Shown here in pieces: positions 1 through 64,000 of a DNA stretch of 64,000 bases. Position numbers and translations under genes: made by a program. Position 1 is the first letter of the stretch, and each line of letters starts with the position of its first letter. Below the pieces are notes generated by a model. The model was not told where the DNA came from and did no database searches. It saw only the letters and a program-made list of their open reading frames with translations. The DNA is taken from the NCBI GenBank assembly GCA_963735035.1, contig CAVTJJ010000004.1:1344001-1408000 (forward strand), in the 5' to 3' direction. This DNA comes from an uncultured candidate division Zixibacteria bacterium. GTDB lineage: Bacteria > Zixibacteria > MSB-5A5 > GN15 > FEB-12.

Positions 1-539
1 TTAAGGTGGCCGGTAGTGACTGGAATCTCAATGCGTTCGTAGAAGCCGTCGTAAAGAGCGGCAAGGGCAAGATTATCGCCCATCCGGAGATTACCACGGT
101 CGAAAACAAAGAAGCCCGAATTCAGATGGGCTCGAAGGTGCCGGTCAAGCAGTTCGATGAATCAGGTAACGTCGTGATCAAGTTCGAGCAGGTCGGCACG
201 ATTCTCACGGTTACTCCCCATATCACGGCCGAGAACCAGGTGCTGATGCACCTCAAACCGGAACGTTCGACTTTCGAATATGACGCCGCCGGCGTGATTA
301 TCAATACCAATAACGCCGAAACCAACGTCATCGTGGCCAACGGCCAGACGGCTGTTATTGGCGGCCTGACTACTCAGGACGAATCCGACACCGAATACGG
401 CGTGCCGGTTCTCAAGGATATTCCGCTCCTGGGCCAGCTGTTCAAGTTTTCCACCAAGAACTGGGAGAGCAAGGACCTGGTGATTTTTGTGACTCCGACC
501 GTAGCCGAAGGTGACCTGGCGTCGAACCAGAACCCGTAA
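1..539 (+). CDS. pilQ: Secretin C-terminal part (type IV pilus PilQ-like), 5' truncated by window
   Basis: Secretin motifs: P-x-I-TT-x-ENKEA-x-I-x-x-G, G-x-x-L-x-VTP-x-I, GQTAVIGGL, GVPVLKDIPLLG-x-LFK, LVIFVTP. Confidence 0.8.
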   Translation, partial: KVAGSDWNLNAFVEAVVKSGKGKIIAHPEITTVENKEARIQMGSKVPVKQFDESGNVVIKFEQVGTILTVTPHITAENQVLMHLKPERSTFEYDAAGVIINTNNAETNVIVANGQTAVIGGLTTQDESDTEYGVPVLKDIPLLGQLFKFSTKNWESKDLVIFVTPTVAEGDLASNQNP

Positions 540-565
540 TAGCCACGGCTGCAATAGGCAAATTG

Positions 566-600
566 AGAGCCTCCACCATGTCATGGTGGAGGCTCTTTGT
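566..600 (+). terminator. Probable intrinsic terminator
   Basis: Perfect inverted repeat agagcctccaccatg/catggtggaggctct followed by ttgt, just after the secretin stop. Confidence 0.7.
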
Positions 601-704
601 CTCTAAACCCGCAGAGGAATTCTGCCGATTAATACAGAGTGTCTATGGATGGAGCCAATATTAAGCAGGAAATCTATTAATCGTTGTCAGGAGATAAAAG
701 GACC

Positions 705-2807
705 ATGCGCAAGGAAATCCGGATTACATGGCTGATGGTTGTGCTTGCCGCTGCAGCGCTGTTTGTTTTCGGTTGCAGTTCCAAGAACACCGTCGATACC
801 AACCCTACGCCGACAGGCGCCTCGATTGACGTGGCTGCATCACCGACCTCGGTGGCGACCAGCGAGACTTCCGTGGTTGAAGCTACCCTGACGGTCGGCA
901 GCGAAGCCGTAGTCGGGCAGCAAGTGCGCTTCACCGTAAGCCCGGCAGGGGCCGGCACCGTCACCCCGGAGTACGACACGACCGGATCTGATGGCGTAGC
1001 GGCTACCGTCTTCACGGCCGTCCAGGCCGGGGCGGTGGTTGTTCTGGCACAGGTTACCGGCAGTGACGTTTCGTCCAGTGTTGGACTTTCAGTTTCTGAA
1101 GGCCAGACCGGTGGCAGTGGTAACGTCAACGTGAGTGTGTCCCGCAACCTGCTCGTAGCGGATGGCAAAGATTCTTCGGTAGTCACGGTTGTCGTGCGCG
1201 ACGCGCTCGGCCAGGTAGCCCCCGCCGGTACCCTCGTGAAACTGGTGGCCGGGGAAAAATTCGTGGATAAAGACGCCAACGGCTACTGGTCGCAGAATAT
1301 TGACTCGCTGGTATTCGACGCCAACGGCAACGGTTTTTGGGACGGCATCGGCATGATCCCTTCGACCGTTACCGTGGCTGGTGCGGCCGGCGAAGCTACG
1401 GTGGATTTCGTCTCGGGCGATGCTGCGGGCACGGTCTACATCAAAGCTACGATTGACGACGGCGGCATTACCGGTTTCGGCGAGGTATCAATTCAGATTT
1501 CGCCTAACGCCGTAATGCATTCGATATTCCTCGCGTCCGATTCCATGACGCTTGCGGTCGAGGCAACCGGCGGCATGGAGACCGGGACGCTGCGCGCGAT
1601 TGGTTATGATACGCACGGCAATCCGGTGCCGCAGGGCATGCCGATTGTGTTTGTGATTCTGGACGGACCCGGCGGCGGCGAACATCTCGACACGCTGGGC
1701 GACGGTCCCGATACCGCGTACACGAACGGTCAGGGCGAAGCCACCACGACCATTTCCGCCGGCACGATTTCTGGAACGATCAGAATTAGGGCCTATTCCG
1801 GAATCGTTCTTTCAACGGCTACCCAGGTACTAATCTGTGCCGGTCCGCCCGAACACATAGTGGTAGGCGCAGAAGAGTGTAACGTTCCGTGGTTGGATAG
1901 AGTGGGAGACTCCGTGGCGATTGTCGCCATGGTAGCGGACGTCTATCTCAATCCCGTGAATGATTCAACTGTAGTCTATTTCAGATGTGACGAAGGAACC
2001 ATGAAGGCCGCTTGGAAGAGATTGATGACTGACAATGGCAAAGCCGTCACATATTGGTACTGCGGCAACAATGTCCCCACGGCCGACGGTATCGTCTGGA
2101 TATATGCAGAAACGGCCGGCGGCACGGTTCTGGATTCAAACTTCTTCTACAACAGTTGGGTACCGGCGACGCTTAATATCACGGGCTGGGCCACTTCCAT
2201 ATTGGCCGACGGTGAGTCTAATTTCTCAGGTTGGATTGATGCCAGAGACATAAATGGTAATTACGTCTACAGTGGGACTCAATACTCCGCAGAATCGAAT
2301 TACCTCACGGTGTATGGTGGTGCCTTTGAGAATGGTTGCTACTCCTCAATAGACCACTTTAATGTAATGTCAACTACGCTAAAGGTCGATGCTTCACTTA
2401 CCGGCGCCAATGATAATGGCATAGGTGCCGTAGACACCGTGACATATTGGTGTGGAAGTGGTGCGTCCGTGATACGCGTATGCTCCTTGTTGACGGGCAA
2501 CTCCTACAGTGGCTCTTCCACAATCAACGGTTCTTCAAGTGTTATACCAGGCGAAACAGTAAGCTTGTCGGCCAAGATTGGAGATCGGTGGGGTAACCCG
2601 CTGGGTGATCACACCCTCAACATGACCGCTTCCGGCGGAGTTGTTACGGGTGGGACCCAGGAAACCGACGGGTACGGTGAAGCCAATGGCTTCATTTGGA
2701 CTGCACCGGTGACAGAAGGTGATTACAACATCAGGGTTACCGACACGGATCCACGTGGGGGTGGCATGGGGCTGACGCTGAAGATCACCGTCAAAGCTGC
2801 CGCATAA
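705..2807 (+). CDS. Large lipoprotein with bacterial Ig-like (Big_1/invasin-like) repeats
   Basis: Lipobox FVFG-C; repeats such as ADGKDSSVVTVVVRDALG, AIGYDTHGNPV, IGDRWGNP, TDGYGEA; two DxNxNGxW-like loops. Confidence 0.7.
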   Translation: MRKEIRITWLMVVLAAAALFVFGCSSKNTVDTNPTPTGASIDVAASPTSVATSETSVVEATLTVGSEAVVGQQVRFTVSPAGAGTVTPEYDTTGSDGVAATVFTAVQAGAVVVLAQVTGSDVSSSVGLSVSEGQTGGSGNVNVSVSRNLLVADGKDSSVVTVVVRDALGQVAPAGTLVKLVAGEKFVDKDANGYWSQNIDSLVFDANGNGFWDGIGMIPSTVTVAGAAGEATVDFVSGDAAGTVYIKATIDDGGITGFGEVSIQISPNAVMHSIFLASDSMTLAVEATGGMETGTLRAIGYDTHGNPVPQGMPIVFVILDGPGGGEHLDTLGDGPDTAYTNGQGEATTTISAGTISGTIRIRAYSGIVLSTATQVLICAGPPEHIVVGAEECNVPWLDRVGDSVAIVAMVADVYLNPVNDSTVVYFRCDEGTMKAAWKRLMTDNGKAVTYWYCGNNVPTADGIVWIYAETAGGTVLDSNFFYNSWVPATLNITGWATSILADGESNFSGWIDARDINGNYVYSGTQYSAESNYLTVYGGAFENGCYSSIDHFNVMSTTLKVDASLTGANDNGIGAVDTVTYWCGSGASVIRVCSLLTGNSYSGSSTINGSSSVIPGETVSLSAKIGDRWGNPLGDHTLNMTASGGVVTGGTQETDGYGEANGFIWTAPVTEGDYNIRVTDTDPRGGGMGLTLKITVKAAA

Positions 2808-2837
2808 GACTTCGTCTCCTAGAGACGCGTTCATTAG

Positions 2838-2879
2838 GGACGCCGGAGGGTCGCCAGACCCCTCCGGCGTTCTTTTTTT
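2838..2879 (+). terminator. Intrinsic terminator
   Basis: Hairpin acgccggaggg...ccctccggcgt followed by a T7 run. Confidence 0.85.
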
Positions 2880-2917
2880 GCGCTATCGAACCTCCGCGAA
2901 TAACGTTATTATAGGCT

Positions 2918-4588
2918 ATGATACCCGCTGGAACCGAAACCGGCGCCGCGCCGGAATCAGTCTACGAGGCCTTTGCTCGAGCCGCCTCCAGATTCCCCGA
3001 TAAGCCCGCCTTACGGGGCAGTGGCGACAAAGGACTCACCCTCACCTACGCCCAGGCGCTCGACCAGATACAGCGTCTGGCGGCCGGGCTTCAAGCTCCC
3101 GCCTTTTCGGAAGTGAGCGAGATCGGCCTCCTCAGTGAGAACCGTCCGGAATGGGTACTGGTTTATCTGGCCGTGCTAGCTTCGGGCAAGATTGTCGTTC
3201 CGCTCGACGCCACTCTTAAACCCAATGAAGTAGAAGCTCTCATTCAACACGCCGGCCTAAAGATGATGTTTGTGTCCGGCCGGTGGGAGAAGATAGTAGC
3301 GGAGTCTGTTCCCGGCGTCAGATTACTGTCTTTGGAGTCTGGTTCACCCAACCATTGGCAAAGCATGGCCGACAGCCCGGTTGACTTCACTCCGGTCGGG
3401 TCAAGGGACGCCACGGCTGTCCTGATCTATACTTCCGGGACAACCGGCTCCCCGAAGGCCGTCGTCCTGACCCACGGCAACCTCCTGGCCAATGTCGAGG
3501 CGATTGTCGAGGCGATTCTGATCGACGAGAGCGACGCCTTTCTTTCGGTGCTACCCCTGCACCATACTTTTGAGGCGACCTGCGGCTGTCTTAGTCCGCT
3601 GACGCAGGGCGGGTCGATGGTATTTGCTTCGTCGCTCAAATCCAAAGAACTCCTCGAAGTGATCTCCGCGAACGGCGTCACCAAGATGTGCGGTGTGCCG
3701 CTGCTCTATGAGAAGATGTATCAGGCCATCCACCGAAGACTTGAGACCACTTCATTTCCGCAGAAGATATTGATCAAATTTCTATTTGCCTTGTCAGGCA
3801 TGGGCTGGCGATTTGGATGGCGATGGGGGAAGGGGTTGTTTAGAAGTCTCCGGAACCGGGCCGGGATGGGTAGCCTGAAGATATTTGTTTCGGGGGCAGC
3901 CGCGTTACCGCCGTACATCCATAAGTATTTCGTGCTTCTGGGTTTCGATTTCATTCAGGGGTACGGGATGACAGAGGCCTCACCGGTCATTTCTGTGCAG
4001 CGACCGAACGATATCCGTTTCGGTTCGGTTGGACCGCCCCTCAGCGGGGTAGAGGTCAGGATTGACGCCGCCGATAACTTCGGTGTCGGGGAAATAGTCG
4101 TGCGAGGTCCCAACTGTACGCCCGGCTATCGCGACAACCCTGAAATGACCGCCGAGTTATGGCGTGACGGTTGGCTGCACACAGGTGACCTCGGCCGAAT
4201 TGAGCACGGCCATCTCTTGATCACCGGGCGGGCCAAGAACCTGATCATATCGGCGGGAGGGAAGAATATCTATCCCGAGGAGATCGAGGAGAAGCTCATA
4301 GCTTCTGACCATATCCTCGAAGCGGTTGTTATCGGGCGGCCGAAACAGGGGCGGCAAGGTGAAGAAGTGTGGGCTCTTATTGTGCCCAACCTGGATCACA
4401 TCGTCGCCGAACTCGGACTGGATCAGTCGCACCCCGACGAGAACATGGTTCGGGAAGTCATAGATCGGGTTGTGACCGCTATCAATTCTCAGATGGCCGA
4501 ATACAAACGAATTGTCGGATTCGATATGCAGTTCCAGGAGCTGGAGAAAACCTCTACCAGGAAAGTCAAACGGTACGTATACCGTTGA
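2918..4588 (+). CDS. Long-chain-fatty-acid--CoA ligase (AMP-binding family)
   Basis: YTSGTTGSPK, QGYGMTE, GWLHTGDLG, GKNIYPEEIE motifs. Confidence 0.9.
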   Translation: MIPAGTETGAAPESVYEAFARAASRFPDKPALRGSGDKGLTLTYAQALDQIQRLAAGLQAPAFSEVSEIGLLSENRPEWVLVYLAVLASGKIVVPLDATLKPNEVEALIQHAGLKMMFVSGRWEKIVAESVPGVRLLSLESGSPNHWQSMADSPVDFTPVGSRDATAVLIYTSGTTGSPKAVVLTHGNLLANVEAIVEAILIDESDAFLSVLPLHHTFEATCGCLSPLTQGGSMVFASSLKSKELLEVISANGVTKMCGVPLLYEKMYQAIHRRLETTSFPQKILIKFLFALSGMGWRFGWRWGKGLFRSLRNRAGMGSLKIFVSGAAALPPYIHKYFVLLGFDFIQGYGMTEASPVISVQRPNDIRFGSVGPPLSGVEVRIDAADNFGVGEIVVRGPNCTPGYRDNPEMTAELWRDGWLHTGDLGRIEHGHLLITGRAKNLIISAGGKNIYPEEIEEKLIASDHILEAVVIGRPKQGRQGEEVWALIVPNLDHIVAELGLDQSHPDENMVREVIDRVVTAINSQMAEYKRIVGFDMQFQELEKTSTRKVKRYVYR

Positions 4589-4610
4589 ACCCTAAAGGAG
4601 GCGAAACGCT

Positions 4611-5030
4611 ATGGTGGAAACGCACGTCGTCAAGTTCAAGACCAAGGGTGTCGGGGCGATTGTCGACCTGACGCTCGAGATGAAAGAGGCGGTGGCGAAT
4701 TCGGCGGCCGTCTCCGGGACAATTACGGCCTTCGTGCCCGGTTCTACCGGTGGCATTACGAGCATGGAGTACGAGCCGGGGCTGCTGAAAGACGTACCTG
4801 CCATGATGGAGCGATTGATTCCATCGCAACCGGACTACGAGCACGACAAGACCTGGCACGACGGCAACGGCTACGCGCACCTTCGAAGTACGCTGATCGG
4901 GCCTGACATTACCGTTCCGTTCACTCAGAAGAGCCTGTACCTGGGCACCTGGCAGCAGGTTGTCTTTTTGGAGTTCGATAATCGGGCGCGTGATCGCGAG
5001 GTCATTCTTCAGATAATAGGCGAGGCCTGA
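4611..5030 (+). CDS. yjbQ: YjbQ/UPF0047 family protein
   Basis: GSTGGI, Y-x-HD...DGNG-x-AHLRS, LGTWQQ-x-x-F-x-EFD motifs. Confidence 0.85.
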   Translation: MVETHVVKFKTKGVGAIVDLTLEMKEAVANSAAVSGTITAFVPGSTGGITSMEYEPGLLKDVPAMMERLIPSQPDYEHDKTWHDGNGYAHLRSTLIGPDITVPFTQKSLYLGTWQQVVFLEFDNRARDREVILQIIGEA

Positions 5031-6034
5031 TGCAGGTTAGGGCGGTTGAACGAGTCGGTGACCGACTTCGCATAATTGACCAAACCAGGCTTCCCGGTGA
5101 ACTGGTCTATCGCGACCTTGATGACTATCGCGAAATCATCGGGGCAATCCAGCGCTTGGAAGTCCGTGGTGCCCCCGCGATTGGGATTGCCGCCGCTTAC
5201 GCTGTGGCAGTAGGCGCCGCCCAGACTGATCAGTTGGATTTTGACAAGCTATCATTAGTCGCGGCGGAAATCCGGGCGGCCCGGCCCACCGCGGTTAACC
5301 TGGCCTGGGCGGTTGACCGTGCTATGGCTTGTTTCAGCACCGAGCGACCGCATGATCGCGAGTCGATGTTAAGACTGCTCTGGAGTGAGGCGGAGGCGAT
5401 CCACGAAGAAGACCGTATCATGTGCGCCCGGATCGGCGAAAACGGGGCCGCTTTAATCAACGACGGCGATACGGTCCTGACCCACTGCAATGCCGGGGCT
5501 CTCGCCACCGGAGGGATCGGCACCGCTCTTGGGGTCATCTATACCTGTCGCGACCAGGGGAAGAGGCTCCATGTCTATGCTGACGAGACCCGCCCGCTCC
5601 TCCAGGGGGCCCGCCTGACTGCCTGGGAGCTGCTAAGGGAAGGGATCGACACCACTCTCATCTGTGACTCTGCCGCCGCCGTGCTGATGGCTCATGGGAA
5701 GATCAACCATGTTATAGTCGGCGCCGACCGGATCGCTCGAAACAGGGACACCGCCAACAAGATTGGCACCTACGGGCTGGCGGTTCAGGCGAAAGCCCAC
5801 GGCGTGCCGTTCTACGTAGCGGCGCCGGCATCGACTTTCGACGACCGAATCGCCGATGGCCTGAGTATCCCGATTGAAGAGCGCGACGGGAGCGAAATTA
5901 CCGAAGGGTTCGGGCGGCGGACCGCCCCGGTAGGTATCAAGACTTACTCGCCGGCCTTTGACGTCACCCCGGTGGAACTGATTACTTACTTCATTACCGA
6001 TACCGGTCTTCGTCGCGGCGGGCGTTCGATTTGA
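5030..6034 (+). CDS. mtnA: Methylthioribose-1-phosphate isomerase
   Basis: VRGAPAIG, RPTAVNL, LTHCNAGALAT, ETRPLLQGARLTAWEL, ANKIGTY, PAFDVTP. Confidence 0.95.
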   Translation: MQVRAVERVGDRLRIIDQTRLPGELVYRDLDDYREIIGAIQRLEVRGAPAIGIAAAYAVAVGAAQTDQLDFDKLSLVAAEIRAARPTAVNLAWAVDRAMACFSTERPHDRESMLRLLWSEAEAIHEEDRIMCARIGENGAALINDGDTVLTHCNAGALATGGIGTALGVIYTCRDQGKRLHVYADETRPLLQGARLTAWELLREGIDTTLICDSAAAVLMAHGKINHVIVGADRIARNRDTANKIGTYGLAVQAKAHGVPFYVAAPASTFDDRIADGLSIPIEERDGSEITEGFGRRTAPVGIKTYSPAFDVTPVELITYFITDTGLRRGGRSI

Positions 6035-6120
6035 GAACAGGCGAGCGCGTTCGCCATTTTACCATTGCTCCGAAGCGTCCGATATCTTACTATATGCTAT
6101 CTGATCTATTGGCAGTTGTA

Positions 6121-6762
6121 ATGAGCAAGAGTATCAAGCGACACCTGAGAGGTCCGTCTTCACTTAGTCTCGATTTGTTCCAATCGGACTCTATGCAGGT
6201 ACCCGCGCCGGCGACCCTGTACACCAAGATCAGCCAGCAGGCCGCCCCAACCAGAGAGACAGCAGCACTATTGGATAAGCAAATTGCCCCCGCCAAACCG
6301 GGGTTGCCCGAATTGGAAGAGCTCGAGCGGATGTTCGACCATTACAACTGGCTCTATTTCCGCGGGCGTCTCCGTAAGCCGAAAATCGAATATTCAACTC
6401 GGATGACAACCGCCGGGGCGTTCTTCCCGAAATTACGCCTGATCCGGATGAGTCGCCGCTACCACGAGATCTTCCCAGAAGAAATCGCCGATACGCTCAA
6501 GCATGAGATGATTCATCTGGTGCACCTGAAACATGACGCGAAATTCCAGGCCGAGGCGGCCCGGATTGGTGCCTCGGTAAAGGCCCAGACTCATCCGCTT
6601 CTGGGACGCCCCCCCAGGTTATTGTATGAGTGCCCCAAATGCGGGACGGATTTTCCCCGTCAGAAGAAGCTGGTTATGGCGTCGTGCGGGTACTGCTCCA
6701 AGGGTGGGCGCTACGACGAGCGGTTCAAGCTGGTATTGAAGCGATCATTCCGGAAGAAGTAG
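6121..6762 (+). CDS. SprT-like zinc metalloprotease with C-terminal Zn ribbon (start uncertain)
   Basis: RMTTAG, TLKHEMIH (HExxH), YECPKCG...CGYC. Confidence 0.8.
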   Translation: MSKSIKRHLRGPSSLSLDLFQSDSMQVPAPATLYTKISQQAAPTRETAALLDKQIAPAKPGLPELEELERMFDHYNWLYFRGRLRKPKIEYSTRMTTAGAFFPKLRLIRMSRRYHEIFPEEIADTLKHEMIHLVHLKHDAKFQAEAARIGASVKAQTHPLLGRPPRLLYECPKCGTDFPRQKKLVMASCGYCSKGGRYDERFKLVLKRSFRKK

Positions 6763-6764
6763 AG

Positions 6765-7037
6765 CTACTCGCCCACTTTTTCCATTTCGGCCGAAATTTC
6801 CGTGAGGCGTTGAATGAGGGGGCCACAGGCGTCCAGGGCGGCCATGTTGCCGTCTTCGGTGAATGACCGGATCAGTCTAAGCAACACAACCATGGGGTTT
6901 CCGGCGCAGGCTACAATATGACCTTCACGGGAGACCGTCAGCCCGGCTTTCTTGGCCTGAGCATGGGCAGTGGCCTCGCCGACTACTTCGGCCTGCTTCG
7001 CCACGACGCCTTCGAACAAGACCAGATAGTTTTCCAC
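6765..7037 (-). CDS. Hypothetical protein, 90 aa
   Basis: GTG start with upstream GGAG; convergent with the SprT gene, stops 2 nt apart; no recognisable motif. Confidence 0.6.
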   Translation of the reverse strand: MENYLVLFEGVVAKQAEVVGEATAHAQAKKAGLTVSREGHIVACAGNPMVVLLRLIRSFTEDGNMAALDACGPLIQRLTEISAEMEKVGE

Positions 7038-7305
7038 GGTTGCCGTTTCCTCCGGTTAAGGCCTACGAATGCTGGTACTTATTATAGAATCGGCTGTTTG
7101 GGCCGGGTTCTGAACGGGGGGAGAGAGCGGCTCCGCAGCCAATCGCGGCACCGTCGAAGTAATTTTTTCTGGAGACAAAATCGATCCGACAGCACGTATA
7201 TTAGTCGGCGCATAACCGTAAGCGCTTGGACTGCATATTGTTAACGTTGCGACTGTCCGCCGATTAGCAATGTCGGCCGTGAACAAGCATTTTTGGGGTC
7301 TTTGC

Positions 7306-7333
7306 TTGACAATTGAATCAAAGGGCGTATATT
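7306..7333 (+). promoter_or_regulatory. Sigma70-type promoter of rplM operon
   Basis: TTGACA-N16-TATATT. Confidence 0.65.
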
Positions 7334-7377
7334 CTTGGGCTTTTGAAAAATGGAGTATTACCGGACTTGATGACGCT

Positions 7378-7812
7378 ATGAAGACTTTTGTGCCTAAAAT
7401 CGAATCCATGGACCGCAAGTGGTTCCTCGTTGATCTCGAGGGAGTAACTATGGGTCGGGCTGCCGTTCAGGTGGCCAATATCCTGCGAGGCAAGACCAAG
7501 CCGATCTTTTCACCGCACATTGATTGTGGTGACAACGTAATCGCTATCAATGCCTCCGGTATGCAATTTTCGGGGAATAAAATATCCCAGAAGACCTACT
7601 ACCACTATTCGGGATATCCGGGTGGTCTGAAGAAACTGGTCCTGGGCAAGGCGATGTCGACGCGGCCCGATCGTGTCTTCACGACGGCGGTGAAGCACAT
7701 GCTGACCCAGAATCGCCTCGGTCGAAAACAAATTAAGAAGTTGCACGTCTACGCGGACGACAAGCATCCTCACACGGCTCAGAAGCCGGTGAAAATGAAA
7801 TTGACCTTTTGA
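7378..7812 (+). CDS. rplM: 50S ribosomal protein L13
   Basis: MKTF...RKWFLVD, LRGK-x-KP-x-F-x-PH-x-DCGD, HSGYPGGLK. Confidence 0.97.
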   Translation: MKTFVPKIESMDRKWFLVDLEGVTMGRAAVQVANILRGKTKPIFSPHIDCGDNVIAINASGMQFSGNKISQKTYYHYSGYPGGLKKLVLGKAMSTRPDRVFTTAVKHMLTQNRLGRKQIKKLHVYADDKHPHTAQKPVKMKLTF

Positions 7813-7828
7813 TGGTTGGTAGAACTTG

Positions 7829-8221
7829 ATGGAGCAAAACTTTATTTCAGCCACCGGTCGACGCAAGTCGGCAGTCGCTCATGCCGTGCTCACGCCGGGC
7901 AAGGGCGGATTCACTATTAACGGACGTCCGGTTCTCAGCTATTTGACCCGTGAGACGTTGGTCAACCATGCCGTGGAGCCGCTCAGAATCACGCAGAACG
8001 ACGGAACGTTGGATATCGTCTGTTCGACTCGTGGTGGCGGTCTTTCCGGCCAGGCCGGTGCAGTACGGCTGGCGGTCAGCCGTGCTCTCTGTCTTATGAA
8101 TCCCGATCTGCGGCCGTCGCTTCGCCAGGGCGGTTTCCTGATCCGCGATGCCCGCGAGGTGGAACGTAAGAAGTACGGTCGTCCGAAAGCCCGTAAACGC
8201 TTCCAGTATTCGAAGCGATAA
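7829..8221 (+). CDS. rpsI: 30S ribosomal protein S9
   Basis: TGRRK-x-AVA, GGGLSGQAGA, ERKKYG...QYSKR. Confidence 0.97.
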   Translation: MEQNFISATGRRKSAVAHAVLTPGKGGFTINGRPVLSYLTRETLVNHAVEPLRITQNDGTLDIVCSTRGGGLSGQAGAVRLAVSRALCLMNPDLRPSLRQGGFLIRDAREVERKKYGRPKARKRFQYSKR

Positions 8222-8237
8222 GAGATTTGAATTTTTA

Positions 8238-8358
8238 TCCCCGCCTTCGGGCGGGGAAATAAGCAGTCCCGATTGACCCGCCGTCGGTCCCAACACGCCT
8301 CGGGTGGCGGCCGGGGATGAGATCGGGATGAAGTTTAACCAAAAACTCAAGGATTCCG
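8238..8358 (+). promoter_or_regulatory. Structured rpsB leader (possible S2 autoregulatory element)
   Basis: UUCG hairpin 8238-8257 and long stem tcccgat(8267)/atcggga(8322) upstream of rpsB. Confidence 0.4.
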
Positions 8359-9157
8359 ATGTTCACTCCCAAGATTCGCGAACTGCTTGAAGCCGGGGTA
8401 CATTTTGGTCATCAGACCAGCCGCTGGAACCCCAAAATGAAGCCGTTCATTTTCGCGGCGCGCAACGGCATCTACATTATCGATCTGCAGAAGACGGTCA
8501 ATTCCCTCGAACAGGCCAAGAAGAAAGTGCGTGAAGTTGTTCGCGGCGGTCGTTCGATTCTGTTCGTCGGCACCAAGAAACAGGCCCGCGAAGTGATCCT
8601 CGAGGAAGCTCCGAAGTGCGGCGGTTTCTATGTGATCGAACGCTGGCTGGGCGGCATGCTCACCAATTTCAACACCATCAAGAGCGTCGATCAAGAAGCT
8701 CAAAGACATCGAAAAGATGCGCGAGTCCGGCGAACTGGAGAAGTTCACGAAGAAAGAACGCTCCCAGTTCGAAAGCCAGGCGGCCAAGCTGCAGAAGACT
8801 CTCGGCGGCATCAAGGATATGAACTACCTTCCCGGCCTGATGATCGTAGTCGACGCCCAGAAGGAAAAGATCGCCGTGGCCGAAGCTCACAAGCTGGGCA
8901 TTCCGATCATCGGCATCATCGATACCAACGCCGACCCCGACCAGATTGATTTCCCGATCGCCGCCAACGACGACGCCATCAAATCGATTCGCATCCTGCT
9001 GCGCGACCTGGTTGACGCCGCGACGGAAACTCAGGGAGCCGTGACAGTGGCCGAGATCGAGGCTGCGGTCGATGCCGAGCGCGAAAAGCCGCTCGAGACC
9101 TTTACAATGGAGTCGGAAGACAACGGCCCGCTTGACGCTTTTGAGCCAGAAGGATAA
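8359..9157 (+). CDS. rpsB: 30S ribosomal protein S2, split by a single +1 indel near 8681-8686
   Basis: [22 protein letters not shown] in one frame; [22 protein letters not shown] in another. Confidence 0.93.
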
Positions 9158-9163
9158 AGGACA

Positions 9164-9757
9164 ATGGAGATATCAGCTGCTCTAGTTAAACAGCTTCGGG
9201 AACAGACCGGAGCCGGAATGATGGACTGCAAAAAGGCCCTCGGCGATTCCCAGGGTAATTTCGAGGAAGCGGCCAAACTGCTTCGCGAGCGGGGCATTGC
9301 CAAAGCTGCCACCAAGTCCGGACGCGAGACGTCCGAGGGACTCATCGCTTCATACATTCACCCCGGTGACAAGCTGGGTGTGCTGGTCGAGATCAAGTGC
9401 GAAACCGACTTCGTGGCCCGCACCGACAAGTTCCGTCAGTTCGCGCACGATGTGGCCATGCAGATTGCGGCGTCGTCGCCGGTCTGCGTACGCCGTGAGG
9501 ATATCGATTCCAAGTTGATCGAGCAGGAACGCGCCATCTACCGGACCCAGGCCCAGAACGAAGGCAAGCCGGAAAAGATTCTCGATAAGATCGTCGACGG
9601 TAAAGTCGAAAAATACTACGCCGAAATAGTCCTGATGGAACAGCCGTTTGTAAAAGACAACGACAAGACCATTGGCGACTATGTGAAGGAAACGATCGGT
9701 ACTCTCGGAGAGAACATCCAGATCAAGCGGTTTACCCGTTTCCGACTGGGCGAATAA
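9164..9757 (+). CDS. tsf: Elongation factor Ts (short form)
   Basis: [26 protein letters not shown]. Confidence 0.97.
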
Positions 9758-9758
9758 T

Positions 9759-10484
9759 ATGGATTCCGAGCCTTCAAAGCCTGTCTATAGCAAGATCCTG
9801 TTGAAAATTTCCGGTGAGGCCCTTATGGGTGACGGGAAATACGGGATCAGTACTCAGGCTTTGGAGGCCATCGCACGCCAGATCAAGCAGGTCAAAGAGC
9901 TCGGGGTTCAGATTGCCCTGGTAATCGGCGGCGGGAATATCTTCCGCGGCCTTCATGCTTCGGAAAGAGGCATGGACCGGGTAACGGCCGACAACATGGG
10001 AATGCTGGCGACGGTTATCAATTCGCTGGCCATGATGGATCATCTGGAAAAACAGGGGCTCTATACCCGTCTGATGTCGGCGGTGCGCATGGAGGCGTTT
10101 GCCGAACCGTATATACGCCGCCGAGCCGTCCGTCACATGGAAAAGGGACGCCTTGTGATTCTGGCGGCCGGAACCGGGAATCCGTTTTTCAGTACCGACA
10201 CGGCGGCGTCACTTCGCGCCATGGAACTGGGCGTTGATATAATGATCAAGGCCACCAGGGTCGACGGTGTCTATTCGGCTGATCCGGAGAAAGACCCCAA
10301 TGCCGAGTTTTATCCCCGGCTGACTTACATGGACTTGCTCACACGGGAGCTGCGGGTGATGGACGCCACGGCGATCTCGCTACTTAAGGAAAATAATATC
10401 CCGGTGTTGGTTGTCAATCTGAACAAACCGGGACATCTGGTCGGCGCCATCTGCGGTCAGCAGATCGGCACGATGATTACCTGA
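9759..10484 (+). CDS. pyrH: UMP kinase
   Basis: [27 protein letters not shown]. Confidence 0.97.
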
Positions 10485-10526
10485 TTATGACACGGGACGT
10501 TTAATCATAATTCGAGGACGGTTGTC

Positions 10527-11084
10527 ATGATGAACGAAATTATCAAAGACGCCAGGAATCGGATGATCAAGACGGTCGAGGCGGTCAACAAGGAACTAAG
10601 CGCGGTACGCACCGGAAAAGCGTCACCGCACCTGCTCGACTCAGTCAAGGTCGATGCCTATGGCACTACGATGCCACTCAGCCAACTGGCGACCGTTTCG
10701 GCCCCGGAAGCCCGGTTGCTGGTTGTCCAGGCTTTTGACAAAGGGACTATCGGAGACATCGTCAAAGGGATTCATAAGGCCGACCTGGGCCTGAATCCCA
10801 ACGTTGACGGTCCGGTTATCCGTCTGGCTGTGCCGGCGCTGAACGAAGAGCGTCGCAAAGAACTGGTAAAGCACTGCAAGCATCTGGCGGAAGAAGGGCG
10901 AGTTGCCGTGCGCAACATTCGCCGCGATGCCAATGAGCACATCAAGAAGGGCGAGAAAGACAAGAAGATCTCCGAGGACGACGGCAAGAAGGGACTCGAC
11001 GAGACCCAGAAGCTGACCAACGAGTTCATCGCCAAGATCGACGATATCGTTGAGCGCAAAGAAGCCGAGGTAATGGAGGTCTGA
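10527..11084 (+). CDS. frr: Ribosome recycling factor
   Basis: VRTGKASP-x-LLD, LNEERRKELVK, VAVRNIRRDAN. Confidence 0.97.
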   Translation: MMNEIIKDARNRMIKTVEAVNKELSAVRTGKASPHLLDSVKVDAYGTTMPLSQLATVSAPEARLLVVQAFDKGTIGDIVKGIHKADLGLNPNVDGPVIRLAVPALNEERRKELVKHCKHLAEEGRVAVRNIRRDANEHIKKGEKDKKISEDDGKKGLDETQKLTNEFIAKIDDIVERKEAEVMEV

Positions 11085-11111
11085 CCCTCCGCCACTAAAT
11101 TTGTCCGAATT

Positions 11112-11150
11112 AGGCCGTGGCCGTCCGTCAGGACGACCACGGCTTCTATT
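11112..11150. terminator. Hairpin between convergent frr and CBS gene
   Basis: ggccgtgg-c-cgtcc-gtca-ggacg-a-ccacggct stem-loop. Confidence 0.55.
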
Positions 11151-11158
11151 TGTGGTGT

Positions 11159-11599
11159 CTATCCGGGATATTGATCGTTGATATACTGCCGCAGGTACCG
11201 ATTTTCGGTCTGAATGTGCTTCAATTGTGATTTTACGATATCGCCGACCGACAGCAGGCCCACCAGTCGTCGGCCCTCGACAATGGGAATGTGACGGATA
11301 CGGTTATTGGTAATGATGCCGGCGATGTAGTCCAGGTCATCGTCGGCCACACCCACGATCAGATCGGCGGTCATCAGATCGCCTACCGCCATAGTGTTGA
11401 ATCCGCCCGGATTCTTGAAAGCCGCCCGGAAGATATCTTTGTCGCTGATAATTCCGACCAGATAGTCGCCTTCGCCGAGAACCGGCAGGCAACTGATCCG
11501 ATTGTCGAGCAGCATGGCCATCGCCTGCTGGATCGAGGTCTGTGCACTGGCCGTCAAAACACGGCGGGGGTTTCGTTCCAGATACTCCCTAACGTTCAT
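11159..11599 (-). CDS. Tandem CBS-domain protein
   Basis: ISCLPV...LVGIISDKD and IRHIPIVE...LVGLLSVGDIVK; GGAGGA RBS before ATG at 11599. Confidence 0.85.
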   Translation of the reverse strand: MNVREYLERNPRRVLTASAQTSIQQAMAMLLDNRISCLPVLGEGDYLVGIISDKDIFRAAFKNPGGFNTMAVGDLMTADLIVGVADDDLDYIAGIITNNRIRHIPIVEGRRLVGLLSVGDIVKSQLKHIQTENRYLRQYINDQYPG

Positions 11600-11741
11600 C
11601 GGCTGTCCTCCGGACTTCTCCGGGCCGCGACCTCGACGACGGCGTATAAACTCTTGAGGCCATCGGGCCGGACGATTATCTTGGTTCGTCGGCTGGGGCG
11701 CTGTCGCCACTCGTAAAACACACTATGGACCTGTTTTGTTT

Positions 11742-12419
11742 ATGTCAAGTTTGATTCCCCGGCTCGCGCTTGTTGTCGGGTTGCTACTGCCGGCGTCTTT
11801 GGTGTTGGCTATCGAAGACGAGACCGATCCTGTTATTCAATACTACTGGGGACATGCCCGCACTGCCGCGCCGAAATTCGATCCCAACGTCCCTGGAGTG
11901 AGCTACTGCTTCAAGGCCAGGACCTATCGCCACACCGTGACGTCGGATGGAATAATCCGCAAGACCGATTCGGTCGAGCAGGTATTCTACTATCGTGACG
12001 GCAAGCTGGATTCGGTTCAGCGTGTTCGAGGTGATGCGGACCGATTCAAGAAGCTCGATCTGACTCACCCGACTGTGTTCGAGAATCGGTACCATTTGAA
12101 TTTCTATCCCAACGACGCGGGCGGGCCGAAGCTGGCGATCGGTATGAATTCGGATTCAACGCTTCAGGATCAGCCGGACGGTCTGGTGTTGATCGATCGC
12201 AACCGATACTTCCTGCGCTCACTCTACCTGTTCTATCCGAACAAATCAGGTTACCGGCGGTTTTCCCGCTCGTTCCGATTCACCCTGGTCGACGATCTGG
12301 TGTTCCCGGATTCGGTTTGGGAGGTCGCTACTCAAATCGGAATATTCTTCACGGAAAGCTATCGCCTCGAAACGGGCATCTCTGATATTCGGGTGGAACG
12401 GACCGGGCCGCCACGATAA
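11742..12419 (+). CDS. Secreted hypothetical protein (beta-rich, possibly LolA-like fold)
   Basis: Signal peptide ending VLA; alternating beta-strand pattern; the fold is a guess. Confidence 0.6.
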   Translation: MSSLIPRLALVVGLLLPASLVLAIEDETDPVIQYYWGHARTAAPKFDPNVPGVSYCFKARTYRHTVTSDGIIRKTDSVEQVFYYRDGKLDSVQRVRGDADRFKKLDLTHPTVFENRYHLNFYPNDAGGPKLAIGMNSDSTLQDQPDGLVLIDRNRYFLRSLYLFYPNKSGYRRFSRSFRFTLVDDLVFPDSVWEVATQIGIFFTESYRLETGISDIRVERTGPPR

Positions 12420-12482
12420 CGTCGCCGACCTTGCTTCTAATCAGACTTGCCAACCGGCCAATTCCCAAGTTAGCTTGCTATT

Positions 12483-13250
12483 ATGTCTGAAGAATTACAG
12501 CAGCTCGAATCGGAAATACGCGCCAAGCCTGACCGCATTCCGCGCCATGTGGCGATTATCATGGACGGCAACGGGCGCTGGGCGGCGCAGCGCCACAAGC
12601 CGCGTACTTTTGGTCACGAGGCCGGAGTTCGCGCGGTCAAGGAAGTGGTTCGGGCCTGCTCTGATTTCGGCATCAAATACCTGACCCTGTACACATTTTC
12701 GATAGAAAATTGGAAACGCCCCAAGCTCGAAGTCAGTGCTTTGATGTCTCTTCTGACGCGTACGACCGTCAGCGAACTGGACGAACTTAATAAGAACAAC
12801 GTCAAGCTGATCGTCACGGGTCGGGTAACCGGGCTACCCAGGGAACGTCGGGCGATTATCATGAGCGCGGTCGAGAAGACCCGTCAGAACAGCGGGCTGG
12901 TGCTCAATCTGGCGCTTAACTATGGCGGCCGTACAGAGATTCTGGATGCGGTCAAAGCAATCTCGGAGGCGGTCAAAGGCGGGATGATCGAGGTGTCCGA
13001 CATCGATGAGGAACTGTTTTCCAGCTTTCTCTATACTGCGGCTATACCTGACCCTGACCTGCTGATTCGCACGTCGGGGGAGTGGCGCATTTCCAACTTC
13101 CTGCTGTGGCAGACCAGTTATACCGAGCTTCACATTATCGACACGCTCTGGCCTGATTTCGGTCGCAAGGAACTCTACGAGGCGATCATCGACTATCAAC
13201 AGCGTGAACGTCGGTTCGGCAAGGTTTCGGGAGGAGATGATGAGTCGTAA
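12483..13250 (+). CDS. uppS: Undecaprenyl diphosphate synthase
   Basis: PRHVAIIMDGNGRWA, FSIENWKRP, PDLLIRTSGE-x-RISNFLLWQ. Confidence 0.97.
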   Translation: MSEELQQLESEIRAKPDRIPRHVAIIMDGNGRWAAQRHKPRTFGHEAGVRAVKEVVRACSDFGIKYLTLYTFSIENWKRPKLEVSALMSLLTRTTVSELDELNKNNVKLIVTGRVTGLPRERRAIIMSAVEKTRQNSGLVLNLALNYGGRTEILDAVKAISEAVKGGMIEVSDIDEELFSSFLYTAAIPDPDLLIRTSGEWRISNFLLWQTSYTELHIIDTLWPDFGRKELYEAIIDYQQRERRFGKVSGGDDES

Positions 13251-14109
13251 TCTGGCTGCCCGTCTGGCCGTAGCGGCTGTCGCCATACCATCGATACTCT
13301 GGATTTCATACCGGGGCGGAATCTGGCTGTTTGGCATGATCTCGTTATTTGCGCTGCTGGGGATGGTGGAATATCTCTGGGCCGAAGGTTGGCGTCCGCG
13401 CGATGTTCTGTTCTGGTTTTCGCTGGCCACCGTGGCGGCGGTGTTGATTTTCGTTTTTCAAGGTGGTGCGATAAACGAAGGCCTCGACCCGACCGGCTGG
13501 TATACGTCGGTAGTTGGTCTCTTCGTTCCCTTCTTCTTCGCGGTAAGTGCTCTCTATGTAGCGGCCGGTCGACAAGAGGCGAAGGAGATGTTCGCGTCGC
13601 ATTCACGCCTCGTCTGGGGGGTGGGCTATATCGCCTTTCTCTACCCGCTCGTGTACCTGGTAGGGGAGATTGGCCCGGGACCGGGGACCGACCTGCCGTC
13701 GGGTGGCGATAGCCTCCTGTTCTTGTTCGCGGTGCTCTGGGTTGGCGATACCGCCGCGATGTGGGTCGGTTCGGCTTTCGGCAAACACAAATTAGCTCCT
13801 ACTGTATCACCAAATAAGACGATCGAAGGGTTTGTCGGCGGCTTGCTGGGTGCGCTGGCGATCGGGCTGATTATGCTCTTCTGGAAGTTCTCGGGTGTGC
13901 CCTGGTACCATGTGATGATACTGGCGTTCGGTTGTTCGTTCTGCGGGCAGATCGGCGACCTGGCGGAATCGGTATGGAAGCGTTCCCTGGGTATCAAAGA
14001 TTCATCGGCGCTTATTCCCGGCCACGGCGGAGTGCTCGACCGGTTCGATTCACTTCTGTTCGCGGCTCCGTTCATGTACTGTTACTTTCGGGTAATCGGA
14101 CTAACGTGA
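13240..14109 (+). CDS. cdsA: Phosphatidate cytidylyltransferase
   Basis: SPNKTIEG, GDLAES-x-x-KR-x-x-GIKDS, IPGHGGVLDRFDS. Confidence 0.95.
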   Translation: MSRNLAARLAVAAVAIPSILWISYRGGIWLFGMISLFALLGMVEYLWAEGWRPRDVLFWFSLATVAAVLIFVFQGGAINEGLDPTGWYTSVVGLFVPFFFAVSALYVAAGRQEAKEMFASHSRLVWGVGYIAFLYPLVYLVGEIGPGPGTDLPSGGDSLLFLFAVLWVGDTAAMWVGSAFGKHKLAPTVSPNKTIEGFVGGLLGALAIGLIMLFWKFSGVPWYHVMILAFGCSFCGQIGDLAESVWKRSLGIKDSSALIPGHGGVLDRFDSLLFAAPFMYCYFRVIGLT

Positions 14110-15017
14110 AAGCTCTGGACTATTTCTTTGCGGCAAGGCCGCTTCTACAACTGCCTATCTGGACGGTCTATCTAGTTTCGCTTCATTTCCATGCTGAGTT
14201 GTCGGGGGACAGGTTCGGTTGGATCGATCTGGCGATCATGGCCTGTATCAGCTTGATCTTCACGGGGGCGGTTTATCTGAATCAGGTTTTCGATTTCGAA
14301 ACCGACCGGATTAATCAAAAGGTCGGCTTTCTACAGCGAGGTTTTCTGGGTCAAGCCTCGCTGTTGCGATGGTGTATGATACTCATAGTGCTGTCATTGG
14401 TCGTATCGTTCTTCATATCGAGGCTGACACTCTTTGTCTGCGCCCAATTGGCAGTGTTGGCCATTGCCTACTCGGCCTCGCCGCTTCGTCTGAAAGATCG
14501 CCCGATCGGCGGCCTGCTCGCCAACGGCTGGGGTCACGGGTTCCTGGTGTCATTCGCGATAATGCCGGATATGACCCTGAACAACACCGGGCTTCTGGGC
14601 TGGGATAACCCCATCTATTTCTTCTTGGCCGTGGGAGGGACCTATGTCTTGACGACGATCCCTGATCGCTCCGGTGACGCCGAGGCCGGTAAGCGTACCC
14701 TTGCGGTAGCTCTGGGACGTAACGGTGCCCTGGCCATCGCGGCGATCTTGTTCGGCCTGGCCGACCTGACCGCGTGGCATTCGGGATACCTGTTGCTGTC
14801 GACTCTGGCGGTTGTGGCGGTATTGTTTGTGTTGGCGGCGCTGATTCTCAAGAATGACGCCTCGGTCCGCTTTGCTACCAAGATGCCTTTGCTGATGCTG
14901 ACGCTTCTGGCCGGATACTGGTACCCGGCATATCTGGTGTTTGTTGTTGCTCTGCTTATTCTGACGCGGGCATATTACGGGCGCAGGTTTGGTCTCGTTT
15001 ATCCGGAGTTGGCGTGA
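14106..15017 (+). CDS. UbiA-family membrane prenyltransferase
   Basis: RP at N-terminus, NQVFDFETDRIN, YSASPLRLK, DRSGDAEAGKRTL; many TM helices; GTG start overlaps cdsA stop. Confidence 0.85.
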   Translation: MKALDYFFAARPLLQLPIWTVYLVSLHFHAELSGDRFGWIDLAIMACISLIFTGAVYLNQVFDFETDRINQKVGFLQRGFLGQASLLRWCMILIVLSLVVSFFISRLTLFVCAQLAVLAIAYSASPLRLKDRPIGGLLANGWGHGFLVSFAIMPDMTLNNTGLLGWDNPIYFFLAVGGTYVLTTIPDRSGDAEAGKRTLAVALGRNGALAIAAILFGLADLTAWHSGYLLLSTLAVVAVLFVLAALILKNDASVRFATKMPLLMLTLLAGYWYPAYLVFVVALLILTRAYYGRRFGLVYPELA

Positions 15018-15547
15018 AGATCGGTCGATTCATAGTAGTGTTGTCGGTGATGCTCACAAGCATCGGTTGTGTGCCCTATCCGCGCTACAACCCGGAAGCG
15101 GAGTTCACTCCCCGCGAGCAACGCGCGACCGATCAGTACATGACCACCCATGAGTATATCCAACTGGGGATGATCCTTCAGCGTCAGTTGGGCAAACCGT
15201 ACGCCGGACGCTCCAAATGGGAAGAGGGGATCGATTGTTCGCAGTACATTCGCGATGCCTTCCGCGAGTTCAACGGCCTGCAGCTTCCGCGCACGGTCGC
15301 AGAGCAGTTCGCGCAGGGGACCGACGTCGCCCGTAGCCGTCTCCGTTTCGGCGATCTGATCTTCTTTCGCACCAATCGTGAACGCGTCTCTCACGTAGGT
15401 GTCTACATCGGATTCAATGAATTCATCCACGTTTCATCTTCCAACGGTGTGACTATCAACAATCTGAGCGAGAAATACTGGGCGAGCGCCTTTGCCGGTG
15501 CCCGGCGAATACTTGTTCCCCAGGCGGAGCGAACTGCCGCTCCCTGA
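15014..15547 (+). CDS. NlpC/P60 family lipoprotein
   Basis: Lipobox SIG-C; GIDCS, LPRT, GDLIFF, SHVGVYIG...FIH. Confidence 0.9.
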   Translation: MKIGRFIVVLSVMLTSIGCVPYPRYNPEAEFTPREQRATDQYMTTHEYIQLGMILQRQLGKPYAGRSKWEEGIDCSQYIRDAFREFNGLQLPRTVAEQFAQGTDVARSRLRFGDLIFFRTNRERVSHVGVYIGFNEFIHVSSSNGVTINNLSEKYWASAFAGARRILVPQAERTAAP

Positions 15548-15563
15548 AATCGTTCCAGACATT

Positions 15564-17402
15564 ATGACTAAGCGCAGCCCGGAACTCGCCCTGAAGCTGC
15601 AGAACCTGCCCACCCACCCAGGGGTGTACATGTTTCTGAACGCCAAGGGGAAGCCGCTCTATATCGGCAAGGCTAAGAACCTTCGCAACCGGGTGCGGAC
15701 TTATTTTCAGGCCTCCGGCCCGGTGATGGAGCGTACGCGGCGGATGGTGGCGCAAGTCGTGGATCTCAATTTGATCGTCACCGAAAATGAAATTGAGTCC
15801 CTGATTCTCGAAGCCAATCTCGTTCACGAACACAAACCCCGCTACAACGTCTCGCTCAAAGACGACAAACACTTTCCGTACATCAAGATCACACATGAGC
15901 CATTCCCGCGCGTGCTCGTTGTCCGACACTTCGAAAAAGACAAGGCAACCTATTTCGGTCCGTACACATCGGCGAAAGGGATGCGCCGCACGCTCTCGAT
16001 GCTAAACCATCTCTTCAAGATACGAACCTGCAACTTCCAGATTCCGCCGCCGGAAGGGAAGAAGCTGAAAGTGTGTCTCGACTATCGCATCAACCGATGT
16101 ATGGGACCGTGCGAGGGTCTGCAGTCGCAGGAGGATTACGCCGAATCGATCAAAGCGGTTAAGACGGTTCTCTCCGGCCACAGCCGGCGCCTTATCGACG
16201 AGTTGACCGAGAAGATGCATGCGGCATCCAAAGAGACGCGATTCGAGGAAGCCAAGACCTTTCGCGATCAAATCGAGGCGCTGCAGAGCATCATGATCAA
16301 GCAGAATGTCGACATCGGCGAGATGGTCGATCGCGACATCGTCGCCGTGGCGCGCGAACGCAGCGACGGGGTAGCGGTGGTGATGCAGATTCGCGACGGG
16401 GTCCTTATCGGCCGCCAGGATTTCCGCCTTCAGGCTGACGTTGACAACGATGACGCCGTGGTCGTGGAGACATTCTTCGAGCAGTATTATAATCATCAAC
16501 CTAACCTGCCTGAGGAAATCTGCCTGCCGGTGGAGATACCGGAGACCGGACTTCTCGAGGAATGGCTGACACAGTCCAGAGGATCGAAAGTGCGGATAGT
16601 GACGCCCCGTGCGGGACAGAAAGTCCGACTGATCGATCTGGCCGCCCGCAACGCCCAGCTATTGCTCGACGAGCTCCTGCTGCAGAAGCGCCAGGTGAAG
16701 GACCGAACGTCCAAGATGGTCACGGCGCTCAAGGACGAACTCAAGCTCTCCCGCGCGCCGCGCCGCATGGCCTGTTTTGATATTTCCAATACCGGCGAGG
16801 CGGATTTTGTCGGCTCGTGCGCTTTTTTCGAAAACGGCAAGCCGCTCAAGAATCAGTACCGGCATTTCAAGATCAAGGGGGTGACAGGACAGGACGATTT
16901 CGCCATGATGCGCGAAGTCATCGGGCGGTACTTTCACAATTTCCGCGAGGAAAAGAGCAAGGCCCCCGATCTGGTCGTGGTCGACGGCGGCAAGGGGCAG
17001 TTGTCTTCGGCGCTGGCCGAACTGAATTCACTCGGCTTTGCCGAACAACCGATTATCTCGCTCGCCAAGCGTCTTGAAGAAGTGTATCTGCCGGGTTTCT
17101 CCGGTCCGATCACAATTCCGCGCGGTTCGCCGGCACTGATGCTTCTGAAACGTATTCGTGATGAGGCGCATCGCTTCGCGGTCAATTACAACCGCAAGGT
17201 GCGCCAGAAGCGGACGATTACGTCGCAACTGGACGACATCGCCGGTATTGGCCCGACTCGGCGTGACGCTTTGCTGACACATTTCGGTTCGGTGACGCGC
17301 ATCAAGGAAGCGACGGTCGAGGAGATTGCGGCGGTGAAGGGGATCACGGCCAAACAGGCCGAGGCGGTCAAGGCAGCGCTGGGGCAAGCGTCTATCGCTT
17401 GA
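15564..17402 (+). CDS. uvrC: Excinuclease ABC subunit C
   Basis: PGVY...YIGKAKNLR-x-RV-x-x-YF, FDISN, DGGKGQL, RDEAHRFA, C-terminal HhH. Confidence 0.97.
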   Translation: MTKRSPELALKLQNLPTHPGVYMFLNAKGKPLYIGKAKNLRNRVRTYFQASGPVMERTRRMVAQVVDLNLIVTENEIESLILEANLVHEHKPRYNVSLKDDKHFPYIKITHEPFPRVLVVRHFEKDKATYFGPYTSAKGMRRTLSMLNHLFKIRTCNFQIPPPEGKKLKVCLDYRINRCMGPCEGLQSQEDYAESIKAVKTVLSGHSRRLIDELTEKMHAASKETRFEEAKTFRDQIEALQSIMIKQNVDIGEMVDRDIVAVARERSDGVAVVMQIRDGVLIGRQDFRLQADVDNDDAVVVETFFEQYYNHQPNLPEEICLPVEIPETGLLEEWLTQSRGSKVRIVTPRAGQKVRLIDLAARNAQLLLDELLLQKRQVKDRTSKMVTALKDELKLSRAPRRMACFDISNTGEADFVGSCAFFENGKPLKNQYRHFKIKGVTGQDDFAMMREVIGRYFHNFREEKSKAPDLVVVDGGKGQLSSALAELNSLGFAEQPIISLAKRLEEVYLPGFSGPITIPRGSPALMLLKRIRDEAHRFAVNYNRKVRQKRTITSQLDDIAGIGPTRRDALLTHFGSVTRIKEATVEEIAAVKGITAKQAEAVKAALGQASIA

Positions 17403-17426
17403 CAATTCCGGCGAAACAAGTATCTT
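17399..17426 (+). promoter_or_regulatory. Sigma70-type promoter overlapping uvrC stop
   Basis: TTGACA-N16-TATCTT. Confidence 0.5.
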
Positions 17427-17481
17427 TAATCCATAATCGATTTATCTGACCGGCAAACTTCAAGCTGAATGGAGTATCGCC

Positions 17482-18891
17482 ATGAACTCCCCTTTGAACC
17501 GCGCCGCGTGGGTTTTGCTATTAGTAATTCCTGTGTGCAGTCTACAAGCTCAGTCGATTGATACCCTCTGGACCAAAACGTACTGGTGTGGCAATTATGA
17601 TTCGGTGGGTAACGTGCAGGAGACTTCCGACCACGGCTTCATTATGACCACCGTGTCCGCCCTTCCCGGCCGTACCGATTTCGATATGACCCTCACGAAA
17701 ACTGATTCTATCGGAGTGGTTGAGTGGACTAAGTATCACGGCAGTACTTTGGGTGAAGGCGGATTTCACGTGTTTCAGACTTTCGACGGCGGTTATCTGG
17801 TCAGCGCCCAGAGCAAGCTAACCGGCAGCTCAGGCGGCGCGGGCGGAATCTGGGTTGTCAAGACCGATGCGGCCGGCGACACGGTGTGGACTTTCCCGTA
17901 CTGTCCCGATAATCGCGTTGGCTACGCCCTCCATGCGATCCAGCTCCCCGACAGCAGCTACGCTATCACCGGGTTTATCAACCGATCCGCCACTTTTGGC
18001 GATGCCTTTATCCTTCGTTTGGACAAGGACGGCAATTTCCTCGATTACGATGACTACGGCGACGGCTATACTCAGGAGGGGAAATATATCGCGCTCATGC
18101 CCGACAGCGGCTTCATTCTGGCCGGGACTTTCCGACATACCTATACGACCGAAGAAGACTGGTGGGTGGTCAGGACCGACAAGTATCTGAATACGCTCTG
18201 GGACTCGACCTACGTGCTGACTTCAGGGAACGATGAACTGGGCGGCGCCTGCATGACCGACGATGGTTTGGTGATGGTGGGCTGGACCATCACGATTGGT
18301 CACGTGCTCAAGATCGATTTCGACGGTCATACGATGTGGTCAAAAGAGTTTGCCAAGGGCCGTAATGAGGAGAAATACAACTCGATTGCTCGGACCAGCG
18401 ACGGTGGTTTCATAGTGGGCGGTCTGGCCAACGAACCAGGGTATCGCAGAGACTATATTTTCGTGAAATTTGATCCTGAAGGCGATACGCTCTGGACTTT
18501 CATGGTCGGAGGCGGGGATGACGACCACGGGCGGAGCGTGATCCAGACCTACGACGGCAACTTCGTCATGGCCGGAAAGAGCTCCTCGTGGGTCAACGGC
18601 ACCCTGACCTGGCTGGTCAAGATCGGCGCGCCGGACTGCTGTGTGGGAACAGTCGGCGACTCAAACGGCGACGGTAATCCTGTGCCGACCCTGGGTGACG
18701 CCGTCAGATTGGTTGATGCCGTGTTTATTAGTCTGAACGCTGACGAGTTGCTCTGTCTGACCGAGGCCGATGTCAACCAATCGGGGGGAGCACAGCCTGC
18801 GACGAACGACATTTCGCTGGGCGACATAATGGTTCTAGTTGACTATCTCTTTGTAACCGGCCCGACATTGATATTGAATGATTGTATGTAG
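17482..18891 (+). CDS. Secreted beta-propeller-repeat protein with C-terminal dockerin-like domain
   Basis: Signal peptide; repeats like WVVKTDAAGDTVW and QTxDGGY/F; C-terminal CC-x4-GDSNGDG...DVNQSG...LVDYLF...C. Confidence 0.75.
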   Translation: MNSPLNRAAWVLLLVIPVCSLQAQSIDTLWTKTYWCGNYDSVGNVQETSDHGFIMTTVSALPGRTDFDMTLTKTDSIGVVEWTKYHGSTLGEGGFHVFQTFDGGYLVSAQSKLTGSSGGAGGIWVVKTDAAGDTVWTFPYCPDNRVGYALHAIQLPDSSYAITGFINRSATFGDAFILRLDKDGNFLDYDDYGDGYTQEGKYIALMPDSGFILAGTFRHTYTTEEDWWVVRTDKYLNTLWDSTYVLTSGNDELGGACMTDDGLVMVGWTITIGHVLKIDFDGHTMWSKEFAKGRNEEKYNSIARTSDGGFIVGGLANEPGYRRDYIFVKFDPEGDTLWTFMVGGGDDDHGRSVIQTYDGNFVMAGKSSSWVNGTLTWLVKIGAPDCCVGTVGDSNGDGNPVPTLGDAVRLVDAVFISLNADELLCLTEADVNQSGGAQPATNDISLGDIMVLVDYLFVTGPTLILNDCM

Positions 18892-19013
18892 AGTTGAGAT
18901 GTTCGAGTAGACCCTCGCTCTATCTTGCGCGCTACCGTGAGCCACTGGGCACGTTGGTCCCTAAAGGCACTCGGAACCCTAATATATTCGTCAGATGCCC
19001 TAAACCACCTATA

Positions 19014-19055
19014 CGTCACCCTGAGCCCTGAGCTTGTCGAAGGGTCGAAGGGTGA
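19014..19055. repeat. CGTC-headed REP-like palindrome with internally duplicated arms
   Basis: cgtca ccctgag ccctgag cttg tcgaaggg tcgaaggg tga. Confidence 0.65.
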
Positions 19056-19129
19056 GGTAAGCTTCGGCAATGTCCTCGCCCCTCACAAAATGATTGCTCC
19101 GGTCTGAAAACAGCCCCTATCTTTCGCCC

Positions 19130-20341
19130 ATGCCCGAGCAGCCAAAAGCCTATACCGTAACCGCCCTTACGCGGATGATCAAAGCCTCCCTCGAAGAGCA
19201 ATTTCAAGGTGTTTGGGTTGAGGGAGAAATCTCGAACTACCACCTGCACTCGTCGGGTCACCGCTATATCACACTCAAGGACGAGAACGCCGTCATCAAA
19301 GTAGTAATGTGGCGCTCGGTGGGAGCCACGCTCAAGTTCGAACCCGAAGACGGCCAAAAAGTGCTCGTCTATGGTGACGTCACGGTGTACGAAAAAGGGG
19401 GACAGTACCAGCTTCAGTGTCGCAAAATGATCCCGTCCGGCATCGGCGCGCTCGAACTCGCTTTCCGGCAGCTACACGAGAAGCTCTCCGCCGAGGGCTT
19501 ATTCGACCCTGACCGAAAAGTGCCGCTGCCGCAGTATCCGACTCGAATCGGGATTGTCACATCGCCCACCGGTGCCGCTATTCGCGATATCATTCAGATT
19601 GCCCGCCGCAGGAATCCGTCGGTACAGTTGATAATCTACCCGGCCTCGGTACAGGGCGACACCGCCGCGCAGGAAATAGCCGCCGGTATAGCTTATTTCA
19701 ACACGCGCGAAGACATCGACGTTATCATCACCGGCCGGGGAGGTGGTTCGCTCGAAGACCTCTGGCCGTTTAACACCGAAATAGTAGTGCGGGCGGTGGC
19801 AGCATCGCAAATTCCGATCGTCTCGGCAGTTGGGCACGAAATCGACGTCACCCTCTCCGACTTGGCCGCCGATCTTCGCGCCCCGACTCCGTCGGCTGCC
19901 GCCGAATTGACCGTATGGTCCCGGCGGGAGTATCTGGATCAGGTGAATTCACTCGTTCGAGCGCAGGCGGCTCAACTCGCGACTTTGGTTGAATATGCCC
20001 GGCAGCAGCTTCGTAGTATCATAGGACGGCCAATTTTTCGCCGACCGGAAAATCTGGTCAACCAGCGCCGGCAGGAATTGGACAGTCTTGTCAGGTTCGC
20101 CGGAGTCGCCGGAAAAAACCTCTTTGAGAGGTTCCGAAACGGGCTATCTTTAGGGTTGTCCCGTTTGGACGGTTTGTCGCCGCTCAAGATACTAGCGCGC
20201 GGTTATTCGGTCAGTCGGCGCGAAAACGATCAAGGGCTGGTGCGGTCGTTTGAGGATATCGGCGAAGGTGACCGGTTGGAGACCATTTTGGTGGACGGTC
20301 GACTGGTTTCGGTGATCGAATCCACCCGTAAGGGACAATAG
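19130..20341 (+). CDS. xseA: Exodeoxyribonuclease VII large subunit
   Basis: WVEGEISN, SGHRY, TSPTGAAIRDI, GRGGGSLEDLW-x-FN, SAVGHE-x-D, APTPSAAAE. Confidence 0.97.
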   Translation: MPEQPKAYTVTALTRMIKASLEEQFQGVWVEGEISNYHLHSSGHRYITLKDENAVIKVVMWRSVGATLKFEPEDGQKVLVYGDVTVYEKGGQYQLQCRKMIPSGIGALELAFRQLHEKLSAEGLFDPDRKVPLPQYPTRIGIVTSPTGAAIRDIIQIARRRNPSVQLIIYPASVQGDTAAQEIAAGIAYFNTREDIDVIITGRGGGSLEDLWPFNTEIVVRAVAASQIPIVSAVGHEIDVTLSDLAADLRAPTPSAAAELTVWSRREYLDQVNSLVRAQAAQLATLVEYARQQLRSIIGRPIFRRPENLVNQRRQELDSLVRFAGVAGKNLFERFRNGLSLGLSRLDGLSPLKILARGYSVSRRENDQGLVRSFEDIGEGDRLETILVDGRLVSVIESTRKGQ

Positions 20342-20349
20342 GTGCAACT

Positions 20350-20589
20350 ATGACTACCCCGAAGAAATATAAAGACTATGAATCGGCCATGTCGCGGCTG
20401 GAAGAAATCACCGAGCAGCTCGAATCCGGGGCACCCAAACTCGAAGATGCCATCAAGCTGTACACCGAGGGACTTGAGATCGCCCGGTTCTGCAACGAGA
20501 AGTTAAATGAAGCCGACGCCAAGATCAAAGTCATCGCCGAACAGAGCGGGCGACTTGAGGAAGAAGAATTCGACGAAGGAGAGCAGTAG
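20350..20589 (+). CDS. xseB: Exodeoxyribonuclease VII small subunit
   Basis: YESAM-x-RLEEI...LE-x-AI-x-LY-x-EG...C-x-x-KL; follows xseA. Confidence 0.93.
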   Translation: MTTPKKYKDYESAMSRLEEITEQLESGAPKLEDAIKLYTEGLEIARFCNEKLNEADAKIKVIAEQSGRLEEEEFDEGEQ

Positions 20590-20600
20590 CTTTGCCGCCC

Positions 20601-21479
20601 ATGACCCGCGTTGACGGTCGCAAGTACACCACGGAGGTCAAAGACCTCACCGACCAGCTTCTGGAACGATATCTCCCCTCGGAAGAGATCGAGCCCAGGA
20701 CGCTTCATAAGGCGATGCGGTATTCGGTGATGGCCGGCGGTAAACGTCTCAGACCGATTCTGACTCTGTCGGCCTACGAATATTGTGGTGGCGCCCCCGA
20801 TCGCGCCGAGGCTACGGTATACAAGGCGATGGCGGCGCTCGAAATGGTGCACACTTACTCGCTCATCCATGACGATCTGCCGTGCATGGACGATGATGAT
20901 CTTCGGCGCGGTCGCCCAACCTGCCACAAGATGTTCGGCGAGGCGGTTGCTACTCTGGCCGGTGATGCCCTTCATGTAGTGGCGTTCGAGTTGCTCGCTG
21001 AGACAGGCTCTGTCGACGTCGTCAAGGAGCTGGCTCTTGCCGGTGGGACCGCCGGCATGCTGGGCGGGCAGATGGCCGACATGGAAGCGGAAAACCGGCG
21101 GATTACTCAGCCGGAGATTGAAAATATCCATCGTCTCAAGACCGCCGCGCTCATTCGCGGCTCGGTTCGAATCGGGGCGATGCTGGCTCAGGCCGACCCT
21201 GACCTTCTTAGGCGACTGAGTGTTTACGGCGAGAAGATCGGACTCGCCTTTCAGATCATCGATGATATCCTTGATATCGAAGGCGACCCGGAGATCCTGG
21301 GAAAGAAAGTCGGCTCCGACACCCGCAACAAGAAAGCCACTTACCCCGGTGTGGTCGGTCTTGAAGTCGCCCGCAAAGACGCCACGCGTTTGATCGATGA
21401 GGCCCTGGCCTGTTTCGGTGCGGACGAAGACAACATTCTTATGTGGCTGGCTCGTTATATCGGCCAGCGGGACAACTGA
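20601..21479 (+). CDS. ispA: Short-chain polyprenyl diphosphate synthase (FPP synthase-like)
   Basis: GGKRLRP, HTYSLIHDDLPCMD, GQ-x-x-D, FQIIDDILD. Confidence 0.9.
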   Translation: MTRVDGRKYTTEVKDLTDQLLERYLPSEEIEPRTLHKAMRYSVMAGGKRLRPILTLSAYEYCGGAPDRAEATVYKAMAALEMVHTYSLIHDDLPCMDDDDLRRGRPTCHKMFGEAVATLAGDALHVVAFELLAETGSVDVVKELALAGGTAGMLGGQMADMEAENRRITQPEIENIHRLKTAALIRGSVRIGAMLAQADPDLLRRLSVYGEKIGLAFQIIDDILDIEGDPEILGKKVGSDTRNKKATYPGVVGLEVARKDATRLIDEALACFGADEDNILMWLARYIGQRDN

Positions 21480-21492
21480 TTCAGGATAAGCC

Positions 21493-23480
21493 GTGAAACA
21501 CCTCGGACGCATAAACAGTCCCCGCGACGTCAAGAGCCTTTCTCAGGCCGAGCTCATCGAGCTCGCCGAGGAAGTGCGCCAGACGATCGTGAGCGCGGTC
21601 TCGGAGACCGGCGGGCATCTCGCGTCCAACCTGGGCGCGGTCGAACTGACGATTGCGCTTCATTACGTGTTCGACACCCCGAACGACAAGATTGTCTGGG
21701 ATGTTAGTCATCAAACGTACGGTCACAAGATTCTGACCGGACGACGCGATCAGATAAGTACGCTACGTCAGTACGGCGGCCTGTCCGGTTTCCTGCGCCG
21801 CGACGAATCGGAGTACGACGTCTTTGGCGCGGGTCACGCATCGACTTCGATTTCCGCCGCTCTTGGCTTTGCCGTGGCCCGCGATCTGAGAGGGGAGAAG
21901 CACAAGGTGGTCGCTGTCATCGGCGACGGCGCCATGACCGGCGGGCTGGCTTTCGAGGGTCTGAACAACGCCGGTTCGCTCAAGAAGGACTTGCTCGTTA
22001 TTCTGAACGACAACACCTGGTCGATTTCGAAAAATGTCGGCGCCATCTCGAAGTATCTGACCAGCATCATGGCCGACGAAAAATTCAACAAACTTCGCAA
22101 CGAAATCTGGGAGCTGACCGGACGGTTCAAACGCCGCGATGTATCCGCGAGACGATCCACCGGATCGAAAACTCGATCAAGGGCTTTCTCGTGCCGGGGA
22201 TGCTGTTCGAGAAACTCGGCTTTCAGATATTTCGGACCGATCGATGGCCACGACCTGTCCGCTCTTGATCAAGACGCTCAAGAGATCAGCAGTTATCACG
22301 GGCCCGATCATGCTTCACGTGGCCACCGTGAAAGGGAAAGGGTATGCCCGGCCGAGGACGACGCGTTGAGATATCACGGCGTCGGCAAGTTCGACAAGAC
22401 CACCGGGAAGCGACTCCAAAGGGACTGCGCGGCCTGCCAGCCTACACCGAATGTTTTCGGCCACACCATGGTCGAGTTGGCCGAAAAGAACGACCGGGTG
22501 ATCGCCATCACCGCGGCCATGTGCCCGGAACCGGTCTGGTGAATTCGCGGAGAAGTATCCCGATCGGTTTTTTGATGTCGGCATCGCCGAAGGACATGCC
22601 GGGACGTTTGCGGCGGGACTGGCCGCCGAGGGCATCAACCGTATTCTGGCGATCTATTCGACCTTCCTGCAACGAGCCTACGATCAGATCATTCACGATA
22701 TCGCGCTTCAGAACCTGCCGGTTGTGATGTGCCTGGATCGGGCCGGTCTGGTCGGCAACGACGGGCCCACTCATCATGGCGTGTTTCGACCTGGCCTATT
22801 CTGTCGTCCGTGCCGAATCTCACGTGTGGCTGCGCCCGAAAGACGGCAACGAACTCCGTGCGATGATGCACTACTCTTCCGATCATCCCGTGAATGGCGT
22901 GGTAGCCATCCGTTATCCGAGAGACACAGTATCTTCACCCATGACCAAACCTGTGCAATCAATCGAATGGGGTACCTGGGAGTGGCTGACCGAGCCGGGC
23001 GAAATAGTTGTACTGGCGGTCGGAACGATGGTTGCCGAAGCCCTGAAGGCGGCCGAGACGCTCAAAGCCAAGGGCATGCACGTGGCGGTCATCAACGCCC
23101 GATTTGTGAAGCCGCTCGACGAAATCACGCTCGGACGAGTTTTGCGCGAGGCTCGCCTTGTATTGACCGCCGAAGAGGGAACGATACGCGGTGGCTTCGG
23201 ACAGGCTATCGCCGAGTATCTCTTGTCCAGACACTATGAAGGCAAATTCGGTGTGATCGGTCTGCCCGACCGGTTCATCACTCACGGTACGCGCAAAGAG
23301 CTGCTTAAAGAAATCGCGCTAGAAGCTGACAGTATCGCATCCGCCATAGAGCAGCTTCGATCTCTGCCCGAGAAACCGGCAGATGGAATCGTGAAGAGTT
23401 TTGTTCTCCGTCGCAACGGCGAGACTAAGACCGAGATTGAAAATAGTCGGGTCAGCATGACCGGCACCGACAAGGAGTAA
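21493..23480 (+). CDS. dxs: 1-deoxy-D-xylulose-5-phosphate synthase, broken by many single-base indels between about 22140 and 22840
   Basis: [51 protein letters not shown] recoverable across shifting frames. Confidence 0.93.
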
Positions 23481-23488
23481 TCCCCGCG

Positions 23489-24349
23489 ATGCGGTTCGGC
23501 TTGATGGCAAATCTTCACCGTCCGGGTGCCGTGGACGCAATCAGCGCGTTTGTCCAATGGGCGCACGACAACGGTCACGATCTGCTTCTGGCCGATAACC
23601 TTCGCGAGATTGTCCCCCAGCATGGGGAATCCGTACTGATAGACTTGCTGGCCGAGAGGGTAGAGGTGCTGGTTTCGATGGGCGGTGACGGCACCCTGCT
23701 GTCGGCGGCTCGGGCCGTAGGGCCTCACAGTACGCCCATACTCGGTATAAATCTGGGTTCGCTGGGTTTTCTCACTCAACAGACGCCGCGTGAACTGGTC
23801 CCGGCCCTTAATGCTATTGTTGCCGGCCAATACAAAATCGAAGAGCGGATTCTGCTGAAGGCTACTATAGAGGGACGGCCTCCGCTGCCGATGCCTTACG
23901 CATTGAATGAGATTGTCCTCGATCACGGTGGCACCACGCGTGTTTTGAAGATCAATCTCAAGATCAACGACGAAGCCGTCGTAACTTACATGGCGGACGG
24001 TTTGATCATCGCCACCCCGACCGGCTCGACTGCTTACAATCTGGCGGTGGGCGGACCGATTGTTTGTCCCGACATGGATGCCATGATAGCGTCGCCGATT
24101 GCGGCCTTCTCGCTGACGACCCGCCCGATGATTATCAACGGTCGCGACAAACTCGAACTCTCGATAGGTACCGAAGGCCGCCAGGCGCAGTTGACGCTCG
24201 ACGGACAGGTAGAAATACAGGTCAACGAATCCGAGCGGGTGCTGGTCCAGAAGGCGGATTTCACGGCCCGCTTCATTATATTCCCCGAGAATTCGTTTTA
24301 CAAACTTCTCCGCACGAAACTCCACTGGGGCGTCTCCCCCTACGCATAG
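23489..24349 (+). CDS. nadK: NAD kinase
   Basis: GGDGTLL, GINLGSLGFL, ALNE, ADGLIIATPTGSTAY. Confidence 0.95.
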   Translation: MRFGLMANLHRPGAVDAISAFVQWAHDNGHDLLLADNLREIVPQHGESVLIDLLAERVEVLVSMGGDGTLLSAARAVGPHSTPILGINLGSLGFLTQQTPRELVPALNAIVAGQYKIEERILLKATIEGRPPLPMPYALNEIVLDHGGTTRVLKINLKINDEAVVTYMADGLIIATPTGSTAYNLAVGGPIVCPDMDAMIASPIAAFSLTTRPMIINGRDKLELSIGTEGRQAQLTLDGQVEIQVNESERVLVQKADFTARFIIFPENSFYKLLRTKLHWGVSPYA

Positions 24350-24366
24350 GGGGAATGTCGAGTCAA

Positions 24367-24808
24367 TCACGTGCCCGGTCCGCCACGGCGGATCCACATC
24401 TGCCGACTCGTACAATTTCCTCGAACATCAGGGTGGCCCACCCGCTTGTCGGGTGGGGGGAATGTTGTTTGATCGCCTCAAACTCGGTTGCGTCAGGTCC
24501 TGCCGACTCGCCTCGGGCGAGGCGGTGTGACCTGACGCCGACAGTGAGACCCATTCTGTTCACGTGCCCGGCAGATGTCCGCATCTGCCGACTGACAAAA
24601 CAAACGTCTTGCCCCGGTTAAGCCGGAGCACCCAGGGGTGAACATGTTTACCCAAAAACCGCTTGCCCGTCACGCGTTGTAGCGGTAATCTTGTAGACTT
24701 GTAGGTCGAAACCAGGCCGCTTCGGACGCCTGCCCGCCGTGGCGGGGTTTCGACACTAGTAGGTCGGGTTCACGAGACGTGAGCGTAGCGAGCGTCGAGC
24801 AACCCGAC
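24367..24808. repeat. Mosaic cluster of REP-like palindromes
   Basis: Hairpins at 24367-24408 and 24560-24593 (related), 24431-24456 (GTGG head), 24490-24538, 24701-24754 and 24759-24808 (GTAG heads). Confidence 0.7.
24663..24691 (+). promoter_or_regulatory. Possible promoter for tRNA-Gly
   Basis: TTGCCC-N17-TAATCT. Confidence 0.4.
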
Positions 24809-24820
24809 ACTGTCTGACAA

Positions 24821-24896
24821 GCGGGAGTAACTCAGTTGGTAGAGTCACAGCCTTCCAAGCTGTTGGTCGCGAGTTCGAGCCTCGTCTCCCGCTCCA
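24821..24896 (+). tRNA. tRNA-Gly (TCC)
   Basis: Acceptor gcgggag/ctcccgc, anticodon loop cttccaa, GTTCGA T-loop, encoded CCA. Confidence 0.96.
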
Positions 24897-24918
24897 TATC
24901 TTAGAATAGTGAAGTCTA

Positions 24919-24946
24919 GTTAGGGGGGGTCCGCTTCGAACCCGCC
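24919..24946 (+). repeat. REP-like unit, family A (consensus GTAGGGYGGGTCCGCTTCGAACCCGCC)
   Basis: gttagggggggtccgcttcgaacccgcc; related to copies at 60711, 61413 and 62418. Confidence 0.8.
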
Positions 24947-24948
24947 AA

Positions 24949-25875
24949 TCAGTCTTGCTGTGATCGCAAATCGTCCATATAAGCGAACCACTTCTGTTGT
25001 AGCTCAGCGGAAGTCCACCCAGTTTCCTTTTCGATAGCCTCCTCGACAGTCATCTTGCCGAGCAATGCACATATGTTAGTCAGAGCGTCCGGTCGTCCGG
25101 ATGACTTCACAAGCTGCACGAGCGCCCGACATTCTTCTATGCCGCCGAACGATAAGACGTTGGCTGTGACTGTATCCATTTGATCCAACGCGATGTATTT
25201 CCCGTCGGGAAAGGACTTCTGGAGATCCAGCGACAGGGGATCCCGAGTAAGTTCTTCCTCCTCCGCAATAGCCTCGCAAAAAATATATAGGGACTTCAAA
25301 TGAGTACTCAGCTTCTCGTCGGTGCGCGGGTCGATTTCTCCGCTCACCAGCCAAAGGATAAGGTGACACAACTCGTGCGTGAATACCACAGAAGAGGCCG
25401 CCGAATCCGGCGAAAAACGCCCTGCGTCGATGAAGATGTGATTTGGATAGCGCAGGCTGGGACCTACCATTATGCCACCGCTGTTGCCTTTGACAAACGA
25501 CTGGTACTGGTAGTGATTTAGATAGTATATGATGGGCCGATACCTGGTCATTTCAAATCCGAAGTCTTTGGACGTACGTTCGTAGCCGTCCTCAGCCCAC
25601 TGAACCACCTTTGACTGTGATGAATCGAGCTCATTACTAATTGTCAGATCGCAGTGTTCGGTTGCAATCTGAGTGACGTTCAGGACGTCGGTGTCAAGGT
25701 CCTTGATCTGCTGCTCAAGCACCCGGTAGTGGTAAGTGCGACCGCCGGCTGTGAATTGACGTTGGGTTCCACCTTGACCAGAACAGCTCAGGTGTAAAGC
25801 TGCAACCAACGTCGCGAGCACGACCGCCGCCATTAGTAGTTCACGCCCGAGGCCATTTGATCGGTGGCCGGTCAA
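24949..25875 (-). CDS. Lipoprotein, gluzincin/peptidase MA-like
   Basis: Lipobox LS-C; HELCH plus downstream EAIAE third-ligand motif. Confidence 0.7.
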   Translation of the reverse strand: MTGHRSNGLGRELLMAAVVLATLVAALHLSCSGQGGTQRQFTAGGRTYHYRVLEQQIKDLDTDVLNVTQIATEHCDLTISNELDSSQSKVVQWAEDGYERTSKDFGFEMTRYRPIIYYLNHYQYQSFVKGNSGGIMVGPSLRYPNHIFIDAGRFSPDSAASSVVFTHELCHLILWLVSGEIDPRTDEKLSTHLKSLYIFCEAIAEEEELTRDPLSLDLQKSFPDGKYIALDQMDTVTANVLSFGGIEECRALVQLVKSSGRPDALTNICALLGKMTVEEAIEKETGWTSAELQQKWFAYMDDLRSQQD

Positions 25876-27032
25876 TGCGTACCCGCTTTACCAGGGCTTT
25901 GTACGGTGGGCGCCATCTTAGCAATGTACTCGGTGGATTGCTGATTCACCCTGCTGAGGACCGCGAACGGCGGTTCGCCGTACAAGTTAACAAATAGGCG
26001 GCGGAAATCGTCCGCCGTGTGGGACCCCTTGTATAGAGTGGCAAATCGATTCGCGGAATCGCATCGGATCATGTCACTTACCAACGCAGCGGCTGTGGTC
26101 TGTTCCATCCGGCCAAGACTATAACGCAGGGGAGAATCGCTCTTGTCCAGATTCAAGAGAAGATCGAGCGTGTCAGGTGTCAGGCGGGACAGGTACTTCG
26201 AGTAATTGGCATATAAGCTCAAGGTCGCTCGCGTGGTTCCTTCCAGCAGTATACGATTCGTCTCGCCGTACCCGCACAAACCCAGCCGGAGGAATTCAAT
26301 CGGGTCGGATTGTTTCAACAAAATCGTGTAGGCTACTTCGGAAAAATCATTGGATCGTGTCGTGATAACACATGATCCGATTTGGCTTCGAAACGCGTTC
26401 TTGCTACCCGAGAGAAGGCTCACGACCCCGGTGTCGGGGCAGAGGTAGTAATCGATCGGCTGCGTCAAGTCGAGGTCGGTCAGTCGTAGCAGATGCGCCA
26501 TAAATTGCTCGTAAGGCAGCGTATCCAAGAGAGCATTTTGGCTGCCTTCAACGGCGAACAAATCGTCCACGGCTGGTGAGACGTGAAACGTGAAATGGGC
26601 GGACTTGAGGATCGGCCAGTCGGAAGCAAACAGGAGAAACGGATATTGGAAGAGATACTTGTCATGCTGCTTGACCAGGTAGTAGAAACGAGCCTCCTGC
26701 ACGCCGCGTGATTCAACTAAGACCTGCAGCCTTGTGTACTCTTGAAACTGGTTGGCCTTGATCAGGCGGCAAGTCGTGCTCTTGAGCGAAAGCGAGTCTT
26801 TCGCCAGAAGCTCGAGAAACGGCGCAGATTCGGCCGTCCACAGTGCCCTGGCAGCCGCCTCGTCGCCCGACTTAGCTGCTGTAACATAGGCGTCCCAAAC
26901 GGCTTGCACATCGCTTGGAATGCCATCATGTGAGCAAGCGCATAGCCCCAGAGCTATCGCTAATGCTACACCAGCCAGAATTTGGCCCAGTTTGGGGAAC
27001 GGGCGATCAGACCCCGAGTTCTTAGAACGCAT
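25872..27032 (-). CDS. Lipoprotein, hypothetical (NTF2-like N-terminus, degenerate peptidase-like C-terminus)
   Basis: Lipobox LCA-C; YVTAAKSGDEAAARALW helix; SAHFTFH; SEVAY in place of HExxH (inferred). Confidence 0.6.
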   Translation of the reverse strand: MRSKNSGSDRPFPKLGQILAGVALAIALGLCACSHDGIPSDVQAVWDAYVTAAKSGDEAAARALWTAESAPFLELLAKDSLSLKSTTCRLIKANQFQEYTRLQVLVESRGVQEARFYYLVKQHDKYLFQYPFLLFASDWPILKSAHFTFHVSPAVDDLFAVEGSQNALLDTLPYEQFMAHLLRLTDLDLTQPIDYYLCPDTGVVSLLSGSKNAFRSQIGSCVITTRSNDFSEVAYTILLKQSDPIEFLRLGLCGYGETNRILLEGTTRATLSLYANYSKYLSRLTPDTLDLLLNLDKSDSPLRYSLGRMEQTTAAALVSDMIRCDSANRFATLYKGSHTADDFRRLFVNLYGEPPFAVLSRVNQQSTEYIAKMAPTVQSPGKAGTH

Positions 27033-27038
27033 AGGTTT

Positions 27039-27068
27039 AGGATACTTCCTGTAGTTGATCGTTGTCAA
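27039..27068 (-). promoter_or_regulatory. Promoter of the lipoprotein pair, probably leaderless
   Basis: Minus strand TTGACA-N18-TATCCT-N6-ATG. Confidence 0.55.
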
Positions 27069-27105
27069 GAGAAGACCGAATTTATTCCGCAAAACGTTGT
27101 GCAAT

Positions 27106-27143
27106 GGCGGGTTCGCCCGCCCCGGCTGGGGAACCGCCCCTAC
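27106..27143 (-). repeat. GTAG-headed REP-like unit related to family A
   Basis: Reverse complement gtaggggcggttc...gaacccgcc. Confidence 0.65.
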
Positions 27144-27231
27144 TAAACTAGGCCCCAAACCACCCCAAACACCCCGCCTAACTTCCGTTCGGGCAAACCC
27201 TTAGAAAGCTCAATTCAACCCTAAAAAGGCC

Positions 27232-27259
27232 TTGACAGCCGAATCCACGTCTCTATATT
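27232..27259 (+). promoter_or_regulatory. Promoter of tRNA-Thr-tuf operon
   Basis: TTGACA-N16-TATATT. Confidence 0.65.
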
Positions 27260-27337
27260 TGGGGTTCCCCGCCGGACGGGTACGCCTGTCTGTATGGGTT
27301 TTATTGGGTCGCACCAAGAATGCAGACTTTTTGAGCA

Positions 27338-27410
27338 GCCCAGATAGCTCAGTTGGTAGAGCACATCCTTGGTAAGGATGAGGTCACCAGTTCGATCCTG
27401 GTTCTGGGCT
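27338..27410 (+). tRNA. tRNA-Thr (GGT), CCA not encoded
   Basis: Acceptor gcccaga/tctgggc, anticodon arm catcc-ttggtaa-ggatg, GTTCGA. Confidence 0.96.
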
Positions 27411-27456
27411 TTTGTGTGGATAAGAAATGTCGGTGTGATAAAGGAGAGCCTCTGGT

Positions 27457-28662
27457 ATGGCTAAGGAGAAATTTGATCGTACAAAGCCGCACGTGAACGT
27501 TGGCACAATCGGTCACGTGGATCATGGTAAGACGACGTTGACGGCGGCGATCACGATGTGCATGGCGAAGAAGAACAAGACCGCGATCCGGACGTTCGAT
27601 TCGATCGACAACGCGCCGGAAGAGCGGGAACGCGGTATTACGATCGCCACCGCGCACGTCGAGTACGAGACGGACAAGCGCCACTATGCGCACGTTGACT
27701 GTCCCGGTCACGCCGACTATGTGAAGAACATGATCACGGGCGCCGCCCAGATGGACGGTGCGATCGTGGTGGTGTCGGCGGCAGACGGCCCGATGCCTCA
27801 GACGCGGGAGCACATTCTTTTGGCGCGTCAGGTGGGTGTGCCGTTCATCATCGTGTTCATGAACAAAGTTGATATGGTTGATGATCCGGAATTGTTGGAT
27901 CTGGTGGAGCTCGAAGTAAGAGACCTGCTGAACCAGTACAAGTTCCCGGGTGATGATATACCGGTTATCCGTGGTTCGGCGCTTCAGGCGTTGACGGCGG
28001 GCACGGCGGACAAGCCGATTGATGACCCGGCGTTCAAGTGCATTCTGGAGCTTCTGGAAGCCTGCGACAATTACATCCCGCTGCCGAAACGTGAGAAGGA
28101 CAAGCCGTTCCTGATGCCGATCGAAGACGTGTTTTCGATTACGGGTCGTGGAACCGTAGGCACGGGTCGTGTGGAGCGCGGCATCATCAAGCAGGGCGCT
28201 GAAGTTGAGATCGTGGGTATTCGTGACACGCGCAAGACGGTGGTGACCGGTATCGAAATGTTCCGGAAACTACTGGACGACGCGGAAGCGGGCGACAATG
28301 TCGGGCTTCTGCTGCGCGGTATCGATAAGGAAGACCTGGAACGCGGGATGGTGCTCGCGGCTCCGGGTTCGGTGAAGCCGCACAAGAATTTCAAGGCGGA
28401 AGTGTACGTTTTGAAGAAGGAAGAGGGTGGACGTCACACGCCGTTCTTCACGGGCTATCGTCCGCAGTTTTATTTCCGGACGACGGACGTGACGGGATCG
28501 GCGCATCTGCCCGAGGGTATCGAGATGGTGATGCCGGGCGACAACGTGACGATGACGGTGGAGTTGTTGACGCCGATCGCGATGGAGAAAGAGTTGCGGT
28601 TTGCGATACGAGAAGGCGGTCGCACCATTGGCGCAGGTGTCATCGCGGAAATTTTGGAATAG
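27457..28662 (+). CDS. tuf: Elongation factor Tu (copy 1)
   Basis: [30 protein letters not shown]. Confidence 0.99.
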
Positions 28663-28695
28663 TACGGAATCCTTCGGAAAGTGAAGGTTGGATAA

Positions 28696-28845
28696 GTGAG
28701 AGATAGAATTACTCTGGCGTGCAACGACTGCAAGCAGCGCAATTACGACACGATGAAAAATAAGCGGCTGCATCCGGAACGGGTGGAGCACAAGAAGTAT
28801 TGCCCGTTCTGCAACAAACATACGCTGCACAAGGAGACCAGGTAG
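28696..28845 (+). CDS. rpmG: 50S ribosomal protein L33 (Zn-binding type), not in ORF track
   Basis: Hand translation from [52 protein letters not shown]. Confidence 0.95.
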
Positions 28846-28856
28846 CTTTGGACTAC

Positions 28857-28933
28857 AGGCCAGTAGCTCCAACGGTTAGAGCGCCGGTCTCCAAAACCGG
28901 ATGCTGGGGGTTCGAATCCCTCCTGGCCTGCCA
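28857..28933 (+). tRNA. tRNA-Trp (CCA)
   Basis: Acceptor aggccag/ctggcct, anticodon arm ccggt-ctccaaa-accgg, encoded CCA; canonical position before secE. Confidence 0.96.
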
Positions 28934-28955
28934 ATAGACTGGTTGGATAACTGAT

Positions 28956-29153
28956 ATGGAAAAACTACAAAGATACCTCAAAGAAACCTCGGCCGAGCTT
29001 CGCAAGATGACCTGGCCGACCAAGGATGAGTTGATCGGTTCCACGGTCGTGACGTGTGTGGTCTCCTTCGTGGTGGCCATCTTCATCGGTATTGTGGACC
29101 GAATTCTCACATACGGTATCCATGCCATCTTTGGCGGCGGAGTTGGGGGATAA
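28956..29153 (+). CDS. secE: Preprotein translocase SecE
   Basis: ELRKMTWPT followed by one TM helix. Confidence 0.95.
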   Translation: MEKLQRYLKETSAELRKMTWPTKDELIGSTVVTCVVSFVVAIFIGIVDRILTYGIHAIFGGGVGG

Positions 29154-29696
29154 ATGGCTCTGAAATGGTATGTTGTACATACCTATGCCGGTCACGAACA
29201 GAAGGCCAAGAAGTATCTCGAATCGGCGATTGAAAACGCCGGTTTGACCGACAAATTCGGCCAGATTCTGGTTCCGACCGAGCAGGTCACCGAGATGCGG
29301 CAAGGTAAGCGGTCGACCTCGACCAAAAAATTCCTGCCGTCGTATATTCTCGTTGAGATGGATCTCGACAAGGTGACGCAGAACCTGGTGATCCAGACTT
29401 CGGGCATCACAAATTTTGTTGGAGCCGGCGGTCGCCCGACGCCTCTGAAGGAAGACGAAGTCAGACGCATTTCGGGACAGATCGACAGCAGCCGTGAAGA
29501 AGAGGCCAGCGAGATTCCGTTCCAGGCCGGCGATCCGGTGAAAGTGAACGATGGGCCGTTTGCCGATTTCTCCGGCACGGTGAGCGAAGTGAATCTTGAG
29601 CGCAGGAAATTGAAAGTTATGGTGTCAATATTTGGCCGCCCGACCCCGGTCGAGTTGGATTTCCTCCAGGTGGAGTTGATCAAGGCCAAGGCTTAA
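29154..29696 (+). CDS. nusG: Transcription factor NusG
   Basis: [11 protein letters not shown], GPFADF-x-[13 protein letters not shown]. Confidence 0.97.
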
Positions 29697-29733
29697 GTTG
29701 CAAAATAGGACGCAAACGGAAAGATAAAGAGTC

Positions 29734-30159
29734 GTGGCAAAGAAGATAGCAGCGTACGTGAAGTTACAGATTCCGGCCGGTCAGGCCAATCCGGCGCCGC
29801 CGGTGGGTCCCGCCCTGGGTCAGCGCGGTATCAATATCATGGAGTTCTGCAAGGCGTTCAACGCCCAGACCCAGTCGGGCCAAGGCGTACTGACGCCGGT
29901 CATCATTACCGTCTTCGAAGACAAATCGTTTACATTCATTACGAAGACGCCGCCGGCCTCGACGCTTCTCCGGATGGCGGCCAAGATCAAAAAAGGGTCC
30001 GGCGTCCCGAACAAAGACAAAGTCGGCGCAGTGACCTCCAAGCAGGTGCGCGATATCGCCGAACAGAAGATGGCCGATCTGAACGCCGCCTCGCTGGAAA
30101 CCGCGATCAAGATGGTGGAAGGTACCGCCCGTTCGATGGGTATTGAGATTCAAGGCTAA
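29734..30159 (+). CDS. rplK: 50S ribosomal protein L11
   Basis: [24 protein letters not shown]. Confidence 0.98.
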
Positions 30160-30245
30160 GCAAGACGAAAATAACAAACTAAGAATAATGTGATATTCGT
30201 TTGTACCTCGGTTGCCTCAGGTGACCGGGAGGGAGAATAAGCACA

Positions 30246-30950
30246 ATGAAACATTCCAAGAGATATCGCGCCCTGCGCGAGAAAGTCGACCGCAAGAAAC
30301 GGTACATGTTGCCGGATGCGGTCAAGATTCTGAAATCCGGAACTCCCGCGAAGTTCGACGAGTCGGTGGAGATAGCGGTTCGTTTGGGTGTCGATCCCAA
30401 GCAGGCCGACCAGATGGTCCGCGCGACGGTGTCATTGCCGCACGGCAGCGGGAAGACCGTTCGCGTGGCGGTGTTCGCTCAGGGCGACAAGGCCACCGAA
30501 GCCAAAGAAGCCGGGGCCGAATTTGTCGGCGCCGACGATCTGGCTGAAAAAATCCAGGGCGGCTGGACCGATTTTGATATCGCCATTGCCACCCCGGACA
30601 TGATGAAAGTGTGCGGTAAGCTGGGTAAAGTCCTTGGCCCGCGCGGGTTGATGCCGAACCCGAAAACCGGCACCGTCACCATGGATATCACTCGCACGGT
30701 CCGCGAAGTCAAGGGCGGCCGTATCGAGTTCCGTGTCGATCGTCAGTCCAACGTGGCGGTAGCGGTCGGCAAGTTGTCCTTCGACGAACAAAAGATAGTC
30801 GAGAATGCTCAGGCTTTTCTGGATGCGTTGATGCGCGCCAAACCGGCGGCGGCCAAAGGCTCGTACGTGCTGGCGGCGTCCATCAGCTCCACCATGGGCC
30901 CTGGGATCAAGCTCGATCACGCCGTACTTCTGGCGGATCTGAAGCGATAA
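30246..30950 (+). CDS. rplA: 50S ribosomal protein L1
   Basis: [28 protein letters not shown]. Confidence 0.98.
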
Positions 30951-30966
30951 AGAGGAGTCGGTAAAG

Positions 30967-31494
30967 ATGCTTAGACAAGAAAAACTCGATCAAGTCGCCG
31001 AGATCAAAGCGTTGTTCGAAAACGCCGGCGCGTATTTCGTCACCGACTACCAGGGTTTGAATGTCCCGGACATGACCAAGTTGCGGAAGAATCTCCGCAT
31101 CAACAAAGTGAAGTTCGTAGTGGCGAAGAATACCCTGCTCTCGAAGGCGGCTCACGAAGCCGGCCAGACCGGGCTGGATGACTATTTCAAGGGTCCGACC
31201 GCGGTGGCGTTTGCCGCCGATGACCCGTCGGTAGCGGCCAAGATTCTCTACGACTCTTACAAAGAGAAAGAGAAGCCGCGCTTCAAAGTATTCGTGGTCG
31301 AAGGTCAGATTCATCACGCGGATGAAATCAAGATGCTGGCCGAACTGCCGCCGAGAACCGTCCTGTTGTCGCAGGTGGTGGCCGCCGTCGAGTCGCCGCT
31401 CACCAGCCTGGTGGGTTCTTTGGAAGGATTCTTCCGGCCGTTGATTGGTTCAATCGACGCCCTGGCGGAAAAACGAAAGGGCGAAGCGGCCTGA
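30967..31494 (+). CDS. rplJ: 50S ribosomal protein L10
   Basis: DYQGLNV, VAKNTLL, GPTAVAF. Confidence 0.95.
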   Translation: MLRQEKLDQVAEIKALFENAGAYFVTDYQGLNVPDMTKLRKNLRINKVKFVVAKNTLLSKAAHEAGQTGLDDYFKGPTAVAFAADDPSVAAKILYDSYKEKEKPRFKVFVVEGQIHHADEIKMLAELPPRTVLLSQVVAAVESPLTSLVGSLEGFFRPLIGSIDALAEKRKGEAA

Positions 31495-31652
31495 TTTATC
31501 AGGGCCGGTGTGGCGTTGTAATTAAGGCTTTTATAGGGTCGGACCACCCCAAGCTTCTAGGCGGCGAGCCTTGCCGTCTGGGGAATCGGCCGCTCCTGAT
31601 AGAAGAAGTAGCAAAGACAAGAAACAATATTTGATGTTAAGAGGTTAGTACT

Positions 31653-32030
31653 GTGGCTACCGAAGCAATCAATGAAATCGTAGAAAAGATCTCCGGCCTG
31701 ACCGCTATGGAGTTGGCCGATCTTTCGAAAGCTATTCAGGAAAAGTTTGGCGTAACCGCTGCGGCGCCAGTGAGTTATGCTGGCCCGGCGGCTGCTGCTG
31801 GTCCGGCCGCGGCTGAAAAGACCGAGTTCAAGGTCATGCTCAACAGCGCCGGCGACAAGAAGATTCAGGTCATCAAGGTGGTCCGTGAACTGACCAACCT
31901 TGGGCTCAAAGAAGCCAAGGACCTGGTCGAAAGCGCTCCGGCTGCTATTTTGGAAAACGCTGCCAAGGCTGATGCCGAGGCTGCCAAGGCCAAGCTGGAA
32001 GAAGTTGGCGCCAAAGTCGAGCTGAAGTAG
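31653..32030 (+). CDS. rplL: 50S ribosomal protein L7/L12
   Basis: [24 protein letters not shown]. Confidence 0.97.
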
Positions 32031-32304
32031 TTAGTTGACTTTTCACCGGCCGGAAACCTTTCTTATACTGGCTGGTTATGTACTTGCGGTCTCGGAGGCG
32101 TGTGCAACGCCTCCGGATACTGCTTTTATTGGTGAGTGGTCTGCGTTAGCAGCTCCCTGTGTGTGCCCGCTGGGCACCGGGAGAATAATGAAACACTTAG
32201 CAGGATCACCAGTGTCCTTTTGTCTGTCGTTTTCAACTATTAATCCTTGTCGTCGAATTATGCCCGCGACGAGGTTTTTTTCGTTACGGTAGGAGGGTAG
32301 AGTT

Positions 32305-36072
<3,768 letters not shown>

Positions 36073-36132
36073 GCGCAGTACCCTTAGGTAGAAGAGCCGT
36101 TCCAGGGAACTGGAAAGATAAAGGAGTCAACA

Positions 36133-39100
36133 GTGGTTGATTTCAGCAGTCAGACTCGTGGACCGCAGAAAAAACCGTCGGATTTCGCCGCCGTACAGAT
36201 TCAGATAGCCTCACCGGAGGTCATTCTGTCTTGGTCGTACGGTGAAGTGACCAAGCCCGAAACCATCAACTACCGGTCGTTCAAACCGGAGCGGGACGGC
36301 TTGTTCTGCGAGCGCATTTTCGGCCCGGTCAAGGATTGGGAGTGCAACTGCGGCAAGTACAAACGGATTCGTTTCCGCGGTATCGTCTGCGACCGTTGCG
36401 GTGTCGAAGTGACTCAGTCCAAGGTGCGCCGGGAACGCATGGGCCATATCGAACTGGCCGTGCCGGTCTCGCACATCTGGTACTTCAAGTCGCTGCCGTC
36501 ACGCATCGGCAATATGCTCGATCTGTCCATCCGGGAACTCGAACGCATTCTCTATTATGAGAACTACGTCATGATCGATCCGGGCAACTCCTCCTACGAA
36601 CGGGGCAATGTCCTGTCAGAAGAGGAATTTTCCGAACTGGAAGAGGCCGGGAAGCAGTTTGACGCCCGCATGGGCGCTGAAGCCATCTTTGAATTGCTGA
36701 AGGAAATCGACATCGACGAAATGGTAGCGACTCTTCGCGCCCAGATCAAGGTCGAGACCTCGGTCCAGCGGAAGAAGGACACCCTGAAACGACTGCGCAT
36801 TTTCGAGTCGTTCCGTCACTCGCAGAACCGCCCCGAGTGGATGATCATGAAGGTCATTCCGGTTATTCCGCCGGATTTGCGTCCGTTGGTGCCGCTAGAG
36901 GGCGGCCGCTTTGCGACCTCCGATCTTAATGATCTGTACCGGCGCGTTATCAACCGCAACAATCGACTCAAGAAGCTTATCGATATTCAGGCTCCGGAAG
37001 TCATTCTTCGCAACGAAAAGAGAATGCTTCAGGAAGCCGTCGACGCCCTGTTCGACAATGGCCGTCGTACCCACTCAGTGCGCGGCGATTCCAAGCGCCC
37101 GCTGAAATCGCTGTCCGACCTGTTGAAAGGGAAGCAGGGGCGGTTCCGTCAGAACCTGCTCGGTAAACGCGTCGATTACTCCGGCCGCTCGGTGATCGTA
37201 GTCGGTCCGGAACTGAAACTGCATCAATGTGGTCTGCCGAAGAACATGGCCCTCGAATTGTTCAAGCCGTTCATCATTATGAAGCTGGAAGAGAAGGGCT
37301 ACGTTCAGACCGTCAAATCGGCCAAGAAACTCGTGGAGCGTGAGCGTCCGGAAGTCTGGGACATTCTGGAAGAGATCATCGAAGATCATCCGGTGTTGCT
37401 CAACCGCGCCCCGACTTTGCACCGTCTCGGTATCCAGGCTTTCTACCCGGTGTTGGTAGAGGGCAAGGCGATCCGTCTGCATCCGCTCGTCTGTGCGGCC
37501 TTCAACGCTGACTTTGACGGTGACCAGATGGCGGTACATGTGCCGTTGTCGTTCGAGGCTCAGCTCGAAGCCCGCATCCTGATGTTGTCTACTAACAATG
37601 TGTTGGTGCCGTCGTCCGGCCGTCCGATTGCCATTCCATCTCAGGACATGGTGTTGGGCTGCTACTATCTCACCAAGTCCCGTCCGGGCGACAAGGGTGA
37701 GGGGATGATATTCCACGGCCCCGATGAGGTGTTGGCGGCGCTTGACAATCACTATGTATCTCTGCACTCGATGATCAAAGTTCGTTTCGAGAACCAATTG
37801 ATTGAGACCACGCCGGGCCGGGTCATATTCAACAACTGCCTTCCGGCCAAGCTGCGTTTCTTCAACAAGGTTGCCAAGAGAGCGCAGCTCGAGGAACTGG
37901 TGCACCAGACCTTCTGTTTCTGTGGCCATGTCGAGACCATCCAATTCCTCGATCGTCTCAAGTTCCTCGGTTTTGAATACGCCACCCTGGCCGGTGTGAC
38001 GGTGTCGATTGACGACCTCGTCGTTCCGGAAGAAAAGGCCGCACTTCTGGAGACCGCCAACAAGCAGGTGGCCAAGATTCAGAAGCAGTACGAGCGTGGT
38101 ATTATCACCAACAGCGAGCGCTACAACCAGGTGATTGATACCTGGACGCAGACTACGTCGCGTGTAGCCGAAGAAATGTTCGAGAATCTGGCGGCACAGG
38201 ATCAGGGCTTCAACCCGATCTACATGATGGCCGATTCCGGCGCCCGAGGTTCCAAAGAACAGATTCGTCAGTTGGCCGGTATGCGCGGTTTGATGGCCAA
38301 GCCGCAGAAGAAGATCACCGGTGGCGTTGGCGAAATTATCGAAACCCCGGTGACCTCGAACTTCCGCGAAGGTCTGTCGGTACAGGAATACTTTATTTCG
38401 ACTCACGGCGCGCGCAAAGGTCTGGCGGATACGGCTCTGAAAACCGCCGACGCCGGTTATTTGACCCGCCGGTTGGTCGATGTGGCTCAGGACGTAATCG
38501 TCAAGGAGCCGGATTGCGGCACCATTCTCGGGCTGGACGTCGCCGCCCTTAAAGAAGGCGAAGAAATTATCGAGTCCCTGCGCGACCGTATTCTCGGACG
38601 CGTGGCCCTCGAAGACGTCGTTGATCCGATTAACAGCGAAGTTATCGTGCTCGGTGGCGAAGAAATTAAGGAAGACGCCAGTTCCAGAATCGAAGATAGC
38701 GGCATTGAGACGGTCAAGATTCGTTCGGTCTTGACGTGTGAAGCAAAACAGGGTGTGTGCGCCAATTGCTACGGTCGAAACCTCGCCACCATGAACATGG
38801 TGGATATCGGCGAGGCCATCGGCGTAATCGCGGCTCAGTCGATCGGCGAGCCGGGCACCCAGTTGACCCTGCGTACCTTCCACATCGGCGGTACCGCGGC
38901 CCGTATCGCGGAACAGTCTCAGGTGGAAGCGAAGTACAGCGGTACCTTGCGGTTTGAGAATGTTCAGGTGGTTGATCGGGAAGACAACACGGCGGTGGTG
39001 ACCAGCCGCGATGGCGCCGGCGAGGCTCACATTATTGATGACAATCAACGCGTCCGTGCCCGACTCAAACTGCCTTACGGCGCCCATTTGTTGATGAAGG

Positions 39101-40254
39101 ATCAGCAGAAAGTCAGCGTGGGCGAGATCGTCTTCGAATGTGATCCGTACACCGGAACCATCGTGGCCGAGCGCTCAGGTAAGATCAAGTTCAAGGACAT
39201 CGAGAAAGACTTGACCGTTCGCGAGGAGATCGACGATCAAACCGGTTTGCGCCAGTTGAAGATTATCGAACAGCGCGACAAGAACATGTTCCCGACCATC
39301 CAGATCACCGGCCAGGCCGGTCGTGTGGTGGCCAGCTACCGTATTCCGACCGAAGCCCAGTTGCAGGTGCAGGACGGTCAGGACGTCATGGCGGGTGACC
39401 ATCTGGTGAAGATGCCGCGTATGATCGCCCGATCCCGCGATATTACCGGCGGTCTGCCGCGCGTGGCCGAGCTCTTCGAAGCCCGGCGGCCGCACGATCC
39501 GGCGGTCATCACTGAAGTTGACGGCGCAGTCGAGTTTGGCAAGGTCGTTCGCGGTCAGCAGCAGATTATCGTGAAGGACGAGGCGGGCGATTCGCGCGAG
39601 TATCTGGTACCTCACGGTAAACACATGATGGTGCATGATGCCGATCAAGTGCGTGCCGGAGACCGGCTGTGCGAAGGCTCAGTCGATCCTCACGATATTC
39701 TTAAGATCATGGGCGTGTACGAAGTGCAGGCCTACCTGGTGAACGAAATCCAGGAAGTCTATCGTCTGCAGGGCGTGAAGATCAACGACAAGCACATCGA
39801 AATCATCGTCCGGCAGATGCTTCAGAAAGTTCTGATCGATCACCCCGGAGATACCAATTTCCTCGAGGGCGAGAAGGTCGACAAGATGAAGTTCCTCGAC
39901 GAAAACGCCCGAATTATCGCCGAAGGCGGCGAGCCGGCTACGGCCGAACCGCTGTTGCTTGGGATCACCAGGGCGTCGTTGTCGACCGAGAGCTTTATCT
40001 CTGCGGCGTCGTTCCAGGAAACCACCAAGGTGTTGACTGAAGCGGCAGTAGCCGGAAAGATCGACAACCTGATGGGTCTCAAGGAAAACGTTATCATCGG
40101 TCACCTGATTCCGGCCGGAACCGGGATTGAGCGCTACCGAAGCGTATTCCTGCAGCACGAAGATGAGGAAGAGGCTGAAGTTGCGGTCGAGGTAGCTGCC
40201 CCGACTCCCCGGCCAAAGGAGTCAATGGCCGACATATTTGAGGAAAAACAGTGA
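36133..40254 (+). CDS. rpoC: RNA polymerase beta' subunit
   Basis: [10 protein letters not shown]-terminal Zn finger, TQLTLRTFH. Confidence 0.99.
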
Positions 40255-40270
40255 TTTTTCCCGAAAGGCC

Positions 40271-40298
40271 TTGACAAACCGAGCGTTGTGGATAAATT
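40271..40298 (+). promoter_or_regulatory. Promoter of str operon
   Basis: TTGACA-N16-TAAATT. Confidence 0.6.
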
Positions 40299-40348
40299 GC
40301 GAGTCTCTTATAGGTTTATTGTACGAGTATGTGTCTTAGGAGCAAATA

Positions 40349-40723
40349 TTGCCGACTGTAAATCAACTTATCCGCAAGGGTCGCAAGCGGATAGTAGGTA
40401 AGACCAAGACCCCCGCGATGGGTAGATGTCCTCAGAAGAGAGGCGTTTGCACAAGAGTCTACACTTCGACCCCGAAAAAGCCGAATTCGGCTCTTCGCAA
40501 AGTCGCGCGTGTACGCCTGACCAACAAGATGGAGGTCACGGCCTACATCCCGGGTGAAGGCCATAATTTGCAAGAGCACTCCATCGTGCTGATCAGAGGC
40601 GGCCGCGTCAAAGATCTGCCAGGTGTGCGCTACCATATCATTCGCGGCACCATGGATACCGCCGGCGTGGCGGATCGTACCAAGAGTCGCTCCAAGTACG
40701 GAACCAAGAGGCCGAAAAAGTAG
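40349..40723 (+). CDS. rpsL: 30S ribosomal protein S12
   Basis: [20 protein letters not shown]. Confidence 0.99.
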
Positions 40724-40740
40724 CTGGGTAGGTAGTCTCA

Positions 40741-41211
40741 ATGTCAAGAAGATCCAAACCACCGAAACGCCGTTTGAAGCCCGACCACAAGTATCGTGAT
40801 ATGTTGGTCGCCGAATTCGTATCCTGCCTGCTGAAAAGCGGCAAGCGCTCGACGGCTGAGAATCTGTTTTACGATTCGCTGACACTGCTCGAAAAGAAGT
40901 CCGGGCATGCCGGTGTCGAAGTGTTCCACAAGGCGATGGAAAACGTCAAGCCTACTCTGGAAGTGAAGTCCCGTCGCGTCGGCGGCGCCACTTACCAGGT
41001 TCCGGTGGAAGTCCGGTCGGATCGGCGCATTGCCCTGGCTATTCGCTGGCTCATTGCCAACGCCAGTTCCAGAAACGATAAGTCGATGTCTGATAAATTG
41101 GCGGCTGAATTTCAGGCCGCTGCGAACAACGAAGGTGGAGCGGTTAAGAAGAAAGAAGACACCCACAAAATGGCCGAGGCAAACAAGGCCTTTGCCCACT
41201 TTAGGTGGTAA
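40741..41211 (+). CDS. rpsG: 30S ribosomal protein S7
   Basis: RRVGGATYQVP, HKMAEANKAFAHFRW. Confidence 0.98.
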   Translation: MSRRSKPPKRRLKPDHKYRDMLVAEFVSCLLKSGKRSTAENLFYDSLTLLEKKSGHAGVEVFHKAMENVKPTLEVKSRRVGGATYQVPVEVRSDRRIALAIRWLIANASSRNDKSMSDKLAAEFQAAANNEGGAVKKKEDTHKMAEANKAFAHFRW

Positions 41212-41414
41212 GGTGTCACTCTCTTGCGCGTTGAGAGTGGTCGCTTGATGCAACAGTCGGATTGACTGCGAGGTAATGACTTGAGCCTCACGAATTGGTG
41301 ACGCTCAGAAGCTGCCGTCAAGGTTCCCCAACCCTGCTGACCGGGTAACCAGGATCTCGGCTTCGAGTGAGATTCTTTTTTTGTTTAAGGTTGGTTACTC
41401 AGTAGGGTTTTTTC
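41212..41414 (+). promoter_or_regulatory. Structured rpsG-fusA intergenic RNA containing a terminator-like hairpin
   Basis: Several hairpins; ggatctc/gagattc plus T7 nested in a long stem 41330-41351/41392-41409. Confidence 0.5.
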
Positions 41415-43496
41415 ATGTCTGCTCGTCCGAATTTAACAACTGTCCGAAACATCGGAATCATGGCTCACATAGACGCGGGTAAAACCACGACTACGGAGCG
41501 GATTCTGTTCTATACCGGACGTACCCATCGAATCGGCGAAGTCGACGACGGCGCCGCCACGATGGACTGGATGGCGCAGGAGAAAGAACGCGGCATCACC
41601 ATCACTTCCGCTGCCACGACCACGTTCTGGCGAAATCATACTATTAATATCATCGATACCCCCGGACACGTCGACTTCACCGTTGAAGTTGAGCGGTCGC
41701 TTCGGGTTCTCGACGGTGCCGTGGCGCTGTTTTGCGCGGTCGGCGGTGTCGAGCCTCAGTCCGAGACGGTCTGGCGTCAGGCTGACAAATATCGCGTTCC
41801 GCGCATAGCCTACATCAACAAGATGGATCGCACCGGCGCATCGTTCGCGAATACGCTGAAGTCGATGAACGAGCGGTTGGGCGCCAACTGCGTCGCAATC
41901 GCTGTCCCGGCCGGTGAAGGCAACATGTTCAGCGGCATTATCGACCTTGTGACCATGACCCTCCGCGTTTTCCACGAGGAAACCAAGGGTGTTACCTTCG
42001 ATGATTTCCCGGTTCCGGACGACATGATCGAGCTGGCTAACGAGTACCGTGAGAAGCTTTTGGAGGCGGTGGCCGATGTAGACGACCATCTCCTCGAACA
42101 GTTCCTCCACGACCAGCCGATCAATCCGACGGACATTATTCAGGCTGTCCGCATGGCCACGATCCAGAACAAGATGGTCCCGGTCCTGTGCGGCTCGTCG
42201 TTCAAGAACAAGGGTATTCAGAAGCTGCTGGATGCCATCGTCGATTTCCTCCCGGCGCCGACCGATATGCCCCCGGTAATCGGCCACGACATCAAGAATC
42301 CTGAAAAGACTATCGAGCGGAAACCGTCGGACGAAGAACCTACCTCAGCGCTGGCTTTCAAGATTGCCACTGACCCCCACGTTGGGCGCTTGACTTACCT
42401 CCGGGTCTATTCGGGCGCGGTGGAAGCCGGGTCGTATCTCCTGAATCCCACCAGTGGAATCAAAGAGCGGGTCGGCCGGCTATTGAGAATGCATTCGAAC
42501 AAGCGCGAAGATATCCAAACCGCTCCGGCCGGAGACATTGTGGCCGTGATCGGATTCCGCAAGACCACGACCGGCGACACGCTTTGCGATCTGAAGCACC
42601 CGATCATTCTGGAACGTCCCCAATTTCCAGAACCGGTCGTCATGGTCGCGATTGAGCCCAAAACCAAGGCCGACCAGGACAAGCTGGCGGACGGAATGGC
42701 GCGCCTGGCCGAAGAAGACCCGACTTTCGTGGTAAAGGTCGACGAAGAAACCGGCCAGACCATCATCTCCGGAATGGGCGAATTACACCTCGAAATACTG
42801 ATTGACCGCCTCCTTAGGGAATTTGGCGTCCAAGCCGGGATAGGCAAGCCTTCGGTGGCCTACAAAGAGGCCATTACCAAGGAAGTCGAGTGCGAAGGTC
42901 GATTTATTCGTCAATCGGGCGGAAAAGGCCAGTACGGACACGTCAAATTGCGTCTTTCGCCCCTGCGGGACGGCACTCATTTTGTTTTTGTTAATAAAAC
43001 CATTGGCGGAACCGTTCCCCGCGAGTATATTCACGCCGTTGAAAAAGGCGCCCGGGATGCCATGGGCAACGGTGTCCTGGCCGGCTACCCTCTGACCGGA
43101 ATCCACTGCGAGTTGTATGACGGCAGTTATCATGAAGTCGACTCGAGTGAGTTGGCATTCAAAGTAGCCGCGTCAATGGCTCTGCAGGCCGGTGCAAAGA
43201 AAGCCGGTCTGGTGTTGCTCGAACCGATTATGAGTGTGGAAGTGGTCGTGCCTGAAGTTTATCTGGGTACAGTGGTCGGCGATTTGAATTCGCGACGTGG
43301 AAGAATCAGCGGCATGCTGCCGCGTAATGATATGACCGTAGTTGCGGTCCGTGTGCCGTTGTCCGAAATGTTCGGCTACGCCAACACGCTCCGCAATATA
43401 TCGCAGGGACGTGCCGTGTTTACGATGGAATTCTCCCATTACGATCCGGTGCCCAGCGAAGTGACCAAAAAAATGTTAGATGGTGCGATTGTCTAA
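41415..43496 (+). CDS. fusA: Elongation factor G
   Basis: [29 protein letters not shown]. Confidence 0.99.
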
Positions 43497-43514
43497 GCGA
43501 GGAGAGCCTCTGGT

Positions 43515-44720
43515 ATGGCTAAGGAGAAATTTGATCGTAGTAAGCCGCACGTGAACGTTGGCACAATCGGTCACGTGGATCATGGTAAGACGACGTTGAC
43601 GGCAGCGATCACGATGTGCATGGCGAAGAAGAACAAGACCGCAATTCGGACGTTCGATTCGATCGACAACGCGCCGGAAGAGCGGGAACGTGGTATTACG
43701 ATTGCCACCGCGCACGTCGAGTACGAGACGGACAAACGCCACTATGCGCACGTCGACTGTCCCGGTCACGCTGACTATGTGAAGAACATGATCACGGGCG
43801 CCGCCCAGATGGACGGTGCGATCGTGGTGGTTTCGGCGGCGGATGGCCCGATGCCTCAGACGCGGGAACACATTCTGTTGGCGCGTCAGGTAGGTGTGCC
43901 GTTCATTATCGTGTTCATGAACAAAGTTGATATGGTTGATGATCCGGAATTGTTGGATCTGGTGGAGCTCGAAGTACGTGATCTGCTGAACCAGTACAAG
44001 TTCCCGGGTGATGATATACCGGTTATTCGTGGTTCGGCGCTTCAGGCGTTGACGGCGGGCACGGCTGACAAGCCGATTGATGACCCGGCGTTCAAGTGCA
44101 TTCTGGAGCTTCTGGAAGCCTGCGACAACTACATCCCGTTGCCGAAACGTGAGAAGGACAAGCCGTTCTTGATGCCGATCGAAGACGTGTTTTCGATCAC
44201 GGGTCGTGGGACTGTGGGCACGGGTCGTGTCGAGCGCGGCATTATTAAGCAGGGCGCTGAAGTTGAGATCGTGGGTATTCGTGACACGCGCAAGACAGTC
44301 GTGACCGGTATCGAAATGTTCCGGAAACTACTGGATGACGCGGAAGCGGGCGACAACGTTGGACTTCTGCTGCGCGGTATCGATAAGGAAGATCTGGAAC
44401 GCGGGATGGTGTTAGCGGCTCCGGGCTCGGTAAAGCCGCACAAGAATTTCAAGGCGGAAGTGTACGTTTTGAAGAAGGAAGAGGGTGGTCGTCACACGCC
44501 GTTCTTCACGGGCTATCGTCCGCAGTTTTATTTCCGGACGACGGACGTGACGGGATCGGCGCATCTGCCCGAGGGTATCGAGATGGTGATGCCGGGCGAC
44601 AACGTGACGATGACGGTGGAGTTGTTGACGCCGATCGCGATGGAGAAAGAGTTGCGGTTTGCGATACGAGAAGGCGGTCGCACCATTGGCGCAGGTGTCA
44701 TCGCGGAAATTTTGGAATAA
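43515..44720 (+). CDS. tuf: Elongation factor Tu (copy 2)
   Basis: Same protein as copy 1 except residue 8 (S vs T). Confidence 0.99.
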
Positions 44721-44738
44721 CCAGCCGGGAAGATTCCG

Positions 44739-45047
44739 ATGGACGTGCAAAAAATAAGAATTCGGCTTAAGGCCTACGATCACTATTCACTGGATCGGTC
44801 GACCAAGGAAATCGCCAACACGGTGCTTCGCACCGGGGCGCGTCTGGTCGGACCGGTGCCGCTTCCGACGAAGCGGACGGTGTATACCGTGCTGCGTTCG
44901 CCCCATGTCGACAAGAAATCACGCGAGCAGTTCGAAACCCGCGTACACAAACGTTTGATCGACATCTATGATTCGACGCCGCAGACGGTCGATGCCCTCA
45001 TGAAGCTCGACTTGCCCGCGGGAGTGGATGTAGAGATCAAGACTTGA
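44739..45047 (+). CDS. rpsJ: 30S ribosomal protein S10
   Basis: [24 protein letters not shown]. Confidence 0.98.
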
Positions 45048-45059
45048 TGGATTGACGCC

Positions 45060-45734
45060 ATGAAAGAAATTCTCGGAAAAAAACTAGGTATGACGCGGAT
45101 ATTCGCCGAATCGGGCGAGATGCTCTCGTGCACTGTGATTGAGGCCGGTCCCTGCTCCGTGGTGAGCAAGAAGACGACCGAAAAGCATGGCTACGAAGCT
45201 TACCAGGTGGCCTTCGGCAAAGTCAAGAAGACGCGCCGCATCCTCGACGGCAAACGCAAGGTGCGGTCACACGCCACCAAGCCGCTGTCCGGTGTGTATA
45301 CGAAGGTCGGCCAGGAGCCCCGCGAGTTCCTCCGCGAGATCAAGTTCGACGAAGGTCAGCTTGAGGTCGGAGCGGAACTGAAGGTCAGTGTCTTCAAAGA
45401 AGGCGAACGGGTCGACGTGTCCGGCGTTTCGCGCGGCCTGGGTTTCCAGGGCGGCATGAAACTGCACAACTTTGGCGGCGGCAGCAAGACCCACGGCCAG
45501 TCCGATCGTATGCGCGCTCCGGGTTCAATCGGCTCCTCATCTTATCCGTCCCGCGTATTCCGCGGCCAGCGGATGGCCGGTCGGATGGGGCGGAACAACG
45601 TCACGGTTGTGAATTTACCGGTCGTAAAGATTATCGAAGAAGAGAACCTGATGCTGATTCGGGGTGCTATCCCAGGTAATAAGGGGTCCCTCGTAATGGT
45701 TCGTAAGTCCAGTCGTTCTCGTAACGGAAGATGA
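45060..45734 (+). CDS. rplC: 50S ribosomal protein L3
   Basis: GKKLGMT, GFQG, RAPGSIG. Confidence 0.97.
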   Translation: MKEILGKKLGMTRIFAESGEMLSCTVIEAGPCSVVSKKTTEKHGYEAYQVAFGKVKKTRRILDGKRKVRSHATKPLSGVYTKVGQEPREFLREIKFDEGQLEVGAELKVSVFKEGERVDVSGVSRGLGFQGGMKLHNFGGGSKTHGQSDRMRAPGSIGSSSYPSRVFRGQRMAGRMGRNNVTVVNLPVVKIIEEENLMLIRGAIPGNKGSLVMVRKSSRSRNGR

Positions 45735-46360
45735 CCATGAAAGTTAAGATTTACAATCAGGAAGGTGTTGCGGTCGGCGAGACTGAGTTGAATCCCGCAA
45801 TTTTCGGCATTGAGCCGAACGAAGCCGTGGTTCATCAGTACATCGTCAACTTCCTGGCGCGTCAGCGTCAGGGCAACGCCGAGACCAAGACCCGTCATGA
45901 AGTTCGCGGCGGCGGTGTCAAGCCCTATCGTCAGAAGGGTACCGGCCGGGCTCGTATGGGCAGCTTGCGGACGCCTCTGAGACGCGGCGGCGGCACGGTC
46001 TTCGGACCCCACCCGCGCGATTACGGCTCGCGGTTTCCCAAGCAGATGAAGCGGCTGGCAATGAAATCGGTCTTTTCCGAAAAAGCACGCACCGAGAAGA
46101 TCAAGGTGATCGACAAATTCTCGTTCGCCGAGGTCAAGACCAAATCGATGGTTACGGTGCTGTCCAAGCTGGCTCTCGAAGGTCGTCGCTGCATCATTCT
46201 CGACGAAGGCCGCAACGACCGCTTGAATCTGTCTTGCCGCAATATCCCTGGTGTTACCGTGCGTCACGCGGCTACGGCCAGCGGCTATGAACTGTTGAAT
46301 GCCGACTACCTGGTGTTTACCAAGGCTGGTCTGGAGAAGGTGGGAGAGGTGTTCGTATGA
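45731..46360 (+). CDS. rplD: 50S ribosomal protein L4
   Basis: KPYRQKGTGRAR, GGGTVFGP-x-PRDY. Confidence 0.97.
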   Translation: MTMKVKIYNQEGVAVGETELNPAIFGIEPNEAVVHQYIVNFLARQRQGNAETKTRHEVRGGGVKPYRQKGTGRARMGSLRTPLRRGGGTVFGPHPRDYGSRFPKQMKRLAMKSVFSEKARTEKIKVIDKFSFAEVKTKSMVTVLSKLALEGRRCIILDEGRNDRLNLSCRNIPGVTVRHAATASGYELLNADYLVFTKAGLEKVGEVFV

Positions 46361-46650
46361 GTCTCACTCATCATCAAATTATCAAGTCACACATCGTGAC
46401 CGAACGGACCACGATGTTGAAGCAGACCCTCGCAGAATACGTCTTTGAAGTCGACAAACGCGCCAACAAGCACGCTATCAAAGAAGCCGTTGAAAAAGTA
46501 TTCAACGTCAAGGTCGATGAAGTACGCACTTTGATCGTGCCCGGCAAGATCAGGCGCCAGGGACGTAACGAGGGCAAGTCCTCGACCTGGAAGAAGGCGA
46601 TTGTACGCCTCAAAGAAAAACAGGTCATCGGCATGTTCGAGAACATGTAA
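46357..46650 (+). CDS. rplW: 50S ribosomal protein L23
   Basis: YVFEVD-x-RANK-x-x-IK-x-AVE-x-x-F-x-VKV, WKKAIV. Confidence 0.96.
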   Translation: MSLTHHQIIKSHIVTERTTMLKQTLAEYVFEVDKRANKHAIKEAVEKVFNVKVDEVRTLIVPGKIRRQGRNEGKSSTWKKAIVRLKEKQVIGMFENM

Positions 46651-46665
46651 GGTTGGTGAATTAGT

Positions 46666-47496
46666 ATGGCTATCAAGAGATTTCGCCCCCTGACCCCGTC
46701 GCAGCGGTTCCGCACCGTCCCGGATTTCGCCGAGATTACCTCGACCGTTCCGGAGAAGTCGCTGTTGGAGCCGATGAGCAAATCGGGCGGCCGTAACAAC
46801 AAGGGTCGCATCACCGCTTATCATCGCGGTGGCGGACATCGCCGGCATTATCGCCTGATCGATTTCCGTCGCGAAAAGCACGGCATCCCGGCCCGCGTGG
46901 CGTCGATCGAATACGATCCCAATCGCTCGGCCCGTATTGCTCTGCTTCATTATGCCGACGGTGAGAAACGCTACATCGTCGCCGCCGAGGGTATCGGTGT
47001 CAACGAAGTGCTGCATTCGGGCGGCCAGGCTGAAATCAAGACAGGGAATTCCATGCCGCTTGAGCGCATGCCGCTCGGCACCATGATCCATAATATTGAA
47101 ATGCGTCCCGGCAAAGGCGCCCAGATGGTACGCTCGGCCGGCGCAATGGCGCAGTTGGTCGCGAAGGAAGGTAACAAAGCCACCCTTCGCATGCCGTCGA
47201 CTGAGGTCCGCACCGTACCGATTACGTGCTATGCGACCATCGGACAGGTCGGCAATCTAGCTCACAAGAATGTCGTTTGGGGCAAAGCCGGTGCATCTCG
47301 TTGGCGCGGCTGGAAGCCGATCACCCGTGGCGTCGCCATGAACCCGGTTGATCACCCGATGGGCGGCGGCGAAGGCCGATCGTCCGGCGGTCGTCACCCT
47401 TGCAGCCCCTGGGGTCTGCCGACTAAGGGCTACAAGACCAGGAGCAAGCGCAAGACGCGTGCACATCTGGTGGAACCGCGCAGAAAAGGTAAGTAA
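46666..47496 (+). CDS. rplB: 50S ribosomal protein L2
   Basis: [26 protein letters not shown]. Confidence 0.98.
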
Positions 47497-47511
47497 TCAG
47501 GAGTTTTTTCT

Positions 47512-47802
47512 ATGCCGAGATCGCTGAAGAAGGGCCCGTACGTTGAGGCCTCGTTACAGAAGAGAATCGACAAGCTGCTGCAGTCCGACGACAAGAAAGT
47601 CGTCAAGACCTGGTCGCGGCGCTCCACGATTACGCCCGATTTCATCGGCCGGACTTTCGCGGTGCACAACGGTAACAAGTTCATCCCGATTTATGTCACT
47701 GAAAACATGGTCGGCCACAAGTTGGGTGAGTTCGCTCCGACCCGCACCTTCCGTGGACACAGCGGCAAACTGGTTGAGCGGACCACGCAGTTGAAAGGTT
47801 AA
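47512..47802 (+). CDS. rpsS: 30S ribosomal protein S19 (intact)
   Basis: [32 protein letters not shown]. Confidence 0.98.
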
Positions 47803-47808
47803 GAAGTA

Positions 47809-48615
47809 ATGGCGCAGAAAACCGAACAGCAGCGTATGCCCAAAGATCCTATCCTGGTCAAGATTCAGGAACAGGACAAGGCCGAACGTCGGAAAGTCAT
47901 CAGGACCAGGGCTCGGCATTCCCGTATTCGCAAGGAATTCGTCGGCCGCACTCTGGGCGTGTTCGACGGTCAGGGATACACCAGCGTGCATATCACGGAC
48001 GACATGGTCGGCCGTCGTATCGGCAAGGTAGCTCCGAAGCATATGCCCACCGCCCAGTCGCGATACCTGAGCATTCCCGCCCGTAAGATGCGGCGCGTGG
48101 CCGCTCTGGTGAAGGGGCTGCCGGTCGAAAAGGCTCTGAATATATTGAAATTCACGCCCAAAATTGCGGCTCATGAGATGGCCAAGACGCTATCCTCGGC
48201 GGTGTTCAACAAGCTGTCAATCGAGGGCACGGCGCATCTTGATGCGGAACATCTGATCCTGAGTAACATCGTGGTCAACGAAGCTCCGACCGCGAAGCGG
48301 ATTCGGAATCGCTCGATGGGTCGGGTCTATCGCATCCGCAAGCGGTATTGCCATCTCGCCATCTACCTGGATGTTGATGAGCGCAAAGAGGCGGCCACGG
48401 TTGCCGCGGCTGAAGTTAAGGGTGACAAGACCAAGACTCCGGCCAAGAAGACCGCAGGCAAGACCACGGTAAGAAGACCGGCTAAGAAGAAGACTACTAA
48501 GAAGACCGCTGCCAAGAAGAAGACGACCAAGAAAGTCGTCGCGAAGAAGACGGCGGCCAAAAAGTCTGGATCGGCCTCGACCGGTAAGGCCGCCAAGACT
48601 GAGAAGAAGAAATAG
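47809..48615 (+). CDS. rplV: 50S ribosomal protein L22 with N-terminal S19-like domain and Lys/Ala-rich tail
   Basis: L22 core from M79 (RYLSIPARKMRRVAALVKG...RSMGRVYRIRKRYCHL); residues 28-76 align without gaps to the S19 core. Confidence 0.93.
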   Translation: MAQKTEQQRMPKDPILVKIQEQDKAERRKVIRTRARHSRIRKEFVGRTLGVFDGQGYTSVHITDDMVGRRIGKVAPKHMPTAQSRYLSIPARKMRRVAALVKGLPVEKALNILKFTPKIAAHEMAKTLSSAVFNKLSIEGTAHLDAEHLILSNIVVNEAPTAKRIRNRSMGRVYRIRKRYCHLAIYLDVDERKEAATVAAAEVKGDKTKTPAKKTAGKTTVRRPAKKKTTKKTAAKKKTTKKVVAKKTAAKKSGSASTGKAAKTEKKK

Positions 48616-48637
48616 CTAAGCGCTGTAGGAGTGAGCA

Positions 48638-49576
48638 TTGGGACATAAGACACACCCAATAGGTTTCCGCGTCGGGATTAACAGGCCCTGGAACAGTCGC
48701 TGGTTCGCTTCCGATCGCAATTTTGCGGACCTCGTCCATGAAGATATCATGGTCAAGCGTTATATCGCCAAGCGGTTGGACAACGCCGGTATTTCCAAGG
48801 TCGTGATTTCTCGGGCACCCAAGAGAGTTACCGTCGATATTCACACCGCTCGTCCGGGTATCGTTATCGGTCGGCGGGGCGCCGAGGTGGACAAGCTGCG
48901 CGAAGAGCTGCAGATGTTGACCAAGAAGGCGATCCTCCTGAATATCGTCGAGGTGCGCAAACCGGAACTGAGCTCTCAATTGGTGGCCGATTCGATCGCC
49001 CGTCAGCTTGAAGGTCGTATGTCGTTCCGTCGCGCCATGAAGAAGGCGCTGGCGGCCACGATGAAGATGGGTGCGCAGGGCATTAAGATTCAGTGTGGTG
49101 GACGTCTGGGCGGCGCCGAAATAGCGCGCACCGAAAAGTATATGGATGGACGCGTACCGCTTCACACTCTGCGGGCCGATATCGACTACGCCACGTCGAC
49201 CGGTCACACCACTTATGGAACGATCGGCGTGAAAGTCTGGATCTGCCTGGGTGACATCATGGGCAAGGGCTTGTACCAGCGCGAAGAAGATGAAAAGAAG
49301 AAGGCTGAAGAACCGGAAACCTCGGCCGCTCAGGCCGCTCGGTCACGTCGGGATCGTCCCGGTGGACCGTCGCGGGGTGACAAGGGTGGACCGCCGCGTG
49401 GGCGGGTGAGACGTCCGGGTGCCGGGCCGAGAGGCGCCGCGCCTCGGGGCCGTCGCCCTGAAGATGAAGCGTCAGGTGGACGGCGTCCGGCTTCGCACGA
49501 GAGAACCCCTGAAGCGGCTGGTGGTCAAACCCAGTCAAAACCGGGCGAAGGCTCGGGCGGTGAATCGAAGGCGTAA
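48638..49576 (+). CDS. rpsC: 30S ribosomal protein S3 with long Arg/Gly/Pro-rich tail
   Basis: MGHKTHPIGFR, RPGIVIG, GRVPLHTLRADIDY. Confidence 0.97.
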   Translation: MGHKTHPIGFRVGINRPWNSRWFASDRNFADLVHEDIMVKRYIAKRLDNAGISKVVISRAPKRVTVDIHTARPGIVIGRRGAEVDKLREELQMLTKKAILLNIVEVRKPELSSQLVADSIARQLEGRMSFRRAMKKALAATMKMGAQGIKIQCGGRLGGAEIARTEKYMDGRVPLHTLRADIDYATSTGHTTYGTIGVKVWICLGDIMGKGLYQREEDEKKKAEEPETSAAQAARSRRDRPGGPSRGDKGGPPRGRVRRPGAGPRGAAPRGRRPEDEASGGRRPASHERTPEAAGGQTQSKPGEGSGGESKA

Positions 49577-49608
49577 GGCGACGGCCAGCCAATTTGGAGA
49601 CTTAAGTC

Positions 49609-50031
49609 ATGTTGATGCCAAAAAGAAGTAAGTATCGCAAAGCGCAGCGTGGACGCAGGACCGGCAAGGCCAAGGGCGGTTTCTCGGTAGATTTCGGCGA
49701 ATTCGGGTTGAAGGCGACCGAGCCGGCCTGGATGACCAATCGCCAGATCGAAGCGGCTCGTGTTGCGGTTACTCGGCATATTAAGCGCGGCGGCAAAATC
49801 TGGATCCGTGTGTTTCCTGACAAGCCGTTCACCAAGAAGCCGGCTGAAACTCGCATGGGTAAAGGCAAAGGAGCCCCGGAATATTGGGTGGCCGTCATTA
49901 AGCCCGGCCGCGTGCTGTTTGAGATAGAAGGTGTGTCGGAAAAAATGGCCCGCGAGGCCATGAAGTTGGCGGCCAATAAGCTGCCGATGAAGACCAGATT
50001 TGTTACCCGTGCTGAAATCGAGGCGATTTAG
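49609..50031 (+). CDS. rplP: 50S ribosomal protein L16
   Basis: [16 protein letters not shown]. Confidence 0.98.
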
Positions 50032-50033
50032 TC

Positions 50034-50294
50034 ATGAGAATCGACGAAATGCGGATCTTGACCCGCGAAGAGCTGGAGCAGAAACGGCGCGACCTGGCCG
50101 AAGAGCGCTTCAATCTGAGAATGCGCAAGTCGTTCAAGCAGCTCGATAACCCGCTCCGTCTGCGTGTGCTGCGGCGCGAGATAGCCCGAATCAATACCGT
50201 GATTCGCGAAGATGAAAAAGGCGTGCGCGCTTTGGCCACTGCCAAGAAATCGCTGTTGGAAGAGCTCAACACTTCCGGCAAAGAGAAGAAGTGA
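50034..50294 (+). CDS. rpmC: 50S ribosomal protein L29 with C-terminal extension
   Basis: EERFNLRM...NP-x-RLR-x-LRREIARINT. Confidence 0.93.
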   Translation: MRIDEMRILTREELEQKRRDLAEERFNLRMRKSFKQLDNPLRLRVLRREIARINTVIREDEKGVRALATAKKSLLEELNTSGKEKK

Positions 50295-50310
50295 GTTCGG
50301 AGAGTCATAA

Positions 50311-50577
50311 ATGACACAGGCAATTGAGAGAAGTAGCCGCAAGGTTAGAACCGGTATCGTCACCTCCAGCGCCATGAACAAGAGTATCGTGGTCCGAATC
50401 GATCGCAAGATCAAGCACCCGCTGTATAGTCGGCCGGTGATGCGTTCGGCCAAGCTCTACGCTCATGACGAAAAGAACGAGGCCAACATCGGCGACACCG
50501 TTCGTATTATGGAAACCCGACCGCTGTCCAAGCTCAAACGCTGGCGTCTGTTGGAAATTGTGGAGCGGGCCAAGTAG
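50311..50577 (+). CDS. rpsQ: 30S ribosomal protein S17
   Basis: [19 protein letters not shown]. Confidence 0.97.
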
Positions 50578-50614
50578 CCCCGGTGTCGGTTGGCATTGGA
50601 AAGGGTGTCTCAAG

Positions 50615-50983
50615 ATGATACAGGAATTTACAGTTCTGTCGGTTGCCGACAACTCCGGCGCTAAACGGGCGATGTGTTTCCGCATTCTCGGCGGAAGCAA
50701 TCGGAAGTCCGCCACGATCGGCGACATCATTGTAGTCGCGGTCAAGGAAGCCATTCCGGGCGGCACGGTTAAGAAATCGGAAGTTTGCAAAGCGGTCGTA
50801 GTCAGAACCAAGTCGCCTGTCAAACGCAAGGACGGGTCAGTGATTCGATTCAGCGACAACGCCGCTGTTATTATAAATGAACAACTGGAGCCGCGCGGCA
50901 CCCGTATTTTTGGCCCGGTGGCGCGCGAACTCCGCGATAAGAAATTCATGAAGATTATCTCCCTGGCACCTGAGGTTCTTTAG
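50615..50983 (+). CDS. rplN: 50S ribosomal protein L14
   Basis: MIQ...[27 protein letters not shown]. Confidence 0.98.
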
Positions 50984-51000
50984 GAGACAGGCGGAGCACG

Positions 51001-51321
51001 ATGATCAAAAAAGGTGACACGGTTTTCGTAAGATCGGGCAGCGACAAAGGGCGGAGCGGTCGCGTACTGAGAGTCAACCGCAAGAAGATGACGATCCTGG
51101 TCGAGGGCGTCAACAAGCGGCAGAAACATCAGCGCCCCACCCAGAAGCAGCCCAAGGGCGGTATCATTACCATGGAACGCCCCATTCATTTGAGCAACGT
51201 CGCGCTGATAGTCCAGACCGACAAGGGCCCACGCCCGACCCGGTTTAAGATGAAGACGATCGACGACGGCGGTAGAAAAGTCAAAGTGCGGGTCAGCTGT
51301 CTGACCGGCGAGCAGATTTAA
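51001..51321 (+). CDS. rplX: 50S ribosomal protein L24
   Basis: IKKGDTV KOW motif, VEGVN, PIHLSNV. Confidence 0.96.
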
Positions 51322-51335
51322 CTAAAGAGATTCCC

Positions 51336-51875
51336 ATGGCAAGACTGAGAGACAAATATCTCACTGAGATCAGACCGAAGCTGATGAAAGACAATCAGTA
51401 CCGGTCGGTAATGGAAGTGCCCCGGGTAGTCAAGGTCACGATCAATATGGGTGTCGGCGAGGCTACCCAGAACGCCAAATCGCTTGAGGCGGCGGTGGAA
51501 GACCTGACCAAGATTGCGGGCCAGAAGCCTATGATCACGCGAGCCCGCATGAGCATTTCCAACTTCAAACTGCGCCAGGGAAACGCGATCGGCTGTGCGG
51601 TTACCCTGCGTCGTGACCGCATGTACGAGTTCCTGGACCGCCTCGTCAACATCGCCATGCCCCGCATTCGGGACTTCCGCGGTGTGAGCCCCAAGTCCTT
51701 TGACGGTCGTGGCAATTACAATCTCGGTCTGCGGGAGCAACTGCTTTTCCCCGAGATCGATTATGACAAGATAGATAAGGTCCGTGGGATGACCGTTTCG
51801 ATCACCACCACCGCCCGAAATGATGACGAAGCTCGGCAGTTGCTGACCGAGATGGGTATGCCTTTCCGCAAGTAG
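51336..51875 (+). CDS. rplE: 50S ribosomal protein L5
   Basis: [22 protein letters not shown]. Confidence 0.98.
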
Positions 51876-51882
51876 GAGTGCA

Positions 51883-52068
51883 ATGGCTAAGAAGTGTCTG
51901 ATAGAAAAGCAGAAGAGACAGCCGAAATTTCAGGTTCGGACCTATAACCGCTGTCGTCGTTGCGGCCGACCGCACGCCTATATGCGGCGTTTCGGTCTCT
52001 GCCGTATCTGTTTTCGCCAGTTGGCCCTCGCCGGTGATCTGCCGGGAGTGACCAAGGCGAGTTGGTAG
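51883..52068 (+). CDS. rpsN: 30S ribosomal protein S14 (Zn type)
   Basis: [22 protein letters not shown]. Confidence 0.97.
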
Positions 52069-52104
52069 TGGAATCGAAATGACGGACTTTTGGAGATCTG
52101 ATAT

Positions 52105-52506
52105 ATGTGTATGACAGACCCGGTAGCGGATTTATTGACGAGGATCAGGAACGGATCCAAAGCTCGTAAGCCGGCCGTCGATGTGCCGAATTCGAAGCTG
52201 AAACGGGAAATCGTCAAGATTCTCAAAGAGCATAACTTCATCCGTGATACTATTGAGCTCCCGGATAAGAAGCAGGGCATTCTGCGGGTATACCTCCGCT
52301 ACGCCAAGGGCGACAAACCGGTCATCCTGGGATTGCAGCGGATATCCAAGCCGGGGCTCCGGCGGTATATCGACGCCGACAAAGTGAGTCGCTCGATCCA
52401 CAACACGCGGGGCATCTCCGTTCTGTCCACGTCGTCGGGCGTTATGAGCAACCTTGAAGCCGCACAGAAGAAAATCGGCGGCGAAATTATCCTCAGGTGC
52501 TGGTAG
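52105..52506 (+). CDS. rpsH: 30S ribosomal protein S8
   Basis: TDPVADLLTRIRN, ISKPGLR, STSSGVM. Confidence 0.97.
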   Translation: MCMTDPVADLLTRIRNGSKARKPAVDVPNSKLKREIVKILKEHNFIRDTIELPDKKQGILRVYLRYAKGDKPVILGLQRISKPGLRRYIDADKVSRSIHNTRGISVLSTSSGVMSNLEAAQKKIGGEIILRCW

Positions 52507-52522
52507 GCATAGGAAGGGCGAC

Positions 52523-53116
52523 ATGTCGCGCATAGGCAAAGCACCGGTAGTGGTACCGGACAAAATCAAGGTCGAAATAATCGACTCCCAGATTAATGTC
52601 AGCGGCCCGAAAGGGACGACGACGTGGGCTTTTCCCGCCGGCGTCTCCGTCAAGCTGGAAGGACATGAAGTGCTGGTGAGCCGGGACAGCGACCTCAAGA
52701 AGCATCGGGCCCTCCACGGCCTCACCCGGGCGTTGATCGCCAACATGGTCGAAGGCGTTTCGGTCGGCTTCAAGCGGCAGTTGAAAATCATCGGTGTCGG
52801 CTACCGCGCCGAGCTGAAGGGATCAAACCTGATTTTCTACCTGGGCTTCTCGCATCCGATCGTGTTCCGGCCGCCGGTCGGGATCAAGCTGGAGTACGAG
52901 CCGAAGGAAAACCTGGTCACGGTTACCGGCGTGGACAAGGATGTGGTCGGGGCCACGGCGGCCAAGATACGTTCGCTGAAGAAGCCGGAGCCGTACAAAG
53001 GCAAGGGCATACGCTATATAGATGAGCACGTTCAGATCAAGGCGGGCAAGACCGCCGGTATAATGTTCGGATGGTGTGAAATAAGATGGCTGATAAGAAC
53101 AAATTCAAAACGATGA
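52523..53116 (+). CDS. rplF: 50S ribosomal protein L6 (true stop probably near 53062; as given it overlaps rplR)
   Basis: [30 protein letters not shown]. Confidence 0.95.
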
Positions 53117-53460
53117 CGGCCGAGCGGCGACGTCGGCGGGTCCGCAGCAAAGTGAAGGGTACATCCGAATGTCCCCGTCTCACGGTGCGTAAGAGCCTCA
53201 AGAACGTCACGGTTCAGATCGTCGATGATGTAAAACGTATCACGCTGGTCGGAATTGCGTCCAATTCGAAAGCCATGCGTGACGTGCTGGCCAAGGCCGA
53301 CAACAAAACCGTTGTCGCCAAGAAGACCGGCGCCAAAATCGCCGAGCTGGCCAAACAAAAGGGTATCGTGGCGGTCGTCTTCGACCGTAATCGCTACCAG
53401 TATCACGGCCGCGTGAAAGCAATTGCCGAAGGCGCGCGCGAAGGCGGCCTGAAGTTTTAG
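53086..53460 (+). CDS. rplR: 50S ribosomal protein L18
   Basis: PRLTV, VVFDR...[19 protein letters not shown]. Confidence 0.97.
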
Positions 53461-53493
53461 AGAGATGGTTTCCGTTTATAGATGAGGTAGGCG

Positions 53494-53976
53494 TTGGCTA
53501 AGTACGAACTGGAAAACTTCGAATTCGAAGAAAAAGTAATCGCCGTCAACCGCGTCGCCAAAGTGGTGAAAGGCGGCCGGCGGTTCAGTTTCACGGCGCT
53601 GGTAGCGGTCGGCGATAAGAAGGGCAAAGTCGGGATCGGTCTCGGCAAAGGCCGTGAAGTCGCTGATTGCATCCGCAAGGGTTCCGATGCCGCCCGTAAG
53701 GCAATGGTCTCCGTCAATATCGTTGGCGGTACCATTCCGCATTACATCGACGGCAAGTTCGGCGCCACCACCGTCATGATGCGCCCGGCTTCGCCCGGTA
53801 CCGGCGTAATCGCCGGAGGTGCCGTGCGCGTGGTGCTCGAAACGCTCGGTGTCCAGGATATCCTGACCAAGGTTCTCGGCAGCCGCAACGTCAACAACGT
53901 TGTCAAGGCCACCATGGACGGTCTCCTGGCGCTTCGCACGCTTGAGCAGGAAACCAGTTTTCGCGAGAAAGCCTGA
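53494..53976 (+). CDS. rpsE: 30S ribosomal protein S5
   Basis: [23 protein letters not shown]. Confidence 0.98.
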
Positions 53977-53987
53977 GGTTAAGCGTC

Positions 53988-54170
53988 ATGGGAAAACTGA
54001 AAGTTACTCAGGTGAAGAGCACCATCGAGCGCAAGGAACCGCAGAAGCGGACCATTGAAGCGCTCGGTCTGGGCAAACTTCACAAGACCGTCATTCACAA
54101 TGATACCCCGCAGATTCGGGGCATGATAAGAGCAGTCTGCCACCTCGTTGAGGTGGAAGAAATAGATTAG
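53988..54170 (+). CDS. rpmD: 50S ribosomal protein L30
   Basis: [13 protein letters not shown]. Confidence 0.96.
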
Positions 54171-54190
54171 GATTAGGAATAGGGGCTCCG

Positions 54191-54628
54191 ATGGACCTGC
54201 ACAATCTTAAGCCTGCAAAAGGCTCGACCAAAACGCGTAAACGTGTCGGCCGTGGTACCGGCAGTGGCCTGGACGGCACCGCCGGCCGGGGTAACAAAGG
54301 ACAGATGGCCCGCTCCGGAGCGAAGAAACGCTCCAATTTCGAGGGTGGTCAGACCCCCATTCATCGGCGCCTGCCCAAGTTCGGCTTCAAGAACATCTTC
54401 AAGAAGGAATGGCAGATCGTCAATATCGGCGATTTGTCGCGATGTGAAGGAACCGAAATCACTCCGGAAACGCTCAAGGCGGCCGGTCTGATCAAGGGGA
54501 CCGCCATACCGGTCAAGATCCTGGGCGTCGGCAAGGTCGAGAAAGCTTATTCGGTCAAGGCAGCGGCCTTCTCAAAGCCGGCGCGTGCCCGGCTTGAAGA
54601 GGCCGGAGGAAAAGCTGAGGTGCTCTAG
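54191..54628 (+). CDS. rplO: 50S ribosomal protein L15
   Basis: RVGRGTGSG, FEGGQTP-x-x-RRLPK. Confidence 0.97.
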   Translation: MDLHNLKPAKGSTKTRKRVGRGTGSGLDGTAGRGNKGQMARSGAKKRSNFEGGQTPIHRRLPKFGFKNIFKKEWQIVNIGDLSRCEGTEITPETLKAAGLIKGTAIPVKILGVGKVEKAYSVKAAAFSKPARARLEEAGGKAEVL

Positions 54629-55935
54629 TGTTTGGAACTTTTGCCTCAATCTTCCGCATCACAGAACTAAGAAATAAGATCCTGATAACCCTGGGTCTGC
54701 TGGTCGTATATCGTATCGGCGGACACATCCCGTCGCCCGGTGTCGACGGCTCGGTTATCAGCGCCGCTCTTTCGTCCGATTCGATTTTCGGACTCCTGGA
54801 TTTGTTTGCCGGAGGCGCGTTCGCCAAGGCGACGATCTTCGCACTCGGCATCATGCCGTACATTTCGGCGTCGATTATGCTGCAGCTCCTGGGTGCGGTT
54901 TGGCCGTATCTCCAGCGGTTACAGCGCGAGGGAGAAGAAGGGCGCCGTAAGATCCAGCAGTACACCCGCTATCTGACAGTGATCATCTCTGCTATGCAGG
55001 CGTGGGCCACCGCCGTATTTCTGACCACGATCAATTACAACGGTATGCAGGCGGTCCACATGAACCACTTCTGGTTCATCTGGCTCACCGTGCTGACGTT
55101 CACCTGCGGTACAATATTCATCATGTGGCTCGGCGAGAAGATCACCGAGAACGGCATCGGCAACGGCATATCGCTCATTATCTTCATAGGCATCATCGCC
55201 CGCCTGCCGGAGGCCATCATAATCGAAGGTCAGATGGTCTGGGTGGGAACCCGCCCGATCTGGCTGGAACTTGTCGTGGTGGTTGCGATGCTGGCCGTTG
55301 TCGCCGCGGTTGTCCTGATGACCCGCGCCCAGCGCCGCATCCCGGTGCAGTATCCGCGCAAGGTGATCGGCCGCAAGGTTTACGGTGGCGCTGCCACTCA
55401 CCTGCCGCTGTCGGTCAACTCCGCCGGCGTCATCCCGATCATTTTCGCCCAGTCGATCATGTTCCTCCCGTCGACCGTAGCGCAGCTTTTCCCCAGTGTC
55501 GAATGGCTGCAGAACCTGGTGGCGCTCAGCCTCCGACCGGGTGGACTTCTGTACAGTCTGATCTACGCGACCATTATCATATTCTTCGCGTTCTTCTATA
55601 CCGCCATCGTATTCAATCCGATGGACATCGCAGACAACATGCGCAAGAATGGCGGCTATATTCCCGGTATTCGTCCGGGTAAGAACACCGCTGACTATAT
55701 TGAAAAAGTTCTGACCAGAATCACGCTTCCCGGTGCGGTTTTCTTCGCGGCCATCGCAATTCTGCCCTGGGTGCTGATCTCGCAGTTTAACGTCAACTAC
55801 TTCTTCGGCGGTACCGGACTGCTGATCGTAGTAGGTGTGGCGCTGGATACGCTGCAGCAAATCGAATCCCACCTGATCATGAGGCACTACGAAGGCTTTA
55901 TGAAAAAGGGTCGTATTCGCGGGAGATCGATGTAA
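54628..55935 (+). CDS. secY: Preprotein translocase SecY
   Basis: LGIMPYISASI, GIGNGISL, IPGIRPG, GGTGLLIVV. Confidence 0.98.
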   Translation: MFGTFASIFRITELRNKILITLGLLVVYRIGGHIPSPGVDGSVISAALSSDSIFGLLDLFAGGAFAKATIFALGIMPYISASIMLQLLGAVWPYLQRLQREGEEGRRKIQQYTRYLTVIISAMQAWATAVFLTTINYNGMQAVHMNHFWFIWLTVLTFTCGTIFIMWLGEKITENGIGNGISLIIFIGIIARLPEAIIIEGQMVWVGTRPIWLELVVVVAMLAVVAAVVLMTRAQRRIPVQYPRKVIGRKVYGGAATHLPLSVNSAGVIPIIFAQSIMFLPSTVAQLFPSVEWLQNLVALSLRPGGLLYSLIYATIIIFFAFFYTAIVFNPMDIADNMRKNGGYIPGIRPGKNTADYIEKVLTRITLPGAVFFAAIAILPWVLISQFNVNYFFGGTGLLIVVGVALDTLQQIESHLIMRHYEGFMKKGRIRGRSM

Positions 55936-55937
55936 GC

Positions 55938-56498
55938 ATGAATCTGGTCTTTCTGGGCCCCCCAGGTTCGGGCAAAGGTACTCAGGCGATTCGTCTGGCG
56001 CAGGCCAAAGGACTGGTACACCTCTCTACGGGTGATGTCCTCAGAGCCGCTGTCAAGGCGAGCACGCCGCTCGGCCAGAAGGCCGAAGGATACATGACCC
56101 GAGGGGAACTGGTTCCGGACGACTTGATTATTGGATTGATTGAAGAGAAAGTAGCCTCAGGCGCACTAAACGGCGGGTTCATTCTTGATGGTTTCCCGCG
56201 CACAGTGCCTCAGGCGACCAGCCTGGACGAGATGTTCCGTAAGAATCGGATCAAGCTCGACAAGGCGATTTTACTTAACGTCGACGATTCCGAGATTCTC
56301 AAGCGGCTAAAAGGTCGGGCTGAGAAGGAGGGTCGGGCCGACGATACCGAGGCGGTCATATTGAACCGGCTCGAAGTTTATCGGCGTCAAACCCGGCCGA
56401 TCGAAGACCTTTATCGCAAACAGTCGATTCTGGTCAGCGTCTCGGGCGAAGGCTCCGAAGAGAATGTCTTTGCATCGTTACTAAAGGTGCTCAAATAG
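55938..56498 (+). CDS. adk: Adenylate kinase (short-LID type)
   Basis: GPPGSGKGTQA, STGD, LDGFPRT, GRADD. Confidence 0.97.
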   Translation: MNLVFLGPPGSGKGTQAIRLAQAKGLVHLSTGDVLRAAVKASTPLGQKAEGYMTRGELVPDDLIIGLIEEKVASGALNGGFILDGFPRTVPQATSLDEMFRKNRIKLDKAILLNVDDSEILKRLKGRAEKEGRADDTEAVILNRLEVYRRQTRPIEDLYRKQSILVSVSGEGSEENVFASLLKVLK

Positions 56499-56512
56499 AG
56501 CAATTGATTGAA

Positions 56513-57259
56513 GTGATACACTTGAAGTCGAAAGAAGAGATCGAAATCATGCGCCGCGCCGGAGCGGTGGTAGCCGGGGCGCTCGACATGGTCGGGCGTG
56601 AGATAAAACCCGGTCAGACCACCAGCCAACTGGACGCGCTGGTCGAAGATTTCATTCGCTCCCAGGGAGCCATACCGGCTTTCAAGGGGTATCAGGGTTT
56701 CCCGGCTGCGGCCTGTATCTCGATTGACGATGAAGTCGTGCACGGGATTCCGGGGCGGCGCGAGATTAAAGACGGCGATATGGTTTCGGTCGATGTCGGT
56801 AGCCTGGTTGAAGGGTTCTATGGTGACTCCGCCCGGTCTTTCGGGGTAGGCGAGATTTCTGCGGAAAAGCAGCGTTTACTGGACACAACCCTGAAATCGC
56901 TGATGAGCGCTATTGACAAAGCCCGGAAAGGCAATAGATTAGGCCAGATATCGGCTACGGTACAACAAGTGGCTGAAGAACAAGGCTACGGCGTGGTGCG
57001 ACGTCTGGTCGGTCACGGCATCGGTCGTGATTTGTGGGAGGAACCTCAGGTACCCAATTTTGGTTCTCCCACCGACGGCCCCATTCTTAAGACCGGGATG
57101 GTTGTGGCCATCGAGCCTATGGTGAATATGGGTACCTATGAAGTGCGTACGCTTCCTGACGGCTGGACCGTCGTAACGGCCGACGGACAACCGTCGGCTC
57201 ATTTCGAACACACCGTGGCCATTATGGACGATGGGCCGGACATTTTGTCGTTAGCCTGA
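56513..57259 (+). CDS. map: Methionine aminopeptidase type I
   Basis: HGIP, GDSA, GHGIG, AIEPM, SAHFEHT. Confidence 0.97.
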
Positions 57260-57267
57260 AGGAGCTT

Positions 57268-57486
57268 ATGGCCAAGGAAGAAACTATTACGGTCGAAGGT
57301 GAAGTAGTCGAACCGCTGCCAAATGCAATGTTTCGTGTGAAGTTGGATAATGGTCATATAGTGTTGGCTCATATTTCGGGCAAGATGAGGATGCATTTTA
57401 TTAAGATTCTGCCGGGTGACAAGGTGACTTTGGAACTTTCTCCGTATGATCTCTCCAGAGGCCGCATCACATACAGGTATAAGTAG
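57268..57486 (+). CDS. infA: Translation initiation factor IF-1
   Basis: [14 protein letters not shown], SGKMR, SPYDL-x-RGRI. Confidence 0.98.
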
Positions 57487-57516
57487 CCGGACGGAATTAG
57501 GGCGAAAGAGGCTGCC

Positions 57517-57633
57517 ATGAAAGTACGGTCGTCAATTAAGAAGCGTTGTGAACACTGCAAGATCATCCGTCGACGTGGTGTGCTTCGCGTAATTTGTAAG
57601 AAGAACCCCAGCCACAAACAGCGGCAGGGTTAG
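57517..57633 (+). CDS. rpmJ: 50S ribosomal protein L36, not in ORF track
   Basis: Hand translation [38 protein letters not shown]. Confidence 0.96.
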
Positions 57634-57675
57634 GGTTGATGAAGCGGTCGGAAACGACTGATGGAGGAATGAGTT

Positions 57676-58062
57676 TTGGCTCGTATCGCCGGAGTTGATC
57701 TCCCCAAAGACAAGCGGATTGAGGTCGGTCTGCAGTACATTTACGGCGTCGGCCCGTTCATAGCGCGCCGGATTCTATCCAAGACCGGTGTAAGTCCCGA
57801 TCTTCGGGTGAACCAGTTGTCGGATGCGGACGTCGCCAAACTGCGCGCCGCGATTGAAACCGACTTCACGGTCGAAGGCGCCCTGCGGTCGGAAATCTCG
57901 ATGAATATCAAGCGCCTGATCGATATCGGCTCGTATCGCGGCCTGCGTCATCGTCGCGGCCTGCCCGTTCGCGGACAGCGCACCAAGACCAATGCCCGCA
58001 CGCGTAAAGGTCCGAGACGCTCGGTAGGCGGCCTGAAGAAGAAGGCGCCGGCGGCCAAGTAA
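57676..58062 (+). CDS. rpsM: 30S ribosomal protein S13
   Basis: [35 protein letters not shown]. Confidence 0.98.
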
Positions 58063-58084
58063 CCGGTGAAACTGAGGTTTTAAG

Positions 58085-58474
58085 GTGTCAGAACTCAAGA
58101 AGAAAACGAAGAAGAAGGCCTCGCGGGTCGATTCCAACGGGATCGTGCACATCAAGTCCACGTTCAACAATACGATTATTACCGTGGCCGACTCAACGGG
58201 CAGGACAATTTCCTGGGGCACGGCCGGCAAGGTCGGCTTCAAGGGTTCGAAGAAATCGACTCCGTTCGCCGCCCAGATGGCTGCCAGCTCGGCCGCCAAA
58301 GAGGCGATGTCGCTCGGGTTGCGTCGGGTTGAAGTTTGGGTCAAGGGTCCCGGTTCCGGACGTGAAGCGGCCATTCGCTCGCTCGCCTCGGCCGGTCTCG
58401 AAGTGACCATGATCAGAGACGTCACGCCGATTCCGCACAACGGTTGTCGGCCGCCCAAACGGCGTCGGGTGTAA
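58085..58474 (+). CDS. rpsK: 30S ribosomal protein S11
   Basis: [29 protein letters not shown]. Confidence 0.98.
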
Positions 58475-58510
58475 CACATCGAAGAAGACGTTTGTAATAC
58501 TGGAGAATAG

Positions 58511-59137
58511 ATGGCTCGTTATCGTGATGCTAATTGTAAGCTGTGTCGCCGGGAAGGCGAGAAGCTGTTCCTGAAGGGCGCCCGTTGCATGGGTCAGAAG
58601 TGCGCTCTGGAACGGCGGGAATTTGCCCCCGGTCAGCACGGCCAGGGTATGCGCCGCAAAGTTTCGGCCTATGGCCAGCAGTTGCGTGAAAAACAGAAGA
58701 TCCGTCGCACCTACGGAATCCTGGAACGTCAGTTCCATAACTACTTCCTGGAAGCCTCCCGTCGGACCGGCATTACGGGCGAAGCCCTGGTGCAGTCGCT
58801 CGAACGCCGCCTCGACAATGTCGTGTACCGTCTCGGCTTTGCTCCGTCACGGAAAGCGGCCCGCCAGCTCGTGCGTCATCGTCACATCCTGGTCGACAGT
58901 CATATCGTGGATATCCCGGCTTATCAGTTGAAGGCCGGCCAGATCATCCGCGTCAAAGACAAGTCCAAACGGCTCGATATTATTCACGACGCCATGAAGA
59001 TCGGCCGCGGTGAAGAATACACCTGGCTCCGTCTAAACAAAGCAGCCCTGGAAGGTGAACTGCTGCACATCCCGAACCGCGCCGACATCCCGCTGACCGC
59101 TAATGAGCAGTTGGTCGTCGAGCTCTACTCGAAGTAG
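58511..59137 (+). CDS. rpsD: 30S ribosomal protein S4 (Cys-containing type)
   Basis: CKLCRREG, PGQHG, LERRLDNVVYRLG, VVELYSK. Confidence 0.98.
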   Translation: MARYRDANCKLCRREGEKLFLKGARCMGQKCALERREFAPGQHGQGMRRKVSAYGQQLREKQKIRRTYGILERQFHNYFLEASRRTGITGEALVQSLERRLDNVVYRLGFAPSRKAARQLVRHRHILVDSHIVDIPAYQLKAGQIIRVKDKSKRLDIIHDAMKIGRGEEYTWLRLNKAALEGELLHIPNRADIPLTANEQLVVELYSK

Positions 59138-59169
59138 TGGCGCATATCGCCCCTGGAGGTCTGAGTCGT

Positions 59170-60156
59170 ATGAAATGGAAGCCATTGACAATGCCGAAAG
59201 AAATCGTCAGCGATCAATCCTCGGCCACCGATAATTACTCCCGGTTCATCGTCGAACCGCTGGAACGTGGTTACGGGACTACCCTCGGCGCGGCGTTGCG
59301 CCGTGTCCTGTTGTCTTCAATTCAGGGTGCCGCCGTGGTGGCTATACGGATCAAGGGTGTACAGCACGAATTCTCGACTGTCCCCGGCGTATTTGAAGAC
59401 ATCACTAACATCGTTCTGAACATCAAGAGAATGATCATGGTCATGCACGGCGACGGCCGTCGCACCATGCGGCTCAAGGCCACCCAGAAGGGCATGGTTA
59501 CGGCCGGGTTGTTCGGTGGTGACACCGAAGTTCAGATTCTCAATCCTGAGATGCACATCTGCGAGCTCACCGACAATATCGATTTCGAAATGGAAATCGA
59601 CATCGAATCCGGTCGCGGCTACAGCAACGCCGAGGCCAACCAGTGGGACGAAGCTCCCGCCGGTACCGTCTTTGTCGACGCTCTTTTCTCGCCGGTCACC
59701 AAAGTTGCCTTCCAGGTAGAGAACACTCGTGTCGGTCAGAAGACCGACTACGATCGCCTCATCCTCGAAATCAACACCAACGGCGCCATCAGCCCTGAAG
59801 ATTCCCTGAGCTACGCCGGCAAGCTTTTGAAAGACCATCTCCGTCTGTTCATCCACATGGATGAAGAGGTCATGGTTGAAGAAGAGGCTCAGGAAGACGA
59901 AGAAATCGTGCGCGTTCGCAATCTGCTCCGGACCCGTGTGGACGAACTGGAGCTTTCAGTTAGATCGTCTAACTGCTTGCGGGCAGCTAACATACAGACA
60001 CTGGAAGATCTCGTTACCAAGAGCGAGGCGGAGATGCTGAAATACCGCAACTTCGGCCGCAAGTCTCTCAATGAGATTGGTCAGCTGCTCGAAAGCATGG
60101 GGCTTTCGTTCGGCATGGACATTTCCGGATATTTGGAACCACAGAAACAGATCTGA
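59170..60156 (+). CDS. rpoA: RNA polymerase alpha subunit
   Basis: EPLERGYG-x-TLG, RVGQKTDYD, LSVRSSNCL, RNFGRKSL. Confidence 0.98.
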   Translation: MKWKPLTMPKEIVSDQSSATDNYSRFIVEPLERGYGTTLGAALRRVLLSSIQGAAVVAIRIKGVQHEFSTVPGVFEDITNIVLNIKRMIMVMHGDGRRTMRLKATQKGMVTAGLFGGDTEVQILNPEMHICELTDNIDFEMEIDIESGRGYSNAEANQWDEAPAGTVFVDALFSPVTKVAFQVENTRVGQKTDYDRLILEINTNGAISPEDSLSYAGKLLKDHLRLFIHMDEEVMVEEEAQEDEEIVRVRNLLRTRVDELELSVRSSNCLRAANIQTLEDLVTKSEAEMLKYRNFGRKSLNEIGQLLESMGLSFGMDISGYLEPQKQI

Positions 60157-60170
60157 GTTGAGAGTAGACC

Positions 60171-60644
60171 ATGGGACACCGAGATAAAACCAAGAAACTG
60201 GGCATGAAGCGGCCCCACCGCATTTCTATGTTTGCGAATATGGCTATGTCGTTGGTCGAGCATCGGATGATCAAGACCACCGACGCCAAAGCCAAGGTGC
60301 TGCGCCCGATCGTGGATCGCTTGATCGTGACCGCCAAGAAAGGCACGCTGGCGTCCAAGCGCCAGGTGGCCGAGACGATTCACGTCCCGGAGATCTTCAA
60401 GAAATTCTATGCGGAAGTGGTTCCGCAGTTTGCTGACCGCCAGTCCGGATTCACGAAGATCATGAAGTTGGGTGTGCGTCGCGGTGACGGTGCGCTTGTG
60501 TCGGTAGTCGAACTGATGACTGCCAAGCCGGTGGTTGACAAGGACGCCAAGGACAAGAAGGTCGCGAAGGAAAAGAAGGCGGCCAAAGAGGTGCGTGCAG
60601 ATAAGAAGGCTGACAAGTTGAAAGCTGAGGCCTCGGCCAAGTAG
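60171..60644 (+). CDS. rplQ: 50S ribosomal protein L17 with Lys/Ala-rich tail
   Basis: IKTT-x-AKAK-x-LR, R-x-SGFT-x-I, RRGDGA. Confidence 0.96.
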   Translation: MGHRDKTKKLGMKRPHRISMFANMAMSLVEHRMIKTTDAKAKVLRPIVDRLIVTAKKGTLASKRQVAETIHVPEIFKKFYAEVVPQFADRQSGFTKIMKLGVRRGDGALVSVVELMTAKPVVDKDAKDKKVAKEKKAAKEVRADKKADKLKAEASAK

Positions 60645-60671
60645 CTTCGCACAGTAGATAGACTAGTTATG

Positions 60672-60710
60672 AAGACGGGTTCGCAGGAAGGCGAGCCCGT
60701 TTTTTTCTTT
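60672..60710 (+). terminator. Intrinsic terminator of the alpha operon
   Basis: acgggttcgc-aggaag-gcgagcccgt followed by a T run. Confidence 0.85.
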
Positions 60711-60874
60711 GTAGGGCGGGTCCGCTTCGAACCCGCCTCGGGTGGCCCACAGTCGGTGGCGGGGTGTGACGACGGTTGACAGGGCGACCTCGTATCGCTA
60801 ATATTCCTTCATGCGAATCGAGGATGCGGGGCAGCGACGACGAATCTCAACCCACCGCAAGCGGTGGGGCACCC
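60711..60874. repeat. REP-like units (family A at 60711-60737; GGTG/GTGG type at 60740 and 60851-60874)
   Basis: gtagggcgggtccgcttcgaacccgcc; cccaccgcaagcggtggggcaccc. Confidence 0.75.
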
Positions 60875-60944
60875 GGCTGCCGCTATTCATGCCGCCCTGT
60901 GGCGGCACAATTGAACGGAAATTTGAAATCAAGGAGCCAATGCC

Positions 60945-61376
60945 ATGCGACTGTCGATGATGTTTCTCTGTATGCTCCTGATAGTCGGTGTGATCGCATC
61001 CTGTTCTAGGGTATCTCCTGATGAAGTGCCCGGTACCTATGCTATGCACTCACCCTATGGGATTGAGCTGCTAAGGTTGGGAACTGACGGTCGCTATATC
61101 CAAGTCGTTCTCTTGAATACGGATTCTACGGCGATCACGCATTCCGGTAGCTGGTGGTTTTCTAACGACAGCACGTCAGTCTGTCTGTGGGACGCGTTGA
61201 TGGTCGTTGGGCTTGACGGTAAGTTGAGGAATGATGTTGCGGCTCCAGTCAAGGGATCTGTTAGTGCAGGTATCATTTCCAGATATGGGAGCACCGTTTG
61301 GCTGAGGGGGGACGAAAACTACGCATGGGAGATCTACAAAAAGATCGAATGCAATTTTGATCCTGTCGGCGGATAG
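60945..61376 (+). CDS. Small lipoprotein, hypothetical
   Basis: AAGGAG RBS; lipobox IAS-C; GTY...L-x-L-x-x-DG-x-Y...G-x-W pattern (lipocalin/NlpE-like guess). Confidence 0.7.
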   Translation: MRLSMMFLCMLLIVGVIASCSRVSPDEVPGTYAMHSPYGIELLRLGTDGRYIQVVLLNTDSTAITHSGSWWFSNDSTSVCLWDALMVVGLDGKLRNDVAAPVKGSVSAGIISRYGSTVWLRGDENYAWEIYKKIECNFDPVGG

Positions 61377-61380
61377 AATC

Positions 61381-61472
61381 GGGTAGCCCACAGCTCTGCT
61401 GTGGGTTCGATTGCGGGTTCGAAGCGGTCCGGGCCCTACAAGAGCTTCCTCCCACCCATAAGGTGGGTCACC
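61381..61472. repeat. Composite REP-like repeat, copy 1
   Basis: 61392-61443 matches 62398-62448; extra hairpin at 61451-61472. Confidence 0.8.
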
Positions 61473-61530
61473 GAGCCCTGCAATGAGACGACGCGTGTGC
61501 AAGTTGTGTGACCTGCAGAGTTGAAGTAAC

Positions 61531-62382
61531 ATGAAATCGGCAACCAACATGCTCTTGAAGCTGACTGACCGCGAAGTTTGGATTCGCGGAGAGGCGTACG
61601 CGCGTAGTCCGCAGGTTGAAATCAATGCCTTCGATGATCGGGAGATTCATGCGACTGTCCGTGGCTCGGAACTGTACCGAGTGAGCTTGAGATTCGCATC
61701 AAACGGCATCAGCCGGGACTGTGAGTGTGCCTTCTACAGGAAAGCCGGAAGCATCTGTAAACACATTGTTGCGGTTGCGATCTGCTGGGACCTGCGGCGA
61801 GGTCTGGCGGCCCCCGACTGCGACGAGGTCGAGAGAACGGCTCTCCAGCGCTCGACTGTTTCAAGACGCGACATTGACAACATCTTCAGAAAGCCGAACA
61901 AGGCTGATCTCGCTCTTGTCAGGATTCTTCCGGAGGTGACCGCTTTGGGAGGTCGTGGCAGGCTCCATAGCAATCTGCCTGAAGCGCCCAAGGCTTTATC
62001 GGACATTACTGACACTCTGACAACTTCTCAAATCAAGAAGTGCTTTTCCGAGATCCGAAGCTGGTCGCGACGCCGAGCCTATGATCCGTACTTCTGCGCA
62101 GGCGAAATGATAGCCGCGTTCTGTCAGGTCATGAGGACCGTAACACAGCACCTGGAAGTCACGCCTGTAGAGGTTTCCGCGAAAGTGCTCGTCGACGCTC
62201 AGTCGTTCCATCAAGTCCTTGTCACCGAGCTTATAGACGACAGTATGGGGCTTCGCATCGTATCAGAAGCGCAACTGGATGAAGTCTTCGCGCAGATTCG
62301 GCAGAGATGCTCCGACGACGGAGGGACCGCGCGCGTCGAGGTTCTACTTCAGGAGTACGAACGCCGCAGGGGAGAGTATTGA
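61531..62382 (+). CDS. SWIM zinc-finger domain protein
   Basis: W-x-RG-x-x-Y, A-x-V-x-GS-x-x-Y-x-V, CEC...CKHIVAV. Confidence 0.85.
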   Translation: MKSATNMLLKLTDREVWIRGEAYARSPQVEINAFDDREIHATVRGSELYRVSLRFASNGISRDCECAFYRKAGSICKHIVAVAICWDLRRGLAAPDCDEVERTALQRSTVSRRDIDNIFRKPNKADLALVRILPEVTALGGRGRLHSNLPEAPKALSDITDTLTTSQIKKCFSEIRSWSRRRAYDPYFCAGEMIAAFCQVMRTVTQHLEVTPVEVSAKVLVDAQSFHQVLVTELIDDSMGLRIVSEAQLDEVFAQIRQRCSDDGGTARVEVLLQEYERRRGEY

Positions 62383-62397
62383 AGTCCCGCAACTTAT

Positions 62398-62672
62398 AGC
62401 TCTGCTGTGGGTTCGATGGCGGGTTCGAAGCGGACCCACCCTACAAGACTAATCTTATGTAGGTCAGGCCGACTCGCGGCCTGACATCTTGCCCGTGACA
62501 AGCGGAGTCAGGCGTCAAGTCCGCCTGACCTACGAATCATAATCCCACACATAGGGTGAGCCACCTATCGGTAGAACCACCAAGGGGTTCTGCCCTACAA
62601 GACCTCACCCCACCCGCAAGCGGATGCGCCACAGCAGCCAATGAGGGGCAGACGAGGACGTCTGCCGCCCAC
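62398..62672. repeat. Composite REP-like repeat copy 2 plus mosaic REP cluster
   Basis: Units at 62418-62444, 62459-62485, 62507-62533, 62544-62565, 62570-62598, 62608-62632, 62647-62672, each with a GTAG/GTGG head on one strand. Confidence 0.78.
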
Positions 62673-62830
62673 GATGCATCTCCCACATCCACAATTTGAC
62701 TTGCGACACACCCCATCCCGGATATATACTCCTTAAGCTGGGACTTCAGTTTAGGCCCTCAAGTGGCGAAACCGAAAGCCCTTGGCAAAAACGCTACTGA
62801 TATTGCGACATTGTTTACGAGGTGACAGGA

Positions 62831-63277
62831 ATGGAAACCACTCCGCGGAAGGGATTATCCAAAGGCTGCCTGGTCGGGCTAATCGTCGGCCTGATCCTAA
62901 TCGTCCTACTGGTCGCTTTCTTCGTAATGGTCTATGTCTTTCGCGATTCCCTCGTCAAAGCGGGTGCTACCGCGAGTGTCAGCGAAGTCAAGAAAGTCCT
63001 GGCGACCGCGCCCCCGGCTGACATCGACACCGTTCAATTCAATGCGCTCGCCGATGCCTATATCGACAAGGTCAATCTGGATACAGCCGTTGAGTTCGAG
63101 CCGTTGGCCGTGTTCGTGCAGCAGATGACAGGCGCGGTCAAGGACCGGCAGCTTACGAGAGAAGAGGTCATGACAGCGGCGGCTGCCATGATCAGTCGTT
63201 ACCCGGATCTGGAGCAGTACTGGGTGACGAAGAAAGAAGAATCCGCCCCAACTCAGGACACTCTCGGCGGCAAGTAG
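62831..63277 (+). CDS. Membrane-anchored hypothetical protein
   Basis: KGLSKGCLVG followed by a single TM helix and a helical soluble domain. Confidence 0.7.
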   Translation: METTPRKGLSKGCLVGLIVGLILIVLLVAFFVMVYVFRDSLVKAGATASVSEVKKVLATAPPADIDTVQFNALADAYIDKVNLDTAVEFEPLAVFVQQMTGAVKDRQLTREEVMTAAAAMISRYPDLEQYWVTKKEESAPTQDTLGGK

Positions 63278-63331
63278 TTTCTCAGCCCGGCCCAGGCCGA
63301 GAATGATTGAGCCGCCGATTTTGCTATCGGC

Positions 63332-63976
63332 ATGATTACGATCCTTACTGCCATAGTAGTCGCTTACCTGATCGGCAGTATCCCGTCCGGTCTGTTGATC
63401 GCGCGACTTTTCGGCGTGAAGGATATCCGTGACACCGGCTCGGGGAATATCGGCGCTACCAATGTACTGCGTTCACTGGGGATGAAGGCCGCCATCTGGG
63501 TGTACGTTTGCGACATCGGCAAAGGCGCACTGACCGTATTCCTGGCGCCGTTGATGGGGCAGAACCTTCTGCAGCCGGAACTCTATTACGTGCTCGTCGG
63601 TCTTGCGACCATTTTGGGTCACGTGTTCCCGGTGTATCTCCACTTCAAAGGTGGCAAGGGAGTCGCGACGACTTTCGGAGTGTTGTTGGTCTTACTTCCA
63701 TGGGAAACGATTCTGGCCGGTCTGGTCTTCCTGGCCGTGGTCCAGTGGACCAAGTACGTTTCATTGGCCTCAATTGCGGCCGGACTTACTTTCCCGATAG
63801 CCGTGACGGTCGAGCGAACTCTTCTGGGGGAAGAAGTCTCTACCATCCTTTGGATTCTGACCATAATAGTAGGGTTGATGGTTCCGATCACACACATCTC
63901 GAACATCAAGCGCCTGATTGCCGGTACCGAGCACCGGTTCAGCCGGTCGTCCGGAGACAAGGGACGCCATGTCTGA
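63332..63976 (+). CDS. plsY: Glycerol-3-phosphate acyltransferase PlsY
   Basis: YLIGSIP, GSGNIGATN, GH-x-FP...FKGGKGVAT, H-x-SNI-x-RL-x-x-GTE. Confidence 0.96.
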   Translation: MITILTAIVVAYLIGSIPSGLLIARLFGVKDIRDTGSGNIGATNVLRSLGMKAAIWVYVCDIGKGALTVFLAPLMGQNLLQPELYYVLVGLATILGHVFPVYLHFKGGKGVATTFGVLLVLLPWETILAGLVFLAVVQWTKYVSLASIAAGLTFPIAVTVERTLLGEEVSTILWILTIIVGLMVPITHISNIKRLIAGTEHRFSRSSGDKGRHV

Positions 63977-64000
63977 TCGCGTGACTATTCTCGGCGCGGG
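63969..64000 (+). CDS. gpsA: Start of probable NAD(P)H-dependent glycerol-3-phosphate dehydrogenase (truncated by window)
   Basis: MSDRVTILGA(G) Rossmann-like start overlapping the plsY stop; common plsY-gpsA order. Confidence 0.6.
   Translation, partial: MSDRVTILGA

Follow-up and report, generated by a model that had tools for sequence, protein, structure and literature searches.

A conserved fusion of a diverged uS19-like domain to ribosomal protein uL22 in a family of Zixibacteria

Ribosomal proteins are held near one copy per genome. The uL22 gene of the window, by which we mean the whole 64,000-nucleotide stretch of Zixibacteria DNA analysed here, raised the question of whether a second, altered copy of the small-subunit protein uS19 has been joined to a large-subunit protein, and of what such a domain could do there. 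A first-pass annotation, made from the letters alone, had noticed that the rplV open reading frame, immediately after an intact rpsS, begins with 78 extra S19-like residues. As shown in Table 1, the fused gene occupies the place expected for the uL22 gene in the S10 operon, with rpsS before it and rpsC after it, and with a spacer of 6 nucleotides after the rpsS stop codon. The gene order of this str-S10 cluster is rpoC, rpsL, rpsG, fusA and tuf, followed by rplC, rplD, rplW, rplB, rpsS, rplV, rpsC and rplP. Rfam detected no ribosomal protein leader family upstream of the S10 cluster in the window, where the only matches at gathering score were three tRNA genes on the + strand (24821-24893, 27338-27410 and 28857-28930).

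Table 1. Features of the window around the fused gene.
Feature	Position	Strand	Basis
rpsS (uS19, 96 aa), intact, separate	47512..47802	+	Pfam S19 123.6 bits; NCBIfam rpsS_bact 142.2 bits (cut-off 89.35)
GAAAGG Shine-Dalgarno-like hexamer, within the rpsS 3' end, 10 nt before ATG 47809	47793..47798	+	Sequence
Fused S19-like + uL22 ORF, 268 aa, ATG start	47809..48615	+	Pfam
N-terminal uS19-like domain, residues 1-78	47809..48042	+	Pfam S19 match at residues 12-77 = 47842-48039
Junction, residues 79-81 (MPT)	48043..48051	+	ATG 48043 is no conserved start
uL22 core with its long beta-hairpin, residues 82-187	48052..48369	+	Pfam L22 96.2 bits
C-terminal helix (residues 191-208), then disordered Lys/Ala/Thr-rich tail (209-268)	48379..48612	+	DSSP, pLDDT
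rpsC (uS3, 312 aa), next gene	48638..49576	+	Ordinary S10-operon order

Profile searches placed both Pfam Ribosomal_S19 (51.4 bits against a gathering cut-off of 27, E 1e-13) and Pfam Ribosomal_L22 (PF00237; 96.2 bits against a cut-off of 28) on this single ORF, which is the outcome that the first-pass annotation had anticipated for such a search. Residues 1-78 (hereafter the N-domain) scored 55.2 bits for Ribosomal_S19 (PF00203) when searched alone, and the whole window genome contained two S19 matches, the true rpsS and the fused ORF. An alignment without gaps to the genome's own S19, with 19 of 49 residues identical, had been counted by hand, and BLASTP of residues 1-78 returned a similar one, gap-free and with 20/59 identical and 41/59 positive residues (E 1e-15). 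A profile built from 16 N-domains matched S19 from Thermus thermophilus with an E value of 4.6e-24, positions 10-77 of the one corresponding to positions 10-77 of the other.

The predicted structure agreed with these matches. AlphaFold modelled the N-domain alone with a pLDDT of 77 and the full protein as a confident two-domain model, in which the pLDDT of the N-domain was 86-95 and ten-residue pLDDT means were 86-96 for residues 11-190, junction included, and 92-93 over residues 71-90, the junction region. When the N-domain was compared with the PDB by Foldseek, uS19 chains accounted for all of the 50 matches listed, with TMq values of 0.70-0.76 in 44 of them and 0.61-0.68 in the other 6, and with an rmsd mostly of 1.3-2.0 Å over 63-67 columns; the S19 chain of the RimM-S19 complex (3a1p_B) ranked third. 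The modelled fold thus matches that of solved uS19, a comparison that had been proposed at the outset.

Despite this fold, the fused ORF reached only 49.3 bits with the NCBIfam rpsS_bact equivalog (TIGR01050), below the cut-off that the adjoining true rpsS passed. In order to locate the differences, we compared by column 37 true S19 proteins of the Zixibacteria family with 81 N-domains. Invariant or nearly so in the 37 family S19 proteins were an N-terminal motif, HNG, GHKLGEF and a C-terminal TRTxRGH tail. In the N-domains the N-terminal PRSLKKGP motif was relaxed, W34 (mostly changed to R), S35, E73 and T77 were mostly replaced, and the C-terminal tail (S19 residues 80-96) was deleted, in agreement with the earlier observation that the Trp, the HKLGEF motif and both tails are altered. 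Four residues that are invariant in S19 had switched to another conserved residue, H52F (frequency 0.95), F57Y, H69R (0.72) and F74V (0.74), and K32, T33, R36, G46, T48, G54, M66, G68 and P76 of the core were kept. The N-domain is therefore a member of the S19 homology family with an S19 fold, but it is not a uS19 orthologue. It should no longer work as uS19, since another conserved set of residues now stands in place of those that define uS19, and the combination of a kept core with switched residues is what would be expected of a domain under constraint for a new task. The net charge of the N-domain was +10 in the window and +3 to +11 (median +7) across 64 family members, and the Lys/Arg-rich loop of S19 was kept or strengthened; in one fused Zixibacteria genus the domain was almost neutral (+1 to +2). 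The N-domain contained no Cys, and no CxxC was present in either the N-domain or true S19.

The remainder of the protein was that of an ordinary uL22. It passed the NCBIfam rplV_bact equivalog (TIGR01044) with 86.9 bits against a cut-off of 73.65, the best Foldseek matches of this part were uL22 chains (TMt 0.82-0.86, rmsd about 2 Å), and DSSP assigned the two strands of the long beta-hairpin to residues 149-169 and 172-189, followed by the C-terminal helix. The fused ORF was the sole L22 match in the window genome, and each of the five fused genomes checked (97-100% complete) had exactly one PF00237 match, so the fused gene must be the working uL22 in these genomes. Residues 209-268 had pLDDT values below 50, and an HC2 histone-H1-like match in this tail was weak (20.1 bits, below the cut-off of 40). 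The disordered segment is some 60 residues long, is dominated by Lys, Ala and Thr, and occupies positions 48433-48612 of the window. Similar tails were found on the unfused L22 proteins of relatives (180-220 aa), which indicates that the tail is older than the fusion. The NCBIfam model NF008917 (L22/unknown domain fusion protein) gave 56.6 bits against a cut-off of 526, with a match that extended no further than the L22 core and a portion of the tail.

When 5.8 billion proteins were searched, both PF00203 and PF00237 were present in 69 of the 120 relatives listed, each a protein cluster; these two-domain relatives had 243-309 aa and identities down to 45%, and the named ones were called Zixibacteria L22. 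The other 51 relatives listed had L22 only. Within the phylum an S19 match was found in 263 of 285 genomes and two matches in 19, of which 17 all belonged to the window's own family. The other two genomes, G100 and G222, were ruled out as fusion carriers, their matches being gene fragments on separate contigs. We also searched residues 1-189 against the 108 genomes of the family and obtained a match in 95. A single continuous match across both domains was present in 17 of these, distributed over 10 genera. In 76 the match was confined to L22 and did not begin before query residue 53, and two (G038 and G083) gave only a weak S19-type match.

Loci were fetched from 16 fused and 20 unfused genomes, which together with the window gave 37. 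A separate true rpsS lay just upstream in all of the 16 fused loci fetched, 70-89% identical to that of the window (one was cut by the contig end). The recurrence of this architecture in 17/95 family genomes, always beside a true rpsS, bears out the first-pass view that the window does not hold an assembly duplication. A stop or indel before position 48043 had been named as evidence against a fusion; the frame was open across both domains in all 17 fused genomes, and fold and frame of the N-domain were kept at pairwise identities down to 31%. An open frame of about 297 aa in unfused genomes was rejected, because it came from reading through the rpsS stop codon and the ORFs are separate. No near-identical sequencing runs were found (best share of words, 0.13), and no RNA run was among those listed.

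No stand-alone diverged S19 domain appeared among the best 150 matches of the all-protein search; P0184 was discarded as such a domain, since this fragment continues into an L22 that is frameshifted. Ten further proteins (P0138, P0143, P0147, P0171, P0173, P0181, P0185, P0202, P0271 and P0297) were rejected as relatives; their domains were partial and scored 60-130 bits for S19. These proteins with true S19 and L22 (P0138, P0143 and the others) look like read-through, deletion or chimeric calls. Four that were looked up, P0138, P0143, P0147 and P0202, were single-member clusters; P0202 contained frameshift-like filler and P0147 was without the first part of L22. In P0271 and P0297 one S19 was read into L22, P0297 being translated straight through the spacer, and these two, which are from one organism type, might be real. 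In another fused S19-like/L22 protein, P0125, the L22 core broke at profile position 73 and continued into a Usp-like segment (23.7 bits), and it is probably from a chimeric contig.

As to whether the two domains are made as one chain, the gene that follows rpsS had a GAAAGG-type motif before its start codon in nearly all of the 37 loci, whether fused or unfused, which indicates that the fused ORF uses the ordinary rplV start signals; the unfused rplV of relatives started with ATG and in one case with TTG. The first-pass annotation had pointed out that ATG 48043 is without a well-placed Shine-Dalgarno sequence, and this holds, with an AAGG lying 17 nucleotides upstream. It had also named a start at 48043 alone as evidence against the fusion, and a junction start proved not to be conserved. 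Of 64 family proteins, 8 had a Met near the junction. Among the 17 fused loci, those of the window and of its closest relative (L003) were the only two with an in-frame junction ATG, and three had no ATG, GTG or TTG within 20 codons before the L22 core. Separate initiation of uL22 therefore cannot be the general rule. We infer that initiation takes place at the normal rplV start and yields a single chain, with which later cleavage would be compatible.

We then considered where the domain came from. In the S19-type tree the 17 Zixibacteria N-domains formed one clade (100/99) nested with S19 of the same family (90/79), which indicates one tandem duplication of the resident rpsS followed by fusion, as the first-pass annotation had surmised in calling the duplication an old one. 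Branching inside the N-domain clade followed the genome tree. The latter, an unrooted tree of 37 genomes from five concatenated neighbouring ribosomal proteins, contained one clade of eight fused genomes including that of the window (99); the other nine fused genomes grouped with five unfused ones, and a separate clade of 15 genomes was all unfused. An AU test rejected the fused genomes as one clade (p 0.031), which, given the single origin of the domain, implies at least one secondary loss and shows that the N-domain is dispensable in some backgrounds. The unfused rplV genes nested among fused lineages (L019-L021, L023 and L037) share an MA- or MS- start with the N-domains of the fused genomes that are their sisters, and rplV of the all-unfused clade begins with MLVKAT. 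The MA-/MS- starts are a weak hint of a secondary in-frame deletion.

Selection on the extra domain, suspected earlier from its preserved residue pattern, was visible in NG86 dN/dS values of 0.05-0.19 for the N-domain in nine comparable pairs, compared with 0.02-0.22 for the L22 core, 0-0.10 for true S19 and 0.02-0.08 for L2; with dS mostly at 0.8-1.7, near saturation in most pairs, these values are rough. The two least saturated pairs gave 0.047 and 0.109 for the N-domain. Both branch lengths and dN showed that the N-domain evolves several times faster than true S19. It thus evolves faster than true S19 and yet is clearly constrained by purifying selection.

The same architecture was met outside the family. 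The exhaustive protein search returned P0162 (191 aa) and its relatives P0269 and P0270, with an S19-like domain fused to L22, from a lineage with the gene order rplB, true rpsS, the S19-like and L22 gene, and rpsC (locus L057). At L057:865-1440 the L22 joined to the S19-like domain is very diverged and the protein ends in a DEEEE tail. The S3 protein of this second lineage was 49% identical to that of the window and had its best named matches in Armatimonadetes MAGs (61-65%), and by these matches the lineage is assigned outside Zixibacteria. Like the Zixibacteria fusion, that of the second lineage is without the N-terminal motif, Trp34, GHKLGEF and the S19 C-terminal tail, and its junction lies in almost the same place. 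Unlike the Zixibacteria fusion, it has an acidic domain (-3 to -4) and an acidic tail. In the best tree the second-lineage domains stood beside that lineage's own S19 (96/79), which implies an independent duplication and fusion; an AU test did not reject a single origin of the domains of both lineages (p 0.21). The second fusion is thus probably independent in origin.

These results can be brought together as follows. The fused gene is the single, functional rplV of the organism, and its product bears a neofunctionalised uS19 copy at the N-terminus. The resident rpsS was duplicated in tandem once, in an ancestor within this Zixibacteria family, and the duplicate lost its C-terminal tail and stop codon and was joined, in frame, to uL22 at its first strand. 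The fusion has since been inherited vertically under purifying selection, and lost again in at least one sublineage. As the sole L22 would be translated in one chain with the N-domain, every 50S subunit should carry an S19-fold domain, which would lie on the solvent side, close to the tunnel exit and adjacent to the globular part of uL22. The link between the N-domain and the first uL22 strand is about 3 residues, so the domain should sit beside the uL22 body on the 50S subunit. True uS19 sits on the 30S head beside uS13, and from ribosome geometry we take it that a domain tied about 3 residues from uL22 cannot reach its own 30S head.

With regard to function, lineage-specific extensions of ribosomal proteins elsewhere stabilise or help to assemble rRNA regions. 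The N-domain might in the same manner be an extra clamp on the existing rRNA surface around uL22, stabilising that region or helping in its assembly. This role is favoured because the domain is basic in the 64 family members and keeps the Lys/Arg-rich loop of S19, and we judge the chances of its being right and wrong to be evenly balanced. According to sections of PMC5071890, uL22, uL23, uL24 and uL29 surround the tunnel exit, and in chloroplasts uL22 accommodates large additions to its ends on the solvent side. The first-pass annotation had listed binding of extra rRNA among its options, for which we obtained no support. Full-length 23S rRNA genes (2982-3026 nt, one fused copy being cut at the contig end) were compared between five fused and six unfused genomes, three further unfused genomes having no 23S match and falling outside the comparison, and no insertion accompanied the fusion, since no indel of 2 nt or more separated the groups; no dedicated RNA partner is therefore visible. 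A single 23S substitution separated them, at position 409 of L058 (G000), with C in the five fused and A or T in the six unfused genomes, and it may reflect phylogeny. The near-neutral genus and the acidic second lineage indicate that a general role as RNA clamp cannot hold for all carriers. A complex prediction with the uL22 core (79-208) and the N-domain (1-78), both with alignment A1 and run without controls, gave a score of 0.00 against a mark of 0.32 and does not alter these odds.

The main rival is that the N-domain does not bind rRNA and is instead a protein-docking platform at the tunnel exit, which would contact a neighbouring ribosome, or recruit or position a factor specific to the lineage, be it one for nascent chains, targeting, the membrane or hibernation. 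The absence of an rRNA insertion and the acidic or near-neutral domains of some carriers speak for such a platform, the conserved switched residues F52, Y57, R69 and V74 suggest a new specific surface, and sections of PMC5071890 describe the exit rim formed by uL22, uL23, uL24 and uL29 as a docking site for biogenesis factors. Most carriers, however, have a strongly basic domain that retains the basic loop of S19, which fits RNA at least as well, and we consider docking rather unlikely as the domain's role. The domain could also have retained a partnership of the S19 type, with uS13, RimM or 16S-like RNA, and serve as a decoy or bridge that couples assembly of the 30S head, or a neighbouring 30S subunit, to the 50S subunit. 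Retention of the S19 fold and of the nine core residues listed above, as well as the high rank of the RimM-bound S19 chain, would agree with this. Against it, nearly universal signatures are gone or replaced (the N-terminal motif, W34, H52, H69-K70, E73-F74 and the C-terminal tail), the rpsS equivalog cut-off is failed, and the short tether to uL22 keeps the domain from its own 30S head by the geometry assumed above. The changed signature residues thus make S13, RimM and 16S rRNA less likely partners, and the retention of such a partnership as a whole appears quite improbable.

That the N-domain has no function at all, and is a decaying duplicate tolerated as a passenger that extends an essential protein, is improbable as well. 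Its rate of change relative to true S19, the loss of S19 motifs and its renewed deletion in at least one sublineage are what a passenger would display, but the dN/dS values lie within the range of the L22 core, the open frame and the fold persist at the lowest pairwise identities, the domain has conserved residues of its own, and a similar architecture is retained in the second lineage. It is hardly credible that the fusion results from an error of assembly or gene calling, or that the window makes two products with uL22 alone initiated at ATG 48043 and the preceding part either untranslated or produced on its own. Singleton proteins with true S19 and L22 that resemble read-through, frameshift or chimeric products do exist (P0138, P0143, P0147, P0202, P0271 and P0297), and the window does have an ATG at the junction. 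The diverged form, however, occurs in 17 genomes and in 69 of the 120 clusters listed, from many sources and with an open frame throughout, selection acts on it at the protein level, and two products are opposed by the rarity of a junction Met, by the three fused loci that are without a start codon there, and by the missing Shine-Dalgarno sequence before 48043.

The clamp on rRNA near uL22 is thus the reading that we prefer. A bolder one, which we regard as possible but doubtful, is that the S19 fold was recruited onto the large subunit, perhaps twice independently, and made a new functional site by uL22 at the tunnel exit. If so, this site could dock a lineage-specific factor for nascent chains, membrane targeting or hibernation, or make a ribosome-ribosome contact, and the Zixibacteria and near-Armatimonadota lineages would carry a structurally specialised 50S subunit.

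No published account of a fusion between S19 and L22, or of a diverged paralogue of S19, was found in a literature search, in line with the earlier remark that no such fusion was known. The main text of PMC3353972 contains none of the words 'fusion', 'fused', 'S19' and 'L22'; File S3 of that paper could list S19 paralogues. According to that main text, all the highly diverged bacterial ribosomal protein paralogues found carry Zn-binding motifs (Yutin et al., 2012; PMC3353972). The fusion resembles the C+/C- pairs of Zn-ribbon ribosomal proteins in that a ribosomal protein gene was duplicated and one copy diverged; it differs from them in that the N-domain is Cys-free, is no alternative component of its subunit and is fused to a different protein. 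With bacterial uS19 (PF00203, TIGR01050) the N-domain, which derives from the family's own rpsS, shares homology over S19 positions of about 10-77 and the same alpha/beta fold, and it differs from uS19 by falling below the equivalog cut-off, by its replaced signatures and deleted tail, and by being joined to a large-subunit protein, a normal rpsS being kept beside the fused gene. Chloroplast uL22c is nearly doubled in size by N- and C-terminal extensions and, like the fused protein, consists of a normal core with solvent-side additions, as far as sections of PMC5071890 describe it. Here, unlike in uL22c and NF008917, what has been added at the N-terminus is a folded domain whose origin can be identified, a ribosomal protein of the other subunit. 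Extensions and paralogues of ribosomal proteins are thus already known, and what appears to be new is a conserved graft of a domain across subunits, from S19 onto uL22.

In this family a core 30S protein was duplicated in place, refashioned, joined to a core 50S protein and kept under selection, which would be a clear natural example of a ribosome that builds an additional surface module out of components it already had. This may have happened twice. For structural studies of how ribosomes differ among uncultured phyla, the fusion is a well-defined target. S19 is used as a marker in phylogenies and in estimates of contamination. The fused gene is annotated simply as 'L22' and carrier genomes give two matches to the S19 marker model, and they could therefore disturb marker-gene phylogenies and contamination estimates that count S19. 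In the gene that follows the fusion, uS3 of the window starts with TTG and is extended at its C-terminus by some 90 residues, among which Arg, Gly, Pro and Glu are abundant; the stop-to-stop frames of S3 in relatives comprise about 300-344 codons, and long S3 tails seem to be a trait of the family.
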